Assembly: GCA_037140955.1 (NCBI GenBank)
Contig: JBAXDL010000003.1
Location: 27,348-91,347 of the forward strand
Origin: a bacterium
GTDB lineage: Bacteria; Patescibacteriota; Minisyncoccia; Moranbacterales; GWC2-37-73
Direction of reading: 5' to 3'
DNA length: 64,000 nucleotides
Shown here one piece after another: positions 1 through 64,000 of this stretch. A model generated the notes under the pieces. That model ran no database searches and had not been told where the DNA came from. It was given only the letters and a program-made list of their open reading frames with translations. The position numbers were made by a program, and so were the translations under genes. How positions within the stretch are numbered: position 1 is the stretch's first letter; the number at the start of each line of letters is the position of its first letter.

Positions 1-1344
1 TCAATCAAAACTTTTGGACCAACTGAGTTTGCTCTCAAACTTTGGTCAATCATCTTTGGCACACTCACGGTTCTTGGAGTCTTTCTTTTGGCCAATGAAC
101 TTTTTGCAAACCAGTTGGCCGGACTTGTTGGAGCATATTTGATTGCTTTTTCCTATTGGGCGATTAATTTTTCGCGCATTGGCTTTCGCGCCATCATGGT
201 TCCCTGCATTTTAACCTTTGCTTTCTATTTTCTCTTAAAAGGCCTTCGCACAAAAAAATTGCATGATTTCATTATTGCCGGTGCGATCTATGGATTGGGA
301 GTTCACACCTACATCGCCTTTCGAGTTTCTCCTCTTGTGCTGGTGGCACTTTTTGTTTCATTGCTAATCACACGCAAAAACTTTATTCGAGAATATTGGA
401 AACATGTGCTTGTTTTTACTTTTGCCATGTTTGTGGCAGCCTTTCCAATGTTGGCCGATTTTTTCATATACAACCCGCAGCACTATGCCTCTCGCACCAG
501 TGAAATTTCTGTTTTAAACCCAGCTTCCAATCAAGGACACCTCGTGCTGACAGTTGCCAAAACATTCGCACTCAGCATTCAAAAATATTTCATCATGGGC
601 GATCTCAACATGCGCCACAACTACAGACCATATGCCCTGCTAAATCCAATCGTGAGCGTTGCGTTTTTGCTTGGTCTAATCTATATCATCAACAAATTCT
701 CTCATCTTCTTTGGCTGCGATTCAAAAAACAAGAGCGCAATGAAAAACTCGATATCTATGTACTGCTCTTGGCTTGGTTTTTTGCACTCCTTATTCCTGA
801 ATTTTTGGCCAATGAAGGAAACCCTCACGCTTTGCGTTCCATTGGAACCTTGCCAGCAGTGATCATCATCTCAGTCATTCCTTTTCTTTGGGTTTTCAAA
901 AAATATTCACAATTTGGACATGCCTACAAAACTTTCACCATCTGCATGCTAACATTTGCTTTTGTTTTTATTGGACTATCCGACCCAATCAAATATTTTG
1001 TCTTTTTTGCTAATAGCCCGAAGCAGCATGAGGTTTTTGATGCCAACCTGCGAAGTGTTTCAGATTTCATCAGAACGCTGCCAGCAGCAGAAAAAAAATA
1101 CATAGTGACCGGTTCAATGGAAAGACTCACTATCAAATATCTAAACCCAACACTGCCAAACACCTTCTACTATTACCCTGGCGAGGCTTCAAACATTCAA
1201 GCCGCACCAAATGAAAAGATTCAGATAATCTTCACTGCTTGGGATTGGGACACGATGAACTCTTTGAAAGACAGAATTCCAAATCTGAAAGTAGAGGAGC
1301 ACAACAATAAATTTGGCGATATTTTTATAATACTAAGCAATTAA
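1..1344 (+). CDS. Membrane glycosyltransferase, GT39/ArnT/PMT family (5' partial). The reading frame is open from base 1.
   Basis: Frame 1 is open from position 1 (SIKTFGPTEFALKLWSIIFG...). The protein is multi-TM and hydrophobic with the N-terminal loop architecture of GT39/ArnT-like lipid-carrier-dependent glycosyltransferases. It is paralogous to 1357..3204 and 19626..22010. Confidence 0.55.
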   Translation, partial: SIKTFGPTEFALKLWSIIFGTLTVLGVFLLANELFANQLAGLVGAYLIAFSYWAINFSRIGFRAIMVPCILTFAFYFLLKGLRTKKLHDFIIAGAIYGLGVHTYIAFRVSPLVLVALFVSLLITRKNFIREYWKHVLVFTFAMFVAAFPMLADFFIYNPQHYASRTSEISVLNPASNQGHLVLTVAKTFALSIQKYFIMGDLNMRHNYRPYALLNPIVSVAFLLGLIYIINKFSHLLWLRFKKQERNEKLDIYVLLLAWFFALLIPEFLANEGNPHALRSIGTLPAVIIISVIPFLWVFKKYSQFGHAYKTFTICMLTFAFVFIGLSDPIKYFVFFANSPKQHEVFDANLRSVSDFIRTLPAAEKKYIVTGSMERLTIKYLNPTLPNTFYYYPGEASNIQAAPNEKIQIIFTAWDWDTMNSLKDRIPNLKVEEHNNKFGDIFIILSN

Positions 1345-1356
1345 ACAAAAATAAAT

Positions 1357-3204
1357 ATGGAAAAGTTTCTCAAGAAAAAATACAAAATAATTGTCACCGT
1401 CATCATGACAATCTTTTTTGTGGTCTCACTTTTAAACGCAAAAAATGACAGTGCAACTTTTGATGAAATTGCTCACATTCCTGCTGGATATAGTTATGTT
1501 CAAATGCAGGACATGCGCCTAAATCCAGAACACCCACCCTTACTGAAAGATTTGATTGGAATTCCTTTGGCTTTTTTGAATCTCAAATTTGACACCACTG
1601 CCACATTTTGGACAGGCGAAGGCTTTGCTCGAATTTGGGATGATGGCCAATGGGCTGCCGGCAAGCATCTTTTGTATGAAGCAGGAAACAATCCTGATCA
1701 GATTATTTTTTGGGCGCGCGTTCCAATTATCATTCTTTCTGTTGTTCTTGGTTTGTTTTTGTTCATGTGGGGCAAGCAAATTGCTGGAACATTGGGTGGA
1801 TTGTTTGTGTTGGTTTTGTACGCTTTTGATCCAAACATTCTTGGACACAATCACTATGTCACCACCGACATCGGCATCGCAACATTTTTGACTTTCATGT
1901 TTTACTATTTCATCAGATTCATCAAAAATCCAACTTGGAAAAATGTTGTCGTTGGAGGAATATTTTTGGGACTTGTTGGTCTGGTGAAATTCTCATCGCT
2001 CATGGCTTTCCCTATTCTTGGACTTGTTCTTATTGTCTATCCTCTTGTCAAAAAAATCTCACACGACGACAAAGAGATCAAGGAAAAATTCTTGCGCACA
2101 AAATTGTTCTTTTCATATCTCGGAAAAGGAATTGTGGCTTTTGCAATTTCCATGGTTGTGATTTGGATTTTGTATTTTGTTAACACCTACAACATGCCGA
2201 GAGAAATAATTGCCAGACAAATAAACTTCTCCTTTCCGCTTGATGATCCTAATCCTCTCAGCATGATCACCAACAAGTCCCTCGCTGTAATAAACTCAAC
2301 AACCCTCACAAAACCACTTGCTGAATATTTCCTTGGTGTCACCATGGTTTTCAAGCGCGTGGCCGGTGGAAATGGCGCATACTTTTTGGAAAATGTTTCC
2401 AGCAAGGCTTCCAAGATTTATTTCCCACTAGTTTTCACTATCAAAGAAACAATGCCATTTTTGACGCTTATTGTTTTCTCCTTGACCTATACACTCATTC
2501 AAATTTTTTCAACATTCAAAAGATCGTTGCGAGAAAAAACTGTTGGAAAAAATTTCAAGCGCTTTCTGCAAACAGGCGTCACGGAATATGCACTCTTTAG
2601 TTTTATTGTGCTGTATGGATATTTGAGCATCACAGGAAACCTCAACATCGGCTTGCGCCATCTTTTTCCAATCATGCCACTTGCCTATTTGCTGGTTACC
2701 AAAAAAGTTTTCGATTTCATGCAAGGCAAACACCTTGCCACCAAGCATCAGTTGCAAATCATCATTTCCATCTTAATAATCTGGATCATGCTTATTCCGG
2801 TGTTTAGTTATCCTGGCTATGTTTCATATTTCAACGAAACAGTGGGTGGCAGCAAAAATGGATACAAATATGTCACAGATTCAAATGTTGATTGGGGTCA
2901 GGATCTTATTCGTCTGAAAAAATTCCTAAATGAAAATCCTCAAATAGAAAAGATCAATGTTGATTATTTCGGAGGTGGAAATCCTGCTTATTATCTTGGT
3001 GACAAATATGCTTCACTTTGGGATTCAAAACGCCCAATTGAAAAAGGATGGTACGCCATCTCAGTCAATTCATTGCAAGTTAGCATCTATGACAAGGTAA
3101 ACAAAACAGCTGACACCAATTATGCCTGGACAAAAGCCTACACGCCAGCCACGATGATTGGCAATTCCATTATGATCTACTATGTCCCAGAAACGATAAA
3201 ATAA
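1357..3204 (+). CDS. Membrane glycosyltransferase, GT39/ArnT/PMT family (phospholipid carrier-dependent).
   Basis: 615 aa with many TM helices. There is a DE-containing first loop (DEIAHIPAGYSY) near the N-terminus, as in PMT/ArnT-family enzymes. The start lies 13 nt after the upstream paralog. Confidence 0.6.
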   Translation: MEKFLKKKYKIIVTVIMTIFFVVSLLNAKNDSATFDEIAHIPAGYSYVQMQDMRLNPEHPPLLKDLIGIPLAFLNLKFDTTATFWTGEGFARIWDDGQWAAGKHLLYEAGNNPDQIIFWARVPIIILSVVLGLFLFMWGKQIAGTLGGLFVLVLYAFDPNILGHNHYVTTDIGIATFLTFMFYYFIRFIKNPTWKNVVVGGIFLGLVGLVKFSSLMAFPILGLVLIVYPLVKKISHDDKEIKEKFLRTKLFFSYLGKGIVAFAISMVVIWILYFVNTYNMPREIIARQINFSFPLDDPNPLSMITNKSLAVINSTTLTKPLAEYFLGVTMVFKRVAGGNGAYFLENVSSKASKIYFPLVFTIKETMPFLTLIVFSLTYTLIQIFSTFKRSLREKTVGKNFKRFLQTGVTEYALFSFIVLYGYLSITGNLNIGLRHLFPIMPLAYLLVTKKVFDFMQGKHLATKHQLQIIISILIIWIMLIPVFSYPGYVSYFNETVGGSKNGYKYVTDSNVDWGQDLIRLKKFLNENPQIEKINVDYFGGGNPAYYLGDKYASLWDSKRPIEKGWYAISVNSLQVSIYDKVNKTADTNYAWTKAYTPATMIGNSIMIYYVPETIK

Positions 3205-3222
3205 ACAATATTGTGCAAAATA

Positions 3223-3258
3223 AAAACGCTCCAAGAAATTGTGAGCGTTTTTATTTTT
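3223..3258. terminator. Hairpin plus T-tract between convergent genes: aaaacgctc-N11-gagcgtttt, then tatttttc.
   Basis: 9-bp stem with an 11-nt loop. T-runs follow on both strands. It sits between the end of a + gene at 3204 and the end of a - gene at 3267. Confidence 0.5.
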
Positions 3259-3266
3259 CTTTATTG

Positions 3267-4166
3267 TTACTTTTTCTTTTCAACTTTCTTTGCTTCAACA
3301 TTAACTGCTTGATCCACAGACACTGTTTGTTCAGCGTTTTTTAGTTTATAGAAAACTTTGTTTTCATTGCGCAGGTCAAAATATGCCACATTATTTTTTT
3401 TGTCACCAGTAATTTCTTTTTTAAAAATAGTTTCTAAGGTTTTCATTGCTCCCTCGAGAGAGTATTGTGTTGAGAAATAGAACTCAGTTCCCTGACTTGT
3501 TTTGACATTAATCTCCTGAGCCATTCGAGATGGTGTGAAATATTGATCAATAATTTCAAAGCCAATTTTTGCAAGCTGATCCTTTATTCCCAGCATGTAC
3601 TGTTCATAGGAAAAATCAACAATATCGCTTCCAATTTCAACCTCTTTTCCGCTTTTATCAACAATTTGCAAAAGATTGTTCTGAATCAACTCCTGTGATG
3701 AAAAATCAGCCTCGCTATATGCAATACCGTTCTCGTCCAACATGAAACATTTTTCATTGCTACACCAAACAAGCAGCGCATTTCTTTCTTCAATATTTAT
3801 GTCAACAGAATCTGGAAATCTCTTTGAAACTTTTATTGTTTTTATTTTTTTAAAATTTTGACTCAAAATCTTCTCAACCTTCCCTTGAGAAATAAACAAA
3901 AAATTATTTCTAGGAATTATTCCCAAATATTTTCCATCCAATGAAACACCAACAACAGCTTGCAATTGAGCATTGTCCAATTCTTTTGCTCCAGCAACAA
4001 CAATATTTGAAATCTTCAGATATGGAGAAAAAAACACAATATATATAGTAACCGCAATAAAGGATATTAACAGTAGATAGAAAATAACCTTAGAAAAAAT
4101 TACTTGTTTGACATTATTGCTTTCGCAATGATCACCTGTGCAATTTTTGATATATTTTTTGCTCAT
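3267..4166 (-). CDS. ftsQ: Cell division protein FtsQ/DivIB-like (N-terminal TM plus POTRA-like region).
   Basis: Short cytoplasmic N-terminus, a single TM (VIFYLLLISFIAVTIYIVFF), then a POTRA-like pattern ...I.N..V.G......I..........R..P..........RNALLVW.... Confidence 0.4.
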   Translation of the reverse strand: MSKKYIKNCTGDHCESNNVKQVIFSKVIFYLLLISFIAVTIYIVFFSPYLKISNIVVAGAKELDNAQLQAVVGVSLDGKYLGIIPRNNFLFISQGKVEKILSQNFKKIKTIKVSKRFPDSVDINIEERNALLVWCSNEKCFMLDENGIAYSEADFSSQELIQNNLLQIVDKSGKEVEIGSDIVDFSYEQYMLGIKDQLAKIGFEIIDQYFTPSRMAQEINVKTSQGTEFYFSTQYSLEGAMKTLETIFKKEITGDKKNNVAYFDLRNENKVFYKLKNAEQTVSVDQAVNVEAKKVEKKK

Positions 4167-4188
4167 TTTTTTGTTTTATATTTTTCTT

Positions 4189-5088
4189 TTATATGTCCAT
4201 GAACAATGTTTCCAAAACAAGCCGCCCATTAGCATTGCTTCTCTTGAGAATTGTCATGCTCTTTTGAATTTTAGAGATGCTGTCATATGATTTTTTAGCA
4301 TCTTGACCATTGGCAACAATCATGGATTTCCTGATTTCCCAAAGCCAAATATTCAATTTTTCTATTGTTCTGAGTGTGTCCTTTGAGAGTTGTTCTGCGA
4401 GCTTGAACTTTTCATTCAACGTTCCTTTTTTCATTTTTTCAAATTCCATGAGCGCATCAATTCTGAAGTTTTTTTCTTCCACATTGGCATTCAAAAATTT
4501 TGCCAAGCCTGGTCTGCCAATTGAAAGCTCAATGCAATCATTTTGAAATGAAAAATCTTCACCAAAGCCTTTTTGCATGTCGCGATCTTCAACCAAACCA
4601 AAATTAAGAATCTGCAAGCGTGAGATTATTGTTGGCAAGATCCTGTCTATCTCATGGGTAACCAAGATTATTATTGTTGTTGGGTTTGGCTCTTCCAGGA
4701 TTTTCAAAAGTCCATTTTGCGCAGAAACATTCATTTTGTGAGCGCTATCAACAATCAAAATCTTGTATTTTCCATGATATGGAAACAAGCTTAGGCTGTT
4801 TTTGGCATCTCTGATTGCCTCAATAGAAATGTCACGCTGTTTTGTGATGCCATTTTTTTCTACCATTTCAGGTTCCACCACAAGCAAGTCCAGCAACGCT
4901 TCTTTGTTGTACTCATCCATTGTCAGTGACAATTCATCCCCAGAAATGGCAGCCAAGGCAAACATTTTTGCCAGTGTGAATTTGCCAACATTTTGCGGAC
5001 CAGAAAAAAGATAAGCATGACCAAGACTGCTCTTTTTTAGTGAGTTTCTAAGTATTGAGGCAACCTTTGTGTTTCCAATAAAGTCCAT
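4189..5088 (-). CDS. holB: DNA polymerase III delta-prime subunit.
   Basis: HAYLFSGPQNVGKFTLA (P-loop-like), LLKILEEP, SRLQ box. The length is about 300 aa. Confidence 0.75.
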   Translation of the reverse strand: MDFIGNTKVASILRNSLKKSSLGHAYLFSGPQNVGKFTLAKMFALAAISGDELSLTMDEYNKEALLDLLVVEPEMVEKNGITKQRDISIEAIRDAKNSLSLFPYHGKYKILIVDSAHKMNVSAQNGLLKILEEPNPTTIIILVTHEIDRILPTIISRLQILNFGLVEDRDMQKGFGEDFSFQNDCIELSIGRPGLAKFLNANVEEKNFRIDALMEFEKMKKGTLNEKFKLAEQLSKDTLRTIEKLNIWLWEIRKSMIVANGQDAKKSYDSISKIQKSMTILKRSNANGRLVLETLFMDI

Positions 5089-5213
5089 ATGAATTTAAAT
5101 TTCTAATTCTGAATTTTTAATTTTGAATAAAATCTTAATGGCACAATGTTTCAAAATTTAAAACATTGAAAATTCATTCAAAATTCAAAATTGGAAATTA
5201 AAAATTAATAGCC

Positions 5214-6356
5214 CTACTTTTCCAATAATGCTTTTTCAATAAACTGACCAAATTCCCTTTGAAATCTTTCTCTTGAAAATTCTTCTCCTCTTTTTCTTAT
5301 CACATCTTTATCATAATTCCCCTCATTATTCAAAAATCTTCTCACGCCATCAGCCAAAACTTCGGGAGTTTGGGCATCAAAAAATTCCCCCGTAACACCC
5401 TCTTGCACGGTTTCCAGTGCGCCACCCTTGCGAAATGCAATCACAGGAACACCACACAGCATTGATTCTATTGGAGTTATTCCAAAATCATCCTCTGCTG
5501 CGAAAATAAAAGCCTTGGCTCCTTTGAAATATTGTTGAGTGACCTTGTCCGACTTCCATCCCAGAATCTTAATGTTGTCCTTGGCAATTTTTCTGAGGTG
5601 TTTTTCTTGTTTACCTGTTCCAATCACAACCAAGGGCAATCCCAATTTATTGAAAGACTCCACCACCAAATCAACTTTTTTGTAAGGAGAAAGACGTGAG
5701 ACAACCAGGAAATAGTCTTTGTCTGTCAATTCTTGGCTTTTGGTTTCTAAATCCACTTCTTGCCTCAGGCTAACTGGTGGATATATTACCGAAGAATCAC
5801 GCCTATAATATTTTGAAATTCTTTTTTGCGTATACGATGAATTTGCAATCAAGTGTTCCGGCCTTTGCGCTGCAAGATTGTCCCAGAGGCGCAAATAGTT
5901 GAAAAAGAAGCGCAAGAAAAAATTAGCTTTTGTTTTTCTATCTTCCTTCAAATATCTCTCATTATAATCCCAAACCCAACGCATTGGCGAATGCAAATAT
6001 GCCACATTCACCGTGTCCAATTTTGTCACAATCCCCTTGCTCCAAGCGCCAGAAGATGAAATGACCAAGTCAAATTCACGCAAATCAAATGTCTCAGGAA
6101 TAACAGGGAAAAAAGGCAACAGCCATTGCTGGTTTTTTCGCAAAATTTTTGGAAACTTCTGCAAATAAGACGCAACAATGTTTCTATCCTTAAAATAGGT
6201 TGATTTTATTTTTTCATCATACAAAATGGTATAAATCGGAGCATCTGGATACATCTTGGCAATTTCCAAAAGAACCCGCTCTGCACCACCAAAAACAGTG
6301 ACAAAATCATGCACAATGGCAACTTTTATTTTTTTTTCAGCAACATCTTCTTTCAT
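5214..6356 (-). CDS. Glycosyltransferase family 4 (GT-B, group 1).
   Basis: GGAERV motif near the N-terminus. The C-terminal half is of the E-x7-E type (GITPIESMLCGVPVIA). The start overlaps the stop of the upstream recombinase by 4 nt. Confidence 0.7.
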   Translation of the reverse strand: MKEDVAEKKIKVAIVHDFVTVFGGAERVLLEIAKMYPDAPIYTILYDEKIKSTYFKDRNIVASYLQKFPKILRKNQQWLLPFFPVIPETFDLREFDLVISSSGAWSKGIVTKLDTVNVAYLHSPMRWVWDYNERYLKEDRKTKANFFLRFFFNYLRLWDNLAAQRPEHLIANSSYTQKRISKYYRRDSSVIYPPVSLRQEVDLETKSQELTDKDYFLVVSRLSPYKKVDLVVESFNKLGLPLVVIGTGKQEKHLRKIAKDNIKILGWKSDKVTQQYFKGAKAFIFAAEDDFGITPIESMLCGVPVIAFRKGGALETVQEGVTGEFFDAQTPEVLADGVRRFLNNEGNYDKDVIRKRGEEFSRERFQREFGQFIEKALLEK

Positions 6357-7165
6357 AAAGGACTTTTTATGTTTCTTAGCATCGGATTCGTCACCTTGGT
6401 ATATATCTGTGTTGTCCTTATATTAGCATGACCAAGAAGTTCCTGTACATATCGAACATCAACACCATTTTCCAACAAATGTGTTGCAAAGGAATGCCTG
6501 AGCGAATGAAATGTGGCATCCTTTTGGATTCCAGCTTTTTGCAAGGCATTTTCAAAAACCTTTTGCGCCGTTCGTTCCGTGAGCTTTCCCTTGCGCTCAC
6601 TAGCAAAAACAAACTCATCAAGATCCTTGCCTGCAATCAGGCTTTGAATTTTTTCAACCAATTTTTCAGGAAGCACTGTGATTCGATCCTTGTTTCCTTT
6701 GGCTCCCTTGAGATGCATTGTCAATTCAGGCAAATCCAAATCCTTGACCTTCAAGTTTATGACCTCACTAACTCTCAGTCCCCCAGCATATGCAAGCGCA
6801 ATCATCAAATTGTGCTTTTGATTGATAATTTCATTCAAAATGACTTGAATTTCATCTCGCGAAAGCACAATTGGAAGCTTGCTGGCAGTTTTGGCAAAAT
6901 GCACATCAATTTTTCCTCTATATTTGAGCACATTCCAGCAGAAAAAATTAATCGCTTGCAGACTTTGATTTGTTGTCTGAGAAGAATATCCTTTGTCCAC
7001 TTTTGATAGGATGAATTTCTTGATAAAATCAACATCAACCTTTTCAAAATTATCCTTTTTTGCTTGCAAATACTCAGCCACACAGAAAGAATAACTCTTG
7101 ATAGTTTTTGGACTGTATTTTCTCAGTCGCAATTCATCTTGAAGTTTTTGCAAATAGACGTCCAT
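6353..7165 (-). CDS. xer: Tyrosine-type site-specific recombinase, XerC/XerD family (short, 270 aa).
   Basis: The C-terminal catalytic region is HSLRHSFATHLLENGVDVRYVQELLGHANIRTTQIYTKV (R..H..R..H...Y). It is translationally coupled (ATGA overlap) to the downstream GT4 gene. Confidence 0.85.
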   Translation of the reverse strand: MDVYLQKLQDELRLRKYSPKTIKSYSFCVAEYLQAKKDNFEKVDVDFIKKFILSKVDKGYSSQTTNQSLQAINFFCWNVLKYRGKIDVHFAKTASKLPIVLSRDEIQVILNEIINQKHNLMIALAYAGGLRVSEVINLKVKDLDLPELTMHLKGAKGNKDRITVLPEKLVEKIQSLIAGKDLDEFVFASERKGKLTERTAQKVFENALQKAGIQKDATFHSLRHSFATHLLENGVDVRYVQELLGHANIRTTQIYTKVTNPMLRNIKSPL

Positions 7166-7235
7166 TGATATTTATGCTAATATTGCCTTGTAAATAAATT
7201 ATACAAAATATTCGCAATAGATGCAAAATTTTGTA

Positions 7236-7262
7236 CAGTATGCGAAAACACTTCGCATACAA
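7236..7262. promoter_or_regulatory. dif-like palindrome: cagtatgcgaa-aacac-ttcgcatacaa (arms of about 11 bp, 5-nt spacer).
   Basis: The 9-bp arms are perfectly inverted (gtatgcgaa / ttcgcatac), extending to 11 with two mismatches. The site lies 70-95 bp upstream of the xer start and has the architecture of Xer recombination sites. Confidence 0.35.
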
Positions 7263-7311
7263 AAGAGTTGATCTGAAATGTCGCTCCACTACGTTTGCTC
7301 CATTTCAAATC

Positions 7312-7340
7312 AACGTGCGCGCCTGCCAGGCGCGCACGTT
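7312..7340. promoter_or_regulatory. 29-bp perfect GC-rich palindrome: aacgtgcgcgcctg-c-caggcgcgcacgtt.
   Basis: 14-bp arms with a 1-nt centre. It is the most GC-rich 30-mer in an AT-rich spacer, lies between the divergent xer and the 7417 gene, and is preceded by an overlapping 14-bp imperfect hairpin (7267-7314). Confidence 0.4.
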
Positions 7341-7416
7341 GTGCGAAATCTAGAATTTACATTTTATTTTGAAGGGCAAGAAAAATTATTTAATACGAGA
7401 ATATAATTTAACTTTT

Positions 7417-8070
7417 ATGAACACATATATTTATAAGAAATATGTAATTATTTTTGGATTTATTATTGGCTCCCTTCTTTTTATTATAGATCACCATTTG
7501 GAATATTTTTTGTACGGATTTATTATTGGCGCAATAATTTCTGTTGTTTATGTTTATACTTTTATTCCCAAGGCGGAATCTTCAGTTATAGTTTTTGATG
7601 ATGAAAAAATGATGCCCGGATCACCAATGCCATCAAAAATTTACATTTTAAGAGGGTTTTTTATAGGATTGCTTGTTTCTTTTATATTGATTCTGATTCC
7701 AGTTTTTATGCGCTCAATCCGTGACTTTAATCAAGCAAGAAAAGCTCATACGGATTATGTTTACGTAATTCAAAATTGCGGAAATAATCCAAGTGATAGT
7801 TGTCTCAGGAAATTGTGTTCTAATAATTACGATTGCGGGTTTGCTGTAATAAAAGATCCTCTTTCTTCTTTTGCATTAGAATATCATGATTATCGAGTTG
7901 AAAATGCTTCATATGCTTGGACGTTACTAATTCCAGATATCAGCGAGGGACTACAAGTATATTATATGTTTGGTTATTTGGGATTACTTGTCTTGCTATT
8001 ATTTTTAATCATTCCAGTATTATTAGGCTCGCTATTCGGTTTTATATATGGAAAATCGAAATACAAATAA
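7417..8070 (+). CDS. Hypothetical 4-TM membrane protein with a Cys-rich central loop. The start is uncertain: the ORF track uses TTG at 7369, and ATG 7417 is preferred here.
   Basis: Hydrophobic segments occur at both ends. The central loop reads NCGNNPSDSCLRKLCSNNYDCGF. A TATAAT lies at 7402-7407, 9 nt before the ATG. No recognisable family. Confidence 0.35.
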   Translation: MNTYIYKKYVIIFGFIIGSLLFIIDHHLEYFLYGFIIGAIISVVYVYTFIPKAESSVIVFDDEKMMPGSPMPSKIYILRGFFIGLLVSFILILIPVFMRSIRDFNQARKAHTDYVYVIQNCGNNPSDSCLRKLCSNNYDCGFAVIKDPLSSFALEYHDYRVENASYAWTLLIPDISEGLQVYYMFGYLGLLVLLLFLIIPVLLGSLFGFIYGKSKYK

Positions 8071-8330
8071 ATTTTCTTGCCCTTTATTTTTAATGAAAAT
8101 TCTCGACATCGTCCAACACGGCATATCTGGTTTCGCTACGCTACACCCAAATGCTTCGCACTTCAGATGGTGCCAATACGTTGATCTGAAATGTTCCCAA
8201 ATTAGGAACACTTCAATTTGCATTCATAAAAAATTCATTTGTCCACATATTGAATACAACTAAATTTCAACATTGATTCATATATGCAAAAGTGATCAAG
8301 AAATAATATTTGATATTTTTCATATTAAGA

Positions 8331-8359
8331 TTGCCCATTTTTTAATCTTTTGCTACAAT
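8331..8359 (+). promoter_or_regulatory. Near-consensus sigma70-type promoter: TTGCCC, 17 bp, TACAAT. The -10 ends 6 nt before the ATG, predicting a leaderless mntA-hepT transcript.
   Basis: ttgccc (8331-8336), a 17-nt spacer, tacaat (8354-8359), ATG at 8366. There is no SD. Confidence 0.4.
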
Positions 8360-8365
8360 ACAGCC

Positions 8366-8665
8366 ATGACTACATTAACTATCAAAAATCAAATAATCCC
8401 TATTTTAAAGCGCCAAGGAGTCCTTAAGGCGGCTATTTTTGGTTCTTTTGCAAGAGGTGAGGAAACAAAAAGAAGCGATGTTGATATTTTGGTAAAACTT
8501 GGCAAAAACAAGAGTTTGCTTGATCTTGTCGGGCTTAAGCTTGAATTGGAAGATAGTCTTGGTAGGGATGTCGATGTCGTTTCCTATGGAGGAATTAACC
8601 CACTCTTGAAAAATATAATTTTAAAAGAACAAAAAGTGATTTATGAAAGAAAAAAAAGATCCTAA
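8366..8665 (+). CDS. mntA: MntA-type minimal nucleotidyltransferase (antitoxin of a HepT/MntA TA pair).
   Basis: GSFARGEETKRSDVDILV (GS-x9-13-D-x-D nucleotidyltransferase motif). About 99 aa from ATG 8366. The track's 8273 start adds an unlikely 31-aa extension. Confidence 0.75.
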   Translation: MTTLTIKNQIIPILKRQGVLKAAIFGSFARGEETKRSDVDILVKLGKNKSLLDLVGLKLELEDSLGRDVDVVSYGGINPLLKNIILKEQKVIYERKKRS

Positions 8666-8987
8666 AATTTTTCTTACACATATTTTAAAAAGTATAGAGA
8701 GAATAGAAGATGATACGGCTGGTTTGTCTGAGGCTCAATTTTCAAGAGCACTAACCGTTCAAGATGCGGTTGTGCGTAGGCTGGAAATTATCGGTGAAGC
8801 TGTAAGAAATATTGCAGATGATTTTAGAAAAAAGCATACTAAAATCCCTTGGAAGAAAATGGCAGGATTGCGTGATGTTTTGATTCATGAATATTTTGGT
8901 GTCGACATGGAACTTGTTTGGAAAATTATTAACAATGATATTCCAAAATTGAAAAAACAAATTTTGAAAATAGTTGAAAAACTTTAG
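8643..8987 (+). CDS. hepT: HepT-type toxin (DUF86, HEPN family).
   Basis: R-x4-HxY motif (RDVLIHEYF). 114 aa. It overlaps the mntA stop by 23 nt. Confidence 0.7.
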   Translation: MKEKKDPKIFLTHILKSIERIEDDTAGLSEAQFSRALTVQDAVVRRLEIIGEAVRNIADDFRKKHTKIPWKKMAGLRDVLIHEYFGVDMELVWKIINNDIPKLKKQILKIVEKL

Positions 8988-9037
8988 AATTAAAAAAGTA
9001 ATTCGCCAAAAAACTAACACTGATTGAGATACTATCC

Positions 9038-10186
9038 CTATTCCCCCTTCAAGATAACAGAAATTTCCCTCGCACATTGGTCCCAATCAAATCTTTTCAC
9101 ATTTTTAAGACCTTTTTTGATAAGGTCTTTTTTCTTTTCTTTGTTAGAAATTATTTCAAAAATATTCTCAGCAATTTCATTTGGATTACTTGGATCAACC
9201 AAAGCAGCTGAACAGGTATCAAATTGCATCTTTGCTTTTTCAAGACCGGATTCCGGTTCAAGCCCGGAATGACAAGATGTGATCTCGGAAATCGAAGAAT
9301 TGTTTGAAGCAACAACGCAGCATCCAACACTTTGCGCTTCCAAAATTGGAATTCCAAAGCCTTCATATTGTGTTGGAAAAACAAAAACATCTGCATTTTT
9401 CAAAAGTTCCCATTTTTCATCATCACCCACGAATCCAAATTCTTGAATTTCCTCATTCCATTTGGAATTTGATATTTGGAATTTGATATTTACATAATTA
9501 TGTCCTGGTTTTCCAGCAAGTATAAGATGATGCGGAATATTATATTTTTCCTTCAATATGTCAAAAGCTTTGATGATATTTGCAATATTTTTCCTTTCCT
9601 CAATTCTACCTAAAAATAAAAGAAATTTCTGATTTCTAATTTTGGATTTTATTTGATATTTGTCATTTGGATTTTGGATTTTATTGCCGTATCCCTCATA
9701 AATAACCTTTATTTTTTCATTTGCAATTCCATATAGTTCAATCAAATCCTTCTTGGTGTTTTCAGAAACTGAAATTATCACATTTGCCCAAATGCAGGAT
9801 TTTTTGATAGTAAGACGCATATAAAAGCGCTCAAACCAAGAATATGCTCGTGGAAGAAATTCATATTCCAGGCCATGCACTGTCACGATAGTATTTCTTG
9901 GATGAATCATTGGCACAGTATGTGCAGGAACAAACAATTTCTCCACTGGATGCAAAAACATTTCCAATGACAATCCAAATTGTGTCCAAAATATTGGAAA
10001 TCTTATTTCCGTGATTTTCCAATTTTCTGGCAACTTGAAATCTATTTTTTGATTTTTACGAATATACAAAATTACTTGCTCATTCTGCAAGTAATTTGTA
10101 AGATTTTCTATAACCTGATATGAATATTCTTCAATACCAGTTCTTTGTTTCAAAAATGCCCGAGAAGCATCGATGCCTATTTTCAT
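9038..10186 (-). CDS. Glycosyltransferase family 4 (group 1). The C-terminal region contains a GC-rich palindromic-repeat fragment in frame.
   Basis: QYEGFGIPILEAQSVGCCVVAS (E-x7-E region). The peptide SCHSGLEPESG is encoded by the GC-rich 9258..9282 segment shared with the element inside elp3. Confidence 0.7.
   Translation of the reverse strand: MKIGIDASRAFLKQRTGIEEYSYQVIENLTNYLQNEQVILYIRKNQKIDFKLPENWKITEIRFPIFWTQFGLSLEMFLHPVEKLFVPAHTVPMIHPRNTIVTVHGLEYEFLPRAYSWFERFYMRLTIKKSCIWANVIISVSENTKKDLIELYGIANEKIKVIYEGYGNKIQNPNDKYQIKSKIRNQKFLLFLGRIEERKNIANIIKAFDILKEKYNIPHHLILAGKPGHNYVNIKFQISNSKWNEEIQEFGFVGDDEKWELLKNADVFVFPTQYEGFGIPILEAQSVGCCVVASNNSSISEITSCHSGLEPESGLEKAKMQFDTCSAALVDPSNPNEIAENIFEIISNKEKKKDLIKKGLKNVKRFDWDQCAREISVILKGE
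9258..9282 (-). repeat. Partial copy of the GC-rich palindromic element, in frame within the GT4 coding sequence (CHSG-peptide family). It is 20 bp identical to 46908-46927.
   Basis: The minus-strand sequence tgtcattccgggcttgaacc matches tgtcattccgggcttgaccc at 46908 apart from a one-base insertion (19 of 20 identical). It lies in a local GC spike. Confidence 0.55.
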
Positions 10187-10232
10187 TGCTTGTTAGATAT
10201 TAGCGTTTAGCTATTACAAAAAATAACCACTA

Positions 10233-10343
10233 TGCGAGATTATTTTTATTATTTGGCCAATAACCGGCGACAGTGGATTCTTGAGCTTTTGGATATTAAG
10301 CATTTCATCCAAAAGCGTGCCAAAAAATGAAAATAATCTCACA
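10233..10343 (+). repeat. MITE-like intergenic element, copy A (TIR tgcgagattatttt / aaaataatctcaca, central hairpin).
   Basis: 111 bp between mreB (3' end) and GT4 (5' end). Hairpin gcttttggat-N12-atccaaaagc at 10285-10316. Shares the ggccaa..gcgacag..tgagctttt..aaaagcgtgccaaaaa core with five other copies. Confidence 0.8.
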
Positions 10344-10358
10344 TAACTCAATAAAAGC

Positions 10359-11366
10359 CTACTTCGCCAGCGTAATTGTCCTTTTGTATATTTCAAGATT
10401 ATCAAGAGCAATTCCTATCCCCTTGATCACGCAAAACAAAGGATCATCAGCCACATAGCAAGGCACGCCAATTGTTTTTGTGATGAGTTGATCAAGATTG
10501 CGCAACAAAGCTCCTCCACCAGAAAGAATCATGCCTTTGTCCATGATGTCAGCAGCCAATTCGGGTGGCGTTTCTTGAAAAACTTTTTTAATAGCATTAA
10601 TAACCTCTCGAAGTTCATCTTGCAATGCTTCCGTCACTTCATTAGAAGAGATTCTAATTGTTTTTGGAAGTCCACCCATAAGGTCGCGACCACGCACATC
10701 CATATGATCTTCTTTAACTTGAGCAATAGCACTGCCAATTTCTTTTTTGATGTCCTCGGCCGTTCTATCCCCCACTGCCAAGCCATATTTTCTTTTAATA
10801 TAATCAGAAATTGCTTGATCAAATTTGTTTCCACCAACACGTGCACTGTGAGCAGCCACAATGCCTCCCAAGGAAATCACAGCAATCTCCGATGTTCCGC
10901 CACCGATATTAATAATCATATTACCTTGAGCATTATGAATAGGAATTCCAGCACCAATAGCAGCCAACAATGGCTCTTTCACAACATAGGCTGATTTTGC
11001 ACCAGCTTTCACTGCTGCATCAATCACGGCGCGACGTTCAGTCGATGTCACTCCAGCAGGAATGGAAATCATGATTTCAGGCTTAAAAACCCTGACCTTG
11101 CCAGTCACCTTGTTGATAAAATATTTTAGCATTGCTTCTGTCACACGATAATCAGCAATAACACCATCCTTCATGGGACGAGATGCCACAATATTGTCAG
11201 GTGTGCGACCAAGCATTTCCCTTGCTTGATTGCCAACCGCCAAAACAATATTGTCCAATGGCGAAACAGCCACCACAGATGGCTCATTAACAACAATTCC
11301 TTTGCCAGGAATAAAAACCAAAGTGTTTGCAGTTCCAAGATCAATTCCTATCCTCCTGATAAACAT
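10359..11366 (-). CDS. mreB: Rod shape-determining protein MreB (actin-like ATPase).
   Basis: IGIDLGTANTLVF start, phosphate-1/2 and adenosine motifs, 335 aa. Confidence 0.9.
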   Translation of the reverse strand: MFIRRIGIDLGTANTLVFIPGKGIVVNEPSVVAVSPLDNIVLAVGNQAREMLGRTPDNIVASRPMKDGVIADYRVTEAMLKYFINKVTGKVRVFKPEIMISIPAGVTSTERRAVIDAAVKAGAKSAYVVKEPLLAAIGAGIPIHNAQGNMIINIGGGTSEIAVISLGGIVAAHSARVGGNKFDQAISDYIKRKYGLAVGDRTAEDIKKEIGSAIAQVKEDHMDVRGRDLMGGLPKTIRISSNEVTEALQDELREVINAIKKVFQETPPELAADIMDKGMILSGGGALLRNLDQLITKTIGVPCYVADDPLFCVIKGIGIALDNLEIYKRTITLAK

Positions 11367-11419
11367 AATCGTAAAAATTTCAAATTATAAATTTTAAATT
11401 CTAAATCAATTTCCAATTC

Positions 11420-11746
11420 CTAATTTTTAAATTCCGAAACCCTGAAATTACCATTTTCCAATTTTCTTTTTTCTCTGCTCATTATTTTTTCATGTTTCTT
11501 CCAGAAAGCTTTTTCAAATTCTTCCACACTCACACCAATACTGATCATGTTTCCCAAAATCAAATTCATCAAATCAATATTCTCCTCAATAAAATCCTCT
11601 TTAGATTTTCCTTTTGTCACTGCTTGTGCCAACTCACCTAGTTCTTCTGTCATCAAATTCAAGCGAAAAGTCATCTCCTCATTGTTTGTCCCTTTCATTT
11701 CATTCTTTGCGTGAAATTCAGCAATGGCATTATAGAATTTTTTCAT
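11420..11746 (-). CDS. MazG-like all-alpha NTP pyrophosphohydrolase domain protein. The start is probably ATG at 11746; the track's TTG start at 11791 would overlap repeat copy B.
   Basis: EELGELAQAV motif with an EE..E.....E/D pattern. About 108 aa. Confidence 0.45.
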   Translation of the reverse strand: MKKFYNAIAEFHAKNEMKGTNNEEMTFRLNLMTEELGELAQAVTKGKSKEDFIEENIDLMNLILGNMISIGVSVEEFEKAFWKKHEKIMSREKRKLENGNFRVSEFKN

Positions 11747-11766
11747 AAAAATAATATGCAAATTTC

Positions 11767-11870
11767 GTGAATCTATTTCATCTTGAGGCAACAGCGAACG
11801 AGAGTGAGGTCTTAGCTTTTGATTATTAACTCCTTAATCAAAAGCGTGCCGAAAGAGGAAATAGATGAGC
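11767..11870 (+). repeat. MITE-like element, copy B (TIR tgaatctatttc / gaaatagatgag).
   Basis: Between murA (3' end) and the mazG-like gene (5' end). Hairpin gcttttgatta-N9-taatcaaaagc followed by gtgccgaaagaggaaatag. The core is colinear with copies A, C, D, E and F. Confidence 0.7.
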
Positions 11871-11894
11871 AGAAATTTGCTCAATCAAAAAACT

Positions 11895-13157
11895 TCATTT
11901 CTCAATTCTCTTAATATCAGCTCCCAATTTTGCCAGCCTTTCTTCAATTTTTTCGTATCCTCGATCAACTTGATAAATCTCTTCAATTGTTGAAGTTCCT
12001 TTGGCACAAAGCGCCGCAATGATGAGTGATGCTCCAGCTCGCAAGTCGAAACTTTTGATTGAACTTCCACGAAGTGCAATTGGACCAGAAATCAAAGCTT
12101 GATGTGGATTCAAAATTTTGGAATCAGCTCCCATTTTTTCAAGCTCGCTCAGATAGTTAAATCTTCCTTCAAAAATTGTGTCAAAAATCATGGTTTGTCC
12201 TTTGGCTTGAGTTGCCAACACGCCCAATGGCTGCTGCACATCAGAAGGAACTCCGGGATATGTGCGAGTGTCAATTTTTTCAATTGCTTTCAAATTGTCA
12301 TTTGGCAAAACAGTGATAGAATCATTTTCAATCTTAAAATCTGCGCCAAATTGCCTAAGTCTTTCCAATACAATATCCAGATTATCTTCTCTTGCGCCAC
12401 GCACAGTGATTGGACTTTTGGTTGCCACGCCCATGATCAAAAATGTTGCAGCCTCATTTGCATCAGGAATAATCTCATGCAATGCTCCTTGCAAATTTTG
12501 ACTACCAACAATTTCAAGTGTGTGAGTTCCTAGTCCTGAAATTTTTGCACCCATAGAAATCAAAAATCTTCCCAAATCCTCCACATGTGGTTCAGCTGCA
12601 GCAATTTTGATGATGGTTTTTTCAGGCAAAGATGCAGCCAGCATCATCGCATTTTCCGTAGCTGTGACTGAAAATTCTTGCAGCACAACTTTGCCAGCTT
12701 TTCGAGAGCTTGCATCAACAACATAATTGCATTCATCTTGCACAATTTTCACGCCCATTTTTTCAAGCGCATCAAAATGTGTTCCCACTGGACGTTTGCC
12801 GATGGTGCATCCGCCAGGATGAGCAATGTTGAATTTATCAGTGCGAGCAGAGAGCGAACCAAGCAGCAAAATCGAAGAGCGCAATTTTTTCACTGTGTGC
12901 AAATCTATTTTTGCAGCATCCAAATCTTTAGCACAAATTCGCACAGTCCTTTCACCTTCCCAAGCAACCGAAACATTCATGCTTTGCAAAATTTCAAGCA
13001 TGCGATATACATCCTCAATCAAGGGGATGTTTGAAATGACACACTCTCCAGCTGTGAGAACAGTTGCAGCCAAAATTGGAGTTGTTGCATTTTTTGATCC
13101 CCTCACATCAATTGTCCCTGAAAGCTTTTTGCCTCCAGTAATTTCAAAATATTCCAT
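11895..13157 (-). CDS. murA: UDP-N-acetylglucosamine 1-carboxyvinyltransferase.
   Basis: ITGGKKLSGTIDVRGSKNA near the N-terminus. Catalytic Cys in HPGGCTIGKRPV. 420 aa. Confidence 0.9.
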   Translation of the reverse strand: MEYFEITGGKKLSGTIDVRGSKNATTPILAATVLTAGECVISNIPLIEDVYRMLEILQSMNVSVAWEGERTVRICAKDLDAAKIDLHTVKKLRSSILLLGSLSARTDKFNIAHPGGCTIGKRPVGTHFDALEKMGVKIVQDECNYVVDASSRKAGKVVLQEFSVTATENAMMLAASLPEKTIIKIAAAEPHVEDLGRFLISMGAKISGLGTHTLEIVGSQNLQGALHEIIPDANEAATFLIMGVATKSPITVRGAREDNLDIVLERLRQFGADFKIENDSITVLPNDNLKAIEKIDTRTYPGVPSDVQQPLGVLATQAKGQTMIFDTIFEGRFNYLSELEKMGADSKILNPHQALISGPIALRGSSIKSFDLRAGASLIIAALCAKGTSTIEEIYQVDRGYEKIEERLAKLGADIKRIEK

Positions 13158-13205
13158 AAAATTTATTATATAGTAATAATCCTTTTTTTCAAGTATTTTT
13201 CAGTC

Positions 13206-14603
13206 TTATTTTAATTTTGTTGCCGCCTCCCTGAATTTGTCACCGCGATCAAATTCATTGGCAAAAAGGCCAAAGCTGGCAGCTCCAGGTGAAAGCAGCA
13301 CGATGTCACCAGCATCAGCAAGCTGTTTGGCTTTGGAAACAGCGTCATGCATAGAAGAAACAACAACAATTTCCTTCAAAAAATCTTCATCAGCAATTTT
13401 CTTGAGTTTTTCCATGATCTTGTCAGTAGCAGTGCCACTAAGCAAAATCAAGTTTTTGGTTTTTTCAAAAATCTCTTGGGCAAAATTTCCAAAATCAAGG
13501 TTTTTGTCTGTCCCGCCAGCAATAAGCACTATCGTTTTTTCAAAAGCATTAAGAGCGGAAATGGCAGCGTCTGGAATTGTGGCAGCGGTGTCGTTGTAAT
13601 ATTTCACACCGCCAAGTTCTCGCACAAATTCCAAGCGATGAGCAACACCCTTGAGTTGCGGCAAAGCTTTTTTAATTTCACTATCGCTCAGCCCATAGGC
13701 ATATACCGCGCCAATAGCAGCCATCACATTGGAAAGATTGTGCTTACCTGGAATTAAAATATTTTTAATTGCCGCCAGCTTTTTCACATCAATTCCATTA
13801 TTCAAATAAATAGCCTCATCTTCAATGAAAACACTGCGACTTTTTTTGAGTGGCTCATAGGAAAACTTGATTAATTGTGATGGAGCCTCCTTGCAAGCAT
13901 CTTTCAATGCCTGATCGTCATAATTAAACACCAACCAATCCTTAGGTTTTTGATTTGCAAAAATATATTTCTTGTCTTGAAAATATTTTTCCATGGTTCC
14001 ATAATAGTTTAAATGATCCTTCATGATGTTTTTGAAAACAGCAATATGCGGACTCAATTTTGCTCGCCCCAAAGCTGAAAGTCTCCAACTAGAAAGTTCA
14101 AAAACAACAATAGAGTCTTTTTTTAGCAATAGTAACTTGTCCAAGACAGAAACCTGACCAATTCCGATTTTTATTGGATTTTTTCCGGCAGACTTTAGAA
14201 TTTCATAAATTAGTGTGGCAGTTGTGGTTTTGCCTTTTGTGCCAGTGACTCCGATAATCTTATTTTTGCATAACTTAAAAAACAGACTGGAGTCCATTTC
14301 TACTGGCACTTTGTTTTCAAGGGCAAATTTAATATGCTTGTCCGTCCATGGAGCAGCAGGATTTTTGACAATCATGTCAGCATTAGAAAAATCCTCCATG
14401 CGATGTTGTCCAAGCACATATTGAATATTTTTGATTCCCTTGAGCTTTTCTAAGGAAGCACTCAGCTGCTCTTTTGTTCGAAGATCAGTGGCAATAACCT
14501 TGGCTCCTTGCATAGCCAAAAATTTCACAGTTCCCACTCCACCACCATGCAGACCAATACCCATTACGGTTATTTTCTTTCCCTTAAAAAAAGATAATTC
14601 CAT
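13206..14603 (-). CDS. murD: UDP-N-acetylmuramoyl-L-alanine--D-glutamate ligase.
   Basis: Mur ligase P-loop GVTGTKGKTTTATL. MurD-type N-terminal Rossmann fold. C-terminal LLSPGAASFGLFANEFDRGDKF. Confidence 0.85.
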   Translation of the reverse strand: MELSFFKGKKITVMGIGLHGGGVGTVKFLAMQGAKVIATDLRTKEQLSASLEKLKGIKNIQYVLGQHRMEDFSNADMIVKNPAAPWTDKHIKFALENKVPVEMDSSLFFKLCKNKIIGVTGTKGKTTTATLIYEILKSAGKNPIKIGIGQVSVLDKLLLLKKDSIVVFELSSWRLSALGRAKLSPHIAVFKNIMKDHLNYYGTMEKYFQDKKYIFANQKPKDWLVFNYDDQALKDACKEAPSQLIKFSYEPLKKSRSVFIEDEAIYLNNGIDVKKLAAIKNILIPGKHNLSNVMAAIGAVYAYGLSDSEIKKALPQLKGVAHRLEFVRELGGVKYYNDTAATIPDAAISALNAFEKTIVLIAGGTDKNLDFGNFAQEIFEKTKNLILLSGTATDKIMEKLKKIADEDFLKEIVVVSSMHDAVSKAKQLADAGDIVLLSPGAASFGLFANEFDRGDKFREAATKLK

Positions 14604-14608
14604 ATGTT

Positions 14609-16201
14609 TTAAAATTCAAGAAATGAAGTTTTTCTGCGAATAACCTCCCCAGATCGAAACTGTGTTATCAAACCATTTTTGACTGTCAATTGACCATTGA
14701 CAATGACCCATTCAACACCCTGAGAATATTGATAAGGATCTTCAACTGTGGCCATGTCCTTAATTTTTGCAGGATCAAACACGATCACATCAGCATGATT
14801 ACCCTCTGCCAATATTCCACGCTTTGCAATATTAAATTTTTCAGCAGGAAGTCCACTCATTTTGTGCACAGCCTCTTCCCAACCAACAACACCACGCTCT
14901 TTGACGTATTGAGCAAGTACTCTTGGAAAAGAGCCGAAATTACGTGGATGCACAATCTCACCAGTTCCACGATGCTGCAAATTATAGCCAGAACCATTGG
15001 AAGATATAATTGAAAAAGGATTTATTACTGCCTTATCAACATTTTTTTCGCTAAGCACTTCCATCATAGTAACCACGCGACCCTCACTAGCAATCAAAAC
15101 ATCAATAATGGCATCTTCCACGCTCTTGTTTTGAAATTCAGCAATTTCAGTAATTTTTTTGTGATTTAATTCTTTGTCCAAAGATGAAATTGAAATGATA
15201 ACTTTCGAATAATCATTGCCACTTTCTTTCATGTCCTTAATTGCACGCTTGCGCATGTCTTCGTCCTTAAGACGCGAAAGCATGATGTTGCGACCACCTT
15301 CAGTGACCCAATCAGGCAACAAAATATAGAGCACACTGCCGGTTGAAGTGTATGGATATACATCAAAATGAACATTAATGCCACTTGTGCGTGCAGTTTC
15401 AATCAAATTCAAAGCTTCTTCCATTAATGGCCAATTCTTTTTCCCCATAGCTTTCAAATGTGAAATTTGCAACCTGACACCTGTCTCTTGTGCAATTCTA
15501 ATCGCTTCTTCAATTGCTTTGATCAAATCATCACCCTCGCCTCTAATGTGTGTAGTATAGACACCGTCATATTTCTTGACTATTTCAGCCAATTCAGCAA
15601 TTTCACGAGATGATGCCAGTTTTGCATGCGTATAAACCAAGCCAGTTGAAAAACCAAGCGCACCATCTTTCATTGATTGGGTTAGCATTTTTTTCATGAC
15701 CAACATTTCAGCAGGACTAATGTCTCGCACCTCATCTCCAACTAATCCGCGTCTAAGTGTTCCATGTCCAACCAATGAAGCAAAATTCAAAGCAATATTT
15801 TTCTTTTCAACCTCAGCCAAAAATTCCTTCATGGAAAGCCAATTGAAACTAACATTTTTCATGTCAGTCCATTTTTGGATTGATTTCATCACTTCATGAC
15901 TCGCCAATGGAGCCAAGGATGTTCCACAGTTTCCACCAACAATAGTCGTCACACCTTGATATAGTAAACTTTCAAGAGCTGGATCCAAAAACAAGCGCCA
16001 ATATGTGTCTGAATGATTGTTAACATCAATAAAACCAGGAGAAACATATTTTCCAGTTGCATCAACTTCAATTTGAGCCTGTTCGTTGTGCAAATCTCCA
16101 ATTTCAGCAATCATGCCTTCTTTGATTCCTAAGTCGCCACGAAACATAGGTTTGCCACTACCGTCAATGATTGTGCCATTTTTTATTAGGATATCAAGCA
16201 T
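14609..16201 (-). CDS. N-acyl-D-amino-acid deacylase (D-aminoacylase) family amidohydrolase.
   Basis: ILIKNGTIIDGSG...VSPGFIDVNNHSD metal-binding N-terminus. About 530 aa, typical of the D-aminoacylase / amidohydrolase-3 family. 5 nt downstream of murD. Confidence 0.6.
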   Translation of the reverse strand: MLDILIKNGTIIDGSGKPMFRGDLGIKEGMIAEIGDLHNEQAQIEVDATGKYVSPGFIDVNNHSDTYWRLFLDPALESLLYQGVTTIVGGNCGTSLAPLASHEVMKSIQKWTDMKNVSFNWLSMKEFLAEVEKKNIALNFASLVGHGTLRRGLVGDEVRDISPAEMLVMKKMLTQSMKDGALGFSTGLVYTHAKLASSREIAELAEIVKKYDGVYTTHIRGEGDDLIKAIEEAIRIAQETGVRLQISHLKAMGKKNWPLMEEALNLIETARTSGINVHFDVYPYTSTGSVLYILLPDWVTEGGRNIMLSRLKDEDMRKRAIKDMKESGNDYSKVIISISSLDKELNHKKITEIAEFQNKSVEDAIIDVLIASEGRVVTMMEVLSEKNVDKAVINPFSIISSNGSGYNLQHRGTGEIVHPRNFGSFPRVLAQYVKERGVVGWEEAVHKMSGLPAEKFNIAKRGILAEGNHADVIVFDPAKIKDMATVEDPYQYSQGVEWVIVNGQLTVKNGLITQFRSGEVIRRKTSFLEF

Positions 16202-16295
16202 ATTTTTTATTTTAATAAGTGTTTACTTTATAGCTAAATTCTAACATTTTTAATGTTAAATGCCAAGCAAAATACTCAAAAAAAATTTACGTTTT

Positions 16296-17009
16296 TTATA
16301 TCCATTTTTTTGCTTCCAAGCCAAGTCTTGCCGCTTCACGTTGAGCTTCTTGCTTTGAATTTCCTTCGCCCTCTGCCACCAATTCATCAGCAAGATAAAC
16401 GCCAACCACAAAGTGTTTGTCGTGATCAGGTCCCCATTCCTTCATCACGCGATACGATGGAGTGACTTTGCTATTTTCCTGCGCCTTCTCTTGAAAATAA
16501 CTTTTTGGATCAAGGTATAATTTTTTTTCAATAATCTCGGTCAATCTGGTTGCTACATTTTTCAAGACAAATTTTTTGGTCACCTCATATCCTTGATCAA
16601 GATAAATAGCGCCAATAATGGCTTCCAATGCGTTTGCCAGTAAGTATTGACGAGCTCTCCCTTTGTCTTTTGCTTCTCCGCGACTCATGAGCAAAAATCC
16701 TTCAACTCCAATGCTTTGCGAAACACTAGCAAGCATTTCACCATTAACAAGCGCACTTCTCCAACTAGTAAGTTCGCCTTCTGGATTTTTATAATTAGCG
16801 TACAAATATTCAGTTATAATCAATTCTAAAACAGCATCACCCAAAAATTCCAAACGCTCATTGTGATCAAGCGCATAATCTCTGTTTTCATTTAAGTAAC
16901 TTCGATGCGTCACTGCCTGTCTCAAAATTTCAATATTTCCAAATTCAACTCCAATTTTTTTAGCTAAAGATTCGATCATAGATACAAAAACCCAAAAACC
17001 AAATAACAA
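16296..17009 (-). CDS. rnc: Ribonuclease III.
   Basis: ERLEFLGDAVLE signature, C-terminal dsRBD, 237 aa. Confidence 0.9.
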   Translation of the reverse strand: MLFGFWVFVSMIESLAKKIGVEFGNIEILRQAVTHRSYLNENRDYALDHNERLEFLGDAVLELIITEYLYANYKNPEGELTSWRSALVNGEMLASVSQSIGVEGFLLMSRGEAKDKGRARQYLLANALEAIIGAIYLDQGYEVTKKFVLKNVATRLTEIIEKKLYLDPKSYFQEKAQENSKVTPSYRVMKEWGPDHDKHFVVGVYLADELVAEGEGNSKQEAQREAARLGLEAKKWI

Positions 17010-17127
17010 AAACCAAATAAAATCAAAAGTTCAAAATCTTAATTTTTAGATTTTGATATTTAGTCATTTATTTGAAATTTGACATTTGGATTTTAGATTT
17101 GAAATAACTCAATTATATTCAGAAAGC

Positions 17128-17616
17128 TTATTTTTCTTCTTTTGCTTTTACTTCTTGCTCTTCTTTGTGTTTTTTTGTACTATCATCTTTCATGGGCTCA
17201 CCCATTTCACGATAAATGGTTCCAAGCACGCCATTAACAAAGCGAGCACTACTGTCACCTCCAAATGTTTTGGCAAGTTCTATTGACTCATTGATTGCAA
17301 CCTTTGGTGGGACTTCCCCATAATTTCCATGCATCAATTCATAAATTCCAAGACGAAGAATGTTTCGATCAATCAAGGTCACTTGATCCAATGGCCATTC
17401 AGGAGCACACTTTTCAATCAAAGCATCAATTGTTGCTCTTTTCTCCAATGTTCCCTTGGCCAAATCTTTCACAAATTCAAAATCTTCAATGCCCGGGGCA
17501 AATTCAAGCACATTGCGTCTGACAATATCATCAATCAACTCATCATGCATGCCTTGAAAATCCCACTCAAAAAGAGCCTGCATTGCAACGCTGCGCTGAA
17601 GATGTCTATTTGCCAT
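17128..17616 (-). CDS. nusB: Transcription antitermination factor NusB, with a Lys/Glu-rich C-terminal tail.
   Basis: [21 protein letters not shown]-terminus. All-helical, 162 aa. Confidence 0.8.
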
Positions 17617-17658
17617 AAATGATATTTATTTTATACAACTTAAGTACTTATAAGATGC

Positions 17659-17856
17659 TTATTTCTTTTTTGCTACTTTTTTGATAGTGTTTACAACTTC
17701 ATTTCCTTTGTAAAAACCACAATGAGTGCAAACTCTGTGTGAAAGTTTTTCCTTGCCGCATTTTGAACATGTTTGAGTTTTGATTGGCTCAATTGCGAAA
17801 CGATCTCTTTTTGCATCTCGTCTTTGTTTGGTGTGCCTCTGTTTTGGTACTGACAT
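17659..17856 (-). CDS. rpmF: 50S ribosomal protein L32.
   Basis: MSVPKQRHTKQRRDAKR... then C-x2-C ... C-x2-C zinc ribbon. 65 aa. Confidence 0.8.
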   Translation of the reverse strand: MSVPKQRHTKQRRDAKRDRFAIEPIKTQTCSKCGKEKLSHRVCTHCGFYKGNEVVNTIKKVAKKK

Positions 17857-17869
17857 AGTTTAGTCAAAA

Positions 17870-17898
17870 GTTCTTAAAGTTTGTAAAGTTCGTAAAGC
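17870..17898 (-). promoter_or_regulatory. Periodic 9-mer leader repeat (gttcttaaa gtttgtaaa gttcgtaaa gc) 14-42 nt upstream of the rpmF start. No SD.
   Basis: Three tandem GTYNGTAAA units. The same motif occurs upstream of nusG at 41254-41290. Confidence 0.4.
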
Positions 17899-18005
17899 TA
17901 CTAACAAATGCCTTATATTGCGCTCTTTACAGACCTAAGAACCACTACAAATAAATATTAAAAATACAACGTCATAATAGCATGGCATTTGTGATTTGGC
18001 AATAG

Positions 18006-18683
18006 TTACGCCATTTTTAAGGCTTTTTTGACTGGCGCAAAGCTTTTGCGATGAATTTCACATGGACCATACTCAAAAAGAGCTTCCATGTGTACCTTTG
18101 TTCCATAGCCTTTGTGCTTATCTAAGCCATATTGTGGATATTTTTTATGCATTTTTTCCATCATGCGGTCGCGTGTTACCTTTGCCACAATTGAAGCGGC
18201 TGAAATAGACTTCACTAATCTATCTCCGCCAATTACAGCATATTGTTCCATGGAAAGATTTGGAATTTGTTTGTTGCCGTCAACTAAGATGATGTATTTT
18301 GGCTCTTTTCCTGACCAAATTTGTTGACTAATATTTCTTTTGAGCTCCAAGATTGCTTTTTTCATGGAAAGAAAACTGGCTTCCAGGATATTAATTCGGT
18401 CAATTGTTTCGTGATCGCAAAGACCGATGCCCAAGTAAAAATGCTCACCAATAAAATCAAAAATCTCCCCTCGCTGTTTTTCTGAGACTTTTTTGGAATC
18501 CCTAATGAGGTCAAATTGTTTTTGCTTTTCAATTGGAATTTCAAAATTAGGATTCTTGAACATTGCAGCGCAGGCTAGTACTGGTCCGCAAAGCGGACCT
18601 CTGCCAACTTCATCAGTTCCAATGATGTGCGTGAAGCCTTGTTTGGCAAAATCTTTTTCCAAAATAAAAGTTGATGTTTCCAT
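18006..18683 (-). CDS. rnhB: Ribonuclease HII.
   Basis: IIGTDEVGRGPLCGPV catalytic N-terminus. 225 aa. Confidence 0.9.
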   Translation of the reverse strand: METSTFILEKDFAKQGFTHIIGTDEVGRGPLCGPVLACAAMFKNPNFEIPIEKQKQFDLIRDSKKVSEKQRGEIFDFIGEHFYLGIGLCDHETIDRINILEASFLSMKKAILELKRNISQQIWSGKEPKYIILVDGNKQIPNLSMEQYAVIGGDRLVKSISAASIVAKVTRDRMMEKMHKKYPQYGLDKHKGYGTKVHMEALFEYGPCEIHRKSFAPVKKALKMA

Positions 18684-18773
18684 ATATAAATACTATAACT
18701 TATTTGCCACTTTGCATAATACAAAAAAATACAGCACGAGTTGGCCGTATTTTTGATTATTTCAAGAAAAAAG

Positions 18774-19325
18774 TTATTCTGTTTTTTTAAGATACTTGGC
18801 TAGTGCTAGCTTTGCAGGAGCAATGCTTACAACTGGTCCACCCTCGCAATGCAAATAATAACCTTTGATTATAAGTGTTTCTGGTTTTTCATCAGTAGCC
18901 TTTTTTAATTTAGCAATTAAGGCAGGATCAGCATCTGCAATTTTTAGCAATTCATTGACATTCTTTCCCTTGTCATCCGTGATTTGAACTGGCAAGCCAA
19001 TCAAGTCATCTTTTGCCACTTTAAACAACCATTCCTTTTTTTCACCAACAACTGAGTCCAAAACATATCTTCCACGCAAGGCAACTTCACCGTCATACAT
19101 ATGACCTTTGCATGGATCTTTTTGGAAGTTTTGAGTGAGCTCATCAACATTCCCCTGATCGACACTTCCATTAGCAACATCTTGATTTTTTGAATCCTCT
19201 ACACTTGGGGTATTATTAGTAATAGCCATTTGTTTCCTATTTTCAACCAAAAATATTCCACCGATAACAATTGCCAGCAAAACTATTATTCCAATTGCAA
19301 ACTCACTTGCTATTTTTTTGTTCAT
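18774..19325 (-). CDS. Hypothetical membrane-anchored (N-terminal TM) secreted protein.
   Basis: N-terminal TM IGIIVLLAIVIGGIFLV. No recognisable family. Confidence 0.35.
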   Translation of the reverse strand: MNKKIASEFAIGIIVLLAIVIGGIFLVENRKQMAITNNTPSVEDSKNQDVANGSVDQGNVDELTQNFQKDPCKGHMYDGEVALRGRYVLDSVVGEKKEWLFKVAKDDLIGLPVQITDDKGKNVNELLKIADADPALIAKLKKATDEKPETLIIKGYYLHCEGGPVVSIAPAKLALAKYLKKTE

Positions 19326-19625
19326 TTTTATTTTATCTGCAAACTAATAACGCAGAAAATTAATTTATTACAGGACTAATTACATGCTAAGATTATAACA
19401 TTAACAATGGCTTCTGTAAAAAAATAAGTTATTCACAGCTTCCCTTATTTAAAGCAAAAATCAAATGTTTTCAATCTGGCAAGTCCATGCTATACTTTAA
19501 AAACTAAATTATCTTGCAAATTCCAATGGCCAAGTCCCTGGAGGATGAAGATACAAAAAAACATATGACAACAAATATTTTTTATTTTGCTTTAGCCCTA
19601 TTTTATTAATAGTGGTTTTTTATTT

Positions 19626-22010
19626 ATGAAAAAAACAGAAAAAATAAAAAAATATCTAAAAGATAATCCTTTGGCGGATAAAAAGAGGATTGCCAAAAAA
19701 TTCAAACTAAACCATCTCGTGGCTTTGGATATTTTAGCTGAAATAAACAATGAATCGCCAGATGCTATTGCCAAAACTAAAAAAGAAAATAAATTTTCTT
19801 TTTTAGCGGACATTTTTAACAATAAAGTCATAAGCAACAAAAATGCCTATTTCTTTCTTTTTGGATTGGCTGGTATTTTGAGAATTTTTTATGCCTTAAA
19901 GTTAAATACTTTTCCACAGTTAAATATTGAAATATTGGATGCACAATATTATGTCGATTGGGCCAAAAAAATAAACACTTATGGAGTATTGGGTGACAAA
20001 ATATTCTTCACTGAACCACTCTATGCCTATTTCCTTGCAATGATACTAAAAATCTCAACGCATGGATTAATACTAGTCAGGATTCTTCAAATGATACTTG
20101 GAAGCTTGCTACCAATTGTGATTATGAAAATTGGAGAAAAGATTTTCAGCAGACCAATAGGCTTTATTGCTGGCATCATTGTAGCAGTATATGCTCCTTT
20201 TATTTTCTATGAGAATCTTATCTTAAAAACATCTTTGGAAATTTTCTCATTAGCTGGTTTTTTCTGGTTTTTTCTTTTTATGCTAGAAAAAAAATCCAAC
20301 AAGACCTATCTTATTGGAGGATTATTACTGGGAATACTGTCACTCATAAAAGGAAATAATATAATATTTTTTCCAGCAATTTTGTTGATTTTGTATTATT
20401 CAAAAAAACTTATCACCAAAGAAAAACGCGCGCTGTCACTTTTTTTTGCTCTTGGTTTTTTTCTAGTCATTTCACCGATAACTTTGCGCAATTATATTGT
20501 TGGGAAGGATTTTGTTCCAACAAACTATTCCATTGGAATAGTGACCTATCAAGGCAATTGGTGGGGATCTGATGGTTCCACTGCCATGGTACCAAGTTTT
20601 TTCAGACCACATCCAAAATATGAAGAAACTGATGCCAGAGAGATGGCCAATGCCTATGCCGGCAAGAATCTCTCACCCTCCAAAATATCAAGTTTTTGGA
20701 TTGGAAAAGCTATTAGCGAGAGCTTTTCTGACCCGATTCGTTTTCTCAAAAATTTGTTCGTCAAACTTTTGATGCTTCTTAATTATCATGAATTAAGTGA
20801 TGATTATAGTTTTGATTTTTATGCCAAATTCATCATCTTGCTAAAAGTATTACCAGGATTTCTTATTGTTTCAACCCTGGCAATTACGGGCATGCTTCTT
20901 GCTCTTTTTTCAAATGATTTGAAGTGGACTATTTCCAAAAAAACAAATACTAGCCTTCAGGAGATTTCAAAAAAAACAAAACTATTATTAAGTGTGATTG
21001 GAGTTTATGTATTGGTGCTGTTAATATCAAATATAAATTCAAGATATCGCATGCCACTGGTTCCATTTTTGTCCATTTTTTCAGCAGTGACAATTTGGCA
21101 TATTTGGATAAAAATAAAAAACAAACTATGGGAATTTATCCCAATAACATCAATTTTGATAACACTATCAGCTGGACTTTCCATGTTCCCACTGCCAATT
21201 TATGGAGCAATCAATGAAGATGCCAATGCCTATCATCAAATTGGATCGTATTATATTGAAAATAAGGATTTTGAAAGAGCCAAGTTGTATTTCGAAAAAA
21301 CTATAGAGATTGATAAGAATTATGCCTGGGCCTACAAAAATCTTTTCCTTATAAACATGCAAAAGGGCGATCTCAAAGAAGCTGAAAAAAATATAAAAGA
21401 AGTTATTATAATACGCTCAGATGATCTCTCCAACTACGAAAATCTTGCACTATTAAAAAATGCGCAAAAAGAATTAACAACTGAAATAAAAGATCAAATA
21501 AACAAAAGCATCAGTGATGGAACTCCGAATATTTATGATACCGATTCATATGAAGCAAGTAGATATTTGTCAGCCAAAGATAGCAAAAAAGCTGAACAAT
21601 TTCTCCTTAAATCATTAGAAAAATTCAACAATCCACCAAACTCACTGATCGCACTTGCCTCCGTCAAAAGAGCTAGCAATTCAAATGATGAAGCAATTAA
21701 ATACTTGTCACTAGCCATAGAAAAAAATCCATATTTACTTCCGGCCAGGTATAATCTAGCAAACATATATATCGAGCAAAAAAATTATCAACTGGCGATT
21801 CCACAACTCAAAGAGATATATGACATCACACCAGAACTTGGACAAACTTGGTCAAACCTAGCAATAGCATATATCAACACCAAAAATTCTGCCCAAGCCT
21901 CGCCAGTTATCAATGACTACATTAAAAGATATCAAGATGACCCAACCAAAAAAGAAATGGTTGATAAATTCCAAAAATTAATTTCCCAAAGCAAAACACC
22001 AACAAACTAA
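19626..22010 (+). CDS. GT39-family membrane glycosyltransferase fused to a C-terminal TPR-repeat domain.
   Basis: The N-terminal 500 aa are multi-TM and GT39-like. The C-terminal 250 aa carry TPR-like repeats (YHQIGSYYIENKDFERAKLYFEKTIEIDKNYAWAYKNL...). Confidence 0.6.
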   Translation: MKKTEKIKKYLKDNPLADKKRIAKKFKLNHLVALDILAEINNESPDAIAKTKKENKFSFLADIFNNKVISNKNAYFFLFGLAGILRIFYALKLNTFPQLNIEILDAQYYVDWAKKINTYGVLGDKIFFTEPLYAYFLAMILKISTHGLILVRILQMILGSLLPIVIMKIGEKIFSRPIGFIAGIIVAVYAPFIFYENLILKTSLEIFSLAGFFWFFLFMLEKKSNKTYLIGGLLLGILSLIKGNNIIFFPAILLILYYSKKLITKEKRALSLFFALGFFLVISPITLRNYIVGKDFVPTNYSIGIVTYQGNWWGSDGSTAMVPSFFRPHPKYEETDAREMANAYAGKNLSPSKISSFWIGKAISESFSDPIRFLKNLFVKLLMLLNYHELSDDYSFDFYAKFIILLKVLPGFLIVSTLAITGMLLALFSNDLKWTISKKTNTSLQEISKKTKLLLSVIGVYVLVLLISNINSRYRMPLVPFLSIFSAVTIWHIWIKIKNKLWEFIPITSILITLSAGLSMFPLPIYGAINEDANAYHQIGSYYIENKDFERAKLYFEKTIEIDKNYAWAYKNLFLINMQKGDLKEAEKNIKEVIIIRSDDLSNYENLALLKNAQKELTTEIKDQINKSISDGTPNIYDTDSYEASRYLSAKDSKKAEQFLLKSLEKFNNPPNSLIALASVKRASNSNDEAIKYLSLAIEKNPYLLPARYNLANIYIEQKNYQLAIPQLKEIYDITPELGQTWSNLAIAYINTKNSAQASPVINDYIKRYQDDPTKKEMVDKFQKLISQSKTPTN

Positions 22011-22014
22011 TAAT

Positions 22015-25000
22015 ATGAAATATACACATCTTCACGTACATTCTCACTATAGCTTGCTAGATGGTCTTGGAAAAATAGATGATCTTCTTGATCGCGCCAA
22101 GGAGCTTGGCATGGAATCAATTGCACTGACTGATCACGGTGTGATGTATGGAGCAGTTGAACTTTTCATTAAAGCCAAGGAAAAAGGCATCAAAGCAATC
22201 ATTGGTTGCGAAATGTATATCACCCCCAATGATTTGCACAGCAAGAATCCAATTGCAGAAGATCGCAAACGCCACCATCTAATCCTTCTAGTTAAAGATG
22301 AAGAGGGCTATCACAATCTCATGAAACTTGTTTCCATTGCACATCTTGAAGGATTTTATTACAAACCACGTATTGATAGAAAAGTTCTTCGCAAATACGC
22401 CAAAGGACTTATTGGTCTTTCGGCTTGCGTGGAAGGAGAAATTCCGTCCCAGATTATTATGGGAAATTATGATAAAGCCAAGGAGTTAGCTTTAGAATAT
22501 AAGGACATTTTTGATGATGGAGGATTTTTTTTGGAGGTGCAAAGTCACGCCAAATTCTCCAATCAAGCCGTTGCCAATGAAGGAATCTTCAAATTAGCCA
22601 AGGAAGTTGATTTGCCAGTAGTGGCAACAAACGATGTGCATTATGTCAACAAAGACGATGCTAGTGCTCAAGACATTCTGCTTTGCGTGCAAACCAATCG
22701 CAAAGTATATGAATCTGATCGCATGAATTTGATGGATTTTGATTTGTCATTGCGCAGTCCTGAAGAAATTTTGGCATGCTTTCCAAACAATCCTGAAGTT
22801 CTTTCTAACACACAACTCGTTGCTGATCAATGTGATTTCAAAATAAAACTAGGAGAAACGCAATTGCCACATTTCGATGTGCCAGAAGGTCACACTGACA
22901 TGTCATATTTGATTGAATTTTGCGAAAAAGGTTTAATCAAAAAATATGGAGACAAGGTTACTGAAGTACATCGAACAAGAATGGAATATGAACTTTCAGT
23001 TATTGAAAAATGCGGATATGCATCATATTTTTTGATCGTGCAAGACTTTGTTAATTGGGCCAGAGACAATGGAATTGTGGTTGGACCAGGGCGCGGAAGC
23101 GCTGCTGGTAGTATCATTGCCTATCTAACAGGCATAACAAATGTTGATCCAATTGAATATAACTTACTGTTTGAAAGATTTCTTAATCCAGAAAGAGTTT
23201 CCATGCCCGATGTCGATATGGATTTTGCTGACGACAGACGCGATGATGTGCTCAACTATGTCAGACAAAAATATGGCAATGATCATGTTTCACAAATCAT
23301 AACATTTGGAACAATGGCCGCGCGCGCCGCCATTCGAGACACAGGAAGAGCATTGGGAATTCCATATGATTTTTGCAACAAGACATCTCAAATGATTCCA
23401 ATGTTCACTTCCATCAAAAAAGCCTTGGAAGATGTTCCTGAATTCAAGGAACACTACAATTCAACTGTTGATGCAAGAAAATTAATCGACAGTGCCATGC
23501 GTCTTGAAGGTGTTGTTCGCCACGCTGGAATGCATGCTTGCGGAGTTGTAATCACCAAAGAACCTGTGACATATTATTCTCCAATTCAAAACATCACCGG
23601 CTCGCGCGAAGGAACTGTGACGCAGTATTCATCATCAACCAAATCATCCTATGTGGAAAAGATTGGACTGCTAAAGATGGACTTTTTGGGATTGAAAAAT
23701 TTAACAATCATTCAAAACACTCTGCGCATCGTCAAAAAAACCAAAGGCATCGATATTGATATCGACACCATTCCAATTGATGATGAACTTACCTATAAAT
23801 TGCTGCAAGAAGCACGCACAACTGGAGTTTTTCAATTTGAAAGTTCCGGCATGAAAAGATATTTGAAATTATTGAAACCAACAATTATTGAAGACATCAT
23901 CGCCATGGTGGCACTTTATCGTCCTGGTCCTATGGATTGGATTCCTGATTTTATTTCTGGCAAACATGGACGAAAAATAAAATACGTTCACCCAAAACTA
24001 GAACCAATTTTGAAAAATACTTATGGCGTGGCTGTTTATCAAGAACAAGTTATGCAAATAGCCAGGGATTTGGCAGGTTTTACTATGGGCGAAGCTGATG
24101 TGCTCAGAAAGGCTATGGGTAAAAAAATCTTTGAACTCATTAAAGAGCAGAAAATAAAATTTGTGGAAGGTTGCATTGCCAATGGAAGCACCAAGGAAAT
24201 TGCAGAAAAAGTTTTTTCGTTCATTGAACCTTTTGCTGGTTATGGATTCAATCGCTCTCATGCTGCCTGCTATGGAATTATTGGCTATCAAACAGCCTAT
24301 CTTAAGGCGCACTTCCCATCTGCATTTATGGCGGCCTTGCAAACATCAGATCAAGACAACATTGATCGAATCGCCATTGAAGCTGCCGAATGTCATGACA
24401 TGGGAATCAAAGTTTTGGCACCAAATGTCAACGAAAGTTTTGAAGACTTTGCTGTTATTACAGAAGATGATGGATCAGAAAAAATACGTTTTGGATTTAA
24501 TGCAATTAAAAACGTGGGAGGAGTTATTGCAGCTGAAATTGTGGCAGAAAGAAAGAGAAATGGAAAATTCAAATCACTTGGAGATTTCTTGGAGCGTGTT
24601 GAAACAAAGGATCTCAACAAAAAATCAATCGATGCACTGGCAAAAGTTGGAGCATTAGATGAACTTGGAGAAAGAAATCAAATCGTTCAAAGCATGGAAC
24701 AGATTTTGATGTTCACAAAAAGCGTACAAAAATCCAAAAATTCCAATCAAGTTAGTCTTTTCGGTGAGGCAATCCTAGAAACACCACAAGTGCCACTGCT
24801 TGAAGTTGATCCGGCCTCAAAAAGACAACAACTGCAATGGGAAAAAGAATTATTAGGACTATATGTCTCTGGTCATCCAGTAAAAGAATATCAATCATAT
24901 ATCGACAAGGTTGCAGTGTCGTTGGACAAATTGGCGCCAGAACTGGTTGGACAAAAAATTGCAGTTGGAGGCGTTATTCAAAAAATTCAAAAAATTCTTA

Positions 25001-25554
25001 CCAAGCGTCAGGAAACAATGCTTTTTGTGATGCTTGAAGACACACGAGGAAAAATCGAACTTCTTGTTTTTCCAAAAGTTCTTGAGCGCATTGCAAGTGT
25101 TTGGGAGGAAGAACGCATGATCATTGCCGAAGGCAGACTCTCAGATAAAGACGGAGTATACAAATTAATTGTTGATGAAGCAAAAGAACTTAATCGAGGT
25201 GAAATTGAAAATTATTTGCGCGTTGAGGCCACCAAGAAAATATATAACACGCCTGACAACCATGATGATGACAATCAACCACCAACAAGTGGTGTGCCAT
25301 ATCCAACAGATCAAAATTCACCCCAAGAACAATTAGCAAATCAAAAATTAATAGTCACACTTCCCTCTAATGCCACCCCTGAAATAATTCACAATCTTTC
25401 CAGGTTTTTCAACACTTGCACATCTGGCTCATGCAAGGTTTTTCTTCATCACCAGGCCAACAAACTGGAAACACCCTTTTGCATTGAAAACAGTCCAAAT
25501 TTGATTGGAGAAATAAAAAAACTAATTCAAGGCGGCAGCGCTGAATTGGCCTAA
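22015..25554 (+). CDS. dnaE: DNA polymerase III alpha subunit.
   Basis: PHP domain HLHVHSHYSLLDG, palm, fingers and OB domains. 1179 aa. Starts 5 nt after the upstream stop. Confidence 0.95.
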   Translation: MKYTHLHVHSHYSLLDGLGKIDDLLDRAKELGMESIALTDHGVMYGAVELFIKAKEKGIKAIIGCEMYITPNDLHSKNPIAEDRKRHHLILLVKDEEGYHNLMKLVSIAHLEGFYYKPRIDRKVLRKYAKGLIGLSACVEGEIPSQIIMGNYDKAKELALEYKDIFDDGGFFLEVQSHAKFSNQAVANEGIFKLAKEVDLPVVATNDVHYVNKDDASAQDILLCVQTNRKVYESDRMNLMDFDLSLRSPEEILACFPNNPEVLSNTQLVADQCDFKIKLGETQLPHFDVPEGHTDMSYLIEFCEKGLIKKYGDKVTEVHRTRMEYELSVIEKCGYASYFLIVQDFVNWARDNGIVVGPGRGSAAGSIIAYLTGITNVDPIEYNLLFERFLNPERVSMPDVDMDFADDRRDDVLNYVRQKYGNDHVSQIITFGTMAARAAIRDTGRALGIPYDFCNKTSQMIPMFTSIKKALEDVPEFKEHYNSTVDARKLIDSAMRLEGVVRHAGMHACGVVITKEPVTYYSPIQNITGSREGTVTQYSSSTKSSYVEKIGLLKMDFLGLKNLTIIQNTLRIVKKTKGIDIDIDTIPIDDELTYKLLQEARTTGVFQFESSGMKRYLKLLKPTIIEDIIAMVALYRPGPMDWIPDFISGKHGRKIKYVHPKLEPILKNTYGVAVYQEQVMQIARDLAGFTMGEADVLRKAMGKKIFELIKEQKIKFVEGCIANGSTKEIAEKVFSFIEPFAGYGFNRSHAACYGIIGYQTAYLKAHFPSAFMAALQTSDQDNIDRIAIEAAECHDMGIKVLAPNVNESFEDFAVITEDDGSEKIRFGFNAIKNVGGVIAAEIVAERKRNGKFKSLGDFLERVETKDLNKKSIDALAKVGALDELGERNQIVQSMEQILMFTKSVQKSKNSNQVSLFGEAILETPQVPLLEVDPASKRQQLQWEKELLGLYVSGHPVKEYQSYIDKVAVSLDKLAPELVGQKIAVGGVIQKIQKILTKRQETMLFVMLEDTRGKIELLVFPKVLERIASVWEEERMIIAEGRLSDKDGVYKLIVDEAKELNRGEIENYLRVEATKKIYNTPDNHDDDNQPPTSGVPYPTDQNSPQEQLANQKLIVTLPSNATPEIIHNLSRFFNTCTSGSCKVFLHHQANKLETPFCIENSPNLIGEIKKLIQGGSAELA

Positions 25555-25667
25555 AAAATTCATAACAAATTATTTAGCTTTTTATGTATACTTGTTTTTT
25601 TGCTTGCCTTTCGTTTGCTGTGCTCACATGGAAGCCGCAAAAAACAATATACATGAAAAAATAAAAA

Positions 25668-26855
25668 TTATTCCAAAGAATAAGGAAAAGCATCCAGCAA
25701 TTCCGCTGAATAATAAAATTCATAAGCAAGTGAACCAAAACTATATTTTGACTCTCCAACAGTGATCTGACTTCCTCCAACTTTTGGATTGGCATTTGGC
25801 TGTGATTGAGGAAAACCAACATTAAAAAGTGTGCCCACAATTTCTGGGCGATATTTGATATCATAGCCAGCCTTTTCCCATTGACTCATCATTTGTTTTA
25901 AATATATCGCGCCGTAAAGATAAGAAAAATAGTGCGTGTTTTCAGTCAAACGATCATAACGCTTGTCGGCATCATCCTCATTTTCAAAGTCCAACTTATG
26001 TTCAAATTCGGGACCCAAATAATAAGGTGAATTTTTGTCTTTCAGGTGATTTTCAGTTTCAATGGCTGTATTCTCCTTGATTCCCATGATTCCCAAAGAG
26101 ATTTTGTTAGCATTTCCAAGAATCTTGAGTGGCTCAAAAAATTTCTTAAAAAGTTCCCTATTACTATTAAACAAACGAACTTGCTCTACGATTGCACAAG
26201 AAACCAACAATCGCGGCTCAATGCCAACAACGCCGGCAGCTCTGTCAATCACATCCTTATCTTTAACTATTGCCTCTCTGATTGTTTTCCATTGGTCATT
26301 ATCCATCCATGGAAAAATCGTAGCACTTTGAATTCCCATATATTTCTTGCTGATCAAATCATCATCAGCTTCAACATTTTTGTTATCACAAACAGCAAAG
26401 ACATCACTGCTATATTTTGCCTCAATTCTGAGTCTAGCCGCTAAAATCATTTTGGAAACCAAAACATCTGAATCTGTTTTTTGATAATTTTCTATTATTT
26501 TTACTGCAGCCTCAGGTGCATTTTTGCCAATAATATCTATTTGGCAATAATTTTTTGACTTCACAGCTTTCTTTGCTGCAAGATTATTCATCTGCAAAGA
26601 CAGGTCATCCAGAGAGTTTTTAATTAAAATATCCTTACCATTTTCAGTGCCCGCCCTCACAACACTTGCTTTTACATTTTTTCCCATAACAACCTCTTCA
26701 AATCTTTGACTATTGCTGTCAATCACACCTTTCACATCAGTAAAATGAAAGCGAATAGCAAAAAAACCCACAACCAAAACAAAGCCAATCAAAGCAAAAA
26801 CATGCAGACAATATATATAGCTATTATAAAAAAATGTTTTAATACTATTTTTCAT
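25668..26855 (-). CDS. Hypothetical membrane-anchored protein (N-terminal TM, large extracytoplasmic domain).
   Basis: TM at residues about 10-35. No confident family assignment. Confidence 0.35.
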   Translation of the reverse strand: MKNSIKTFFYNSYIYCLHVFALIGFVLVVGFFAIRFHFTDVKGVIDSNSQRFEEVVMGKNVKASVVRAGTENGKDILIKNSLDDLSLQMNNLAAKKAVKSKNYCQIDIIGKNAPEAAVKIIENYQKTDSDVLVSKMILAARLRIEAKYSSDVFAVCDNKNVEADDDLISKKYMGIQSATIFPWMDNDQWKTIREAIVKDKDVIDRAAGVVGIEPRLLVSCAIVEQVRLFNSNRELFKKFFEPLKILGNANKISLGIMGIKENTAIETENHLKDKNSPYYLGPEFEHKLDFENEDDADKRYDRLTENTHYFSYLYGAIYLKQMMSQWEKAGYDIKYRPEIVGTLFNVGFPQSQPNANPKVGGSQITVGESKYSFGSLAYEFYYSAELLDAFPYSLE

Positions 26856-26978
26856 ATTTCAATATTACCATATTTCATAATTATCTCGAAAAATGCTTGA
26901 TTTATCCCTTAAATACTGTAGAATATAAGCATACAAAAAAACAATATTATCAAATTAAGTCCTAAAAAACATATTTTT

Positions 26979-28739
26979 ATGCAAAATACCGAAAATAAGC
27001 TAAATCTATTACGTCATTCCACTGCACATGTTTTAGCGGCCGCTGTCTTGGAAATGTTTCCTGAAGCTAAATTTGGCATTGGACCAGCCATTGATAATGG
27101 TTTTTATTATGACTTCGAGCTTCCAAGAACCTTGATTCCCGAGGACCTTCCACTACTGGAAGAAAAAATGAAAAGTATCATAAAACAAAACAGCATTTTT
27201 GAAAAAACCGACGTTTCAGTTGAAGAAGCCTTGAATCAGTTCAGGGCACTTGATCAGAACTTGAAACTTGAACTTATTGATGATCTCCACAAGAGTGGCA
27301 ACGAAACCGTTACGATATATAAATCTGGAAACTTTGTTGATCTTTGCAGTGGTCCACACCTTGAGTCAACAGGAAAAATTGATCAACGCGCTTTTGCTTT
27401 GACAAAAATTTCCGGAGCATATTGGAAAGCAGATGCACAAAAACAACAACTGCAAAGAATTTATGGTGTTGTTTTTGAAAACAAGGAAAAACTCAAAGAA
27501 TATTTCAACTTAGTGGAAGAGGCAGCCAAAAGAGATCATCGCAAGCTTGGCAAAGAATTGGACCTGTTTTGCTTTTCTGATTTGGTTGGACCAGGCCTAC
27601 CATTACTTACACCAAATGGAACAATCATTAAAGATGAACTGCAAAAACACATTGAAAAAGTTTGTCGTGTTTATGGTTTTCAAAAAGTCTCCACCCCACA
27701 TCTTTCCAAAATTGATTTGTATGAAAAATCAGGACATGCTCAAAAATTTGGAGATGAACTTTTTCAGGTTACCTCTCACTACAAGCAAAACTATGTCATG
27801 AAGCCAGTGCAATGCCCTCACCAAACTCAAATTTTTGCTTCAAAATCTCGTTCATATCGCGACCTCCCTATTCGCTACATGGAATCAGAGAAACAATATC
27901 GCGATGAAAAACCAGGAGAAATTGGTGGATTGCAAAGAGTTATTGCTATTACAGTTGAAGATGGTCATAGCTTTTGCACAGTTGATCAGGTCAAGCAAGA
28001 AGTAAAAAACATGGTTGAAATTATTCAAAATTTCTACACCTCGCTTGGCATGTGGGAAAATCACAGCGTTTCCTTGTCAGTTCGAGATTATGCGCATCCA
28101 GAAAAATATATTGGCGAAACTTCCGATTGGGATCTTTGCGAAAAAATGTTGCAAGATATTTCAGACGAGATGGGATTAAATGCTATCAAGCATGAAGGTG
28201 AAGCAGCTCTCTACGGTCCAAAACTAGATTTTATGTTCAAGGATTCACTAGGAAAAGAAATTCAAATTCCCACAGTTCAATTGGATTTTGCCACACCAAA
28301 GAGATTTGATTTGGAATACACAAACAATGAAGGAACAAAATCAACCCCAGTAATGGTTCATCGTGCCATTCTTGGATCATATGAAAGATTCATGATGCTT
28401 TTGATTGAGCATTTTGCTGGCGCATTTCCACTATGGCTATCACCTGTTCAAGTTTCAGTTTTGCCAATTTCAGAAAAATTTGCAGACTATGCCAAGGAAG
28501 TTAAAAATATTTTACTTGAGCAGGATATTAGAGTTAATTTAAATGACAAAGCTGAGTCACTTGGCAAGCGTATCTCAGAGGAAGAAAAAGCAAAGACTCC
28601 CTATATCATTGTTATTGGAGAAAAAGAAACTGCTGACAAAACAGTCGCTATTCGAACAAGAGGAATCCGAGAGCAACAAACAATTCCAACTAATGATTTT
28701 GTTGAAAAAATATTAACCGAAATCAAAGAAAAGAAATAA
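26979..28739 (+). CDS. thrS: Threonyl-tRNA synthetase lacking the N-terminal TGS (N1) domain.
   Basis: Editing-domain HSTAHVLAAAV motif, class II motifs, HRKLGKELDLF (ThrRS signature), RAILGSYERF. 586 aa. Confidence 0.9.
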   Translation: MQNTENKLNLLRHSTAHVLAAAVLEMFPEAKFGIGPAIDNGFYYDFELPRTLIPEDLPLLEEKMKSIIKQNSIFEKTDVSVEEALNQFRALDQNLKLELIDDLHKSGNETVTIYKSGNFVDLCSGPHLESTGKIDQRAFALTKISGAYWKADAQKQQLQRIYGVVFENKEKLKEYFNLVEEAAKRDHRKLGKELDLFCFSDLVGPGLPLLTPNGTIIKDELQKHIEKVCRVYGFQKVSTPHLSKIDLYEKSGHAQKFGDELFQVTSHYKQNYVMKPVQCPHQTQIFASKSRSYRDLPIRYMESEKQYRDEKPGEIGGLQRVIAITVEDGHSFCTVDQVKQEVKNMVEIIQNFYTSLGMWENHSVSLSVRDYAHPEKYIGETSDWDLCEKMLQDISDEMGLNAIKHEGEAALYGPKLDFMFKDSLGKEIQIPTVQLDFATPKRFDLEYTNNEGTKSTPVMVHRAILGSYERFMMLLIEHFAGAFPLWLSPVQVSVLPISEKFADYAKEVKNILLEQDIRVNLNDKAESLGKRISEEEKAKTPYIIVIGEKETADKTVAIRTRGIREQQTIPTNDFVEKILTEIKEKK

Positions 28740-30022
28740 TGAAATATTTCATCAAAACATTTGGTTGCCAGATGAATGTTTCAGACAGTGAAAGATTGGC
28801 AACTTTTTTGGAGAAAAATAATTACACAGAATCATCCTTGATTTCAGAGGCTGATTTGGTTATTTTCAATACCTGCGGAATCAAACAAACTGCAGAAAAT
28901 CGCGCCTATAGCATGATCAATAATTTGCGCAAAGCTGAGCTAAAAATCAAAAACCAAAAGACAAAGAATATTGTCATGACAGGCTGTCTCGCGCATCGAG
29001 CTGATGTGCAAAAACGCATGCAAAAAAAGGTTGATCTTTTCACTGAAATTAAAAATTTCGAAAAAGATTTTGAAAAAATATCAAAAAATTCTATTCTAGA
29101 TAATCGGGATTATTTAAGTACAATACCAAAACATTCAAATAATTTTCAGGCCTATGTGCCGATCATGACCGGTTGCAACAATTTTTGCACCTATTGTGTT
29201 GTTCCCTATGCTCGCGGACGTGAAGTTTCTAGGCCTGCAGAAGAAATACTTTCAGAAATAGAAAAATTAGTTGCCAATGGATACAAGAACATTATCCTGC
29301 TTGGTCAAAACGTAAACTCATATCTAGACCACAAAACAAATTTTCCAAAACTTCTAAAAAAAATTAATGCTATTAGTGGAAAATTCTGGATTCAATTTAT
29401 ATCTTCTCATCCAAAAGATATGGATGATGAGCTCATTGCGACTGTCACAAAACTAAAAAAGGTGTGCGAATGGATACACCTTCCAATGCAGGCCGGCAAT
29501 GATGAAATTTTGCAAAAAATGAATCGCAAATACACAGCAAAACATTATCTAGGAAGAATTAGAAAAATAAAAGCTGAATTTAAAAAAAATAAACCAGCAA
29601 CATTGTTTTCAATTTCATCAGACATCATTGTTGGCTTCCCAACCGAATCAAAAGCTCAATTCCTGGACAGTGCCGAGGTCATGGAAAAATCAAAATTTGA
29701 CATGGTATTTTTTGGACAATTTTCTCCAAGACCAGGCACCGTGGCCTGGAAATTAAAAGATGATGTCACTCAAGAAGAAAAAACTTGGCGCGAAAATTTT
29801 CTAAATGAAATTCTCAAAAAAACAACACTTGTAAACAACAATAAATATATTGGAAAAGTTTTGGAAGTTCTCATTGAAAAAGAAAAAGATGGCCACTATT
29901 TTGGAAAAACCAGAACGCAAAAAAATGTAAAAATCAAAAACACAAAAAAAGATTTGATTGGAAAATTTGTAAAAGCCAAAATAACCAAAGCCAATATTTG
30001 GAATCTCGAAGCAACAATATAG
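28739..30022 (+). CDS. miaB: tRNA-2-methylthio-N6-dimethylallyladenosine synthase (radical SAM methylthiotransferase).
   Basis: N-terminal MTTase Cys cluster (FGCQMN...NTCGIKQ...GCLAHR), radical SAM CTYC-x2-C, TRAM C-terminus. Close to miaA. Confidence 0.75.
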   Translation: MKYFIKTFGCQMNVSDSERLATFLEKNNYTESSLISEADLVIFNTCGIKQTAENRAYSMINNLRKAELKIKNQKTKNIVMTGCLAHRADVQKRMQKKVDLFTEIKNFEKDFEKISKNSILDNRDYLSTIPKHSNNFQAYVPIMTGCNNFCTYCVVPYARGREVSRPAEEILSEIEKLVANGYKNIILLGQNVNSYLDHKTNFPKLLKKINAISGKFWIQFISSHPKDMDDELIATVTKLKKVCEWIHLPMQAGNDEILQKMNRKYTAKHYLGRIRKIKAEFKKNKPATLFSISSDIIVGFPTESKAQFLDSAEVMEKSKFDMVFFGQFSPRPGTVAWKLKDDVTQEEKTWRENFLNEILKKTTLVNNNKYIGKVLEVLIEKEKDGHYFGKTRTQKNVKIKNTKKDLIGKFVKAKITKANIWNLEATI

Positions 30023-30032
30023 CTGGAAATGA

Positions 30033-30066
30033 AAAAGACTAATTCGTTGAATTAGTCTTTTTTGTT
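30033..30066. terminator. Bidirectional hairpin terminator: aaaagactaattc-gttg-gaattagtctttt, with T-runs on both strands.
   Basis: 12-bp stem between convergent miaB (+) and the response-regulator gene (-). Confidence 0.55.
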
Positions 30067-30468
30067 TTATAGTGAAAATCTTTCTAATTGCAAAAATAAT
30101 TCATCAAATATTATTGGCTTTTGAATAAAGCCATCAAAAATACCACCAGAAACAATAAGATCGCCTGACAAGCCAAATGTTCCACTTATTAAAATTACTG
30201 GAATATTTGAAATTTCTTTAATCTTTTCACACAATCTCAAACCATCATCACGTCGAGGCATGCACAAATCAGTTAGAACAATATCAAATAGATCACATTC
30301 ATTCCTGAAAATTTCAAATGCCTCAAATCCGTCAGCAGCAGAAACAACATGATGACCATGCTTTCTCAATAGATTACCGAGAGTAATGCGGACAAGTTCA
30401 TCGTCATCAACCTGCAGAATTCTACCTTTTTTCATGGATAACTCCTCTTTCAAAAAAATAGCCACCAT
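30067..30468 (-). CDS. Stand-alone response-regulator receiver domain (CheY-like).
   Basis: DDDELVR...D(54)-equivalent in DIVLTDLCMPRRDDG, conserved T/S and K positions. 133 aa with no output domain. Confidence 0.7.
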   Translation of the reverse strand: MVAIFLKEELSMKKGRILQVDDDELVRITLGNLLRKHGHHVVSAADGFEAFEIFRNECDLFDIVLTDLCMPRRDDGLRLCEKIKEISNIPVILISGTFGLSGDLIVSGGIFDGFIQKPIIFDELFLQLERFSL

Positions 30469-30475
30469 TGAATTA

Positions 30476-30826
30476 TTATTTTTTGGAAAATTTAACCAAA
30501 TTTGATTTCTTTGCTACTTCCTCCTTAATGGTTTTGCAACTAATTGAATCAATTAGTGACATAGCATATGTATAAATAAATTTACCCTGCCCGCCACAAT
30601 CGAAACATGCTTCACTAGCTTCTGCGAAAAATCTTTGATATTGGTTGTATTCATCTTTTAATACAACATCTTGCCTTTCCAGTTCTACTGCAAAGTAGTC
30701 TTCAAATTTCAGAAATTGTTCACCAATAGAACCCAAAATCATGGCTTTTTCCATTGCAGACTGACATTTTGCACATTGTTGGCACATTTTTCCCAAAAAT
30801 CCGATCACTCTGTACGATTCTTGCAT
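30476..30826 (-). CDS. Hypothetical small Cys-rich protein (C-x2-C-x2-C ... C-x2-C), co-operonic with the receiver protein.
   Basis: CQQCAKCQS and CFDCGG motifs. 116 aa. 8 nt upstream of the receiver gene. Confidence 0.35.
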   Translation of the reverse strand: MQESYRVIGFLGKMCQQCAKCQSAMEKAMILGSIGEQFLKFEDYFAVELERQDVVLKDEYNQYQRFFAEASEACFDCGGQGKFIYTYAMSLIDSISCKTIKEEVAKKSNLVKFSKK

Positions 30827-30888
30827 AAGAAACCTCCTTTTTTAATGAGCATTTACATCTATCAATAAGGCTAGTATACTCCAAAGTA

Positions 30889-31842
30889 ATGAAAAAACAA
30901 GCTCAAAAAATTGTCGTGGTGATGGGTCCAACAGCCTCCGGAAAATCAGGAATGGCTATTTTGATTGCCAAAAAATACAATGGTGAAATAATCTCAGCTG
31001 ACAGTCGACAAGTCTATATGGGCTTAGATATCGGAAGTGGAAAAGTTTCAAGACAACAGACAAAATACAACATGCAAAATACAAAAAATATAGAATACAT
31101 TTCCGAAGGAATTGTGCATCATCTTATTGATGTTGCAAATCCAATGGATGATTTCAATATTTCACACTTTAAAACATCAGCAAGTATTGCCATTGAAAAA
31201 ATAATAGCAAAAGGAAAGCTTCCAATCATCTGCGGTGGAACGTCTTTTTGGATTGATTCAATAACAAAAAACACCTTTATCCCGGAAGTTGCTCCTGATC
31301 ATGCCCTGCGAGCAACACTGGAAAATAATAGCATTGAAGAATTATTTTCAATGTTGCAAGAACTTGACCAGGAAAGAGCCCAAAATATTGATCAAAAAAA
31401 CAAAGTCAGATTGATTCGTGCAATTGAAATTTGCAAAGCACTTGGAAAAGTTCCGAAAAACAATGAAAACTCTTATCAATCAAAAGCCAATTCGAAATAC
31501 AATTTTTTACAAATTGGAATTTTGATAGACAGAACGCAATTAAATGAAAAAATAAAAACCAGATTAGAAGAAAGATTTGCAGATGAAATGATTCAAGAAG
31601 TAGAAGGACTACTAAAAAACAACATCTCTCCAGCATGGCTAGAAAGAATTGGTCTTGAATATCGCTGGATTAACAGGTATCTTCAAGGCAATGTCCAACT
31701 AGATGAAATGCAAAAATTGCTCTATTTTGACATCATTCACTACGCCAAAAGGCAGATGACATGGCTCAAGAGAAACACTGATATTATCTGGATAAAAGAC
31801 TATGGTGAAGCCGAAAAAGAAATGGAGAAATTCCTAAAATAA
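30889..31842 (+). CDS. miaA: tRNA dimethylallyltransferase.
   Basis: P-loop VVMGPTASGKS. 317 aa. Confidence 0.9.
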   Translation: MKKQAQKIVVVMGPTASGKSGMAILIAKKYNGEIISADSRQVYMGLDIGSGKVSRQQTKYNMQNTKNIEYISEGIVHHLIDVANPMDDFNISHFKTSASIAIEKIIAKGKLPIICGGTSFWIDSITKNTFIPEVAPDHALRATLENNSIEELFSMLQELDQERAQNIDQKNKVRLIRAIEICKALGKVPKNNENSYQSKANSKYNFLQIGILIDRTQLNEKIKTRLEERFADEMIQEVEGLLKNNISPAWLERIGLEYRWINRYLQGNVQLDEMQKLLYFDIIHYAKRQMTWLKRNTDIIWIKDYGEAEKEMEKFLK

Positions 31843-31925
31843 CCACAATTATTGACAAAAAAACAGATATCTGGTAGAAATATAAGTCAGTAAAAATCTA
31901 GTTATTTAAAAAGGAGGTGATTGCA

Positions 31926-32294
31926 ATGAAGAGCTTGGCTGCAGAAATATTCAACAGCACGATAGGAAAGATTGATAGCCTTTCTATATCAGACTATCAA
32001 GATGAATCGACATCAATAAACATCAAATTGCTTCGTGATGCCGACACAGTTTCTTTTGTTCAGGGAATATGCCTGAAAACGACAAATCAGGAAGGAGAAA
32101 TAATTCTTGAGGCTGGAATTGCAACACTCTTAAAAAGAGCAAATCTCTCAATTTCAAAAAAGATAATAGAAACAGAGAAATCAGGAATATTAATTGTGCC
32201 ATTTTCAGCAGAAAGTGGAGTCGCCAAAAGCAGCAGAGTGAAACTATATTTTGCGATGAATGGTAGGATATTATCGAGAGAATATGCACTATAA
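31926..32294 (+). CDS. Hypothetical protein. The start ATG at 31926 is preceded by AAGGAGG; the track's GTG at 31917 lies inside the SD.
   Basis: SD aaggagg at 31911-31917, 8 nt from the ATG. About 122 aa with no family. Confidence 0.35.
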   Translation: MKSLAAEIFNSTIGKIDSLSISDYQDESTSINIKLLRDADTVSFVQGICLKTTNQEGEIILEAGIATLLKRANLSISKKIIETEKSGILIVPFSAESGVAKSSRVKLYFAMNGRILSREYAL

Positions 32295-32297
32295 CAA

Positions 32298-32336
32298 AAA
32301 AGGCAATCCCAATTGGGTTTGCCTTTTGTCTTTTTA
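32298..32336. terminator. Bidirectional hairpin: aaggcaatccc-aatt-gggtttgcctt, then ttttgtcttttt.
   Basis: Stem of about 10 bp with one mismatch. T-runs on both strands between convergent genes. Confidence 0.5.
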
Positions 32337-32344
32337 TACAACTT

Positions 32345-32815
32345 TTATTGTTTTTTCATTTTCAATCTGGTCTTATTTATTTTCAAACTATCCAGCATAA
32401 CCATAGCATCATTCAGTCGACCTAAAATCTTAGGAAAGTTATCTTCTTTATACAATCTATTTATACTGTTCAATCTCCTTTCAACATCATCAACCTGCGT
32501 TTCATAGGTGTGCTCACTTAGTGCTATTTTTTCTGGTCTGACTTTATTTTCACTTAAATCACTAGCAAGTTTTGTCAGCACTGCAATATCATTCTCAACA
32601 GCACTCAATGCAGTTTCAAAGTTTTCCTTTATAACCTCCTTTGTTTCAACATCATCACCTTCAAATTTAGTATTCTCAGCCTTCAATGCCCTTTTTGCTG
32701 TCTCATTTTGTATAGCACTAGTTGCCTCCAAAGCTTTCTCATGGCTTATATCTTCATTGCCTTCAACATCCTTAATTGGGGAAACTTTTCCATATTTATA
32801 ATCTTCGATAGACAT
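32345..32815 (-). CDS. Hypothetical coiled-coil protein.
   Basis: 156 aa, charged and helical. No family. Confidence 0.3.
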   Translation of the reverse strand: MSIEDYKYGKVSPIKDVEGNEDISHEKALEATSAIQNETAKRALKAENTKFEGDDVETKEVIKENFETALSAVENDIAVLTKLASDLSENKVRPEKIALSEHTYETQVDDVERRLNSINRLYKEDNFPKILGRLNDAMVMLDSLKINKTRLKMKKQ

Positions 32816-32827
32816 ATTTTTTGTTTA

Positions 32828-34312
32828 TTAAATTAATTTATTTTTTAGTAACTCCAAAACAACTTGTGGATTTGCTTTTCCGCCACTCTCCTTCATTACC
32901 TGACCCATCAAAAATTTGAGTGCGTTTTCCTTTCCTGCTTTATAATCTTCTACTGATTTTGGATTATCCGCAAGAACTTTGTCCACCACTGCTCCAAGCG
33001 CATCGCCATCATCCATTTGGGCAAGATTTTTTTCTTCAATAATCTGCGATGGATCGCCGCCGGTGTGATACATTTCCTTGAGCACGGTTTGTGCCGCACT
33101 TGAATTTATTTTTCCATCTGCCACCAAACCAATCAATTCAGCATAATTTTCAGCTGATATTTTCAAATCAGCCATTTTGTGATTATTTTCAGCCAAATGC
33201 TTTCGAACCTCAGAAATCAAATAATTCACAGCAAGCTTGATTGCCTTTTCACTCTCAGCAGCAACCTCTCGTGAAACAATTTTCTCCTTCAATTCTCCAA
33301 CCACCTGCTCAAAATATTCAGCCAAATCACTTTCAGCTGTCAAAACAAGAATATCGGCTTTGTTCAAACCATATTCACCAGCAAACCTCTCTTCTTTTTG
33401 TGCTGGAAGCTCTGGCAGCTTGGCTTTCAAGCTTTCGACATAGGCAGCTGAAAATTCCATTGGTGGAATGTCTGGCTCAGGAAAATATCGATAATCATGT
33501 GCAGATTCTTTTTTTCTTTGCGACACTGTCACGTTTTTCACACTATCCCAACCACGAGTTTCTTGCACTAATTTTTCACCATTTTCCAAGGCTTCGGTTT
33601 GACGCTCAATTTCATAGTTAATAGCCTTTTCCACAAAACGGAAAGAATTGATGTTTTTCACTTCAACCTTGGTTCCACTCAATTTTGGCTCCCCTTCTTT
33701 GTGAAGTGACAAATTCACCTCACAGCGCATGTTGCCTTTTTCCATGTCAGCATCTGAAATTCCCAAATATCGGCAAATTTGCTGCAATCTTGTGCAAAAA
33801 ATACGAGCTTGCTCGCCATTTTCAATGTCAGGTTCAGTTACAAGCTCCATTAGTGGCACTCCAGCACGATTATAGTCAACCAGGGTATAATCTGCTCCAT
33901 CCGGATGAATAAGCTTGCCTGTGTCCTCCTCAAGATGAATACGCGTCACCCCAATCAGTTTCTTCTGTCCATCAGCAGTTTCTATTTCCATGTTCCCAAG
34001 GCCACAAAGAGGCTGATCATATTGAGAAATCTGATAACCCTTCGGAAGGTCTGGATAGAAATAATTTTTTCGATCAAACTTTGATTTTAAGTTCAATTCA
34101 CAATTAAGAGCCAATCCTGCCAATTGCACAAACTCAATTGCCTGCTGATTTGGCACCGGCAAAGTCCCTGGCTGCGCTGTGCAAACAGGACAGATGTGCA
34201 CATTTGGTTGTTTCTCATGTCCAAGTCCATTTTTGGAATTACAAAACATTTTCGACTTTGTTTTGAGCTCCACATGAACCTCCATGCCAATAACTGGGAT
34301 ATATTTGGTCAT
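32828..34312 (-). CDS. gatB: Aspartyl/glutamyl-tRNA amidotransferase subunit B.
   Basis: IGMEVHVELKTKSKMFC N-terminus, GatB/YqeY C-terminus. 494 aa. Confidence 0.9.
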   Translation of the reverse strand: MTKYIPVIGMEVHVELKTKSKMFCNSKNGLGHEKQPNVHICPVCTAQPGTLPVPNQQAIEFVQLAGLALNCELNLKSKFDRKNYFYPDLPKGYQISQYDQPLCGLGNMEIETADGQKKLIGVTRIHLEEDTGKLIHPDGADYTLVDYNRAGVPLMELVTEPDIENGEQARIFCTRLQQICRYLGISDADMEKGNMRCEVNLSLHKEGEPKLSGTKVEVKNINSFRFVEKAINYEIERQTEALENGEKLVQETRGWDSVKNVTVSQRKKESAHDYRYFPEPDIPPMEFSAAYVESLKAKLPELPAQKEERFAGEYGLNKADILVLTAESDLAEYFEQVVGELKEKIVSREVAAESEKAIKLAVNYLISEVRKHLAENNHKMADLKISAENYAELIGLVADGKINSSAAQTVLKEMYHTGGDPSQIIEEKNLAQMDDGDALGAVVDKVLADNPKSVEDYKAGKENALKFLMGQVMKESGGKANPQVVLELLKNKLI

Positions 34313-34496
34313 AATTTTATAATTATCGTTTTTAGTAAGAATTATTTTAATACAAAATTTCCTTAATTTATTTCATTGCTCAAATTTCCAAATCTCAATT
34401 TCCAATTTCCAACAAAATTCCAATGTATCAATTTTCAAAATTAAATTCATTTAAGAGCTTATTTGGCATTTGCAATTTGGATTTTGAAATTACCTA

Positions 34497-34835
34497 CTAT
34501 CTATTGTCTCCATTACCATTAATAACACCACGATTCATCCTACTTTGCAACTTTTCAATATTAAACTGTGCAACTTCATCCAATGACAATTTCAGCTCAC
34601 TTGAAAGCTGCGAAACATACCACAAAACATCGCCCAATTCTTTTTTGATTTCCTGCTTTGTATCCTCATCAATAACACCACCCTTGTCGCGAATAACTTT
34701 CTTTATTTTCTCAGCCACCTCTCCAGCCTCGCCAGAAAGACCCAGTGTTGGATACACAAAATTACTTCCCACTTCAGGATAAAGAGCTGTTTTTCTTGAT
34801 TCTTCTTGATATTCTTTAAAATTCATATTTTTCAT
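34497..34835 (-). CDS. mazG: MazG-family nucleoside triphosphate pyrophosphohydrolase (house-cleaning).
   Basis: LSGEAGEVAEKIKKVIRDKGG...KQEIKKELGDVLWYVSQL (EE..E..K...E.GD motif). 112 aa. Confidence 0.7.
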   Translation of the reverse strand: MKNMNFKEYQEESRKTALYPEVGSNFVYPTLGLSGEAGEVAEKIKKVIRDKGGVIDEDTKQEIKKELGDVLWYVSQLSSELKLSLDEVAQFNIEKLQSRMNRGVINGNGDNR

Positions 34836-34865
34836 GTTTTAGTATTTACGTTTTTATTTAAGCAA

Positions 34866-34972
34866 TGTGAGACAATTTTTCTTTTCGGCCAACAGAAACG
34901 AGAGTTTCTCTTGAGCTTTTAGATATTGAGTATTTTATCTAAAAGCGTGCCAAGAAGGAAAATAGTCAAGCA
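34866..34972 (+). repeat. MITE-like element, copy C (TIR tgtgagacaattttt / aaaatagtcaagca).
   Basis: Between mazG and the tmk-like gene. Hairpin gcttttagat-N12-atctaaaagc shows compensatory changes relative to other copies. Confidence 0.8.
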
Positions 34973-34990
34973 ATTGTGCAAACATCTTGC

Positions 34991-35587
34991 TTACAATATT
35001 TTCTCTATTTTTTCCACAATATCAGCTTGAACTTTTTCAATCTCCTGATTTGCATCCACCTTTTCCCAGCCGTATTGATTTGCCAAAAGTTCATGGAAAT
35101 TCTTGCAAATAACAATTCGCTCCTCATTTGTTTCATTGCGATGATCTTTTTCAATGGCAGACAAAAACCTTTTTCCATGCATCAGAATTTCCAGATCAGG
35201 CTTGAGCAAATCTTTGTTAATCTCAACCAAGTAATCCAACTCACCACCCCATGTCAATCCCCAAGATATGCCAGTTCCAGTATAATCTTCAGCCACAATC
35301 CACTCTCCATCCTCAAGCCTGTTTTTCAGTTCTTGCTCATATCTCTTGCGATTATCAGCATATTTTGCTTGCAAATCATGCGTGGAAAGCTCATTATTTT
35401 TTCGAAACTCACTATCACGCAAGTATTTATAAATAAAAGGCCCTTCAGGTTCTAGATCATAGATTGGATATTTCAATCTTGAAACATTTTTACCAAGACT
35501 TTTCAAATGCTCAACCAAAAGCTCAACTTGGGTTGTCTTCCCAATTCCATTGATCCCATATATCGCAATGAATTTTCCTTTTTCCAT
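34991..35587 (-). CDS. tmk: Thymidylate kinase-like / deoxynucleoside kinase family P-loop kinase.
   Basis: IAIYGINGIGKTTQ P-loop of dTMP-kinase type. 198 aa. Sits in a thymidylate-synthesis cluster. Confidence 0.5.
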   Translation of the reverse strand: MEKGKFIAIYGINGIGKTTQVELLVEHLKSLGKNVSRLKYPIYDLEPEGPFIYKYLRDSEFRKNNELSTHDLQAKYADNRKRYEQELKNRLEDGEWIVAEDYTGTGISWGLTWGGELDYLVEINKDLLKPDLEILMHGKRFLSAIEKDHRNETNEERIVICKNFHELLANQYGWEKVDANQEIEKVQADIVEKIEKIL

Positions 35588-35591
35588 ATTA

Positions 35592-36092
35592 TTATCTTTC
35601 CAATTCTAAAAATGTATATTTAAATTCTGCATCCGCACTTTGTTTTTTGCTAATAACTTTGTTAAATTGCGAATATTCTGGGAAAAAAGTGTCACCATCA
35701 AAATCACCATCAATCAATGTTAAATACAACTTATCAGCCATGCCAATTGTTTGAGCATACACATTAGCACCACCACAAATAAAAATTTCGTCTTTTTCAA
35801 TTTCACGTGCCTTGTTAATTGCCTCCTCAAGATTGCTTGCCATAATAACGCCGGCAATATGTTCCTCACTGCTGCCAGAGAGAACTATTGTTGTGCGATT
35901 AGGCAAAGGTTTTCCAATTGATTGAAAAGTTTTTCTTCCCATCACCACAACATGCCCATTGGTTGTTTGCTTAAAATGCTTGAAGTCTTCAGGAATATGC
36001 CAAAGCAGCTGATTGTTTTTCCCAATCGCCCTATTTTCTGCTAGCGCACAAATAATACTAATTTTTGGATTGTTCATTTTTATTGCTAACAT
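35592..36092 (-). CDS. folA: Dihydrofolate reductase. The start is ATG 36092 or 36077; the track's 36242 start runs through repeat copy D and is rejected.
   Basis: ISIICALAENRAIGKNNQLLWHIPEDFKHFKQTT...VVMGRKTF. 162-167 aa. Confidence 0.8.
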   Translation of the reverse strand: MLAIKMNNPKISIICALAENRAIGKNNQLLWHIPEDFKHFKQTTNGHVVVMGRKTFQSIGKPLPNRTTIVLSGSSEEHIAGVIMASNLEEAINKAREIEKDEIFICGGANVYAQTIGMADKLYLTLIDGDFDGDTFFPEYSQFNKVISKKQSADAEFKYTFLELER

Positions 36093-36120
36093 TTTTATTA
36101 TGTTTTTTATAGCATAGTTT

Positions 36121-36226
36121 TGCGAGACAAATTTTATTTTTGGCACGCTTTTGAATGAATACTCACTATTCAAAAGCTCAAGAGCTACTGTCGCCAGCTG
36201 TTGGCCAAAAACAAAATTAGTCTCGC
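36121..36226 (-). repeat. MITE-like element, copy D, in inverted orientation (TIR tgcgagacaaat / attagtctcgcga).
   Basis: The reverse complement matches the core of copies A, C and E (ggccaacagctggcgacag...gagcttttgaatagtgagtattcattcaaaagcgtgccaaaaa). It lies between folA and thyA. Confidence 0.8.
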
Positions 36227-36271
36227 GACTGCATAAATTCAAGATGACATTATTTCATCCATTAAAAACAC

Positions 36272-37183
36272 TTAAACAGCTATAGGAGCCTTAATCGGTG
36301 GATATGGATCATAATTTTCCAAAACAAAATCTTCAAACTTGAAATCAAAAATATCCTTCACTTCTGGATTTATCTTTATACTTGGAAGCTGGCGTGGTTG
36401 CCTTGAAAGCTGCTCAGCAACTTGATCAAAATGAAAATTATAAATATGAGCATCGCCAAGCGTGTGCACAAATTCTCCAGCTTCCAATCCGCAAGCCTGT
36501 GCAATCATCATTGTCAAAAGTGCATATGATGCAATATTAAACGGCACACCCAAAAGCGTATCGGCACTTCTTTGATACAACTGACAAGAAAGTTTTCCAT
36601 TGGCCACATTGAATTGAAAAAGAAGGTGACATGGTGGCAACGCCATTTTGTCGATGTCTCCCACGTTCCAAGCTGACAAGATAATCCTTCTTGAATCAGG
36701 ATTTTTTTTGATGGTTTCAATAATTTGAGCAATTTGATCTATCTCTTTGCCATCAGTTGTTTTCCAATGTCTCCACTGCACGCCATAGACCGGCCCAAGC
36801 TCTCCCCACGTGGCAGCAAATTCATCATCTGTTTTTATCCTTTTAATATAATTTTTCATCTCATCCTTCCATTCTTGAGAATAGGTTGGGAATTTTTCAG
36901 CCAAATTATTCTTATCAAGATAAGATTGAAAAGGCCAATCATTCCAAATATGCACATCATTTTGCACTAAATATTTGATATTTGAATCCCCTTTCAAAAA
37001 CCAAATAAGCTCATGAATAATACCTTTTAGAAAGACTTTTTTGGTTGTGAGAAGAGGAAAACCCTTTTGCAAATCAAAGCGCATTTGATAACCAAAAACA
37101 CTCTTGGTGCCAACCCCAGTTCTGTCGCTTTTTTGCACTCCATTGTCCATGATGTGCTGCAAAAGATCCAAATATTGTTTCAT
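36272..37183 (-). CDS. thyA: Thymidylate synthase (ThyA type).
   Basis: [31 protein letters not shown], catalytic Cys in LPPCH. 303 aa. Confidence 0.95.
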
Positions 37184-37206
37184 AGAATTTAATAACTCTA
37201 AAAATA

Positions 37207-37761
37207 TTATTTAATATTTTGACTTATAATATCATTAATTTGTTCATACAAATCAGGAAATGTCCCATCATTATTAATGACATAATCTGAATAATTTTTC
37301 AGATCCTTTATTTGAATTTCAGTTTCAAGCTCATGATCTTTCTTGAAGTCTTCAAAGGTCTTGGCAGTATCATCAGTATTTTCAGCTCGCTTAATGATGC
37401 GCTCATAGCGATTTTGCATATCAGCCTCCATGTAGATAAGTTTAAAGTGAGGCAATTCCTTAAGATAAGAAATGTCAGCCATACGACGCACACCATCAAC
37501 TACCACCAAATCATGTTGATCATTTTCAGCATCATGATACATAGCCTTAGCTAAAATATCTTCTCCAAAATTTTTACGCAAAACAGTTGAAATTGTTGAA
37601 ATATTTTCTCTAGATTGTTCAACATAAATTCGATCCAAAACATCCCGCAAAATAGTGGAAAAGCGATGAGCGTTTCCCTTGTGATGTTCGATAACATGCT
37701 TAGCAATTGTTCCCTTGCCAGAACCCATTTCACCCGTAATCCCCAAAATTAACTTTGCCAT
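37207..37761 (-). CDS. Deoxynucleoside monophosphate kinase, phage T4 gp1-like (P-loop NMP kinase).
   Basis: P-loop [13 protein letters not shown]. The C-terminal [22 protein letters not shown] resembles the T4 dNMP kinase C-terminus (..VITNDGSLEEL..). 184 aa. Confidence 0.45.
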
Positions 37762-37769
37762 ATTTTTTA

Positions 37770-38255
37770 TTATTTCTTTTCAAATATTAAATTATTTTTT
37801 GTCACATATTGCCTGTAAGTCACTCCAGCCATGTCTAGCATTCTTCTTGAAGCCACACTCATGTCATCATCATGATATTTGTCACTTTCGAAAATAACTT
37901 CTCTTATGCCATTTTGAATAATCGTTTTGGCACATTCATTGCAAGGAAACAATGTGCAATACAATCTCGATCCTTCAGTTTCAGCATTAGCATTATAGAT
38001 TGCATTTTCCTCGGCATGCACCACATAGGCATATTTTTTCTCACAAAAAGCTCCTTCTCTGGCCCATGGCAAATCACCATCTCCGCAACCCCTCGGAAAA
38101 CCATTATATCCAAGACCAACCACAATATTTTTCTCATTAACAATACAAGCTCCATTTTGAGTGTTGGGATCCTTTGAGCGATGAGCAATCACCTTGCTCA
38201 TTTGCATGAAAGTCTCATCCCAATCAAGATATCCCTCACGTTTTTCAGTTTGCAT
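37770..38255 (-). CDS. dCMP deaminase (cytidine/deoxycytidylate deaminase zinc-binding family).
   Basis: HAEENAI and PCNECAK zinc ligands. 161 aa. Confidence 0.8.
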   Translation of the reverse strand: MQTEKREGYLDWDETFMQMSKVIAHRSKDPNTQNGACIVNEKNIVVGLGYNGFPRGCGDGDLPWAREGAFCEKKYAYVVHAEENAIYNANAETEGSRLYCTLFPCNECAKTIIQNGIREVIFESDKYHDDDMSVASRRMLDMAGVTYRQYVTKNNLIFEKK

Positions 38256-38332
38256 ACAAGTAAATTTTAATCATTATTCCAATATCTTTATTGTATACAT
38301 TTTATCAAATACAGTAAAGATCATATTACAAC

Positions 38333-38368
38333 ATAAAAAAGACCCTGCAGACATTTGTCTGTAGGGTC
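38333..38368 (-). terminator. Rho-independent terminator: 13-bp stem gaccctgcagaca-tttg-tctgtagggtc (one G-U pair), with a T-tract on the minus strand.
   Basis: Immediately downstream of the minus-strand secreted-protein gene. The reverse-complement hairpin is followed by tttttt. Confidence 0.6.
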
Positions 38369-38390
38369 AATGATTTTTAAAAAGAAAAAA

Positions 38391-39197
38391 TTAATTTTCC
38401 TTTCGAATGAGGACGAGCACATCACCTTCCTTCACAACAATATTGTCTTCCGGTGAGATATAGTTTTCCGCCGGAATGACAATATTTTCAAATGAAACAT
38501 AAAAGTTTCTTTTGCCAATATTGTGAAATGTTGGCATCTTGATTTTTCGTTCTGGTTGCGGGTTCATGTTGAACATGATTTTCCGTTTCAAGAAGCCTCG
38601 ATTGTCAGCAACGACAGCGCCAACAATCTTTTTGTCGCCAGTGTCGGAAAAAAAGTGAGTGTTGTGAATGAAGCTAGCCAACTCACGCTCGGTTCCAGGC
38701 GACATCGCAACCAACTCATAGCTGAATTTTGTGTCATCAGTTGAAAGTCCAAAGATATTCCTTGGCACATTTCCGTTTTTTACCAAAAGACCAAGATCTT
38801 CTGGTTCAATTTCCATAAAACTTCCAATGTAGCTATTTACAAGCCATGTTGGAATTGTAGAAGAAATGTCCATCAATGGAGCGCAAGCTGCCAAATCAGC
38901 ACCAGTTACCTTGAAACGATACCAGCCAGCAGACACCAATTCTCCAGGATTTTTCTTCTCCCAGGCACCAATCACTCCAAAGAATGATTGGGATGTTTTC
39001 AATTGGCTCGTCTCTAACGTGCCACAATTCACTGAAGTCACAGTGAATTGATATGGCATATACCTCTGAAATTCGCCATTGATCAAAATTGATCTCCTGA
39101 TGGTCACCAATTCCTCACTGCCACCACCAGCCATCACTGGAAACGCCGACAGGGCAAAAATCGCTAATACAAGCCCAAAAATCATCATTTTTCTCAT
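38391..39197 (-). CDS. Hypothetical secreted protein (signal peptide). The start is at 39197 with SD AAGGAG; the track's 39257 start is rejected.
   Basis: MRKMMIFGLVLAIFALSAFPVMAGGG signal peptide. SD aaggag 7-12 nt upstream. Confidence 0.45.
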   Translation of the reverse strand: MRKMMIFGLVLAIFALSAFPVMAGGGSEELVTIRRSILINGEFQRYMPYQFTVTSVNCGTLETSQLKTSQSFFGVIGAWEKKNPGELVSAGWYRFKVTGADLAACAPLMDISSTIPTWLVNSYIGSFMEIEPEDLGLLVKNGNVPRNIFGLSTDDTKFSYELVAMSPGTERELASFIHNTHFFSDTGDKKIVGAVVADNRGFLKRKIMFNMNPQPERKIKMPTFHNIGKRNFYVSFENIVIPAENYISPEDNIVVKEGDVLVLIRKEN

Positions 39198-39361
39198 TTT
39201 CCTTCTCCTTTTGTTAAGACTACTGGAATGCCGGACATGTCCGGTTGTGTCAATCAAGACAACGTATTATTATACGCTTTTTTGTCAAAAAAGTCAAGAA
39301 AAAAACATCCCCGAAAAGATGTCTTTTTGCTTGATAGGCTTTATAGACTTTCAGCTTTTGA

Positions 39362-40039
39362 CTAAAGTGTCACTTTAATTCCAGGTCCCATAGTTGAGCA
39401 AACTGAAATTGTCATCACATATTTTCCTTTGATTCCAGAAGGACGAGCCTTTTGGATTGCATCCAAAAACATAGCATAGTTTTCTTCAAGCTTCTTTGTT
39501 TCAAAAGAAACCTTTCCAATCACTTGGTGCACATTTCCAGTGTTGTCATTTTTAAAACTAAGTTTTCCCTTTTTAAGCATTTCTACAGCTTCCTTGATCT
39601 TGTCGGTTACTGTTTCAGTCTTTGGTGAAGGCATAAGACCACGGGGTCCAAGGATTTTTGCCACAACTGCAAGTTTCGGCATCATTTCAGGACTTGCAAC
39701 AATCACATCAACTTCTTCCATTTTTCCAAGCTTGATTTTTTCAATCAAATCTTCAGCTCCAACGAAGTCAGCACCAGCCTCTTTGGCTTCAGTTGCCTTG
39801 GTTGAAGTGATAACTGCAATTCTGGCAGCCTTGCCGATTCCATGAGGAAGGACAACTGCTCCACGAACTTGTTGATCACCTTTTTTTGGATCAACAGCAA
39901 GTCTGATGTGAACCTCAACAGATTCATCAAATTTTGCAGTTTTGGTTTCTTTTGCCAAAGCCAAGGCCTCGGTCACGGCATACAATTTGTTTTTTTCAAT
40001 TTTTTCAGCCACAGTCTTATATTTTTTTCCTCTAAACAT
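39362..40039 (-). CDS. rplA: 50S ribosomal protein L1.
   Basis: MFRGKKYKTVAEKIEKNKLYAVTEALALAKE... 225 aa. Confidence 0.9.
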   Translation of the reverse strand: MFRGKKYKTVAEKIEKNKLYAVTEALALAKETKTAKFDESVEVHIRLAVDPKKGDQQVRGAVVLPHGIGKAARIAVITSTKATEAKEAGADFVGAEDLIEKIKLGKMEEVDVIVASPEMMPKLAVVAKILGPRGLMPSPKTETVTDKIKEAVEMLKKGKLSFKNDNTGNVHQVIGKVSFETKKLEENYAMFLDAIQKARPSGIKGKYVMTISVCSTMGPGIKVTL

Positions 40040-40117
40040 AGTTTTGTGTGGTCAACGAATCACGTAATATATTACTCAATTCTCCCACTATTATAATTTT
40101 ATAAACCACAGAAGCAA

Positions 40118-40224
40118 TGTGAAACTATTTTTCTTTTTTGGCCAATAGAAGCGACAGCTTCTCCTGAGCTTTTGAATAATGAGTATTTCATTCAAAAGCG
40201 TGCCAAAAAGGAAAATAGTGGAAC
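40118..40224 (+). repeat. MITE-like element, copy E (TIR tgtgaaactattttt / aaaatagtggaaca). Serves as the reference copy.
   Basis: Inserted in the rplK-rplA intergenic spacer. Core ttttggccaatagaagcgacagcttctcctgagcttttgaataatgagtatttcattcaaaagcgtgccaaaaaggaaaatagtggaacaattgc. Confidence 0.85.
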
Positions 40225-40249
40225 AATTGCAATCATCTTAAAGAATGTT

Positions 40250-40678
40250 CTAGTTTTCAATCTTGATTCCCATGCTTCTTGCTGTTCCAGCCACAATATT
40301 CATTGCTCCCTGCACATCATTAGCATTCAAATCAACCATCTTTGTCTTTGCAATTTCTTCCAATTGAGCCTTGGTCACAACCTTGCCAACCTTGTCTTTG
40401 AGTGGATTTGCAGCACCTTTTTCTGCGCCGGCAGCCTTTTTCAAAAGTTCAGCAGCTGGAGCTGTCTTCATGATGAAATCGAATGAACGATCCTCGTATA
40501 CTGTGATTTCAACTGGCACAACTTCTCCCATCTTGTCGCGAGTTTGATCATTGAAACGAACACAGAATTCTTGAATAGCAACACCATGTTGACCCAAAAC
40601 TGGTCCCACTGGAGGAGCTGGATTAGCCTTTCCACCAACTATTTGCAACTTAATGACCACTTTAATCTTCTTTGCCAT
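40250..40678 (-). CDS. rplK: 50S ribosomal protein L11.
   Basis: [33 protein letters not shown]. 142 aa. Confidence 0.9.
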
Positions 40679-40702
40679 ATATTTTTTCCTTAAGGTTATT
40701 TA

Positions 40703-41248
40703 TTATATCTTAGTAATCTGCAAGAAATCAAGCTCTACAGGGGTTTCGCGTCCAAAGATTGTCACCAAAACTTTCACCTTTCCCTTCTCTTCGTCAAATT
40801 CTTGAACCTTTCCATCAAAGTCTTTAAATGGTCCTTCGTTGATTTTCACCGCATCGCCATTTTTAAGGTCAATCTTGTATTTCGGTTCAGACACTCCCAT
40901 GCGCTTTTTCAACATTTCAATTTCTTTTGGATCAACAGGGGTTGGAGTTGTACCAAGACCAATAAATCCGGTCACATTTGGCGTGTTTCGCACCACATAC
41001 CATGAAGCATCAGTCACAACCATATTAACAAGAACATAACCAGGATAAATGCGCTCTTCAATTACTGTGCGCTTGCCATTTTTGATCTTAATCTTGTTCT
41101 CCTTTGGAACCATTACATCAAAGATAAGGTCTTGCATGTCCATGGATTCAATACGCTGCTTCAAATTTCTGGTAACATTGTCTTCATAACCAGAATATGT
41201 ATGAATCACATACCAAGCTCGCCCATGATGTTGTGTCTGTTTTGCCAT
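40703..41248 (-). CDS. nusG: Transcription termination/antitermination factor NusG.
   Basis: AWYVIHTYSGYEDNV NGN domain, C-terminal KOW. 181 aa. Confidence 0.9.
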   Translation of the reverse strand: MAKQTQHHGRAWYVIHTYSGYEDNVTRNLKQRIESMDMQDLIFDVMVPKENKIKIKNGKRTVIEERIYPGYVLVNMVVTDASWYVVRNTPNVTGFIGLGTTPTPVDPKEIEMLKKRMGVSEPKYKIDLKNGDAVKINEGPFKDFDGKVQEFDEEKGKVKVLVTIFGRETPVELDFLQITKI

Positions 41249-41253
41249 AATTT

Positions 41254-41290
41254 AGTCTTAAAGTCCGTAAAGTCCGTAAAGTCCGTAAAG
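41254..41290 (-). promoter_or_regulatory. Tandem 9-mer leader repeat (gtcttaaa, then 3 x gtccgtaaa, then gc) 6-42 nt upstream of the nusG start codon. No SD.
   Basis: Three perfect gtccgtaaa units plus one degenerate unit. The same periodic motif lies upstream of rpmF. Confidence 0.45.
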
Positions 41291-41352
41291 CTTATTTGAA
41301 TTTTGCTTTATAGACTCTTAACCTTATAGGCTTTTATCTTGAAATTTATTTC

Positions 41353-41538
41353 TTACTTGATAATATATGTCTTTAGGATATAACCAAAAATCCAGTCTAA
41401 TCCGCCCAAAAATCCTGCCACAATAACGCTTACAGCCACCACTAGCAGCGTGTAATTTATTGTTTGTTTTTTTGTTGGCCAATTCACTTTCAGCATTTCT
41501 GCCTTAGCTTCAAGGAAAAATTGTATAGCCTTGTTCAT
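41353..41538 (-). CDS. secE: Preprotein translocase subunit SecE.
   Basis: 61 aa with a single C-terminal TM (LLVVAVSVIVAGFLGG) in the conserved position upstream of nusG. Confidence 0.8.
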   Translation of the reverse strand: MNKAIQFFLEAKAEMLKVNWPTKKQTINYTLLVVAVSVIVAGFLGGLDWIFGYILKTYIIK

Positions 41539-41619
41539 AAGGGTATTTTTTTGAGTTTTTTAAAAAGCCCTGGGGGCTTTCTTTATTCAAAGTCTACACT
41601 AAAGGCACTTATCTGTCAA

Positions 41620-41653
41620 TATTTTTCAAATAAAAATATCCCCAAAGAGGGAT
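41620..41653 (-). terminator. Terminator after tRNA-Ile: atatccc-tctttg-gggatat, followed by ttttatttg on the minus strand.
   Basis: Perfect 7-bp stem with a T-tract, 10 nt after the tRNA 3' end. Confidence 0.45.
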
Positions 41654-41663
41654 ATTAAATAGG

Positions 41664-41737
41664 TGGGCTTATCAAGATTCGAACTTGAGACCTCGTCATT
41701 ATCAGTGACGCGCTCTAACCAGCTGAGCTATAAGCCC
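41664..41737 (-). tRNA. tRNA-Ile (anticodon GAT).
   Basis: The reverse complement gggcttatagctcagctggttagagcgcgtcactgataatgacgaggtctcaagttcgaatcttgataagccca folds as a canonical cloverleaf. Anticodon loop ctGATaa. 74 nt, CCA not encoded. Confidence 0.9.
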
Positions 41738-41784
41738 ATAAAATTTGCAAAAACTGCGTGATAAGCGCAGTAAATTCTATGTTG

Positions 41785-41857
41785 TGGACCGGACAGGACT
41801 TGAACCCGCTACCTCCTCAGTGCAAATGAGGCGCTCTACCAGGTGAGCTACCGGCCC
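41785..41857 (-). tRNA. tRNA-Ala (anticodon TGC) with a G3:U70 identity pair.
   Basis: The reverse complement gggccggtagctcacctggtagagcgcctcatttgcactgaggaggtagcgggttcaagtcctgtccggtcca. Anticodon loop ttTGCac. Acceptor gggccgg/ccggtcc with G3-U70. Confidence 0.9.
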
Positions 41858-41865
41858 ATAAATAT

Positions 41866-41941
41866 TTGGATTTGAGCCTGCACCTCCTCAATGCAAGAGA
41901 TTGAGAACATGTGAGCAATCTCCGCTCTGATGATTTACCGG
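41866..41941 (-). other. Degenerate tRNA-Ala-like duplicate (pseudo-tRNA). It shares the 5' acceptor and anticodon region with tRNA-Ala but has no intact D-arm or 3' acceptor strand.
   Basis: The reverse complement tgggccggta...ttgcattgaggaggtgcaggctcaaatcc matches tRNA-Ala tgggccggta...ttgcactgaggaggtagcgggttcaagtcc. The middle portion is scrambled and the 3' end is missing. Confidence 0.3.
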
Positions 41942-42159
41942 CCCATAAATGAGCTACAGAAATAATTATAACAAAAAGAAAAAATTTGTCCATAGCTAAA
42001 TAACAATTAAACAAAAATTGCTATATTTGACATTAATTTTAGATATATTATGCTTGAAATACATATTGATATAGTTCATTACTAAAGAAGCTAAGGGAGG
42101 TGAATCTGGAAATATTTTTGCAAAGCTGAAGCACACATCAAAAAACCGGAGGCGCAAAA

Positions 42160-42495
42160 ATGAGAGGTGTCCAGAAGAAAAACAAGATCAAAAAGCAGGT
42201 AGAAAAAGTTCTTGACCGCAACGAGAATTTGGCCGATGGAGAGCAAAAAAAGATCCTAACAGAGCAAGAGATCAAAAAAGCTCGAGCCAGGCCACTTTCA
42301 GTTCATGGCAAAAAAGCCCTGCGAGAACTCGAAACCCAAAAAACCGGACCCAAAACCTTTAGTGATTTTATCATCAAAAAGGCTGAGGAAAAGGGATTAA
42401 AAGTTCCAACCAACAGAGAAGAAGCCAGAAAACATGCCAGCAATAAACTTAGGGCAACTCCTTGCCCTACTGCATTTTGGCTGTCCCAACAATGA
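42160..42495 (+). CDS. Hypothetical Lys-rich basic protein.
   Basis: 111 aa with high K/R/E content. SD ggagg 8 nt upstream. No family. Confidence 0.35.
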   Translation: MRGVQKKNKIKKQVEKVLDRNENLADGEQKKILTEQEIKKARARPLSVHGKKALRELETQKTGPKTFSDFIIKKAEEKGLKVPTNREEARKHASNKLRATPCPTAFWLSQQ

Positions 42496-42535
42496 AAAAA
42501 CAAAGCCCGACGGAAATCCGCCGGGCTTTAAAATT
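42494..42535 (-). terminator. Rho-independent terminator for trxB: aaagcccg(a)cgg-aaat-ccgccgggcttt, with a T-tract on the minus strand.
   Basis: Stem of 9-10 bp with one A-C mismatch. The reverse complement is followed by gtttttt. Confidence 0.5.
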
Positions 42536-42554
42536 ATCTCAGAATATAGAAGAT

Positions 42555-43484
42555 TTAATTTTGTTTCTTCAAAAATTCCTGCACACTGTGCGCTGCAATT
42601 GCACCTTCGCTTGCAGCTGTGATGATTTGCTTGAACTTGTCAGAGCCAGTAGTTATGTCACCAGCCGCCCAAATCCCCTTCTTGCTAGTTCTTCCCGATG
42701 GATCAACTTTGATATAATTTTGCTCATCCAAATCTATTTCCAAATTCTTTATCAAATCAATATTTGGATCTGAACCAATTTCTGCAAATATTCCATCGAC
42801 TTTCAATAGTTCGCTGCCCTTATGTGAAGCATCTAAAAGCAATTCTTCAACTTTCATTTCGCCCTTTATTTCCTTAACATTGGTCATGAAAATATTTTCA
42901 ATCTTTGGATTTTTTGCTATAGCCTGAGCCCAAAATGATTCGCACCTGAGCTTATCTCCTCGATAAATCAAATATACTTTTTCAGTAAGATCACCCAAAT
43001 ACACAGCTGCACCAGCAGCACTATCATTTCCACCAACAATTGCCACGGTTTTACCTCGATAAAAAAACCCATCGCATGTTGCACAATATGAAACACCTTT
43101 TCCAATAAATTCTTTTTCTCCAGGCACTCCAAGGTGACGATGTTTTGTTCCCATGGCAAGCAATATTGTCTTTGCTTGAATTTTTTGACCATCACTCAAA
43201 AACAAAACATATCCCTCCTCTTTTTGCTCAATCTCATCAACCATTGCAACCAAAACAGTTGCCTTGTCATAACTTTTGGCGTGAGCATCTGCTTTTTGAG
43301 CAAACTCAAAGCCAGCAATTTTTTCGCTTCCAAGCCAATTGCCAATTTCATGTGTTTGGGTGGTCAATCCTCCTGCGATGCCACCGATCACCACATTAGA
43401 AATTCCATAGCGCGAGGCATAGACTGAAGCAGAAAAACCAGCAGGGCCAGCACCAATAATTGCAAGATCGTATGTATTATTCAT
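42555..43484 (-). CDS. trxB: Thioredoxin-disulfide reductase.
   Basis: FAD motif DLAIIGAGPAG, redox-active CATCDG, NADPH motif. 309 aa. Confidence 0.9.
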   Translation of the reverse strand: MNNTYDLAIIGAGPAGFSASVYASRYGISNVVIGGIAGGLTTQTHEIGNWLGSEKIAGFEFAQKADAHAKSYDKATVLVAMVDEIEQKEEGYVLFLSDGQKIQAKTILLAMGTKHRHLGVPGEKEFIGKGVSYCATCDGFFYRGKTVAIVGGNDSAAGAAVYLGDLTEKVYLIYRGDKLRCESFWAQAIAKNPKIENIFMTNVKEIKGEMKVEELLLDASHKGSELLKVDGIFAEIGSDPNIDLIKNLEIDLDEQNYIKVDPSGRTSKKGIWAAGDITTGSDKFKQIITAASEGAIAAHSVQEFLKKQN

Positions 43485-43514
43485 AATTTTATAAAATTTT
43501 CAGCTTTTGGCTGA

Positions 43515-43826
43515 TCATCCTCTGGATGACATCTTAAATAAGCTTTTTAAATATTTTTCATCTATTTCTTTTTTTCCCTCAAAATTGCAAATAAAATCAT
43601 TTTTAAGTAGTTCAACTCCAATCATTGAAACAGCCTCGCGTATTGCTGTTATTTGCGTGATCACATCAATGCATTGTTTTTCCTCTTCAATCATTCTGCG
43701 AATCCCCTTGAGTTGCCCTTCAACTCGCGAAATTCTGTTGCCAATCTTCTCTTTTATTTTTTCTTTGTCACTTTTTGTGACAATTTTTTTAGCAATCTTT
43801 TTCATAAAAATATCATTAGAGCTCAA
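43515..43826 (-). CDS. Metal-sensing transcriptional repressor, CsoR/RcnR/FrmR family.
   Basis: ISRVEGQLKGIRRMIEEEKQCIDVITQITAIREAV matches the CsoR core (RIEGQ..GI..M.E....C.D.L.QI.A...A). 103 aa. Confidence 0.7.
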   Translation of the reverse strand: MSSNDIFMKKIAKKIVTKSDKEKIKEKIGNRISRVEGQLKGIRRMIEEEKQCIDVITQITAIREAVSMIGVELLKNDFICNFEGKKEIDEKYLKSLFKMSSRG

Positions 43827-43876
43827 AATTATTCAAATACCTACTAGGGGTATAATATGATATACAATTAAAATTG

Positions 43877-44704
43877 TCAAAAATAATAATTTCTAAGTAT
43901 GTAAACAATAATTATAATAAAAGCCAATCCAACCCTGTACCAAAAAAATGGAGCATACCCAACTTTTGCAATAAACCTAAGCATATATTTGATCGCAAGA
44001 TATCCACTGATTGCTGCCGCAAGAATTCCAAATACAAGTGGCATTGTCATGCCTGCCTTCAAAAGATGTGGCACCTTCACAATGGCTGCGCCAAAGATTA
44101 TTGGAGTGGAAAGTAGAAAGGAAAAGCGTGCGGCCTGCTCTCGCGAAAATCCCAAAGCAAGTCCGGCCGTCATGGTTGCGCCAGAACGCGAAACACCAGG
44201 AACAATAGCAATTGCCTGAGAAAGTCCAATCAAAAAAGCATCCTTGAGTCCAAGCTTGGAAATATCCTTTCGACAAGTTGCATATTTGTCTATAAAGTAC
44301 AAAGCCAATCCAACCAACGACAAAGTCATGGCAATCAAAAGTGGACTGCGAAACATTTCTTCAACTTTTTTGTCAAACAGAAATCCAAAAATAGCCCCAG
44401 GAATTGAAGCAATCATCAGAAGCCAAAGCATGTTTGCCTGATAACTTATTGTCTTTATTGTATATTTTGTTTTCAACAAAGAATTTGAAGCTGCCTTGAA
44501 AATATCCAACCAATCTTGCCAAAAAAACCAAACAACTGCCACCAGCGTTCCAATATGCAAAGCAACATCAAAAGAAAGGCCAGGATCAGTCCAACCAAAA
44601 AACCATGGAGCCAAAATCAAATGTGCAGTTGAAGAGATTGGTAAAAATTCACCAAGACCCTGCAGGACTCCCAAAAAAATTGCTTGAAAAATATTTAGAT
44701 CCAT
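43877..44704 (-). CDS. uppP: Undecaprenyl-diphosphatase.
   Basis: FLGVLQGLGEFLPISSTAHL and C-terminal PGVSRSGATM motifs. 275 aa with 8 TM. Confidence 0.9.
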   Translation of the reverse strand: MDLNIFQAIFLGVLQGLGEFLPISSTAHLILAPWFFGWTDPGLSFDVALHIGTLVAVVWFFWQDWLDIFKAASNSLLKTKYTIKTISYQANMLWLLMIASIPGAIFGFLFDKKVEEMFRSPLLIAMTLSLVGLALYFIDKYATCRKDISKLGLKDAFLIGLSQAIAIVPGVSRSGATMTAGLALGFSREQAARFSFLLSTPIIFGAAIVKVPHLLKAGMTMPLVFGILAAAISGYLAIKYMLRFIAKVGYAPFFWYRVGLAFIIIIVYILRNYYF

Positions 44705-44743
44705 TTTTTTATTTTTTACTTCTTATTTATTAATATTATAATC

Positions 44744-45493
44744 TTACGTCTTTTTTGTCTTTTTTCCTATTAGCAGAATGTTTTTGTTTTCCACGATCTC
44801 GCATCTTTCAATTTCATAGCCAGCTTTTTGAAAAAGCCTTTTCAACTCACGTCTTGTGAAAGCATGATGAAATCTGGCAAATTTCTTTCCTTGATTGTCA
44901 GTAAAATCAATTTCACAATCATTCCAATCAAGCAAACTCTCTCCTTTGATTTTGCTTTTCCAATTTTGCAAAATATTTTTGAAATATTTTTTTTGCTTCA
45001 CCTGCCAAATTCGCCAATCAGCAAAGAAAACTGGCCAAAGATACCAAGCAGTAATTACAACTTTGCCACCATCTTTTGTCACACGAAAAAGATCATTAGC
45101 AACAGCTTGGCGATATTCCTTTGATGGAAAATGATGAAAAACAGCAATACTATAAACAGTGTTGAAAAATCTTTCTTCGAACGCAAGAGTTTTCTTTTTT
45201 GGATCAATTTTTGAAAAGCTAATATTTTGCTCTGGATGCTTGCTCTTAGCAAGATCAATAAGACCACCAGAAACATCCACTCCCCAATATTGAACATTTT
45301 TTTCTTCAAAAAGCTCCAGCAATCGCCCATTGCCACAACCAAAATCAAGCACACTGTCGCCTTTTTTGACGTGGTCAGCAATAAATTCAAGAGAACGCCA
45401 AAAATGCTTCCTGGTTTGGGAAAATTTGATGCAAATAAGGTCATATCCAGCTTCAGTCTCATTTAGCACTTTCTGAGCAATATCTTTTTTCAT
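44744..45493 (-). CDS. Class I SAM-dependent methyltransferase.
   Basis: Motif I VLDFGCGNGRLL. 249 aa. Confidence 0.7.
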   Translation of the reverse strand: MKKDIAQKVLNETEAGYDLICIKFSQTRKHFWRSLEFIADHVKKGDSVLDFGCGNGRLLELFEEKNVQYWGVDVSGGLIDLAKSKHPEQNISFSKIDPKKKTLAFEERFFNTVYSIAVFHHFPSKEYRQAVANDLFRVTKDGGKVVITAWYLWPVFFADWRIWQVKQKKYFKNILQNWKSKIKGESLLDWNDCEIDFTDNQGKKFARFHHAFTRRELKRLFQKAGYEIERCEIVENKNILLIGKKTKKT

Positions 45494-45572
45494 GTTTTAA
45501 GCATAACAAATATAGACCAAACATTCAAACACAATCCTTGCATATTATCCTGCCATATATTAGGCTTAATAA

Positions 45573-47258
45573 ATGGAAAAATACTATGACAATTATATCA
45601 AATCAGCCATCAAACAGCTTCCCGACTTTCTGGATGATTTTTCAAAACTCAAAAAAAAGCTGTCCAAGCAATACAGTATTCCACTTCCAACTAACGCAAA
45701 CTTGCGTGACAGATACAATCAACTTGTAGAAAAAAGAATCATCAAAAAGAATGAAGCTTTTGAAGACATTCTTTGCACGCGTGGAATTCGCACGCAATCA
45801 GGAGTCGCAGTGGTGGCCGTCCTCACCAAGCCCTATCCATGTCCTGGAAAATGCATCTATTGCCCAACAGAAAAAGACATGCCCAAGAGTTATCTCTCAA
45901 ATGAACCGGCAGTGATGCGCGCTATTGACTCTCAATTTGACCCCTATCGTCAAATGCAAAATCGCTTGCGCTCACTGGAGCTAAATGGGCACCGAACAGA
46001 CAAGATTGAGCTTATTGTGATGGGTGGAACTTTTTCATTCTTACCCAAAGCATATCAAAAAAAATTCATAATCAGATGCTTTGCTGGGGCCAATGAATTT
46101 AAAAACAAAAGACAAAATTCAAAAGACAAAATTCAAAAGAGCCCACAAGAGCAATTGCAATTTGAGCAAAAAAGAAATGAAACCGCAAAGCAAAGAATCA
46201 TCGGGCTCACACTTGAAACAAGACCGGACTATATTAACGAAAAAGAAATTTTAAACTTCAGAGAACTTGGCTGCACGCGAGTTGAACTTGGGGTGCAGAG
46301 TATTTATGATGATGTGCTCGAATTCAACAAGCGTGGCCATCTTGTGAGCGAAACAATCAGAGCCACTAAGCTGCTCAAGGATGCAGGCTTTAAGATAAAC
46401 TATCATATGATGCCAGGTCTTCCAGGCTCGAGCATTGTTCGTGATTTTGAAATGTTCAAGTCTCTTTTTGATGGACCAAATTTTCAACCAGACATGCTCA
46501 AGATATATCCAACAGTTGTGCTCAAAGATAGTGAGTTGTATGATATTTGGAAAAAGAAAAAATACATACCGCTTTCAAATGAAGCTTTTGAAAAATTGGT
46601 AGTAAGGATAAAGAATGAAGCTATTGTGCCATATGTTCGCATTGCAAGACTCATTCGCGATGTGCCGACACCATCAATCATGGCTGGACCAATGGTTTCA
46701 AACTTGAGACAAATCATCATTCCGAAGTCAAATTGTCCCTGCATTCGTTGTCGCGAAGTTGGTGCAACCTACAAAATAAAAGAAAAAATTGTTCTGGATA
46801 GAATTGACTACAAAGCTTCAGATGGTCAAGAAATTTTCTTGCAATATGTTTCGCCTGACAAAAAAAAATTATTCGCCCTTTTGCGCCTTCGAATTCCAAA
46901 CTCCTCGTGTCATTCCGGGCTTGACCCAAAATCCAGCAAGTCTCACCAAAAAACAAACGACCTGGATTCACGCCTCCGCGGAAATGACAAGCTTTATGAT
47001 CTTTTGCCAATCCTGCAAAGTGCCGCCCTTATCAGAGAGGTTCATACCTATGGAAAATTAACCAAGATAGACACGCAAGACAAAACATCTCCGCAACATA
47101 TTGGACTTGGAAAAAAACTTCTTCTTGAAGCTGAAAAAATTGCCAAAGAAGAATTTGGTATGTCAAAAATAACAGTAATTTCTGGTGTTGGTGTGCGTGG
47201 ATATTATAGAAAAAATGGATACAGGCTTAAAAATACCTATCTAACAAAAAAGATATAA
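45573..47258 (+). CDS. elp3: Elp3-family radical SAM / GNAT protein (tRNA U34 carboxymethyluridine synthase homolog). Carries an in-frame palindromic-element insertion.
   Basis: VAVVAVLTKPYPCPGKCIYCP radical-SAM cluster region characteristic of Elp3, and a C-terminal GNAT (HIGLGKKLLLEAEKIAK). 561 aa. Confidence 0.75.
   Translation: MEKYYDNYIKSAIKQLPDFLDDFSKLKKKLSKQYSIPLPTNANLRDRYNQLVEKRIIKKNEAFEDILCTRGIRTQSGVAVVAVLTKPYPCPGKCIYCPTEKDMPKSYLSNEPAVMRAIDSQFDPYRQMQNRLRSLELNGHRTDKIELIVMGGTFSFLPKAYQKKFIIRCFAGANEFKNKRQNSKDKIQKSPQEQLQFEQKRNETAKQRIIGLTLETRPDYINEKEILNFRELGCTRVELGVQSIYDDVLEFNKRGHLVSETIRATKLLKDAGFKINYHMMPGLPGSSIVRDFEMFKSLFDGPNFQPDMLKIYPTVVLKDSELYDIWKKKKYIPLSNEAFEKLVVRIKNEAIVPYVRIARLIRDVPTPSIMAGPMVSNLRQIIIPKSNCPCIRCREVGATYKIKEKIVLDRIDYKASDGQEIFLQYVSPDKKKLFALLRLRIPNSSCHSGLDPKSSKSHQKTNDLDSRLRGNDKLYDLLPILQSAALIREVHTYGKLTKIDTQDKTSPQHIGLGKKLLLEAEKIAKEEFGMSKITVISGVGVRGYYRKNGYRLKNTYLTKKI
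46908..46989 (+). repeat. GC-rich palindromic element of about 82 bp inserted in frame in elp3 (encodes SCHSGLDPKSSKSHQKTNDLDSRLRGNDK). Terminal inverted repeat gtcattccggg / cccgcggaaatgac.
   Basis: Local GC spike with inverted termini. In other frames it reads VIPGLTQNPA / HASAEMTS, typical of a widespread palindromic-repeat peptide family. A 20-bp partial copy (one-base insertion difference) lies at 9258-9282. Confidence 0.6.
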
Positions 47259-47261
47259 ATT

Positions 47262-48302
47262 TTATTCTCCAGCCAGCTGACCACAGGCTGCCTTGATCTC
47301 ATCGCCAAGACTTTTTCTGATAGTTGCATGAACTTGATATTTCTCAAGTTCATTTTTAAATATTTGCGTTCTGGTTTTAGAAGAAGGTTTTAGGTTTTCA
47401 CTAGTAGCATTATATCGAATAAGATTCATATGCAAAAGATGATTATTCCCAATTGAACAAATAAAATCTGAAAGTTGTTTTGCATCAAGAGCTGTGTCGT
47501 TTATGCCATCCAGCATGATATATTCCAAAAAAACCTTACGCTTAGTGATGACAAAATAATTCTTGAGGGCATTTTTTAATGCCTCCATGTTATCCAATTT
47601 ATTTACTGGCATATACAGGTCGCGTTTTTTGTCATTAGCAAAATGCAAAGAAATTGCCAAGTTCACCTGTGGAAACTCTTGAGACATTTTTTCAATTCCT
47701 TTTGCAATTCCAGAAGTGGAAACTGAAATGCTGCGAGATCCAAAACCAAATAGCTTTTCATCAATCAAAACAGCAATACTATCTGAAACATTTTTCCAAT
47801 TATTAAAAGGCTCCCCCATTCCCATATAAACAATAGTTGAAACTTGCTCACTTTTTGCTTTTAGATTTTTGCTTTTAGATTTTAAATACTGACGCCAAAA
47901 TAAAACTTGATCAGTAATTTCTTCACAACTCAAATCACGCTTAAACCCAATTTTTCCTGTCGCGCAAAACCTGCAACCCATCGCACATCCAACCTGACAT
48001 GAAATGCAAGCTGACCATGTGTCGGGCTTTGGCGAAATCAAAACCGTTTCAATCAAATTTCCATCATTCAATTTCAAAAGCGCTTTAATTGATTGTCCAT
48101 CCTTGGCAACCAAAACCTTTTCAACATTAAAAGAAAGTAATTGCAGTTCTTGTTGCATTTTTTCTCGCAAATCCTTGGACAAAGTTGAAATTTCAGCAAA
48201 AGAAGAAACACCATCAGCAAAGATAGCTTTTGTTATTTGACCAAAACGAAATTTTGGCAAATTATTTTCCTGCAAGAAATTTTGAAGTTTTATTATATCC
48301 AT
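47262..48302 (-). CDS. rlmN: 23S rRNA (adenine2503-C2)-methyltransferase, radical SAM (RlmN/Cfr family).
   Basis: CQVGCAMGCRFCATG cluster, C-terminal conserved Cys in AACGQLAG. 346 aa. Confidence 0.85.
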   Translation of the reverse strand: MDIIKLQNFLQENNLPKFRFGQITKAIFADGVSSFAEISTLSKDLREKMQQELQLLSFNVEKVLVAKDGQSIKALLKLNDGNLIETVLISPKPDTWSACISCQVGCAMGCRFCATGKIGFKRDLSCEEITDQVLFWRQYLKSKSKNLKAKSEQVSTIVYMGMGEPFNNWKNVSDSIAVLIDEKLFGFGSRSISVSTSGIAKGIEKMSQEFPQVNLAISLHFANDKKRDLYMPVNKLDNMEALKNALKNYFVITKRKVFLEYIMLDGINDTALDAKQLSDFICSIGNNHLLHMNLIRYNATSENLKPSSKTRTQIFKNELEKYQVHATIRKSLGDEIKAACGQLAGE

Positions 48303-48340
48303 CTTAACTATTCTGCCTTTATATATTTATATCAAACAAA

Positions 48341-48910
48341 TCATACTATCATTACTAACAATTTAAATGCCAGCCAGCCATAAAAAAATCCCAGCAGTAT
48401 TCCAGCCAAAATATCACTAGGATAATGCATGCCATTGTGCAGACGAGAAAAGGCCATCAACAAAACAAAAGCAGCAGCACACAAAAATAGTGATGGGTAA
48501 AAACTGACAATCACAAAGAGCATGGCCACTGTTGTTGCCATGTGGCTCGATGGAAATGATGAATCAGAAAATTTCTTCCCAACTGATTTTATTAATTTTG
48601 GAAAAGAAACGAATGGCCGCTTTCGCTTGGGAACAAAAAACAGCAACAAGTGCTTAATCAAAAGCTCAGTTATTCCAAAATGCAAAATCGCAACCAGGAC
48701 AATTGCCATTAAAAATGATTTTATTATTTCGGGATGTCGTAATATTGCAACCACAGCAAGCGCTGACCAAAAAAAGGCCAGGAAAGGAATTGAATTCAAA
48801 AAAGACAAAAAAATATCCATCCTTTTTGAACCAAGGTCATTAAAATATTTTACAATTTTTATTTCAAATTTATCCATCAGGCAGTAGAAATTCAAATGAG
48901 CTATGCTCAA
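48341..48910 (-). CDS. PAP2-family membrane phosphatase.
   Basis: PSSH and SR-x5-H-x3-D motifs (SFPSSHMATT...SRLHNGMHYPSDILAG). 189 aa with 5-6 TM. Confidence 0.65.
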   Translation of the reverse strand: MSIAHLNFYCLMDKFEIKIVKYFNDLGSKRMDIFLSFLNSIPFLAFFWSALAVVAILRHPEIIKSFLMAIVLVAILHFGITELLIKHLLLFFVPKRKRPFVSFPKLIKSVGKKFSDSSFPSSHMATTVAMLFVIVSFYPSLFLCAAAFVLLMAFSRLHNGMHYPSDILAGILLGFFYGWLAFKLLVMIV

Positions 48911-49010
48911 GTAAAATTATAATTTACAAATAAAAGCTTGCCATGCAAAAAGCAATAAAAAATGATCTAGCATCATAAAAATCTTTGAATTTTCACTGCC
49001 TGATCCATTT

Positions 49011-50477
49011 CTATATAACACTAACGATTATCATACCAACTAGTGCGATTGTAGTAACGATAACAGCAGACCAGCCAAATATCTTAACCCACAAAGGATT
49101 AGTCTCACTACCCATTATTTTCTTATCATCCCCTATTTTCATAATAATAGCCAGCAGTGGCAAAGCAATCACTCCATTCAAAAAGGCTGACCAATACAGC
49201 GCCTTTATAGGATTAATACCAAGAAAATTCATACCAAGACCAACCAGGATAGAAATTGCAATCACCAAATAAAAACCCTTAGCCTTTTGGAATTTCTCTT
49301 CTAAGCCATTATTCCAATTCATTAGCTCACTAAGTGCATAGGCTCCACTGCCGGCCAAAATAGGAACAGCCAAAAGACCAGTTCCAATAATACCAATAGC
49401 AAAAAGCAAGAATGCATACTCTCCAGCCAATGGGCGAAGAGCAAGGGCCGCATCTTGAGCTGAATCAATACTTGTTATTCCGTTAGCAAAAAGAACATTA
49501 GCAGTTGTCAGTACAATGAAAAAGAAAACAATATTAGCCAAAATCATCCCAGCATCAACATCAGTGCGCATGCGTGCAACACGACTGCAAACTTCGGTTT
49601 TATTTTTTTTACAATTATTCATTTTACCATCCTCAACCTCCTCTGAAGCCTGCCAAAAGAAAAGATATGGTGTAATCGTTGTTCCAAAAACAGCAATCAT
49701 TGCAAAAATATATTCTTTTGTGAAAGATATATTTGGCACAAATGAGTGCTTGAATATATTTATCCAATCAGGATGCGTCATAAAGCCGGCCACAATATAT
49801 GCAAAAACTGAAATTGTGAGCCATTTTAAAAATTTAACATACACGTGATATTTAACAAAAATCTCAAGCAAAATAATAATTACTGCAAAAGATATTGCTC
49901 CAACTGCATAGTTAATACCAGAAATCATATTCAAAGATGCTGCCATAGCACCGAGGTCAGCACCAATATTGGCAATATTGGCAATCATCAAAAGCAAAAC
50001 TGCCATCATCACTGTTCTTTTTTTGAAATATTTCTTTAGCACCGCAGCCAATCCCTTATTAGTGACGATTCCAATACGAGCACAAGTTTCCTGGATTGCA
50101 AGCATCATTGGCAAAAGCCAAGCAGCCATCCAAAGAATGTTCAAACCAAATTTAGCACCAACCGCACTATAAGTTCCAATTCCACCTGGATCATCATCAG
50201 ATGCTCCAGTGATAAGCCCTGGCCCAAGAGCACGCACAAACAAATATGCTTTCTTGGCAGGATTTCCAATGATATTTTTGGCAACATCAATTTCTGTTTT
50301 TGCGATCTGTAAAGTTCCATCAACAGTTCGCACCGCCTCAACCTCACCCCAGACAATCAACTTTTTCACCAAAATCAAAGGCACACCAAGCTCCCTTCGA
50401 AATTCGGAGAGTGTTAAGAAATTTTCTGATTTTTTTTCTACGGAAATATCTGCATTTGGCTGCTTTTTAATTCCCAC
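49011..50477 (-). CDS. mntH: NRAMP-family divalent metal cation transporter, with an N-terminal extension of about 55 aa.
   Basis: GPGLITGASDDDPGGIGTYSAVGAKFGL..LW matches the NRAMP signature (GPG....DPGN......G...G..LLW). 488 aa with about 11 TM. Confidence 0.6.
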   Translation of the reverse strand: MGIKKQPNADISVEKKSENFLTLSEFRRELGVPLILVKKLIVWGEVEAVRTVDGTLQIAKTEIDVAKNIIGNPAKKAYLFVRALGPGLITGASDDDPGGIGTYSAVGAKFGLNILWMAAWLLPMMLAIQETCARIGIVTNKGLAAVLKKYFKKRTVMMAVLLLMIANIANIGADLGAMAASLNMISGINYAVGAISFAVIIILLEIFVKYHVYVKFLKWLTISVFAYIVAGFMTHPDWINIFKHSFVPNISFTKEYIFAMIAVFGTTITPYLFFWQASEEVEDGKMNNCKKNKTEVCSRVARMRTDVDAGMILANIVFFFIVLTTANVLFANGITSIDSAQDAALALRPLAGEYAFLLFAIGIIGTGLLAVPILAGSGAYALSELMNWNNGLEEKFQKAKGFYLVIAISILVGLGMNFLGINPIKALYWSAFLNGVIALPLLAIIMKIGDDKKIMGSETNPLWVKIFGWSAVIVTTIALVGMIIVSVI

Positions 50478-50497
50478 AATATTTATTCTTAATTTGT

Positions 50498-51526
50498 TTA
50501 AATTATTTCTTTAATTATATTCTCATATTCCCCAAGCTCCAATAGCATCATTAAAATTTTGGCCAACTTGTCACTATCATGGCGAATAAAAGATCGCTGA
50601 AAAGCTAATGCATCAGAATCTGAATATTCATGTTTTTGATCACTCAAAATATTTGCTCTAACCACACGATATTTCCTTTTTAATTTCCTGCCTTCATCAA
50701 AAAGAACCAGCAATTCATTTTGACTTTCATATTTTTTGACCAATCTTGCATCAGGTTTTTTTGCATTAAAAATAACAAAATCAATTCGATCACTGCCAAT
50801 GTATCCATTTATAGAATCAACATATTCATCCAAAGTAAATTTTTCAGTATGCCCTTTTTTGTTTACCAAGTTGCAGTTATACACAACTATTGCTTTTGAT
50901 TTTTTGATTGCTGAAGCAACTCCACCTACCAATAAGTTTGGAATAATACTGCAATAATGATTACCGGGACCAATAATGATAATATCGGCCTCTAGAATTT
51001 TTTCAATGGCACTTTTGTTTGCCATTGCAGCAGGAGAAAGATAATTTTTTTTAATTCCAATTTTTTCAATACTATAATCATGATTTATTTCATTTTCTCC
51101 ACATATTTTCTTGCCATTTTTAAGCTCCATAAAAAGATTAGTGTCCTTGTTGGTAACAGGAATAACATCTCCTTTCACATTCAAAATTCTGGAAGCCTCT
51201 TCGACTCCCTTGGAAAAATTTCTGTTAATCTTTTCAAGCGCTGAAAGAAAAAGATTTCCAAAATTATGGCCCTTAAGACCTCCATCAGCAAAACGATAAT
51301 TCATTAATTCTCTGAGCATCTCAGAAGAATCACTAAGTGCCACCAAACATTGACGCACATCTCCAGGCGGAAGCACTCCAAGCTCATCTCGCAAAACGCC
51401 AGTTGAACCGCCATCATCAGCCATCGAAACAATCGCTGAAATATCAACAGCATATTTTTTGAGCCCACTGAGCAATGTAAAACTCCCAGTTCCGCCACCA
51501 ATTGTAACTATCTTTTTTCTTTGCAT
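50498..51526 (-). CDS. yvcK: YvcK/UPF0052 (CofD-like) family gluconeogenesis-factor-type protein.
   Basis: KIVTIGGGTGSFTLLSGLKKY...MADDGGSTGVLRDELGVLPPGDVRQCLVAL. 342 aa. Confidence 0.75.
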   Translation of the reverse strand: MQRKKIVTIGGGTGSFTLLSGLKKYAVDISAIVSMADDGGSTGVLRDELGVLPPGDVRQCLVALSDSSEMLRELMNYRFADGGLKGHNFGNLFLSALEKINRNFSKGVEEASRILNVKGDVIPVTNKDTNLFMELKNGKKICGENEINHDYSIEKIGIKKNYLSPAAMANKSAIEKILEADIIIIGPGNHYCSIIPNLLVGGVASAIKKSKAIVVYNCNLVNKKGHTEKFTLDEYVDSINGYIGSDRIDFVIFNAKKPDARLVKKYESQNELLVLFDEGRKLKRKYRVVRANILSDQKHEYSDSDALAFQRSFIRHDSDKLAKILMMLLELGEYENIIKEII

Positions 51527-51546
51527 TTATTAAAATATAATATTAG

Positions 51547-51730
51547 TGAGAATAATTTTTTATTTTTGGCGCAATAGCGTCGTGCTTAGCACTCTTTCAA
51601 ACCCCTCGGTTCGAATAATTCCGCCACGGGAAAACCTAGTTTTTCCCGACCCATTTCCTGACAGTTTCTATTGAGCTTTTGGATATTGTGTATTTATCCA
51701 AAAGCATGCCAAAAAGAAAGATGGTAGAAC
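51547..51730 (+). repeat. MITE-like element, copy F, carrying a nested insertion of about 78 bp (51592-51669) that contains gggaaaacctagtttttccc and ggttcgaat motifs.
   Basis: Left end gtgagaataattttttatttttggcgcaatagcgtcg. Right part tgacagtttctattgagcttttggatattgtgtatttatccaaaagcatgccaaaaagaaagatggtagaaca. Hairpin gcttttggat/atccaaaagc. Lies between yvcK and leuS. Confidence 0.7.
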
Positions 51731-51749
51731 AATTTAACTCAAGAAATAT

Positions 51750-54155
51750 TTATTCAACAACAATATTTATAATCTTTCCTGGAACAAAAATAATTTTTTT
51801 GATTTCTTTTCCATCCGTGAAAACTCTCACCTTCTCATTTTCAAGTGCGGTCTCTTTCACCTCATCCTCAAGCACATCCGCAGCCACCATCAATCGCTCG
51901 CGCACTTTTCCATTAACTTGCACCACCATCTCAATCTCATTATCCCTTGAAAGCTTTTCATCGAATTGTGGCCAGCTCTGCAAGAAAATTGATTTTTCAT
52001 TTCCAAGCCCACTCCATAATTCCTCTGCAACATGTGGAGCAAAAGGAGCAAGAACGATGAGCAACGACTGAAAATCATCTTTTGCAATCTTGCTTTCCTT
52101 TTCCATCGCATTTACCAAAATCATCATTTGCGAAATGGCAGTATTAAATCTGAAATTTTCAATATCATCAGAAACTTTTTTGATAGTTTTATGCAACAAA
52201 GAAACAATTTTCTTGTCACTTGAAATATCAGCACTTACTAATTCTTTTACTTTCCAAATCTTATCCAAAAATCTTCGTACGCCACTTACGCCTGTTGTAC
52301 TCCAAGAAACACTTTGCGTAAATGGGCCCATAAACATTTCATATAATCTCATAGCATCAGCGCCATATTCACCAATAATGTCATCTGGATTAACAACATT
52401 ATTCCAGCGCTTGCTCATTTTGCGTCCATCCTCAGCCATAATAAGTCCCACATGTAAAAGTTTTTTGAAGGGCTCAATAGTTGAAACAACTCCAATATCA
52501 TACAAAAATTTATGCCAAAATCTTGCATACAAAAGATGTCTTGTGGCGTGTTCTGCACCACCAACATATAGATCAACAGGCATCCACTGCTTTTCCAAAT
52601 CTTTATCAATTATTACCTTATCATTTTTTGGATCAATATAGCGCAAATAATACCAAGATGAACCTCCCCATTGTGGCATCGTGTTAGTTTCTCTTTTCCC
52701 TAGTCTTCCACACTTTGGACAAGTAGTATTGACCCAATCAGAAATGCTTGCCAATGGTGATTCTCCGGTTCCGGTTGGTTCATAGTTCTCTACCTCAGGA
52801 AGTGTCACTGGCAAATCCTTTTCTGGCACACCAACAGCACCACAATTCTCACAATGAATAATCGGGATTGGCTCACCCCAATATCGCTGGCGAGAATATA
52901 CCCAATCGCGCATTTTGTAATTTACCTTTCTTTTGCCAATTTTTTCTTTTTCTAAATAATCTGCAATTTTTTCTCTAGCCTCAGACGAAGATAAATTTGA
53001 ATATCCATCAGAATTAATAAGAATACCATCATCCGTAAATGCATTTTCAAAAATTGATCCACCTGAAACAACTTCTTTAATCTCAAGATTATATTTTTTT
53101 GCAAACTCAAAATCCCTTTCATCATGGGCTGGCACTGCCATCACAGCCCCTGTTCCATATCCACCCAAAACATAATCGGCCACAAAAAGTGGCACTGATT
53201 TTCCAGTAAAAGGATTCACAACCAAAATACCTTCTAGCCTCACGCCAGTTTTTTCTTTTTGCAATTCGGTTCTTTCTAGATTTGTTTTTTTGTTTGCATC
53301 CTCAATATATTTTTTAACCTCATCAAGATTAGAAATATTTTCCTTCAATTTTTCAATAATTTCATGTTCTGGGGCAACCACGGCATAGGTAATTCCAAAA
53401 GCAGTGTCGATTCTAGTTGTATAAACCTCAATTTTTTCGTCACTACTTTCAATTTGCATTGCAAATTGAACACCTTCACTTCTACCAATCCAGTTTTTTT
53501 GTTGCTCAACAATCATATCTTCCCATTCAAGCTGGGGACTATCAAGATCATACAAAAGCCTGTCTGCATAGTCGGTCATTTTCAAAACCCATTGTCGCAT
53601 TTGTTTTTGCTCAACAACACTTCCACATCTCTCGCATTTTCCATCCTCCAAATCCTCATTAGAAAGCCCTGTCTTACAACTTGGACACCAATTGATTGGC
53701 GCATTTGATTCATAGGCTAAACCCTTCTCAAAAAGCTTCAAGAAAATCCACTGCGTCCACTTACAATAAGCAGGGTCAGTGGTATTAATTTCCCTATCCC
53801 AGTCATAAGTAAAACCAAACATTTCAAGTTGTCTCTTGTAGTTAGCTATACTCCTGGCAGTAAAAACATTTGGATTACTCTTATTTTTGATTGCATAATT
53901 TTCAGCCGGAAGACCAAAAGCATCCCAACCCATTGGATGAAGAACGCTAAATCCATTAAGCATTTTGAAGCGCGCTGTCACATCAGTTGCAATATATCCT
54001 TTCGGATGACCGACATGCAACCCAACTCCTGATGGATATGGAAACATGTCTAAAACATAAAACTTCTTATCACGCGAATAATCCTTATAAGTCCCATTAT
54101 CCTCCCAATATTTTTGCCATTTTTTTTCAATATTTTTTGGTTCGTATTTTTCCAT
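51750..54155 (-). CDS. leuS: Leucyl-tRNA synthetase.
   Basis: HVGHPKGY (HIGH), KMSKRWNN (KMSKS), CP1 editing domain. 801 aa. Confidence 0.95.
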   Translation of the reverse strand: MEKYEPKNIEKKWQKYWEDNGTYKDYSRDKKFYVLDMFPYPSGVGLHVGHPKGYIATDVTARFKMLNGFSVLHPMGWDAFGLPAENYAIKNKSNPNVFTARSIANYKRQLEMFGFTYDWDREINTTDPAYCKWTQWIFLKLFEKGLAYESNAPINWCPSCKTGLSNEDLEDGKCERCGSVVEQKQMRQWVLKMTDYADRLLYDLDSPQLEWEDMIVEQQKNWIGRSEGVQFAMQIESSDEKIEVYTTRIDTAFGITYAVVAPEHEIIEKLKENISNLDEVKKYIEDANKKTNLERTELQKEKTGVRLEGILVVNPFTGKSVPLFVADYVLGGYGTGAVMAVPAHDERDFEFAKKYNLEIKEVVSGGSIFENAFTDDGILINSDGYSNLSSSEAREKIADYLEKEKIGKRKVNYKMRDWVYSRQRYWGEPIPIIHCENCGAVGVPEKDLPVTLPEVENYEPTGTGESPLASISDWVNTTCPKCGRLGKRETNTMPQWGGSSWYYLRYIDPKNDKVIIDKDLEKQWMPVDLYVGGAEHATRHLLYARFWHKFLYDIGVVSTIEPFKKLLHVGLIMAEDGRKMSKRWNNVVNPDDIIGEYGADAMRLYEMFMGPFTQSVSWSTTGVSGVRRFLDKIWKVKELVSADISSDKKIVSLLHKTIKKVSDDIENFRFNTAISQMMILVNAMEKESKIAKDDFQSLLIVLAPFAPHVAEELWSGLGNEKSIFLQSWPQFDEKLSRDNEIEMVVQVNGKVRERLMVAADVLEDEVKETALENEKVRVFTDGKEIKKIIFVPGKIINIVVE

Positions 54156-54390
54156 ATAGCTACAAGATTACAAATTTATATAAACACACAATAATTTATG
54201 TGAGAATATGTTTTTATTTTTTCACTAGAAATAAGTCACTTTGGTGTTATGTCAAAAGTTGCAATTATTTCTCCGTGACAAAAATAAAAACATATTCTCA
54301 CAACTATGCCATACCAACAAATCCATAAAAAATAAAAACAACCATCTTTAATTGTTTTTATGATATCAGAATTTTTATATAAAATCAATA

Positions 54391-55233
54391 CTATTTTTCC
54401 CTCTGTTGAGCCTTAAAGGCCAGATAGACATTTTGCAAAAGACAAGCAATCGTAACAGGGCCAACACCTCCAGGCACTGGCGTAATATAGCCAACATTTT
54501 CAGCAGTAGAAGCAAAATCGACATCCCCAAGAATCTTACCGTCAACATTTTTGATTCCACCATCAACAACAACTGCGCCACTTTTAAGCATTTTTCCAGC
54601 AATAATTCCCGGGATTCCAACCGCACTTATCACAATATCGGCGTTTTTTATTTTGGCAATATTTTGATCAAAACTTGAAGACAAGAAATAGTTCGCAAAA
54701 AACCCATCTTTACCCAAAGCTGCACACATTATTTTTCCAAATTCATCAGAATTTGCAACCACAATAGTATTTTTGCCCACAAGCATCTTTTTGACACTTT
54801 TGATTATTTGCAAAATTGCCAAAGGAAAAACTGGCGCAGCACAATCACTGTCACTCAAAAATAGTTCAATATTTTTCCCATGAAAACCATCAACATCTTT
54901 TTTAGGATTAATAGTTGAGATTATCAAGTCGGTATCAAATTTTTCCAAAATTGGCAATTGCACAATAATACCAGAAACATCATTGTTCTCATTTAATGAA
55001 ACTATTAAATCCACAATTTCACCTTGCTGCACCTCTTCAGTAAATTCATGTAACAAAAATTCAATTCCAATTTCTTTGGCTTTTTTTCTTTTTAATGCAA
55101 CATACAAATGAGAAGCTTGGTCATTGCCAATCAAAATAACATCTAATCGTGGTTTTTTTTCAAAATCAATAAGCTCACTTTGCAATTGAGCCAGAATTTC
55201 ATTCGCAACTAATTTTCCATGAAGCAATTTCAT
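54391..55233 (-). CDS. folD: Bifunctional 5,10-methylene-tetrahydrofolate dehydrogenase / cyclohydrolase.
   Basis: LLHGKLVANEI N-terminus, PGGVGPVTIACLLQN C-terminus. 280 aa. Confidence 0.85.
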   Translation of the reverse strand: MKLLHGKLVANEILAQLQSELIDFEKKPRLDVILIGNDQASHLYVALKRKKAKEIGIEFLLHEFTEEVQQGEIVDLIVSLNENNDVSGIIVQLPILEKFDTDLIISTINPKKDVDGFHGKNIELFLSDSDCAAPVFPLAILQIIKSVKKMLVGKNTIVVANSDEFGKIMCAALGKDGFFANYFLSSSFDQNIAKIKNADIVISAVGIPGIIAGKMLKSGAVVVDGGIKNVDGKILGDVDFASTAENVGYITPVPGGVGPVTIACLLQNVYLAFKAQQREK

Positions 55234-55353
55234 ATTTTTTCAATTATTTAACCATCCTATGAGCATTTAACCACAAAAATAAGTAAATATCAAATGCACA
55301 AACAAAAAAAACAAGCCCACCAAGCTTGCTTGTGATGCTAGTTGCAATTACTT

Positions 55354-56586
55354 CTACTTGTATCTCAGAGCATCAAGAGGATCAATCTTGCTGGCACGAC
55401 GAGCAGGAACCAAGCCAGTCAAAAATCCAACCACTCCAGAAAAAGCCAAAATGGAGAAAATGAACCAAGTTGGAGTATAAAAAAGACTAACACTTTGTCC
55501 ACCAAATCTGGTTGCCACAAAGTTAATGAGCATATTAAAAACCACACCACCAATAAGTCCAATTGAGACACCAGCACAACCACCCAAAAATCCCATGATT
55601 GCAGATTCCATAAAAAACATTACCGAGATGCCAATATCTGAAGCACCGATTGATTTCATAATACCAATCTCCTCTGTTCTTTCAAGCAAGGTAATTGTCA
55701 TGGTGTTAAACATACCGATAGCAGAAACAAAGAGAGCAATAAAACCAAACAACATCAAAATTATTTGCACAACCTTAAAAATTTGATTTGCCTGATCGAC
55801 AGTGTCGGAAAGTGATGAAACCAGGAGGCCATATTCCAAAATAGCATCTCGTATTTTTATCATCTCATTATTTGATTTTGTTTTTACTTTTACTTGACCA
55901 TATTTGTCAATTTTCAAATTGTTAAGCGAAGACATATTTATATAAATAATATTATCCTCACCATCAACAACTCCAACTATTTTATATTTCACACTACTAT
56001 CTACTTTTTCAAACTCGCTTTGTGCTTGCGAATCAGATCCGGAGTCTGAAACATCCTCCGTAGCTTCAACAAATCTTGGAACAAAAAATGAAAATGTCAT
56101 CTCTTTACCAATCATTTCATCCACATTTTTGCCAAAAACTTGCCCAACAGAGCTACTAATAACTATTCCATTAGGAGTGCTGTCATCAAAAAGAATTCCC
56201 TTGCTTGGCTTGAATCCACCAAGTTTTAAAAAGGATGGTTTAGAACCAATAGTGACAAGATCTGCAGACAATTCATCCAAATGACCCTGTGTGGTTATTT
56301 GAAAAGCTGGACTAACATCTTCAACTCCTGGCATTGCTCCAATTTTTTTGATCATTTCTTGATTCAATGAAACAACTCCCGATTTTGCCTCTGAAATATC
56401 CAAAGTGAGGAGAGAATCAGCAGTGGTTATTCTTTCCAAAAGTGTTTTTTGCAAGCCATATCCCAAGGAAACCAAAAACAAAATAGCACCAATACCAATA
56501 CTCATACCCAAAACAGTCAAGAGCGTTCGAGACGTCCTGGCTTTAAACATTCTGGTTGATAATTTAAACAAATCTACAAATTTCAT
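55354..56586 (-). CDS. ABC transporter permease, FtsX/MacB family (TM1, large extracytoplasmic domain, 3 C-terminal TM).
   Basis: 410 aa. N-terminal TM LLTVLGMSIGIGAILFLVSLG, about 230 aa extracytoplasmic, C-terminal FtsX-like TM bundle. Confidence 0.75.
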   Translation of the reverse strand: MKFVDLFKLSTRMFKARTSRTLLTVLGMSIGIGAILFLVSLGYGLQKTLLERITTADSLLTLDISEAKSGVVSLNQEMIKKIGAMPGVEDVSPAFQITTQGHLDELSADLVTIGSKPSFLKLGGFKPSKGILFDDSTPNGIVISSSVGQVFGKNVDEMIGKEMTFSFFVPRFVEATEDVSDSGSDSQAQSEFEKVDSSVKYKIVGVVDGEDNIIYINMSSLNNLKIDKYGQVKVKTKSNNEMIKIRDAILEYGLLVSSLSDTVDQANQIFKVVQIILMLFGFIALFVSAIGMFNTMTITLLERTEEIGIMKSIGASDIGISVMFFMESAIMGFLGGCAGVSIGLIGGVVFNMLINFVATRFGGQSVSLFYTPTWFIFSILAFSGVVGFLTGLVPARRASKIDPLDALRYK

Positions 56587-56603
56587 TTTTTTATTTTTAT
56601 AAA

Positions 56604-57914
56604 CTAGGCTGAATATCGAAGCAACATAATAAGCTCAACTTCCCTAACAACTCTCTCAGCACTACCCTTATACAACCCAACACCACCCAATTTTTTTGGA
56701 GCATCCAGTCTTTGCTGCAAACCAAAACGATCAATCTTGTTTTCAACTCGCAACTTAATGAATGATCTGAATCGCAACATCACATCATCATCAAGCTTTA
56801 GATGATAAAAACTAACTAAATAATCAGAGAAAGTAACAATTCCAGTAGCCTGATCAACATTCAAAGCTTCGGCTTGAAGTAAGATACTCTTGGTTCTTTC
56901 AGTAAAGGATACCGCTCGAACTTTATTCCAACCAGCTCCACCCTTGTCAAAATCAAGATCCAATTTTTCAGCAAGTCCATTGCTATCAATATTTCTAAAC
57001 AAGAATTCTTTCAGCAGATTCTCACCAGCGTTTATCTGTTCCTCATTTAATTCTGAAATAATATGAGCCAAAAGCTGTTTAGCTTTAAACGGAATAAGCA
57101 AAACTCCAACTTGTTGCAAGGAAAGATTTTTAAATGTTCGCATGAGCAATTTAAGTTCACTTGAAATTTCCTCTGGTGTGACGGCAAGATCTTTCTTGAT
57201 AGCATCTTTTGGTCTCTTGTCATGATTGATTTCCTCACTAACTTTCTTCCCATCTTTCATATGGATAATTCTATCAGCATACACGAGATGTTCCGGATTA
57301 TGAGTAACCATGATCAAGGTTTTTTTGTCGATATCATTAATTTCCTTGAAAATGTCAAGCACGTTTTGAGCTGACTCAGAATCAAGATTTCCCACTGGCT
57401 CATCAGCCAAAATTATTTCTGGATCATTAACGAGTGCTCTTGCGATAGAAACGCGCTGCTTTTGTCCACCAGAAAGCATGGCAGGAAATTTGTCAGCTTG
57501 CTCAGCAATACCAAATCGTCGCAAAAGTAGCATCGCTTTTTCCCTTCTTTCCTTGAGCCCTTCTCCGCGAAAAACTTTTGGCAAACAAACATTATCAAGC
57601 ACCGTCAGCGTTTCAATCAAGTAAAAGGCCTGAAAAACCATTCCAATCTGAGTTTGATGAAATTCAACTGTTTCCTTTTTTGTCATTTGCATCAAATTCT
57701 TTCCCTGCACAATAACATCACCATAAGTTGGAGCTTGCAGACCAGAGATACCATAAAGCAAGGTCGACTTTCCACAACCAGATGGACCATAGATAATGAT
57801 ATATTCCTCAGGATAAATTTCAACGCTAACACCATCCAATGAACGAACTTCATTGGATTTTCCTTTGTTATATATAACCCGCAATTGATCAACTTTTATG
57901 CATGGTTCTGCCAT
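56604..57914 (-). CDS. ABC transporter ATP-binding protein (MacB/LolD-like) with a C-terminal extension of about 200 aa from an unknown domain.
   Basis: Walker [10 protein letters not shown], signature [15 protein letters not shown], Walker B ILADEP. 436 aa, with residues 230-436 unassigned. Confidence 0.8.
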
Positions 57915-58065
57915 TTTTTTATTTTTATTTCTACCTCAAGATAATGCCAATCTCATGATTTTTTAAGTTAATTAAGGAATTAAAAAACAAAAAATATTAT
58001 CATGAATGATGACTTAATATTAACACAAAAACAATATACTGACCATACCAAGAAAATTTATCTAA

Positions 58066-58386
58066 CTACAACTTTAAAAGATTTTTAAATAGAACATTAT
58101 ATTGTCTTATTTTTTTTATATTTACAGTGTAATTACGAAATGTACCATTTCTCTTTTCTAGTAACAAATCCAAACTTTTTAATTTAGAAATATGATGAGA
58201 TGCTAAGTTTTGAGGAATACCAAGCTTATTATAGATATCAGTAACATTCATTGACTCATCTTTCAATAACATCACTATTTTCAATCGATTATCATCAGCA
58301 ATCACTTTTAAAAAAGAGTTAACATCTAAAAACAAATCATCAACTTTGCTTTTTTTATTACTCAAATCTTTGATTTTCTTTTTCAT
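58066..58386 (-). CDS. ArsR/SmtB-family HTH transcriptional regulator.
   Basis: ADDNRLKIVMLLKDESMNVTDIYNKLGIPQNLASHHISKLKSLDLL. 106 aa. Confidence 0.7.
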   Translation of the reverse strand: MKKKIKDLSNKKSKVDDLFLDVNSFLKVIADDNRLKIVMLLKDESMNVTDIYNKLGIPQNLASHHISKLKSLDLLLEKRNGTFRNYTVNIKKIRQYNVLFKNLLKL

Positions 58387-58490
58387 ATATTAAATTAGAA
58401 AAGATTAATTTATGCACATAAAAAACCGTATTCAAAAGATAATACGTTATATCAATCAAAAATCTTTCATTAAAAAAATTTAAGACTTTT

Positions 58491-59657
<1,167 letters not shown>

Positions 59658-59692
59658 TTATACTTGTCTTTTCAAAAAAGTCCATAGCTATC

Positions 59693-61603
59693 TTATTTCA
59701 AAACCTTACCATTTGAAAATCCAACAAATTTATCCTCAGGAAGCATTGTATTTTTTTTCTCCCCACTAAGTACAATATCTTCCCCAGTAAAAGCATCTTT
59801 TGCTGTTAGTGATGATGGATTTAGCAAATTAATCGGTTCACCTATTTGATTATTCTGTGGAGTCACAGCGACTTTAAATATTATCTCTCGAGGCAATCCA
59901 AGCACCCCAGTTCCAGCAGAGATGTCACCAGCATCCCAAATTATTTGATTTGTTCTTTCATTGTAGGAAACTTTTTCAGTCGAAGGAATAAGCTCCCCAA
60001 CCCAACGCACTCCTGACGGTAGGGATGAAATTATTTTAACACTAGTTATATCATTTGAAACATTAATAAGCTGCCAATGCAAGGAAAAAGTTGTTTCCTT
60101 GTTGCTTTCCATTGGCATTGGTCCAACATTTTTAACCTTACTGTCAAAATAATACCCCTTAGTATCAAAAATAACTTTAGACGCCAACTTTAATTCAAGC
60201 TTATTACTTCCAATTATTTTATTTGAATTTATGGGTGTTGGAATATCAGGACTATCAATTTTTGCCACAGAAGAAACAATGAAATTCTTATCAAGCTTAT
60301 TTTCAATTGGAATAGTATTTTTAACTGGAACAGAAAAACGAACAAATCCGGTGGCACCAGGATTAATATTTGCCAAAATTGGAACATCAGAGGCCTTCCA
60401 TGTTATGATGTTTTTTGCATTATCATATGATCCCTTATCTATATTCATTTTTGAAAAATCAAGAACATTTCCCTTTATTTCAACATTAATTATGGCATCA
60501 CGAAGTGTGATATCACCAGTATTTTCAAACGTCACTGCATATTTTATGACCTCGCCAGCCTTAACTATTTCATTGTTCTTCTCTTCAACTCGCTGAAAAA
60601 TTCGAAGAACTGGAGAAACAATACGCGTTGTCAATTCTTGCTTATCATAGATTACAAATTTTGCACCTTCCCCAATGTGACCCAGAGAAACAACAATGCT
60701 CTTCCCTTCATCACCACCACCATTAATTTTTCCTTGAATATTTATTTTGCCAGATTGTCCAGGCTCCAGATTACCAACATACCAATAAGAACCCTTTTCG
60801 GAAGATTTTGGTTGAGAATCCTTAAGCTGAAAATCAACTGGAAAATCAACCCTCAGTTGAATATCACTGAGTACCCTCGTGTCTAAATTTTTATATTCAA
60901 TAACATACTCCATTGAATCTCCATTGACCAATTGTTGTGGCCCAGCAACGCTAACAACAACAGGAGCTGCTGCGATGTTAACACTTATTTGATCAGTCAT
61001 TGAAAGCTTCTCAACAGCATTTGAAGGAGTGAAATCAATTTCTGCATGCAAAAAAACAGGAAAATCCTTTGGAGCATAAAAAACACCCTTAAACTCAGCC
61101 TGACCCACACTCATTGGGGCAATATCACCAATGAATATTTTACTAGTAGTATTGTTTATGTATTTTAAGTTCAAACTATCAATAGGTTGAAAATTTTCAG
61201 AATAAGTAATTTGTATTTCTGTGTTTTTAAGTGTGACTCTATTGCTATTAGAGTAATGAATTATATATTTCGTCGGCTGATTACTGTCAGCCTCCTTTGG
61301 ACCTTCAAAGGAGATACTAACCCTATCCTGATGAAAAGCATTTTTCATCCACCATCGATAAAAAACTGTTCCAGAAACAGCAAGCAAAAGAAAGACAAAG
61401 ACTCCAATAAAGATCCAAATATTCCTCTTTTTTTCTGGCGTCAATCCTCTTTGTGGCTGATTCCAATTTTTATTTTCATCAAATGGACTGGAACTGCTAG
61501 CAACACTAACGGATGGATCATATGCGCTATTATCGTGACTCCTGCTTTCAATTTTATCAGCATTTGATTCGTATAACTCACGATTAAGATTATCTAGTGG
61601 CAT
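59693..61603 (-). CDS. Hypothetical membrane-anchored surface protein with repeated beta-rich DUF11/CARDB-like modules.
   Basis: A cytoplasmic N-terminus of about 60 aa, one TM (IWIFIGVFVFLLLAVSGTVFY), then about 550 aa of repetitive modules (..Y.I...N.G...L.....V....). 636 aa. Confidence 0.4.
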   Translation of the reverse strand: MPLDNLNRELYESNADKIESRSHDNSAYDPSVSVASSSSPFDENKNWNQPQRGLTPEKKRNIWIFIGVFVFLLLAVSGTVFYRWWMKNAFHQDRVSISFEGPKEADSNQPTKYIIHYSNSNRVTLKNTEIQITYSENFQPIDSLNLKYINNTTSKIFIGDIAPMSVGQAEFKGVFYAPKDFPVFLHAEIDFTPSNAVEKLSMTDQISVNIAAAPVVVSVAGPQQLVNGDSMEYVIEYKNLDTRVLSDIQLRVDFPVDFQLKDSQPKSSEKGSYWYVGNLEPGQSGKINIQGKINGGGDEGKSIVVSLGHIGEGAKFVIYDKQELTTRIVSPVLRIFQRVEEKNNEIVKAGEVIKYAVTFENTGDITLRDAIINVEIKGNVLDFSKMNIDKGSYDNAKNIITWKASDVPILANINPGATGFVRFSVPVKNTIPIENKLDKNFIVSSVAKIDSPDIPTPINSNKIIGSNKLELKLASKVIFDTKGYYFDSKVKNVGPMPMESNKETTFSLHWQLINVSNDITSVKIISSLPSGVRWVGELIPSTEKVSYNERTNQIIWDAGDISAGTGVLGLPREIIFKVAVTPQNNQIGEPINLLNPSSLTAKDAFTGEDIVLSGEKKNTMLPEDKFVGFSNGKVLK

Positions 61604-61663
61604 ATTTTTTATTTTTATTTCTTCTTATACTTTATTATATTATAGCATAAAAATAACATCTAC

Positions 61664-62443
61664 TTAAATTATCCACCTCAAAAAATCATCCACAACAAGC
61701 TGAACTTGATCACAATCAACTTGCTTTACGCTTATTTTAGGGACAGTACTTAGCTTATTTTTCAAAAAAAGTCTTATAATCTTTACAACATTAGCATTTA
61801 TTCTTAAAACTATATTCTCATGACCCATAATGCAATTTTGACAAAGAGCACCACCCTGCTTGGAGCCAAAATAAATTAAATCTTGCGACAATTTATTTCC
61901 ACAAGAAACGCAATTCTCAACCTCAATTGCAAAGCCAAGAAGATCCAATAATTTAACCAAAAAACCAAGTCTTATCAATGAATATTTAATATTTAAATTA
62001 TCATCATCGATATTTAATAAATTTCCAGCAACATAAAAATCCATCGCTTCCAGATAGTCCTTAAGCAAAAGAAAGACCAATTGGTCTGGATTTTCAAAGT
62101 CTATTAATTTTTCAAAAACACTCAATCCAAGAAAAACATCCAACAGCGCGCCACAATCACCCTTAAGCAAAGTGAAATTATTTTCAACTATCGAACTAGT
62201 TATTTTTCCAAGCCCCCTTGATCTTATTACGCAAACATCGGCCAAGGTTATATTCTCAAGAGATGCTGCCAACTTTGCCTGAGGCTTTCTAACACCCTTC
62301 GCTATTGAACTTATTTTTCCGCCCTCAAGAGTATATAAGACATATAATCTATCAGTCTCGCCAATATTCTTCTTATTTAAAATAATTGCAGTGTATTTAT
62401 ATTCCATAGTCTCATTATTACACTCTTTATTGGATTTGAGCAA
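61664..62443 (-). CDS. recO: DNA repair protein RecO.
   Basis: N-terminal OB fold (YKYTAIILNKKNIGETDRLYVLYT), C-terminal zinc motif CVSCGN...CQNC. 259 aa. Confidence 0.8.
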   Translation of the reverse strand: MLKSNKECNNETMEYKYTAIILNKKNIGETDRLYVLYTLEGGKISSIAKGVRKPQAKLAASLENITLADVCVIRSRGLGKITSSIVENNFTLLKGDCGALLDVFLGLSVFEKLIDFENPDQLVFLLLKDYLEAMDFYVAGNLLNIDDDNLNIKYSLIRLGFLVKLLDLLGFAIEVENCVSCGNKLSQDLIYFGSKQGGALCQNCIMGHENIVLRINANVVKIIRLFLKNKLSTVPKISVKQVDCDQVQLVVDDFLRWII

Positions 62444-62488
62444 AAAAATCGCTCCATATCAGTTGATATGGAGCGAGAAATATTGACC

Positions 62489-62707
62489 CTAGAAAAAATT
62501 ATGCCTCTTGCTCGCTCCCTCCGTAAAGATATTCATGATGATCAAGAAAACAAACAAGAAGGCAACACCTTTGCAAACAAAAACAACAAAACTAGCAATC
62601 CATGCCCAAAAATACCATCCAGTAAAAAAGATAAGCAGCAGGTAACAGAAAAAAAATAGACAAATGAAAAGTGAATAATAATCTCCTTTAATGTTATTCA
62701 TTAGCAT
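62489..62707 (-). CDS. Possible small 2-TM membrane protein between ileS and recO (weak call).
   Basis: 72 aa, hydrophobic, same strand as its neighbours. No other support. Confidence 0.2.
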   Translation of the reverse strand: MLMNNIKGDYYSLFICLFFFCYLLLIFFTGWYFWAWIASFVVFVCKGVAFLFVFLIIMNIFTEGASKRHNFF

Positions 62708-62780
62708 CTTTACTTCCTCCTTTTGGTTTATTTTTCTGCAGAATCTTGTTTTGCTAAAATTTTAAAACAACATTGCAAAC

Positions 62781-64000
62781 TTAAATCTTCTTCAATGCAA
62801 TTATAATCAAGCTGCCATCAATTGAAATTTCTTTCATAATATCAGCTTCATTATTGGTTGAATTAATAACGTCATCAGCTAAAATCTCAGCTTTTATTAT
62901 TTCTGAAAATTGCTCAAAGACACCTTCCATTCCAACATACCATAACTTTATCCTATTTTCAACCTCATATCCAGCCTGTTTCCTAAGCTCCTGCACACTG
63001 CGAACAATTTCACGAGCAATGCCTTCCTTGATCAATTCAGCGCTAAGTTCTGTATCCAAAATGACATTCTCTGACTGTGAATCATTCATCACTACCACCT
63101 TAATATTCAATTCATCTTTGATAATTTCAATAAGTTCATCCTGAAATTCATTTTTGATTGATATTTTTGCAAGTGGTTGACGTACCTTTATCTTAGCTTG
63201 AGAGCGCAATTGCAGACCTTCGGTGATCACCTCTCTTGCCATTTTCATTTCATCATTTAGTGACTCATCAATGTGTTGATGCTCGCCAGTTGGCAAATCA
63301 GCCAAATGCACAGATTCCTTGCCGGTTAGGTTCCTATAAATCTCCTCACTCATAAAGGGAGCAAATGGCGCCATCATTTTTGACAAATTAACAAGCACGT
63401 GATGCAAGGTTGCATAGGCTTGTTTTTTGTCAGCATCATTTTGCGACTTCCAAAAACGCTTACGAGAACGTCTAACATACCAATTTGACATATCATCTAT
63501 AAACTTTGAGAATGCTCGCGAGCTTCGATGAAGTTCATATTTTTCCATACCATCATGCACTGCAATTATCAAGGTATTGAGTTCAGACAAAATCCACTTG
63601 TCCAACAAATTAGTTGTATCAGAATGTTTGAATTGCTCATCATGCTTCCAATTGTCAATATTGGCATACAACACAAAAAATGAATATGAATTCCAAAGCA
63701 TGCGCATCATTCCACGCATAATCTCTTCCACATCTTTTTGTGAAAAATTCAAATTTTGTGCAGCCACTACTGGCGAACTCATCAAATACAAGCGTATTGA
63801 ATCAGCGCCATATTTATCAAACATGAGCATTGGGTCAGGATAATTATTATAACGCTTACTCATCTTTTTTCCATCCTCAGCTAAAACTGTCCCATTAACA
63901 ATGACATTTTTATATGCTGTCCCACCTTTAATCCCAGTAGCGATAATATGCAAATAATAAAACCAGGCCCTTGTTTGATCAACTCCCTCAGCAATAAAAT
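62781..64000 (-). CDS. ileS: Isoleucyl-tRNA synthetase, C-terminal part (5' partial, continues beyond the window end).
   Basis: KMSKRYNNYPDP (KMSKS). Anticodon-binding region. The C-terminal ELIKEGIAREIVRSVQELRKQAGYEVENRI is an IleS-type junction motif. The reading frame is open to position 64000. Confidence 0.8.
   Translation of the reverse strand, partial: FIAEGVDQTRAWFYYLHIIATGIKGGTAYKNVIVNGTVLAEDGKKMSKRYNNYPDPMLMFDKYGADSIRLYLMSSPVVAAQNLNFSQKDVEEIMRGMMRMLWNSYSFFVLYANIDNWKHDEQFKHSDTTNLLDKWILSELNTLIIAVHDGMEKYELHRSSRAFSKFIDDMSNWYVRRSRKRFWKSQNDADKKQAYATLHHVLVNLSKMMAPFAPFMSEEIYRNLTGKESVHLADLPTGEHQHIDESLNDEMKMAREVITEGLQLRSQAKIKVRQPLAKISIKNEFQDELIEIIKDELNIKVVVMNDSQSENVILDTELSAELIKEGIAREIVRSVQELRKQAGYEVENRIKLWYVGMEGVFEQFSEIIKAEILADDVINSTNNEADIMKEISIDGSLIIIALKKI

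Follow-up and report, generated by a model that had tools for sequence, protein, structure and literature searches.

In the window, the whole 64-kb stretch of DNA analysed here, the spacer at 7166-7416 separates two divergent genes. On one side, the minus strand encodes a 270-aa tyrosine recombinase (6353-7165). On the other side, the plus strand carries a 217-aa ORF (7417-8070), which is predicted to encode a membrane protein and has no significant match to a Pfam or NCBIfam family. The spacer contains three palindromic structures, all of which had been pointed out in an earlier note on this sequence. Palindrome (a) occupies positions 7236-7262. It had been described as an 11-5-11 site; the 5-nt spacer is as described, but the 11-nt arms match at only 9 of 11 positions, and the perfect part is a 9-bp inverted repeat (7238-7246 and 7252-7260). 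Hairpin (b) (7267-7280 and 7301-7314) has the 14-bp stem with one mismatch that had been reported, the mismatch being G.T on the minus strand, and a loop of 20 nt. Palindrome (c) (7311-7325 and 7327-7341) is perfect and GC-rich, as claimed, but is two bases longer than the 29 bp given for it, with two arms of 15 bp around a single base (15+1+15). The sequence CAAC is common to (b) and (c). The three structures lie 71-180 bp upstream of the start codon of the recombinase gene (7165), and not within 110 bp of it as had been stated.

The stem of (c), at 15 bp, is tied for the longest among the perfect local hairpins of the 64 kb. Its GC content of 73% is by far the highest (14-46% in the other perfect local hairpins of the window), and a stem of 15 bp is reached in none of 30 shuffles. 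Therefore, the palindromes are not due to chance. Single-stranded folding of 7262-7352 gives z-scores of -5.4 for the plus strand and -6.0 for the minus strand, and that of palindrome (a) gives -5.5. No further copies of the sequences of (a), (b), and (c) are found in the 64-kb window, in which each of them is unique.

The recombinase belongs to the Xer family, as the earlier note had recognized, and matches archaeal XerA and integron integrase best. Pfam assigns Phage_integrase (5.8e-44) together with Phage_int_SAM_4. The top NCBIfam model is XerA_Arch (216.6 bits against a cut-off of 220), followed by the integron integrase model TIGR02249 (211 bits, split into two stretches) and then by XerD and XerC. 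The nearest solved structures are those of XerA (5HXY, 2.7e-42; 4A8E, 5.8e-40), followed by that of Vibrio IntI4 (2A3V), which is likewise aligned in two stretches. As the alignments of TIGR02249 and 2A3V are each broken into two stretches, the protein lacks the insertion in the catalytic domain that is specific to IntI and with which IntI reads extrahelical bases; about 40-70 profile or chain positions are missing between query residues 178 and 191. The alignment to XerA extends across the catalytic region, and LRVSE, KGNKDR, HSLRH, GHAN, and IYT are among the motifs aligned. The protein also fits the 'Cand' subgroup, a set of Xer relatives from candidate phyla with no reported site (PMC8138268). 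Thousands of homologues with 60-91% identity are present in CPR bacteria, in Moranbacteria, Wolfebacteria, and other Patescibacteria. No second tyrosine recombinase is encoded in the 64-kb window.

A promoter for the recombinase gene is predicted at 7198-7227 on the minus strand (TTTGCA-18 nt-TATAAT). It agrees with a sigma-70-like promoter at 10 of 12 positions and is the best such match in 7100-8300, and the other loci have conserved counterparts of its -35 and -10 elements. A repeat, which we call arm 4 (TATTGCGAATAT on the minus strand, 7208-7219), is located within the promoter spacer; in most loci, TTGCGAATA or TTATGCGAA lies between the -35 and -10 elements. The left arm of palindrome (a), which we call arm 3 (7238-7246), lies 8 nt upstream of the -35 element. 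Arm 4 is presumed to be an accessory or operator site to which the recombinase binds, and arms 3 and 4 are probably accessory or autoregulatory binding sites that act on the promoter. These positions also speak for another reading, in which strands are not exchanged at this place and the palindromes are operators only, bound by the recombinase or a different regulator to control the divergent promoters. Such a reading leaves unexplained the conservation breakpoint, the insertions, and the arrays described below. The earlier note had recommended a comparison of the recombinase flank in relatives and had suggested that (c) is an operator or a recombinase accessory site. The flank is only partly conserved: a recombination core is retained, but (b) and (c) are absent beside the gene in the closest relatives, L002 and L003 (83% and 81% protein identity), which have AT-rich DNA there, so that neither the suggestion for (c) nor the operator-only reading agrees with the comparison. 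We regard control without recombination as very improbable, and operator function suits arms 3 and 4 as part of the cassette platform proposed here.

The comparison covers 80 genome loci encoding relatives of the recombinase and 94 metagenome stretches. A dif-like core, composed of ATTTCnnnnAAC, TCGTTTA, and TATGCGAAGT, is conserved ahead of the recombinase gene in about 64 CPR loci. In the orientation of the recombinase, the consensus is ATTtcgcatAAC followed by TCgTTtaTATgCGAA, and it is found in about 64 of 80-81 loci at 100-157 nt before the start codon. The core is an inverted repeat made up of arm 1 (ATTTCnnnnAA), a centre (CTCGTTT), and arm 2 (ATATGCGAAGT). The middle of arm 1 is variable, whereas almost no variation is seen in AAC, the centre, or arm 2, the last of which is nearly the same in all 64 loci. 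In the window, the core corresponds to 7249-7280 and reads CATTTCAGATCAAC, TCTTTTG, and TATGCGAAGTG on the minus strand. A position-weight matrix derived from 45 loci finds it as the sole match in the 64 kb (score 22), where shuffles give 0-2 matches at a threshold of 10. A matrix scan of the window that allows 1-4 extra central bases finds no further full core.

The core thus defined combines the right-hand arm of (a) with the left-hand arm of (b), in the arrangement arm 1, 7 nt, arm 2. The earlier note had placed a dif-like site beside the recombinase gene. A conserved recombination-site region is indeed present, but (a) itself is not the core: its right arm (7252-7260) is the inner arm 2 of the core, and its left arm is the accessory arm 3, which occurs in only part of the family and is separated by a spacer that varies in sequence and length. 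In addition, the arms of (a) have a polarity opposite to that of the core arms, and (a) lies beside the breakpoint rather than on it. When empty and filled loci are compared, conservation breaks at AA/C (the slash marks the breakpoint), which is G7267/T7268 on the plus strand and lies outside (a). We infer that the crossover takes place at this position. The primary site may play the role of attI, with four arm repeats of the type TATGCGAA or TTCGCATA. Arms 1 and 2 would form a dif-like 11-7-11 core with strand exchange at AA/C, and arms 3 and 4 would be placed beside and within the recombinase promoter.

Sites of the dif type have a length of about 28-31 bp and two inverted arms of about 11 bp around a centre of 6-11 bp, and the core at 7249-7280 has this form. 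In its consensus form, the outer arm, arm 1 (ATTTCGCATAA), is similar to the XerC arm (GGTGCGCATAA) in the E. coli dif sequence (PMC3025954). These features raise the question of a classical single-recombinase Xer/dif module, in which the adjoining site is the dif site for dimer resolution and the extra DNA consists of IMEX-like integrants. The affinity of the enzyme to XerA, extending to the catalytic motifs, is in favour of such a module, and 'Cand' recombinases have been proposed as Xer stand-ins (PMC8138268). The sites of XerS and XerH also adjoin their genes (PMC5357621), and the chromosomal context is conserved, with GT4, holB, and ftsQ downstream of the recombinase gene in about 15 loci. 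The position of the site argues against it. The earlier note had recommended checking whether the site lies at the GC-skew minimum; when the 64 kb is divided into 2-kb bins, all of them have negative skew, to the left and to the right of 7.2 kb alike, so that no switch of the kind expected at a terminus occurs there or elsewhere in the stretch. The flanking genes are co-oriented on the minus strand with no orientation flip. Two MAGs carry two platforms of recombinase plus core each, with the reservation that MAGs can be mixtures. Finally, the partner sites described below are defined by structure, with covarying stems, unlike dif or the attP of IMEX, and they occur in arrays of up to nine single-ORF units, unlike known IMEX arrays. 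We therefore judge the classical module to be unlikely as a full account. It is possible that the core has a dual role that includes resolution of chromosome dimers.

Beyond the core, the DNA of the window has the form of a short cassette array. A gene cassette with one ORF reading away from the recombinase gene spans 7339-8180 on the plus strand and is recognized by its bounding sequences. These are GTTGTGCGAAAT (7338-7349) at the proximal end and, at the distal end, a second exact copy of GTTGATCTGAAATG (8180-8193). This 14-mer occurs exactly twice in the window, at 7267 and 8180, and flanks the 217-aa ORF. The geometry is like that of 92 of 97 cassettes elsewhere. At its distal end, the gene cassette has an attC-like site on the plus strand (8106-8193), composed of R'' (ACATCGTCCAAC, 8106-8117), L'' (GGCATATCTGG, 8120-8130), a variable part, L' (CAGATGGTGCC, 8164-8174), the spacer ATAC, and R' (G/TTGATCTGAAATG, 8180-8193). 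The site is homologous to a conserved module, in which AAC, a junction, and GTATCGGCATCATCTGAAGT are followed at a distance by CCAGATATGCCGTGTTnnnnGATGT, and which is seen in dozens of loci. The copy in the window is degenerate. Its folding is not significant (8100-8196, z about 0), and R'' pairs poorly with the 5' end of its own cassette (8 of 12 positions). Position 8193 marks the end of the array; an MNT/HepT pair comes next, and no sites are found past 8193 in the window.

Hairpin (b) and palindrome (c) lie between the core and the gene cassette. Together they are one mobile ORF-less cassette of 71 bp (7268-7338, plus strand), a bare attC-like site, as indicated by refolding and by homology to locus L134. 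In this cassette, R' consists of 7268-7280 and the junction G; 20 nt later follow R'' (7301-7314), L'' (7315-7325), C7326, L' (7327-7337), and the terminal G7338. Hairpin (b), at 7267-7314, is thus the R'/R'' pair. A partner of the R'/R'' type is found in 31 of 269 sites, with 15 different variable cores, all of which are compensated. Palindrome (c), at 7311-7341, reads AAC-L''-C-L'-GTT, that is, an L-box stem flanked by the conserved AAC and GTT triplets. When the cassette is re-circularised by joining 7301-7338 to 7268-7280, it folds into a 24-bp hairpin (dG -26.9 kcal/mol, z -10.2).

Several comparisons indicate that such elements are mobile units of a larger family. In L002 and L003, it is directly left of arm 1 that the AT-rich DNA lies. 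In about 20 loci, a GC-rich and hairpin-rich element of 160-224 nt is present exactly left of arm 1, bounded by two copies of arm 1. The empty loci L008 and L025 and the filled locus L026 have an identical left flank of 80 nt and also share the right flank; the insert of L026 is 217 nt long and GC-rich and lies between ...CAGCTAA(C/T) and TCGTTTATAT. The same empty/filled pattern is found when L017 is compared with L016 and L019. The ORF-less cassette of the window is homologous to an ORF-less, GC-rich cassette of about 180 nt in L134 (4004-4183), with which it shares hairpin (b) (57 nt, nearly identical) and the outer stem formed by GCGCGCGCCTG and CAGGCGCGCGC. In L134, the two halves of the stem are separated by about 110 nt, whereas in the window they abut and form (c). 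The same hairpin occurs in L134 at a junction other than the core. The cassette of the window is an internally deleted copy of this family of about 180 nt, and (c) would be the L''/L' stem left after loss of the cassette interior. An alternative description of the GC-rich insert as a MITE or mini-IMEX is superseded by the arrays and by the circular permutation of the cassettes.

The cassette ends have a common layout. On the coding strand, it comprises R'' (ACATCnnnnAAC), AC, L'' (e.g., GGCATATCTGG), a variable hairpin region, L' (e.g., CAGAT(G)ATGCC), the spacer ATAC, and R' (G/TTnnnnGAAAT). The L boxes covary: at least 17 different sequences of 10-12 nt are found, each with a perfectly complementary partner, and one class of L boxes has a single bulged base. 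The R boxes are related across the cassette. The variable 4 nt of GTT-nnnn-GATGT in R'' show complementarity to the far-end arm of their own cassette, at all four positions in 25 of 55 cassettes and at 2.89 positions on average. With the adjacent arm, the mean is 1.67; permuting the pairs 1000 times gives a mean of 1.65 and never more than 2.09. Since R'' pairs with the far-end arm of its own cassette, the cassettes were probably once circles joined at G/TT. A single hairpin site of the circle that is cut at G/TT and opened on insertion, as in integrons, would be expected to leave this pattern. The re-circularised sites have a median dG of -22 kcal/mol and a median z of -5.6, and the far-end arm of the same cassette gives a more stable fold than the adjacent arm in 32 of 45 cases. 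The idea that nnnn acts as a guide RNA specifying the target was rejected, as nnnn does not match the adjacent chromosomal arm.

The palindromes and the repeated sites could be taken for structured RNA that belongs to the genes nearby (terminators, 3'-UTR elements, or a small RNA, for example) and has nothing to do with recombination. They are GC-rich and strongly structured, stand in an AT-rich genome, and lie downstream of the cassette ORFs. On the other hand, Rfam gives no relevant match for the window and eight loci, whether gathering thresholds are applied or E values of up to 10 are admitted, and the hairpins are not followed by T-runs. The R-box hairpins show no strand bias, with 14 G.T against 12 A.C pairs. 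Nor can RNA elements account for complementarity between cassette ends across the ORF, for the orientation of the sites relative to the recombinase, for empty and filled sites, or for homology confined to cassettes. We thus see hardly any chance that an RNA function explains the structures. The counts of G.T and A.C pairs also led us to drop a claim that the sites fold on the bottom strand. Mini-hairpins of the GCGAAGC type in the loops were considered as a sign of single-stranded DNA and are more simply described as CGAAG motifs derived from the arms. The cassette platform remains our preferred reading of these sites, and the attC-like partner may react as folded single-stranded or cruciform DNA.

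The arrays are directional with respect to the recombinase gene. A site signature, defined as arm 1 followed by YSYGAWGY 9-14 nt later, occurs 72 times upstream of the recombinase genes on the recombinase strand (about 142 kb) and 5 times upstream on the opposite strand. Downstream of the recombinase genes, the counts are 0 and 6 (about 145 kb). The secondary sites share one orientation and are spaced 0.3-2.9 kb apart; about one third of the recombinase loci lack them within 3 kb. A frequent form has ATTTCnnnnAAC joined to GTATCGGCATCATCTGAAGT, and a metagenome scan for it yields the 94 stretches. In CP011209, a complete CPR genome of 984 kb, an array lies at about 118 kb. The metagenome arrays have up to nine co-oriented sites per 10 kb (L160, L134, L138, L118, and L113); as these loci were picked by one site motif, the array statistics from metagenomes are enriched for that class of site. 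Signatures on the minus strand are almost absent from the metagenome contigs, and the recombinase gene, when present, is always on the same side. Among the genome loci, 28 of 80 contigs end just upstream of the recombinase gene. The MAG titles of several loci have implausible taxon names.

Neighbouring sites are separated by a median of 809 bp (5th-95th percentile, 179-2911 bp). Where an interval has a dominant ORF, this ORF and the recombinase gene lie on opposite strands in 92 of 97 cases; its start is about 71 nt from the proximal junction and its stop about 218 nt from the distal junction. The cargo is diverse: 101 ORFs fall into 82 clusters, 68 of them singletons, with Pfam matches that include HD, serine hydrolase, TIM-barrel, NUDIX, laccase-like, Bro-N, and cupin. 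Within arrays, large GC-rich cassettes with no ORF occur repeatedly. Nucleotide similarity between arrays does not extend beyond single cassettes and is lost no more than about 20 nt from the junctions (L079/L104, L030/L115/L160/L164, L114/L160, and L035/L118). In particular, L115 and L160 are 99.3-99.9% identical and have two cassette blocks in swapped order, with the breakpoints at junctions; this swap could be a mis-assembly across repeated sites.

A search of viral contigs for the palindrome of arms 2 and 3 gives 0 matches. One viral contig matches the motif of the cassette site, lacks the proper arm, and was judged to be a chance match. As the searches of viral contigs are essentially empty, a reading of the sites as phage attP is unsupported.

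Taken together, the comparative sequence analysis on which the whole case rests argues strongly that the cluster at 7236-7345 is the recombinase-proximal end of an integron-like platform of gene cassettes in a CPR (Patescibacteria) bacterium. What counts against this reading is that the enzyme has no IntI insertion, that the R-box pairs favour neither strand, that the gene-cassette site of the window is not significantly structured, and that about one third of the recombinase loci lack a secondary site in the nearest 3 kb. We infer that this recombinase catalyses the recombination of the cassettes. In the proposed mechanism, circular cassettes would carry a structure-defined site in the role of attC, in the order R''...AAC, L'', a variable hairpin region, L', and GTT...R'. 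They would insert at the core and build up an array of single ORFs, all facing in one direction, away from the recombinase gene. In the window, the first cassette would be the 71-bp ORF-less unit and the second would be 7339-8180 with the membrane-protein gene.

Integrons are the textbook system of gene capture, and the platform shares many of their features, especially those of sedentary chromosomal integrons; apart from the defining IntI insertion, its architecture agrees with theirs in every point. In both, the recombinase gene adjoins a primary site with several binding repeats, followed by cassettes, mostly with a single ORF, that are arrayed in one direction and face away from the recombinase, with ORF-less cassettes among them and highly diverse cargo. 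In both, the cassette sites are imperfect inverted repeats of the form R''-L''...L'-R', in which AAC and GTT are conserved, the structure is kept while the sequence is free, and some sites have a bulged base. The G/TT crossover and the circular permutation of cassettes within the array are also common to both, as judged here from sequence. There are also differences. The platform enzyme has no IntI insertion, is 270 aa long compared with about 320 aa for IntI, and groups with XerA and 'Cand'. The primary site is dif-like (11-7-11), and cassette sites such as GTATCGGCATCATCTGAAGT...CCAGATATGCCGTGTT differ from known attC. The platform has large GC-rich ORF-less cassettes that are repeated in arrays, and its hosts are CPR bacteria. 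The attC of integrons recombines as a folded single (bottom) strand; in the platform, the R-box pair counts favour neither strand. Because the defining IntI insertion is absent, we file the platform not as an integron but as an integron analogue.

The other known systems resemble the platform in part. Archaeal XerA/dif has the closest recombinase by sequence, and in both systems a single recombinase is paired with a site that has 11-bp inverted arms. We know of no cassette arrays at archaeal XerA/dif. The dif sites of XerA are in termination regions and do not adjoin xerA (PMC2958812). In XerS/difSL and XerH/difH, the site lies directly beside the recombinase gene as one module, as in the platform, but the proteins have about 355 aa and match the platform enzyme weakly (71 bits for the XerS model, 7e-15 for XerH), and their sites are at the terminus with no cassette arrays after them. 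IMEX such as CTX-phi, VGJ-phi, and TLC-phi are elements that have no recombinase of their own and enter at Xer sites, where tandem copies can build up; the attP used by CTX-phi is a folded single strand. Unlike the platform units, which are 0.07-3 kb long, mostly single genes, and bounded by covarying stem-loop sites, IMEX are phages or islands with a sequence-defined, dif-like attP. The pdif modules of Acinetobacter are likewise small gene modules bounded by Xer-type sites; they are on plasmids, and their sites alternate in orientation and are defined by sequence for XerC/XerD, whereas the platform sites are co-oriented from one recombinase gene.

We found no description of such a system in the full-text literature on dif, Xer, integrons, and cassettes in CPR/Patescibacteria, a search whose coverage leaves out most subscription journals. 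To our knowledge, an origin of integrons from Xer-like recombinases has long been discussed with no intermediate form at hand. On balance, we lean towards the broader view that the platform represents a widespread and undescribed mode of integron-like gene capture in CPR/Patescibacteria, which combines an IntI-domain-free recombinase of Xer/XerA type, a dif-like primary site, and structure-defined cassette sites, and which either links Xer/dif to integrons as an intermediate in evolution or arrived at the same solution independently. If this view is correct, the platform would provide a testable model for the rise of structure-specific cassette recombination and for the need for the IntI insertion, and its compact recombinase/site pairs might be of use as new tools. 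It would also account for the frequent assembly breaks just upstream of the recombinase gene. For CPR bacteria, whose tiny genomes are usually seen as static, it would constitute a major route of gene flux and of storage of accessory genes.

In CPR metagenomes, assemblies appear to break systematically at the platform formed by the recombinase and its dif-like core. Of the 80 genome loci compared, 28 lie on a contig that stops 2-401 nt upstream of the recombinase start, in many cases within the GC-rich element or precisely at AAC|TC. Contigs end in this way at L004, L006, L013, L018, L024, L029, L034, L038, L054, L057, L062, L081, and others. L001, a Logan contig from the same organism as the window, ends 29 nt from the center of the 31-bp palindrome.

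Two recombinase-plus-core platforms, on different contigs, are present in each of two MAGs (L036 and L040 in UBA4824; L041 and L081 in H52-bin056). These MAGs either have two platforms per genome or are mixtures of strains. At two further loci, a tRNA or tRNA-like sequence adjoins the recombinase. In L010, a tRNA gene (3825-3895) lies directly downstream of the recombinase. In L007 (1-170), a tRNA-like sequence (GGTTGGATTTGAACCAAC) takes the place of the usual core immediately upstream of the recombinase, which could reflect a rearrangement or a chimeric contig.

Directly past the far end of the window's cassette array lies a toxin-antitoxin pair on the plus strand (8366-8987), consisting of MNT, a nucleotidyltransferase (Polbeta), and HepT. 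No attC-like site was found after the pair, and therefore the pair does not have the appearance of a cassette. Farther along, tRNA-Ile(GAT) and tRNA-Ala(TGC) are paired on the minus strand (41662-41857). Such a pair is normal content of the 16S-23S spacer, but no rRNA match was found across all 64 kb of the window.

The window also contains an intergenic repeat family, present as copies of 50-100 nt at 10279-10345, 11815-11871, 34909-34976, 40162-40229, and 51669-51731, and as an inverted copy at 36133-36192. The repeat comprises an 11-bp hairpin, GCTTTTGGATA-N9-TATCCAAAAGC, followed by GTGCCAAAAA, and the majority of the copies are positioned directly after the stop of minus-strand genes. The family is unrelated to the recombinase sites.

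The GC-rich ORF-less cassettes recur within single arrays. One array in L113 carries three copies of the same cassette (4848-5022, 7312-7487, and 8205-~8390), and L011, from a complete Wolfebacteria genome (CP011209), carries the same cassette twice, at -1487 and -291, in alternation with gene cassettes. Such elements may increase in number within the arrays or may play a structural role. One family of GC-rich cassettes, found in L040 (2100-2160), L033, L038, and L009 (1730-1790), contains four recurring YCYGAAG motifs at a spacing of ~11 nt (TCCGAAGT..TCCGAAGA..CCCGAAGG..TCTGAAGG). The motifs are spaced by one helical turn, as if they were binding sites along one face of the helix.

Follow-up and report, generated by a model that had tools for sequence, protein, structure and literature searches.

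A probable integron-like gene-capture platform beside a XerA/IntI-like recombinase gene in Patescibacteria

Archaeal XerA resolves chromosome dimers at one double-stranded dif site, and to our knowledge no cassette arrays are associated with it. The streptococcal difSL site adjoins the gene for its single recombinase, XerS, and CTX phage uses a host Xer to integrate a site that is a folded single-stranded hairpin. The pdif modules of Acinetobacter are small gene modules, often carrying toxin-antitoxin or membrane protein genes, which are bracketed by inverted recombinase sites. Integron integrases are defined by an additional IntI-specific domain around patch III, which is regarded as a requirement of integron recombination (PMC9668308, with reference to Messier and Roy 2001). 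A further group of tyrosine recombinases, the 'Cand' subgroup, comprises Xer-related proteins from candidate phyla (PMC8138268). Our literature search found neither a report of integrons in Patescibacteria/CPR nor a published description of a system such as the one presented here.

We analysed a stretch of 64,000 nucleotides of a Moranbacterales contig (JBAXDL010000003.1, positions 27,348 to 91,347; hereafter the window, in whose coordinates all positions are given), and consider it likely that an integron-like platform for gene capture, of a kind common to many ultra-small CPR bacteria, has its proximal end at positions 7238 to ~8224. The features of the locus are collected in Table 1. A first-pass annotation of this DNA had placed the recombinase gene xer and a cassette between two GT4 genes, and Pfam assigned GT4 glycosyltransferases to either flank. 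It had also described xer as coupled to the downstream GT4 gene and hence chromosomal in appearance, which agrees with a 4-nt overlap of the two genes and with synteny conserved in relatives, where the gene order is mreB-GT4b-(variable 1.07-4.3 kb)-xer-GT4a-holB-ftsQ. The comparison of relatives between the two GT4 genes that it had proposed revealed a variable stretch rather than an identical order. No tRNA integration target was found near the locus.

Table 1. Positions of the features of the locus within the window.
Feature	Position	Strand	Basis and details
xer, XerA/IntI-like tyrosine recombinase	6353..7165	-	Pfam Phage_integrase 5.8e-44
xer promoter-like site	7198..7227	-	TTTGCA, 18 nt, TATAAT; 10/12 consensus positions; DNA conserved upstream of xer in relatives
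attI-like core	7238..7266	-	reads TCTTTTGTATGCGAAGTGTTTTCGCATAC on xer strand; abuts junction 1 (7266/7267); conserved in relatives
Gene-less mini-cassette	7267..7337	-	first 15-mer as end box (7267-7281), then a loop, the inner arm (7300-7314) and a GC palindrome (7315-7337)
Gene cassette with 4-TM orphan gene	7338..8179	+	bounded by junction 2 (7337/7338) and junction 3 (8179/8180); junction motifs
Left terminal inverted repeat	7338..7391	.	end box 7338-7349 (ATTTCGCACAAC on xer strand)
Cargo ORF, 217 aa	7417..8070	+	four hydrophobic segments; four Cys in loop of segments 3-4
Right terminal inverted repeat	8065..8117	.	inner arm 8106-8117 (GTTGGACGATGT on xer strand)
attC-like folded site	8104..8192	-	covariance model R1; helices P0, P1, PA, PB; takes in neighbouring end box 8180-8192
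Second 15-mer and decayed hairpin	8180..8224	-	hairpin weak, 8192-8210; mini-cassette remnant or attI-like left-half remnant
MntA/HepT toxin-antitoxin pair	8366..8987	+	Pfam; MntA 8366-8665, HepT 8643-8987; between array and GT4b

Homologues of the recombinase with 46-83% identity were found at 80 Patescibacteria loci, and two MAGs carry two platforms each (UBA4824, loci L039 and L043; H52-bin056, loci L044 and L084). Searching the xer product against NCBIfam profiles gave 216.6 bits with XerA_Arch (NF040815), just short of its equivalog cut-off of 220, and 211 bits, in two stretches, with the integron integrase profile TIGR02249 (cut-off 265), while XerD, XerC and XerS reached 182, 177 and 71 bits (cut-offs 329.6, 335 and 267). 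Comparison with individual proteins gave 139 bits for IntI4, 141 (4a8e) to 148 (5hxy) for archaeal XerA and 93 for XerD. By these scores the recombinase appears equally near to IntI4 and archaeal XerA, and far from XerD. Residues 6-182 and 238-317 of IntI4 (2a3v) align to the recombinase, and IntI4 residues 183-237 have no counterpart, standing opposite only 12 residues. As judged from this alignment, the recombinase lacks the IntI-specific domain, and the system is thus no canonical integron. The absent insertion also bears out the earlier remark that xer is shorter than integron integrases. This remark and the chromosomal appearance of xer had been raised as objections to an integron; both tell against a canonical integron only and leave room for an integron-like mechanism.

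Arrays of units lie upstream of xer in many Patescibacteria, and they are polar with respect to the recombinase gene. At the 80 loci, units upstream of the attI-like site are joined by the motif ATTTCnnnnYAAC/GTnnnnnTATnnGAAGT (the slash marking the junction), for which 129 matches were counted on the xer strand upstream of the gene and five elsewhere (one downstream and four on the opposite strand). All 100 matches to the covariance model of the folded site at E <= 0.01 at these loci were likewise upstream of xer and on the xer strand; the counts for motif and model are partly circular, as both were derived from the same loci. In 17 more metagenome contigs, retrieved through the attI-like core alone and only partly independent since some duplicate GTDB genomes, 32 of 32 model matches lay on the expected strand and side.

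The units in relatives (n=66) were either gene-less and 160-190 bp long or 0.5-2.7 kb long, usually with one ORF. These ORFs predominantly face away from xer (14,687 versus 2,993 aa), with the folded site downstream of them, and up to six co-oriented single-gene units were present per array. Almost all of the cargo is mutually unrelated, including NUDIX, DHFR/RibD_C, GNAT, APH and HIT proteins and transporters, and the ends of the units are 75-94% identical DNA across genomes. The two ends of a unit also belong to each other. The inner arm matched its own far end better in 35 of 49 units and that of the neighbour better in five (Wilcoxon p = 1.6e-6), with a mean of 4.65 of 6 positions for the own end and 3.06 for the neighbour, the latter at the level of chance (3.07). 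This complementarity of unit ends extended over a median of 55 nt, with z > 4 in 31 of 45 units. Arrays are replaced between relatives: in genome pairs with 90-96% identical flanks, homology was lost entirely at the attI-like junction, and loci L005 and L015 share a distal cassette and carry different proximal ones. The array, its polarity and the break in homology beside xer support the integron-like reading that the first-pass annotation had entertained, in a non-canonical form.

DNA homology among non-syntenic loci runs from the attI-like core (-114) to the xer stop. The core consensus AAC/TCGTTTATATGCGAAGTGTTTTCGTATA is kept in nearly all closer relatives, and almost every relative has the first junction right next to the core; conservation and position suggest that the attI-like site is the point of cassette entry. 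Assemblies frequently end here, with 28 of the 80 contigs stopping <=420 nt upstream of xer, several of them at the attI-like core, and none stopping <=420 nt downstream. The cassette platform would account for this recurrent break in MAG assemblies. No convincing + strand promoter was found from xer to the first ORF.

The palindrome next to xer in the window consists of two 9-bp arms around a centre of 5 nt, and its arms covary in closer relatives (TATACGAA/TTCGTATA, TATCCGAA/TTCGGATA). This covariation would suit a dif site, in which case xer would be a housekeeping dimer resolvase and the cassettes IMEX-like parasites integrating at dif. Such a site would lie right beside the recombinase gene, as difSL does beside that of XerS, and xer is conserved at one syntenic chromosomal locus amid cell-division genes; the score of the recombinase almost at the XerA equivalog cut-off fits the same explanation. 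The 'Cand' subgroup has, in addition, been treated as Xer-related (PMC8138268). We nevertheless regard a dif site with parasitic cassettes as unlikely. GC skew is negative over the entire 64 kb, without a switch at the locus, which speaks against a terminus dif there, and in the group of relatives with 55-68% identity direct TATGCGAA repeats replace the inverted palindrome arm. The two MAGs with two platforms each, and arrays of up to six co-oriented single-gene units with a common folded site, unlike IMEX, also argue against it. The absent skew switch and the loss of the palindrome in distant relatives thus weaken the IMEX-like reading that the first-pass annotation had offered beside the integron-like one. 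A second role of the recombinase, in dimer resolution, may exist.

Model R1 matched the window at 8104-8192 with 59.5 bits (E 1.8e-11), the sole strong match in 64 kb and a partly circular one, as this sequence is among the 13 from which the model was built. The window site is 94% identical to the site in L058, 89% to that in L020 and 86% to that in L008, and L008 and L020 carry different cargo. Thermodynamically, the window site shows no gain in folding over shuffled sequence (z = 0.0); the evidence for structure comes from comparing genomes. In this comparison, 94% of cells were paired, against 75% in shuffles and ~40% in slid controls, and 20 of 32 pairs were compensatory; the alignment fitted to the model gave 92.9% and 26 of 32 pairs. 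This pattern indicates that the unit ends are a covarying four-helix element.

The site is predicted to branch, and its two invariant G·T pairs and one fixed TG/AA mismatch could serve as stand-ins for extrahelical bases. AAC and GTT are invariant, and the strict consensus RYYYAAC and GTTRRRY was found in just 20 of 85 sites and 21 of 61. In the alignment fitted to the model, G·T pairs outnumbered A·C pairs by 315 to 72, or by 123 to 72 without the two invariant G·T pairs. This wobble asymmetry, moderate when the invariant pairs are left out, favours folding of the xer-sense strand, that is, of the strand antisense to the cargo genes, and we infer that it does so as single-stranded DNA.

Such strong covariation and the conserved nucleotides at the joints also resemble structured RNA, and the fold is compatible with either an RNA or a DNA strand. 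The sites might therefore be structured non-coding RNAs, terminators or REP-like repeats among accessory genes, with no mobility and an incidental 15-mer, and it accords with this that no recombination product was seen: no circle, empty site or alternative junction was observed for the window's own lineage, and an exact-match search of JGI metagenomes for its distal junction returned nothing. We judge this explanation to be very improbable. The elements are confined to the upstream side of xer and to one strand, folding is favoured for the strand antisense to the cargo genes, the ends of a unit correspond to one another over the intervening cargo, and the homology of close relatives breaks at the junction. 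Rfam was searched across the window at the gathering threshold and, with E <= 1, across positions 7100-8400 and the L014 array; two tRNAs and chance-level matches alone were returned, and no matching family.

Within the window, the first-pass annotation had taken two copies of the 15-mer GTTGATCTGAAATGT as the ends of a single element. Both exact copies are present on the + strand, at 7267-7281 and 8180-8194, and a third, inverted and with two mismatches, lies at 7300-7314, giving three matches at <=2 mismatches against 0.40 expected from shuffles. The attached caveat about chance holds to the extent that some exact pair is expected in 64 kb, but a pair 913 bp apart beside a recombinase gene is not. 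Instead of ending one element, the 15-mers appear to be the starting boxes of two mini-cassette copies, an intact one (7267-7337) and a decayed one (8180-8224). The latter is a remnant, either of another copy or of what was originally the left half of the attI-like site. The intact mini-cassette has a strong predicted fold as single-stranded DNA (z -5.4 and -6.5). Homologous 160-190-nt units stand beside the attI-like site in L013, L014, L019 and L063; L014 contains three identical copies and shows the same order of mini-unit, gene cassette, mini-unit and attI-like site. A simple model of insertion one at a time does not explain the repeated gene-less units.

The motif CTTCGCA had been proposed as a half-site on the strength of copies at 7251-7257 and 8154-8160, which lie 9 and 19 nt ahead of the 15-mers. 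With five occurrences in the window against 5.6 expected, it is at chance level; only the 7251 copy falls in the attI-like core, and the 8154 copy forms a small hairpin within the folded site. We therefore abandoned this proposal. Logan contigs break at 7297, with a 1-nt gap in the hairpin loop; we rejected this as structural evidence, as it is probably a population variant or a drop in coverage.

The repeat-bounded 0.9-kb segment described earlier persists as a discrete cassette tied to the adjoining tyrosine recombinase, with its true bounds now at 7338-8179. Its layout is that of the 66 units in relatives, with one ORF directed away from xer and then the folded site. The cargo had been called a 4-TM protein of unknown kind, consistent with its four hydrophobic segments and the lack of a family match in Pfam and NCBIfam. 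Its single distant homologue (P0002, 38% identity over the C-terminal half) lies in a different context without a model match, and the cargo could therefore provide no comparative evidence.

A 20-nt, 95% inverted repeat tightly brackets the cargo ORF (7372-7391 / 8065-8084) and extends to ~54 nt (7338-7391 / 8065-8117), the extended arms pairing with a score of 27 versus 10.6 in shuffles (z 7.7). Around the gene of a putative surface or membrane protein, and beside a tyrosine recombinase, such a repeat could suggest phase variation, in which the recombinase would flip the gene on and off. This we find scarcely credible, since the 100 + 32 folded sites have one orientation relative to xer, as have the ORFs, none of the 97 loci has the inverted form, and the repeats are explained by the complementary ends that 31 of 45 unrelated cassettes possess. 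The first-pass annotation had also counted the MntA/HepT genes that follow the segment as typical cargo. Pfam confirmed the toxin-antitoxin pair; its status as a cassette is unsupported, as a promoter-like site of its own lies at 8331-8359 and neither a junction motif nor a covariance-model match, as a terminal site, was found between HepT and GT4b.

In the integron-like platform that we favour, the XerA/IntI-like recombinase would act at the attI-like site, which lies immediately upstream of the promoter of xer, and discrete cassettes would be inserted or excised at the crossover ...YAAC/GT.... Read on the xer strand, a cassette has, in order, the folded four-helix site, the inner arm (GTTnnnnGATGT), a cargo gene facing away from xer, and the end box (ATTTCnnnnYAAC). 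Within one cassette, inner arm and end box are complementary, often over 50-100 nt; in circular or single-stranded form they would pair into a stem that encloses the folded site and restores the full recombination site, like R' and R'' of integron cassettes. Upon excision, the cassette in the window would give the circle junction GGTGCCAATAC/GTTGTGCGAAAT on the + strand (8179 joined to 7338). This model supposes that the adjoining recombinase catalyses the cassette reaction and that circular cassette intermediates exist.

Whether these loci are a widespread, undescribed counterpart of integrons in Patescibacteria, with a compact recombinase without the IntI-specific domain, a branched four-helix site and long complementary ends that place the cargo in a fold-back loop, seems to us evenly balanced. 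The platform could have been invented independently, or it could be a sister or an ancestor of the integrons, and it could be a main route of gene gain in reduced Patescibacteria genomes. A cassette platform without the IntI domain and with a differently built site bears on the origin of integrons from Xer-like enzymes and on the features truly needed for structure-specific recombination. For CPR, it would offer a concrete mechanism for the flux of accessory genes in tiny symbiotic genomes. The junction motif and covariance model provide a means to detect such arrays, and the recombinase and its sites are a candidate compact recombination system.

Among known systems, archaeal XerA is the best sequence match and has the same size and domain layout, without the insertion; it differs in that the recombinase here scores just under the XerA equivalog cut-off and its gene lies beside an array. 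XerS/difSL and the IMEX, such as CTX phage, involve phages or islands at a terminus dif rather than single-gene arrays with a common structured site, and no skew switch marks the locus here. The pdif modules, like the units here, are small gene modules bracketed by inverted recombinase sites, but these are 28-bp XerC/XerD sites on plasmids, without an adjacent dedicated recombinase, a polar array or a folded site. The sedentary chromosomal integrons, for example the Vibrio cholerae superintegron (IntIA/IntI4, VCR attC), share with the present locus a recombinase gene divergent from a co-oriented, mostly single-ORF array with an attI-like site between them, the same invariant AAC/GTT crossover, an imperfect palindromic folded site downstream of each cassette ORF, and complementarity of the start of a cassette to the start of its own site. 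In both, sites within one genome can be near-identical, the cargo is diverse, mostly small and accessory (NUDIX, GNAT, DHFR, APH), and proximal cassettes vary between close relatives. The recombinase here differs from that of integrons in lacking IntI4 residues 183-237, and gene-less 160-190-nt units recur in the arrays. Whereas the integron attC is a single imperfect R/L-box hairpin of 57-141 nt with R''/R' (RYYYAAC/GTTRRRY) and extrahelical bases, the site here is a branched four-helix element with conserved GAAGTT, AATTTGGG and AACC joints, and the complementarity of cassette ends, ~7 nt in integrons, extends here over 50-140 nt.

A repeat-bounded cassette exploiting an Xer recombinase had been proposed in the first-pass annotation, and the gene content it described (xer, a four-TM ORF, MntA/HepT and a second GT4 gene) was borne out. 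The 15-mer GTTGATCTGAAATGT occurs in exact copies at 7267-7281 and 8180-8194, and a third, inverted copy with 2 mismatches lies at 7300-7314. CTTCGCA does stand 9 and 19 nt ahead of the two direct copies, respectively; its frequency across the window is at chance level, however. Two features had been overlooked: an inverted repeat at 7372-7391 and 8065-8084 (20 nt, 95%), tight around the ORF and extending to ~54 nt, and a perfect 31-nt GC palindrome at 7311-7341, found by repeat search. The MntA/HepT pair falls outside the last site that can be recognised, carries a promoter-like sequence of its own and is at most a candidate cassette.

Proposed reading of the window around xer
Feature	Position	Strand	Details
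xer	6353..7165	-	4-nt overlap with GT4 gene
attI-like core	7238-7266
Junction 1	7266|7267
Gene-less mini-cassette	7267-7337		end box, loop, inner arm, GC palindrome; strong folding, z ~ -5 to -6
Junction 2	7337|7338
Gene cassette	7338-8179		end box, 5' repeat, ORF, 3' repeat, inner arm 8106-8117, folded site to 8179
Cargo ORF, 217 aa	7417..8070		four hydrophobic segments; four Cys within one loop
Junction 3	8179|8180
Second mini-cassette hairpin copy, decayed	8180-8224
MntA/HepT, then second GT4 gene	after 217-aa ORF

The coding part of the cassette (7400-8100) has a GC content of 0.24-0.34, against 0.35-0.43 for xer, consistent with a foreign origin. The orphan membrane protein it encodes shares the motif VIQNCGNNPSDxCLxxLC and the last transmembrane segment with its sole relative, P0002 (locus L003, 1987-2457), a protein that lies outside any cassette context and lacks the first three transmembrane segments. 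In the mini-cassette hairpin loop, a single nucleotide at 7297 (7296-7298) separates two Logan contigs from SRR7053542 (L001, L002), pointing to a population variant or a fall in coverage. Elsewhere in the window, adjacent tRNA-Ile(GAT) and tRNA-Ala(TGC) genes lie on the - strand at 41662-41857, a pair usual in rRNA spacers; Rfam reported no rRNA in the window.

One genome per GTDB species was scanned, which gave 80 Patescibacteria loci with proteins 46-83% identical; taxonomy labels of MAGs are unreliable. In these relatives ~110 nt upstream of xer is conserved as DNA, reading ATTTCnnnnYAAC|TCGTTTATATGCGAAGTGTTTTCGTATA on the xer strand, then a TATAAT promoter; in the window this corresponds to the palindrome 7238-7260 and the first 15-mer. 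In non-syntenic genomes DNA homology covers only the stretch between this attI-like point and the xer stop codon. In 28 of the 80 loci the contig stops no more than 420 nt upstream of xer, in several of them at AAC|TCG; no contig stops within 420 nt downstream. In the group L036-L084 (xer 55-68% identical), AAC|TCGTTTATATGCGAA is kept in the attI-like region ~130 nt upstream of xer, with a second direct TATGCGAA copy ~40 nt further on in place of the inverted arm, recalling the direct-repeat accessory sites of attI1. At L074 (6001-9016) and L021, the genes after xer, on its strand, are mreB and GT4b instead of GT4a-holB-ftsQ, a gene order that suggests a chromosomal rearrangement with its breakpoint at the platform.

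Upstream of xer the end box repeats at intervals, each copy followed by GTnnnnnTATnnGAAGT. A regular expression for the junction matched 129 sites upstream on the xer strand in the 80 loci, against a single downstream site and 4 on the opposite strand; this motif, like the covariance model below, was derived from the loci in which it was counted, the metagenome set excepted. An inversion switch was rejected, as no second orientation was seen in any of these loci or in the metagenome set. By size the 66 inter-junction intervals form two groups: gene-less units measure 160-190 nt, and the others, of 0.5-2.7 kb, usually hold one ORF oriented away from xer (14,687 aa vs 2,993 aa). With few exceptions the cargo proteins are unrelated to each other (NUDIX, RibD_C/DHFR, GNAT, APH, HIT, HD, transporters, methyltransferases, IS200-type transposase), whereas the non-coding unit ends share 75-94% DNA identity across genomes. 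The window site at 8104-8192 shares 94% identity with a site in L058, 89% with one in L020 and 86% with one in L008; in L008 and L020 these sites stand beside cargo that has no relation to that of the window. The transposase, in one cassette (cargo set A3, one member), is an IS200-type Y1 enzyme (PF01797, 5.5e-35), a type that itself acts on single-stranded hairpin DNA.

Each unit opens on the xer strand with a conserved element predicted to fold. A covarying stem, P1 (e.g. GGCATATCCG/CGGATATGCC or GCTTGTATCAG/CTGATACAAGC), accompanies hairpins PA and PB, linked by conserved GAAGTT, AATTTGGG and (G)AACC, and in P0 the inner arm GTTnnnnGATGT pairs with an end box. In 13 hand-picked sites 94% of cells pair, compared with 75% in shuffles and ~40% with slid partners, and 20 of 32 pairs show compensatory changes; in the model-fitted alignment the values are 92.9% and 26/32. 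The covariance model gave 100 matches at E <= 0.01 in the 80 loci, every one upstream of xer and on its strand, and one strong match in the 64-kb window (8104-8192, - strand, 59.5 bits), whose sequence is part of the seed. Seventeen metagenome contigs, found with the attI-like core as sole query, held 32 more matches, at most 6 per array, all on the expected strand and side. Rfam has no family matching the site, and the window's own copy is thermodynamically unremarkable taken alone. G·T pairs outnumber A·C pairs (315 vs 72; 123 vs 72 without two invariant G·T pairs), which mildly favours the xer-sense strand, antisense to the cargo, as the folding strand. The window's alternation of gene-less units and gene cassettes recurs upstream of xer in the complete genome CP011209 (Candidatus Wolfebacteria; L014, 3717-5900), where three 100% identical gene-less units of ~175-190 nt, each consisting of a long GC-rich stem and a short hairpin, flank two gene cassettes; one cassette's gene lies within the P1 stem, not the P0 stem.

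The inner arm agrees with the far end box of its own unit, at 6/6 variable positions in most units. The mean match is 4.65 to the unit's own far end and 3.06 to the abutting end box (random, 3.07); the own end gives the closer match in 35 units, the neighbour in 5 (p = 1.6e-6). Circularisation or fold-back of a unit, with crossover at AAC|GT, would be expected to give such matching. Complementarity of the ends usually continues inwards (median 55 nt, up to 140 nt), which accounts for the long inverted repeat that encloses the cargo ORF in the window.

The synteny comparison called for in the annotation showed that gene order in the window's lineage is not fixed throughout: mreB-GT4b and xer-GT4a-holB-ftsQ are kept on either side of a variable region of 1.07-4.3 kb. 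In the locus pairs L058/L062, L019/L020, L076/L077 and L052/L082 the flanks are 90-96% identical and all homology is gone at the junction, resuming 1.9 and 3.1 kb further out in L058 and L062. L005 and L015 have one NUDIX cassette in common, and the cassettes between it and xer differ. An exact search of JGI metagenomes for the distal junction brought up no other junction from the lineage of the window. Purely RNA or repeat elements do not explain these homology breaks, nor the polarity and own-end matching.

The xer product is a tyrosine recombinase of 270 aa. Its top NCBIfam match is archaeal XerA ('site-specific tyrosine recombinase/integron integrase'; 216.6 bits, cut-off 220), and the integron-integrase subfamily matches at 211 bits, split over two stretches. 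Among solved structures Vibrio IntI4 scores 139 bits, XerA 141-148 and XerD 93; by these scores it is equally near IntI4 and XerA and distant from XerD. The XerA-like score would also suit an Xer acting at a dif site with elements (IMEX) exploiting it, and 'Cand' recombinases are treated as Xer-related in the literature (PMC8138268). That reading is weakened by the architecture of the arrays, the lack of a GC-skew switch, the loss of the palindrome in more distant relatives and the presence of two platforms within single MAGs, although the recombinase may have a dual role. Such separate xer/attI-like platforms occur in UBA4824 (L039 and L043) and H52-bin056 (L044 and L084); the UBA4824 pair comprises one platform at the syntenic GT4b/GT4a locus and another, elsewhere, with four junction-motif sites.

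In the full-text literature, archaeal-integron and IntegronFinder 2.0 papers included, we came across no account of integrons or cassette arrays from CPR/Patescibacteria; coverage was incomplete and an earlier description is possible. Alignment with IntI4 skips its residues 183-237, so the IntI-specific domain, the defining mark of an integron integrase, is absent, and we therefore do not file the system as an integron. It appears to work in an integron-like manner. Own-end matching follows the same logic as the R'/R'' relationship of integron cassettes, and the strand mildly favoured for folding would, like the integron bottom strand, be antisense to the cargo.

Follow-up and report, generated by a model that had tools for sequence, protein, structure and literature searches.

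What kind of element keeps a stem paired as its sequence changes, and in which molecule is that pairing selected? This question is raised by a hairpin at positions 10285-10316 (GCTTTTGGAT-ATTAAGCATTTC-ATCCAAAAGC, stem-loop-stem) of the window, by which we mean the whole stretch of 64,000 nt of DNA that was analysed. The first-pass annotation had described it as a covarying 10-bp stem inside a repeat family. It is not a stand-alone structure, but helix P3 of a three-helix mobile repeat of ~135 nt, and the explanation that we favour, and consider probable, is a non-autonomous mobile repeat (MITE) with a selected fold, specific to Candidatus Moranbacteria and their close CPR relatives.

The stem itself recurs in the window. 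The pattern GCTTTTNNAT-N(8-16)-ATNNAAAAGC has five matches (at 10285, 34915, 36147, 40168 and 51675), compared to 0.00 expected from dinucleotide-preserving shuffles, and a sixth stem is found at 11815-11845 with the arms GCTTTTGATT/AATCAAAAGC. The variable part of the stem reads GGAT/ATCC (10285 and 51675), AGAT/ATCT (34915), GAAT/ATTC (36147 and 40168) or GATT/AATC (11815), and complementarity is complete in all six cases, which bears out the original description of a 10-bp stem with compensatory, two-sided changes across six copies. The loop, described at that time as varying freely, is in fact constrained, and has the consensus A-T/A-T-G-A-G-T-A-T-T-Y in the window and in ~60 other copies.

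Architecture of the element and its copies in the window

The element is an intergenic repeat of ~135-145 nt, in which three helices (P1, P2 and P3) meet in a three-way junction; the copies measure 127-135 nt, and up to ~190-200 nt when they carry inserts. P1 is the outer stem of ~28 bp and is built from the two terminal inverted repeats. P2 is made of CAA/UUG and a 5-6-bp stem with the loop GCGACAG or GCGAGAG; this loop is CGANAG in almost all copies, giving a GNRA-like cap (C-GANA-G). P3, the flagged hairpin, has 10-11 bp, and together with P2 it forms a conserved core that is closed by GGC/GCC. Read on the strand with GCGACAG (the + form), the order is a T-rich left arm ending in TTTGGC, then CAAYWG, the GCGACAG/GCGAGAG hairpin, CTYTTGA, P3, GT, GCCAAA and an A/G-rich right arm, which is complementary to the left arm. 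The same three-way junction was obtained from RNAalifold with 47 copies and from single-sequence MFE folds (z = -5.7 to -7.8).

The main subfamily has the termini AGAAGTTACGC... on the left and AGGACTTACGC... (reverse complement) on the right, and its conservation reaches as far as CAGAAGTTACGC... at the left end and ...GCGTAAGTCCT at the right end. Complementary arms of ~28 bp are present in all subfamilies, and the distal half of P1 exists in more than 10 subfamily versions, each of them still complementary. Tandem G.A/A.G pairs occur at fixed positions of P1, as well as at the base of P3 in one subfamily, and a T.T mismatch in P1 is conserved across subfamilies. Extra hairpin modules are also inserted at fixed internal points: 20 nt before P2 (loci L014, L064, L092 and L094), within the P3 loop, where a module of ~60 nt is found (L049 and L003), and in one copy of the window, where the insertion is of ~90 nt.

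A covariance model built on the consensus structure was used to find copies of the element, and it recognises six of them in the 64-kb window. Copy A, which contains the flagged hairpin (10222-10356, + strand; 99.8 bits, E=7.6e-28), occupies the spacer that separates the mreB stop codon from the start of a GT4 glycosyltransferase gene; these two genes are both on the minus strand. The MFE fold of copy A is the three-way junction (z=-7.35). On the + strand, the 5′ arm of P1 (GCGAGATTATTTTTATTATTTGGC, 10234-10257), which is the left terminal inverted repeat, pairs with positions 10319-10342 in both the MFE fold and the consensus structure, and the latter positions are the 3′ arm, or right terminal inverted repeat (GCCAAAAAATGAAAATAATCTCAC, + strand, MFE fold). 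The P2 region follows at 10258-10283 (+), where CAA (10258-10260) pairs with TTG (10281-10283) and encloses a hairpin with the loop GCGACAG at 10267-10273 (RNAalifold and MFE). In P3 (10285-10316, +), the stem is formed by 10285-10294 with 10307-10316, and the loop spans 10295-10306.

Copy B (11753-11886, +; 69.7 bits; P3 at 11815-11845) is located directly downstream of murA, between PRA-PH and murA, and copy C (34854-34986, +; 91.6 bits; P3 at 34915-34946, AGAT/ATCT) between tmk and a mazG-like gene. Copy D is inverted (36107-36238, -; 110.1 bits; P3 at 36147-36177, GAAT/ATTC) and separates thyA and folA, and copy E (40106-40239, +; 99.2 bits; P3 at 40168-40199, GAAT/ATTC) separates rplK and rplA. 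Copy F (51546-51742, +; P3 at 51675-51705, GGAT/ATCC), between leuS and cofD, is the one with the ~90-nt insertion, which lies at about 51571-51660 (+) in the place usually occupied by P2; the model match covers 51632-51742 (45.1 bits), and the left arm GTGAGAATAATTTTTTATTTTTGGC (51546-51570, +) was read from the sequence ahead of the insertion. All six copies have housekeeping genes as neighbours, and some of these genes are usually transcribed together.

Stable stem-loops in intergenic spacers near stop codons could be taken for intrinsic transcription terminators acting between genes. We consider this extremely improbable, as no site with a stem and a T-run was detected on either strand around the two copies searched, the stems are AT-rich, and copies lie within operons such as rplK-rplA and thyA-folA. 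Furthermore, by crude ORF calls, copies between divergent genes (11) outnumber those between convergent genes (3).

Mobility and distribution

The element inserts into short AT-rich intergenic spacers and duplicates 6 bp of the target. The hexamers immediately outside the left (CAGAAG...) and right (...GTCCT) termini match each other, with z ~8 compared to permuted flank pairs, and the duplicated hexamers are AT-rich and variable in sequence (AAAATT, AAATAT, AATAAT and AATTTA). Filled and empty sites were compared with a free-end-gap aligner. The empty site in L175 reads GAAAAT-AATTTA-ATTAAAAAATCG and the filled site in L092 reads AATTTA-element-AATTTA; likewise, a single TTAAA in L014 corresponds to TTAAA-element-TTAAA in L078:4816-4948 (5-6 bp duplicated). 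Further filled and empty orthologous pairs were found, along with partial deletions that leave one arm as a decayed remnant. In L175, the same spacer that received the insertion in L092 contains a member of a different subfamily at another position, which implies independent insertions. There are dozens of loci in each of several MAGs, and all copies are intergenic, with none inside an ORF and no coding capacity. In summary, the terminal inverted repeats, the duplication of fixed length and variable sequence, the small size and the insertion polymorphism are those that define a MITE.

The element would be moved by a trans-acting transposase making 6-bp staggered cuts. A search of ~1 Mb of loci revealed neither a transposase nor an autonomous parent that shares these termini, and there was no transposase among the 31 window proteins scanned. 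Unmatched full arms, which would be a sign of an autonomous parent, were also not seen in the loci searched, where only short solo remnants occur. A further observation counts against a classical MITE, whose termini should be conserved best: in this element it is the core that is conserved, and the distal arms vary among more than 10 subfamilies.

Some spacers have received more than one kind of element. The spacer between mreB and GT4, which is filled by copy A in the window, is empty and 2-74 nt long in L229, L231 and L233. In L227 and L228 it contains another hairpin element, of the type seen at 54200-54301 of the window, and in L226 an element of a third type. Spacers of this kind are repeatedly colonised.

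In an exact-pattern scan with one genome per species, the family was found only in MAGs assigned to Candidatus Moranbacteria/Moraniibacteriota, the 'Parcubacteria group' and the 'Patescibacteria group', with many loci per genome, and the remaining matches were chance matches without the flanking features. The MreB protein encoded in the window is 98% identical to proteins named Candidatus Moranbacteria. A metagenome scan with a P3-free pattern gave mostly GC-rich chance matches, with at least about 30 real copies among the matches listed. An association with phages was rejected, since the three matches on viral contigs were due to chance and are unrecognised by the covariance model.

With Rfam 15 at the gathering threshold, the only matches in the window were two tRNAs, and when copies C, D and F and the insert module of copy F were scanned permissively, all that appeared were hairpin matches at chance level. 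A full-text literature search on repeats in CPR/Moranbacteria returned no description of the element, and Patescibacteria go unmentioned in a 2024 census of prokaryotic MITEs. This is a previously undescribed structured MITE family in Moranbacteria, a clade for which almost no non-coding elements have been described. CPR/Patescibacteria genomes are compact (~1 Mb), related lineages having spacers of 2-25 nt, and the addition of ~135 nt to many operon spacers, six of them in 64 kb, is a notable genome load.

Selection on pairing and strand asymmetry of the fold

Compensatory substitutions in P1, P2 and P3 maintain the fold. The 85 model matches gave 69 distinct sequences, in which 46 pairs were followed; in this alignment, which is fitted to the structure model and whose copies are related by descent, 93.2% of the cells are standard pairs, compared to 81.5% after shuffling and 36-57% when the partners are slid by 1-3 columns. 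The covariation score, read with the same proviso, is 0.313, compared to 0.117 after shuffling and at most 0.086 with slid partners, and changes on both sides occur in 32 of the 46 pairs. For P3, where mismatches as frequent as compensations in a larger alignment had been named as the outcome that would speak against a selected structure, 98.8% of the cells across the 69 distinct copies are paired and 6/10 pairs have changed on both sides. One P3 sequence is common to most copies, but at least 12 distinct stem sequences exist, and the divergent ones are still paired: GC-GA-TTGGCC/GGCCAA-GA-GC, GC-GA-GCAATC/GATTGC-GAA-GC, GC-GA-GCTGTC/GACAGC-GA-GC and GT-GA-GTAGCC/GGCTAC-GA-AT. One-sided changes in P3 are found in a handful of copies and comprise three U.G types (L092/L094, L178 and L220) and two A.C changes (L064 and L003).

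These results uphold selection on pairing, one half of the earlier proposal that structure rather than primary sequence is selected; the other half is not supported, as primary sequence is also constrained, in the P3 loop consensus, in GCTTTT/AAAAGC and in the junction bases TGAGC and GCGTGCC. The six window copies, on which that proposal was based, do keep their pairing, but they are not independent trials, since several variants are shared by subfamily descent. Part of the covariation within the window therefore stems from different master copies and not from independent events.

Copies that have diverged in place bear on this point. Orthologues of copy B follow the murA stop codon in the same orientation in four other Moranbacteria genomes (L226:8771-8900, L228:8661-8779, L229:9326-9454 and L234:5337-5464). 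Across the five species, the overall identity of murA is 74-79%, falling to 48-58% at third codon positions, with synonymous sites near saturation, and the element downstream of it is 64-82% identical, with its architecture kept. The 5′ side of the distal six P3 pairs reads TTGATT, TTGATT, GCAATT, GCTGTC and ACAGTC in the five copies, and 29/30 cells of these distal stems are Watson-Crick pairs, with the remaining 1/30 being G.U. These orthologues are the best evidence that P3 pairing is selected, beyond what inheritance from different master copies would give. In more distant Moranbacteria, the spacer from murA to the next gene is only 5-78 nt; this, together with the five orthologues, implies that copy B is an old insertion that has been retained. 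Younger orthologous copies of the main subfamily are 89-98% identical (91-98% in 5/6 pairs), compared to 76-91%, and up to 95% in one pair, for their mostly coding flanks, and orthologous pairs of a second subfamily are 78-85% identical, compared to 72-83% for the flanks.

Complementarity could also arise without any selection on structure, as a by-product of template switching ('quasipalindrome correction') or of gene conversion. Long imperfect palindromes, of which this element is one, are known substrates of template-switch mutation, and the many near-identical copies are compatible with homogenisation. However, correction would remove mismatches, yet the tandem G.A/A.G pairs and the T.T mismatch of P1 are conserved across subfamilies, and the conserved unpaired loops and junction bases would be left unexplained. 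A by-product of this kind also predicts no difference between the strands, contrary to what is described below, and we regard it as very unlikely.

The strands were compared by folding every distinct copy in both orientations, independently of any alignment. The + form is the more stable one in 62/65 copies, with a mean difference of -6.5 kcal/mol (Wilcoxon p 7e-12), and outside the main subfamily it folds better in 31/32 copies. This holds whether the + form is on the locally G-rich strand (19/20) or on the C-rich strand (43/45), which implies a property of the element and not an effect of local mutation pressure. In the alignment, 124 cells are G.U compared to 40 that are A.C. Since one strand folds better whatever the genomic orientation, selection sees a single strand, either RNA or ssDNA. 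A purely double-stranded DNA function would not give the strand asymmetry. Hence, of the two forms proposed in the first-pass annotation, an RNA hairpin or a DNA cruciform, the double-stranded cruciform leaves the strong asymmetry unexplained, and a single strand is retained.

The selected single strand could be folded ssDNA, serving as the substrate of a mobilising enzyme or of a host DNA process (replication or recombination), like attC sites or the ends of IS200/IS605. The strand bias is indeed kept with DNA energy parameters (56 vs 8 copies), the orientation of copies is biased with respect to local GC skew (42 vs 19), loops of the GCGANAGC type are very stable as DNA mini-hairpins, and a tyrosine recombinase gene is present in the window (6353-7165). 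Nevertheless, the variable 6-bp duplications indicate staggered double-strand cuts and not the chemistry of HUH enzymes or tyrosine recombinases, and neither an HUH nor a RAYT gene is represented among the window proteins scanned. There is also no attC R-box order, integrase-linked array or cassette-like gene, the neighbours being housekeeping genes. We thus think it unlikely that ssDNA is the selected form. In the MITE explanation that we prefer, the folded single strand would most likely be RNA made from a transcribed spacer.

Relation to known elements and possible roles of the fold

The closest analogue that we found is bcr1 of the Bacillus cereus group, an analogy drawn from published descriptions. 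According to the passages on bcr1 in Delihas 2011 (PMC3184786), which draw on Okstad 2004 and Klevan 2007, it is a non-coding element of ~155 bp, dispersed in intergenic regions and known to be transcribed, its distribution is not conserved between close strains, and its copies are flanked by 5-bp AT-rich direct repeats. The same passages describe an RNA fold with a closing stem and two independent stem-loops, with compensatory changes (PMC3184786). The Moranbacteria element resembles bcr1 in its size class, its intergenic dispersal, its distribution that varies between close relatives, its short AT-rich flanking repeats and its closing stem with two stem-loops that show compensatory changes. 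It differs in its host, which belongs to the CPR/Patescibacteria and not to the Bacillota, in its variable 6-bp duplication compared to the 5-bp repeats of bcr1, and in having distal arms that occur in many subfamilies.

ERIC sequences are imperfect palindromes of ~127 bp found in transcribed intergenic regions in either orientation; they are flanked by TA, have longer variants produced by insertion at fixed internal sites and, when co-transcribed, affect mRNA stability (PMC3184786). Both elements are thus intergenic palindromes, present in both orientations, with variants that carry insertions at fixed internal points. Apart from the different host clade and sequence, ERIC has TA flanks where 6-bp duplications are seen here, and forms a simple long hairpin and not a three-way junction with a conserved core.

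Correia elements (CREE) duplicate a TA target and have 26-bp conserved inverted repeats; neither of these features, nor the IHF site of CREE, was seen in the Moranbacteria element. In Neisseria, these elements (CREE/NEMIS) are MITEs of 104-157 bp that possess terminal inverted repeats as well as a conserved core and insert beside genes, the hairpin in their transcripts is bound or cut by RNase III, and the element ends can create promoters (PMC2649163). The similar size, the terminal inverted repeats, the conserved core and the gene-adjacent insertion are shared; promoter creation finds only a weak hint here, a TTGAGA -35-like hexamer in the right arm, and scans with promoter consensus sequences were otherwise at chance level. 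Identity with ERIC or Correia elements was rejected, given the variable 6-bp duplications in place of a TA duplication and the different host clade.

REP/REPIN-RAYT and IS200/IS605-derived sequences are likewise intergenic palindromes of which a single-stranded hairpin of one strand is recognised. Their hairpins are of 20-40 nt and often GC-rich, and they show no target duplication and have a linked Y1 HUH transposase gene. An identity with these was excluded, as the element has terminal inverted repeats and 6-bp duplications and no such transposase is present among the window proteins scanned. Integron attC sites were also excluded: their order is R''(RYYYAAC)...R'(GTTRRRY), the termini GTTACGC...GCGTAAG of the element have the opposite order and occur in one subfamily only, and the neighbours (mreB, murA, thyA, folA, rplK, rplA and leuS) are housekeeping genes and not cassettes. 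Finally, known ribozyme cores (hammerhead and others) were considered by eye, with CUYUUGA being near CUGAUGA; the element lacks the essential bases and the GAAA strand, and nothing was found in Rfam.

For the MITE explanation, a role of the folded RNA can be proposed by analogy. The long P1 duplex (28 bp) would make the transcript of either strand a plausible RNase III substrate, as in the case of Correia elements, and an RNase III gene is present in the window (16296-17009). The element might then act as a module for mRNA processing or stability, as is known for Correia and ERIC elements. Among copies with co-directional neighbours, 25 have the + form antisense to these genes and 13 have it sense (crude ORF calls), and the split by GC skew is 42 vs 19, so that a simple role within the mRNA is not obviously served by the better-folding strand.

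This orientation also bears on whether the element is primarily a structured RNA that works for the host, as a module for cis-regulation or processing or as a family of small RNA genes; the three-way-junction core would then be the functional unit, and the MITE-like spread would only have distributed the module. Several features are in keeping with such an RNA, namely a core that is better conserved than the termini across subfamilies, the strand-specific fold, the GNRA-like P2 loop (C-GANA-G) with tandem G.A/A.G pairs that recur in P1 and P3, the retention in place over near-saturated synonymous divergence, and the insertion of structured modules in loops, like the variable regions of RNAs. 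On the other hand, the element occurs in both orientations relative to neighbouring genes, with the better-folding strand more often antisense, neither a promoter nor a terminator was detected inside it, Rfam contains no relative, and the many young, near-identical copies that are missing from sister genomes fit a selfish spread. We consider a host RNA of this kind rather unlikely.

The three-way-junction core could instead be a dedicated, strand-specific structured RNA or ssDNA module on which CPR bacteria depend, the MITE arms being only its vehicle. This reading is possible, if doubtful. The core might serve across the genome as a signal for RNase III processing or for stability, uncoupling the genes of compressed operons, or it might be an element that propagates through its RNA. 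If true, it would explain why the core outlasts the termini, why one strand folds better, why a GNRA-like loop and tandem G.A pairs are present and why an old copy has been retained. The conservation of the core fold in place over deep divergence makes it a candidate for a new structured RNA/DNA module.

Under the MITE explanation, three features of the element are unusual, namely the conservation of the core over variable termini, the strand-specific fold that is preferentially antisense, and the missing transposase. The element can readily serve as a marker for recent genome dynamics in uncultured Moranbacteria and provides a natural experiment on inserted hairpins and operon expression. As regards annotation, it accounts for many of the 'long' intergenic regions in these MAGs and for many small ORFs that are spurious.

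Extra modules in the main-family element and other hairpins

Additional structured modules sit at fixed insertion points in the main-family element, the mobile intergenic repeat with helices P1 (the terminal arms), P2 and P3. Copy F, between leuS and cofD, has an extra module of about 90 nt (51571-51660), and in two loci of related genomes a three-stem module of about 60 nt lies inside the P3 loop (L049:701-889 and L003:5720-5906). A 20-nt hairpin, GCCTGCCTGCCGGTAGGCAGG, is located ahead of P2 in four further loci (L014, L064, L092 and L094). A comparison with Rfam gave no match for any of these extra modules.

A second hairpin element was found at 54200-54301, with perfect 26-bp arms (GTGAGAATATGTTTTTATTTTT...) and a fold z of -8.5. 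Its arms resemble those of one main-family subfamily, and its core differs. In L227 and L228, two of the loci syntenic with the window, an element of this type occupies the mreB-GT4 spacer, the site of copy A in the window. Short palindromes of the TGTCATTCCGGGCTTGAACCGGAATCC type, at 9245-9280 and 46880-46940, appear to lie within long ORFs (one GT4 gene and one radical SAM gene), and a similar motif takes up the murA spacer of L227. A long AT-rich hairpin at 25556-25670, with arms ATGTATACTTGTTTTTT and AAAAAACAATATACAT, matched the main-family covariance model only weakly (17.9 bits); the spacer that holds it is flanked by convergent genes.

Repeated motifs ahead of the GT4 gene

Upstream of the GT4 gene, several genomes carry repeated TAGCTTTTTAG and TTAGC motifs in their native sequence (window 10187-10230 and, in a syntenic locus, L229:11009-11082). 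Possibly these motifs belong to a conserved region with a regulatory or promoter role, which receives the element insertions.

Recombinase, reverse-transcriptase and tRNA genes

A tyrosine recombinase of 270 aa, with Phage_integrase and SAM-like N-terminal domains, is encoded on the minus strand at 6353-7165. Its gene is flanked on one side by a GT4 glycosyltransferase gene (5214-6356) and on the other by further ORFs, which separate it from a second GT4 gene (9038-10186). Since the syntenic loci L226-L229 have at most small ORFs separating one GT4 gene from the other, the recombinase gene in the window may be an insertion.

In the syntenic region of L227, murD lies between two genes that are a few kb apart (2561-2920 and 6705-7319), one bAvd-like and the other for a reverse transcriptase (RVT_1); this pair hints at a diversity-generating retroelement.

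No rRNA was detected across the whole window, despite the presence of adjacent tRNA-Ile(GAT) and tRNA-Ala(TGC) genes on the minus strand at 41662-41857; this side-by-side arrangement is like that of an rRNA operon spacer.

Follow-up and report, generated by a model that had tools for sequence, protein, structure and literature searches.

A structure-defined dispersed repeat in intergenic spacers of Moranbacteria

Six copies between housekeeping genes

The window, i.e. the whole stretch of 64,000 nucleotides that was analyzed, carries six copies of a non-coding element, five of them on the plus strand and one on the minus strand, with 0.00 expected from dinucleotide shuffles. All six had been located by an earlier sequence-only reading, and the pattern AGCTTTTN{15,30}AAAAGCRTGCC has exactly six matches in the window, on the plus strand at 10284, 11814, 34914, 40167 and 51674 and on the minus strand at 36142-36178. 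A covariance model, R1, built from 40 family members scores the six at 47-115 bits and everything else in the window at 31 bits or less, with coordinates that agree with those of the reading to within about 5 nt. The consensus and the TGYGAGAYTATTTT inverted termini that had been described are correct, and the element ends given were roughly right, though the paired arms often extend 10-20 nt further. With the extended arms the full element is about 130-150 bp, the overall length being given as roughly 115-150 bp, and the density in the window is about one copy per 10 kb.

That the copies lie in spacers between minus-strand housekeeping genes had also been proposed, and Pfam supports ten of the 12 flanking genes (the confirmed flanks being GT4/MreB, PRA-PH (MazG-like)/MurA, MazG/Tmk, DHFR/ThyA, L11 and CofD (YvcK-like)), with L1 supported via its tblastn relatives. 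Each window copy nearly fills its spacer, and all the flanking genes are on the minus strand. Pairwise identity among the six is 53-81%, yet all fold, with z values against shuffles of -3.4 to -7.4 for the better-folding, or folded, strand.

Copy 1 (10232-10346, plus strand; R1 94.8 bits, fold z = -6.4) is a short form between mreB (10359-11366, minus strand) and the gene for a GT4 glycosyltransferase (9038-10186, minus strand), with its folded strand antisense to both, and its inverted arms, 10231-10257 and 10319-10345, are 89% complementary. Copy 2 (11763-11876, plus strand; 75.3 bits), between murA and a PRA-PH/MazG-like gene, is the most divergent in the window, at 65-70% identity to its best relatives; its inner stem is GAGGC/GCCGA, as in the subtype B described below, its outer stem reaches GCAAATTTC/GAAATTTGC, and its fold is at -37.9 kcal/mol with the complement at -28.9 kcal/mol. 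Copy 3 (34863-34977, plus strand; 105 bits), between tmk (34991-35587, minus strand) and mazG (34497-34835, minus strand), has a GAGA tetraloop on hairpin 1 and a compensatory AGAT/ATCT change in hairpin 2. The sole window copy with its folded strand in the sense of the flanking genes is copy 4 (36116-36230, minus strand; 115 bits), between thyA (36272-37183, minus strand) and folA (35592-36086, minus strand). Copy 5 (40115-40230, plus strand; 109.6 bits, -40.1 kcal/mol, z = -5.5), between rplK and rplA, has outer stem arms at 40115-40143 and 40202-40230, hairpin 1 at 40147-40162 with the GNRA loop GACA at 40153-40156, and hairpin 2 at 40168-40199. Copy 6 (51542-51736, plus strand; 67.8 bits) is a long variant between leuS (the label of the sequence-only reading) and a CofD/YvcK-like gene. 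In place of the hairpin 1 tetraloop it has an 88-nt three-hairpin insert (51575-51662) that recurs, 89-95% identical, in three copies from two other MAGs (L040, L047 and L069) and nowhere else.

A branched fold of one strand

The conserved feature is a fold of one strand with a three-way junction, and not a sequence. Every copy has the same architecture of long outer stem, three-way junction, hairpin 1 and hairpin 2. The outer stem, of 25-35 bp with a U-rich 5′ side and an A-rich 3′ side, comprises what had been called terminal inverted repeats together with the TTTTTGGCC/GCCAAAAA segment. Hairpin 1 has 4-6 bp and, as a rule, a purine bulge and a loop of four bases closed by C-G (C-GNRA-G); the loop in at least 47 of 58 copies is GACA, GAGA, GAAA or GAUA. 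Hairpin 2, GCTTTTGRAT...ATYCAAAAGC, has 7-10 bp and is variable in sequence and loop. Some other copies have structured insertions of 20-70 nt, either in a hairpin loop or within hairpin 1.

In the 40-copy alignment standard pairs are found in 95.3% of cells and double-sided changes at 14 of the 33 pairs, values for pairing and double change that were reached by none of 500 shuffles, and sliding the partners takes pairing to about 50%. Three of the outermost four pairs have double changes, and the distal arms are wholly different between subfamilies while still being complementary (TTACGCATTTCGAAAC / GTTGAGAAAATGCGTAA; GGTCTTTTCAATCAT / ATGATTGAAAAGAC; AATAACTTTCAGATAT / TATCTGAAAGTTATT). The arms are thus inverted repeats as had been claimed, but the sequence of the supposed ‘TIR’ is unconserved and covaries between subfamilies. 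Replacement of helices goes further in the subtypes. In subtype B, hairpin 2 becomes GCAGUCA...UGACUGC and the inner stem GAGGC/GCCGA, and in subtype C, from a more distant genome, all three helices are changed; the junction strands AUAG, CUUnGA and GU, and a loop of the C-GACA/G type, are retained in both.

Rfam 15 run on the whole window reports two tRNAs only, the element being without a match at gathering or E-value thresholds; best scores on it, with the known ribozyme classes included, are 13-19 bits (E about 1), where the thresholds are 45-91. The covarying three-way junction with its GNRA loop is a well-supported new structured motif, absent from Rfam.

Strand asymmetry and position

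The folded strand is the plus strand for five of the window copies. Calculated with RNA parameters, it exceeds its complement in stability in 54 of 57 copies (mean difference -6.3 kcal/mol), and with DNA parameters in 43 of 56. The exceptions to Watson-Crick pairing are similarly asymmetric, since the G-U pairs (n = 99) are common to whole subfamilies and the A-C mismatches (n = 29) are mostly singletons, which is expected if founder copies were selected for pairing in this strand and the copies then mutated randomly. The folded strand is on the leading-strand template, the C/A-enriched side as judged by GC skew. Mutation bias as a source of the G-U excess was considered and rejected because, with the folded strand on the C/A-enriched strand, GC skew predicts the opposite.

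Where the flanking genes are co-directional, the folded strand is antisense to them in 26 cases and sense in eight (p = 0.003, a value that ignores shared ancestry). The core of the model starts, across the family, at a median of 23 nt past the upstream stop codon.

Several more familiar identities for such a sequence were tried and discarded. There is no terminator-like site or T tract at any copy in 34400-40800, and the 3′ arms are A-rich on both strands, which disposes of an intrinsic terminator. Promoter-like matches to sigma-70 at the copies number 23, against 19.3 in shuffles, and a sigma-54 promoter on the complement, TGGCACGCTTTTG, lacks, on inspection of its bases, the GC of the -12 box at the required spacing. 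A small complement-strand ORF (copy 5, 31 codons; copy 1, 19) is not conserved; most copies do not have it, as an ATG is usually missing from the loop of hairpin 2. Finally, the ends misfit the R-box consensus of an integron attC site (RYYYAAC/GTTRRRY), and the neighbors are core housekeeping genes in conserved synteny.

The family in related genomes

A scan of 185,579 species genomes yielded 73 stretches, about 50 of them from 11 Moranbacteria/Patescibacteria MAGs and the rest chance matches in unrelated bacteria. The search beyond the window that the sequence-only reading had called for gave about 65 copies in 50 loci of these 11 related MAGs, one of which is labeled Bdellovibrionales and has more than 20 loci. 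The closest relatives of the window itself are Moraniibacteriota, in which ThyA is 87-90% and L1 85% identical. All copies seen are intergenic, ten scanned genes adjoining copies in other genomes are ordinary housekeeping genes, and the presence of two or three copies within a few kb is frequent. Copies of one subfamily at different loci are on average 91% and at most 100% identical, a sign of recent spread. The claim of a new, multi-copy, dispersed and non-coding family therefore holds, with copies at non-orthologous spacers in at least 11 related MAGs.

BLAST against plasmid and phage collections gave no match to the element, and the one pattern match in a viral contig was shown not to be a family member. 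A search of the literature on repeats or RNA motifs of CPR/Moranbacteria found nothing relevant. The element is real and undescribed, a dispersed repeat of Moranbacteria that is defined by structure.

Some arrangements seen in passing may be recorded here. Subtype B and subtype A copies are back to back, in opposite orientation, just past a terminator-like hairpin at L028:7134-7393; two copies are 160 nt apart at L001:5454-5897; and there are three in the 2.8 kb of L024:1-2773. Contigs that end inside a copy are L016, L017, L024, L034, L037, L048, L052, L058, L067 and L068. With so many MAG contigs breaking within it, the repeat fragments assemblies, and copy numbers from MAGs are underestimates.

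Filled and empty orthologous spacers

The spacer occupied by copy 5 is a case in point for positional variability. An element between rplK and rplA was found in none of 80 metagenomic contigs encoding relatives of L1 (55-85% identity), the rplK-rplA spacers of relatives being short in some and containing unrelated long AT-rich hairpins in others. In 636 kb of related DNA, two covariance models detected one strong copy and one weak divergent copy (27 bits), the latter seen in two contigs that are apparent duplicates; the second of these models, which includes subtype B, gave no further members there.

In a comparison of syntenic contigs, the thyA-folA spacer that is occupied in the window is 6 nt long and empty in L159, and conversely the folA-tmk spacer holds a copy in L159 and is 4 nt long in the window. 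Among four related MAGs, an 8-nt spacer that is empty in L009 is occupied in L054, L038 and L053, with the L053 copy being of a different subfamily and inverted. The element beside thyA is also in opposite orientation in L003 and in the window. Where copies of close genomes are orthologous, the element can be better conserved than its surroundings, as with the L054/L038 pair (element 88% identical, flanks 79%). In a second pair, L065/L007, the flanks are 89% identical and the central core has just two differences, whole-element identity being only 79% because of an insertion in one arm.

The sequence-only reading had allowed that the six might turn out to be the only copies, held at fixed orthologous positions in relatives as an ancient motif would be; the result goes against an ancient motif. 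Its argument that no gene-specific cis-regulator is involved is upheld by the unrelated housekeeping neighbors and by differences of presence, absence and orientation at orthologous spacers.

Interpretation

With belief and doubt about evenly matched, the element is taken to be a non-autonomous dispersed hairpin element that is recognized as a folded single strand and whose resident copies put long hairpins in operon transcripts. The strand-specific three-way-junction fold with its GNRA loop points to recognition of a folded single strand, whether RNA or ssDNA, and not of duplex termini. New copies would arise, or have arisen, in the very short intergenic spacers of Moranbacteria (Patescibacteria/CPR), the shape of one strand being what would be inherited and selected. 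We infer a mobilizing factor that would act in trans on the folded single strand, as RAYTs are thought to act on REPINs; unlike with a DDE transposase, duplex terminal repeats would not be the recognized feature. An ssDNA or RNA intermediate, and any effect on mRNA, would be further parts of the scheme. A point against this reading is the location of the folded strand on the leading-strand template, since the opposite location would be expected under IS608-type ssDNA transposition.

Resident copies would be co-transcribed with the host operons, the mRNA mostly carrying the weaker complement of the fold. In either orientation a long double-stranded stem in the transcript would be a candidate substrate of the RNase III encoded in the window, and processing of the stem could give the cistrons on its two sides separate fates, as is described for ERIC and Correia elements. 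The location of copies within operons and the presence of an RNase III gene (16296-17009) make such co-transcription with RNase III/E processing plausible.

A different reading, unlikely though deserving of serious attention, is that of a new class of small structured RNA, either a self-cleaving ribozyme or a protein-binding RNA, whose modules are copied in a SINE-like manner or by duplication. On this view, to which the same degree of doubt attaches, RNA from the better-folding strand would be the functional molecule and the DNA copies would be secondary. GNRA loops, tolerated domain insertions and a fold retained in old, diverged copies are accounted for at least equally well by a functional RNA: the C-GNRA-G loops vary solely within GNRA, the same junction strands persist through three subtypes in which the helices are completely replaced, peripheral loops take structured insertions of 60-90 nt with the core intact, G-U pairs are tolerated on one strand only, and diverged resident copies still fold, with orthologous cores better conserved than flanks. 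Even the antisense bias would follow if the folded RNA were harmful inside mRNA. However, flanks are unrelated between copies, with no conserved promoter upstream of the folded strand or terminator downstream of it, and in 26 of the 34 co-directional contexts it is the complement that the operon transcript carries, so that RNA of the folded strand would need antisense transcription. There is also no Rfam match, known ribozyme classes included, and when the core of the hammerhead was mapped on both strands the junction misfit it in strand lengths and in sequences, as far as can be read from the letters themselves, with Rfam in agreement. We know of no bacterial retroposition machinery for such elements. 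The more specific proposition that the better-folding strand encodes a new structured RNA, self-cleaving or protein-recruiting, that spreads as a mobile RNA-defined module is likewise doubtful; if true, the module would be a counterpart, in CPR bacteria, of ribozyme- or SINE-type repeats.

Recognition as a folded single strand, the favored reading, also has to be set against that of a classical MITE, i.e. a deletion derivative of a DDE-type IS, moved by cut-and-paste or copy-paste via its TIRs and leaving target-site duplications. The sequence-only reading had spoken of a MITE/REP-like mobile element, and non-autonomous and dispersed it is, but it failed the tests for a classical MITE, namely conserved TIRs and target duplication. 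Being small, non-coding, multi-copy and present or absent at orthologous sites is what is seen with a classical MITE. The inverted termini are often 5′-TG...CA-3′ (e.g. TGTGAGAC...GTCTCACA), a second family with a different core has the same outer stem, and the filled L054 and empty L009 spacers are compatible with a short TTTAA-like duplication. Yet the arms covary and no binding sequence is kept (TTTCGAAAC/GTTGAGAAA, TCTTTTCAATCAT/ATGATTGAAAAGA, CTTTCAGATAT/ATCTGAAAG), and strand asymmetry has no role in duplex recognition, leaving a classical MITE distinctly improbable.

Target-site duplications, for which the sequence-only reading had proposed a check, were sought at about 60 copies, in exact and mismatch-tolerant form, and the flanking direct repeats match the control distribution; the signal is at background even in the young 91%-identical subfamily. 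The exception is L054:4098-4211, a young copy with a 13-bp direct repeat, AATCATTTAACCA, on both sides, which duplicates the stop-codon region of the upstream gene, stop codon included. Its control frequency is about 0.001 per copy, and no other of the about 60 copies has a convincing candidate for a target-site duplication. With relatives only 79-89% identical, insertion boundaries are not cleanly definable.

The absence of a transposase from the window, as had been claimed, is confirmed for the 40 ORFs scanned with Pfam, most of the long ones included, and a scan of ten genes beside copies in other genomes likewise found none. What the window does encode is a tyrosine recombinase, RNase III (16296-17009) and RNase HII. 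A tblastn search for Y1/HUH transposases, with proteins of IS200 and IS608 and the E. coli RAYT as queries, gave no match in about 1.2 Mb, comprising the window and ~8 kb around each copy. This is a weak result, given that span and the approximate query sequences, though they did match in the unrelated locus L072, which served as control.

A cis-acting host signal that stays at fixed sites and does not move (a terminator, an attenuator, a promoter or a processing site, for example) is a most improbable explanation and is largely refuted by empty orthologous sites, for although copies sit just past stop codons inside operons, other long hairpins are often in the same spacers of relatives (suggesting that a hairpin as such is useful there) and the end of copy 5 overlaps a single promoter-like match that faces rplA, the positions are unconserved, the orientation flips between genomes at the same spacer and the neighboring genes are functionally unrelated.

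Relation to known repeats

REPINs are REP doublets that form hairpins, show compensatory changes and are mobilized by RAYT/TnpA-REP Y1 transposases (PMC3116915). Like them, the element is an extragenic, non-coding, multi-copy unit of ~100 nt with one long hairpin predicted in ssDNA or mRNA, compensatory changes that keep the hairpin, occasional clustering, no obvious target duplication, and a presumed reliance on an enzyme acting in trans. Unlike REPINs, its arms have no small internal palindrome or conserved tetranucleotide and are not recognizable REP units, where REPINs have a free spacer it has a conserved three-way junction and GNRA hairpin at its center, approximate queries detected no RAYT-like gene near about 60 copies, and its host is a streamlined CPR genome.

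Other parallels are with repeats whose effects are at the RNA level. ERIC/Yersinia palindromic sequences and the Correia elements of Neisseria are imperfect palindromes of 100-150 bp that lie in operon spacers and are co-transcribed, the resulting long RNA hairpins being processed by RNase III/E and having effects that depend on orientation. The element is also a palindrome in operon spacers for which hairpin processing is the proposed working model. However, it has no sequence similarity to them (Rfam, and plasmid and phage BLAST), the conserved 26-bp TIRs and TA duplications of Correia are both absent from it, and the covarying branched core with a GNRA loop is its own feature and not that of ERIC or Correia. 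As with Rickettsia palindromic elements (RPEs), palindromic repeats have proliferated in a small reduced genome without an identifiable transposase, but RPEs are often in frame in coding genes, the element is intergenic and the sequences are unrelated.

IS200/IS605 elements have a subterminal hairpin at each end, in contrast to one hairpin spanning the whole length, and their active strand is on the lagging-strand template, whereas the better-folding strand here is on the leading; no TnpA was found with the approximate queries. What they have in common with the element is strand-specific imperfect hairpins, no need for TIRs and no target duplication. Such ssDNA transposition and its miniature derivatives are discussed in PMC3116915.

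On these comparisons REPINs are the closest analogues in workings, with ERIC and Correia also close. The proposed likeness to Correia and REP elements is one of workings, and membership in REPINs, ERIC/Correia or classical MITEs fails on the features that define them.

Few known genomes are as reduced and as densely packed as those of CPR/Patescibacteria. The spread and persistence of a structure-defined repeat in genomes this compact raise the question of how a hairpin element is mobilized with no visible transposase, and also that of whether long intergenic hairpins organize mRNA processing in these organisms. From a practical perspective, the repeats break MAG assemblies, and patterns of copies could serve as strain markers.

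Other repeats and motifs

At 54196-54307 there is a hairpin with perfect 23-nt arms, TGTGAGAATATGTTTTTATTTTT, that has the outer stem of the family type and an unrelated core (weak R1 score, 20 bits). Homologues of that core at L039:917-997 and L010:3586-3611 make this a second repeat family on the same outer stem.

A further repeat family of the window consists of palindromes of short repeated words, e.g. ATTTGGATTTT, at 5094-5207, 9448-9501, 9623-9682, 16987-17100 and 34449-34491. Similar but unrelated AT-rich ‘word palindromes’ occur in the rplK-rplA and thyA-folA spacers of relatives (e.g. L074-L076, L080, L155 and L157). The one at 16988-17100, with nusB on one side and the beginning of the RNase III gene (16296-17009) on the other, may act in the rnc leader as a hairpin for self-regulation.

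Immediately before the start codon of rplA, at 40046-40088 on the minus strand, is a GTGGGAG-hairpin-GACCAC arrangement. The GTGGGAG/GACCAC motif is kept in all eight relatives inspected (L074-L083), the hairpin sequence being variable, and it is not detected by Rfam; it is probably an L1 autoregulatory binding site.

Between the PAP2 and Nramp genes, at 48876-49004, is a 21-nt inverted repeat, ATCAGGCAGTAGAAATTCAAA, that is 90% complementary with its arms 87 nt apart, and for which no relatives were present in the loci fetched. Genes for tRNA-Ile(GAT) and tRNA-Ala(TGC), a pair usually in rRNA spacers, are adjacent at 41662-41857, with no rRNA gene in the window. Lastly, a GC-rich 30-nt inverted pair, GGATTCCGGTTCAAGCCCGGAATGACAAGA, is at 9248-9277 and 46905-46934, its members being 87% complementary and 37 kb apart.
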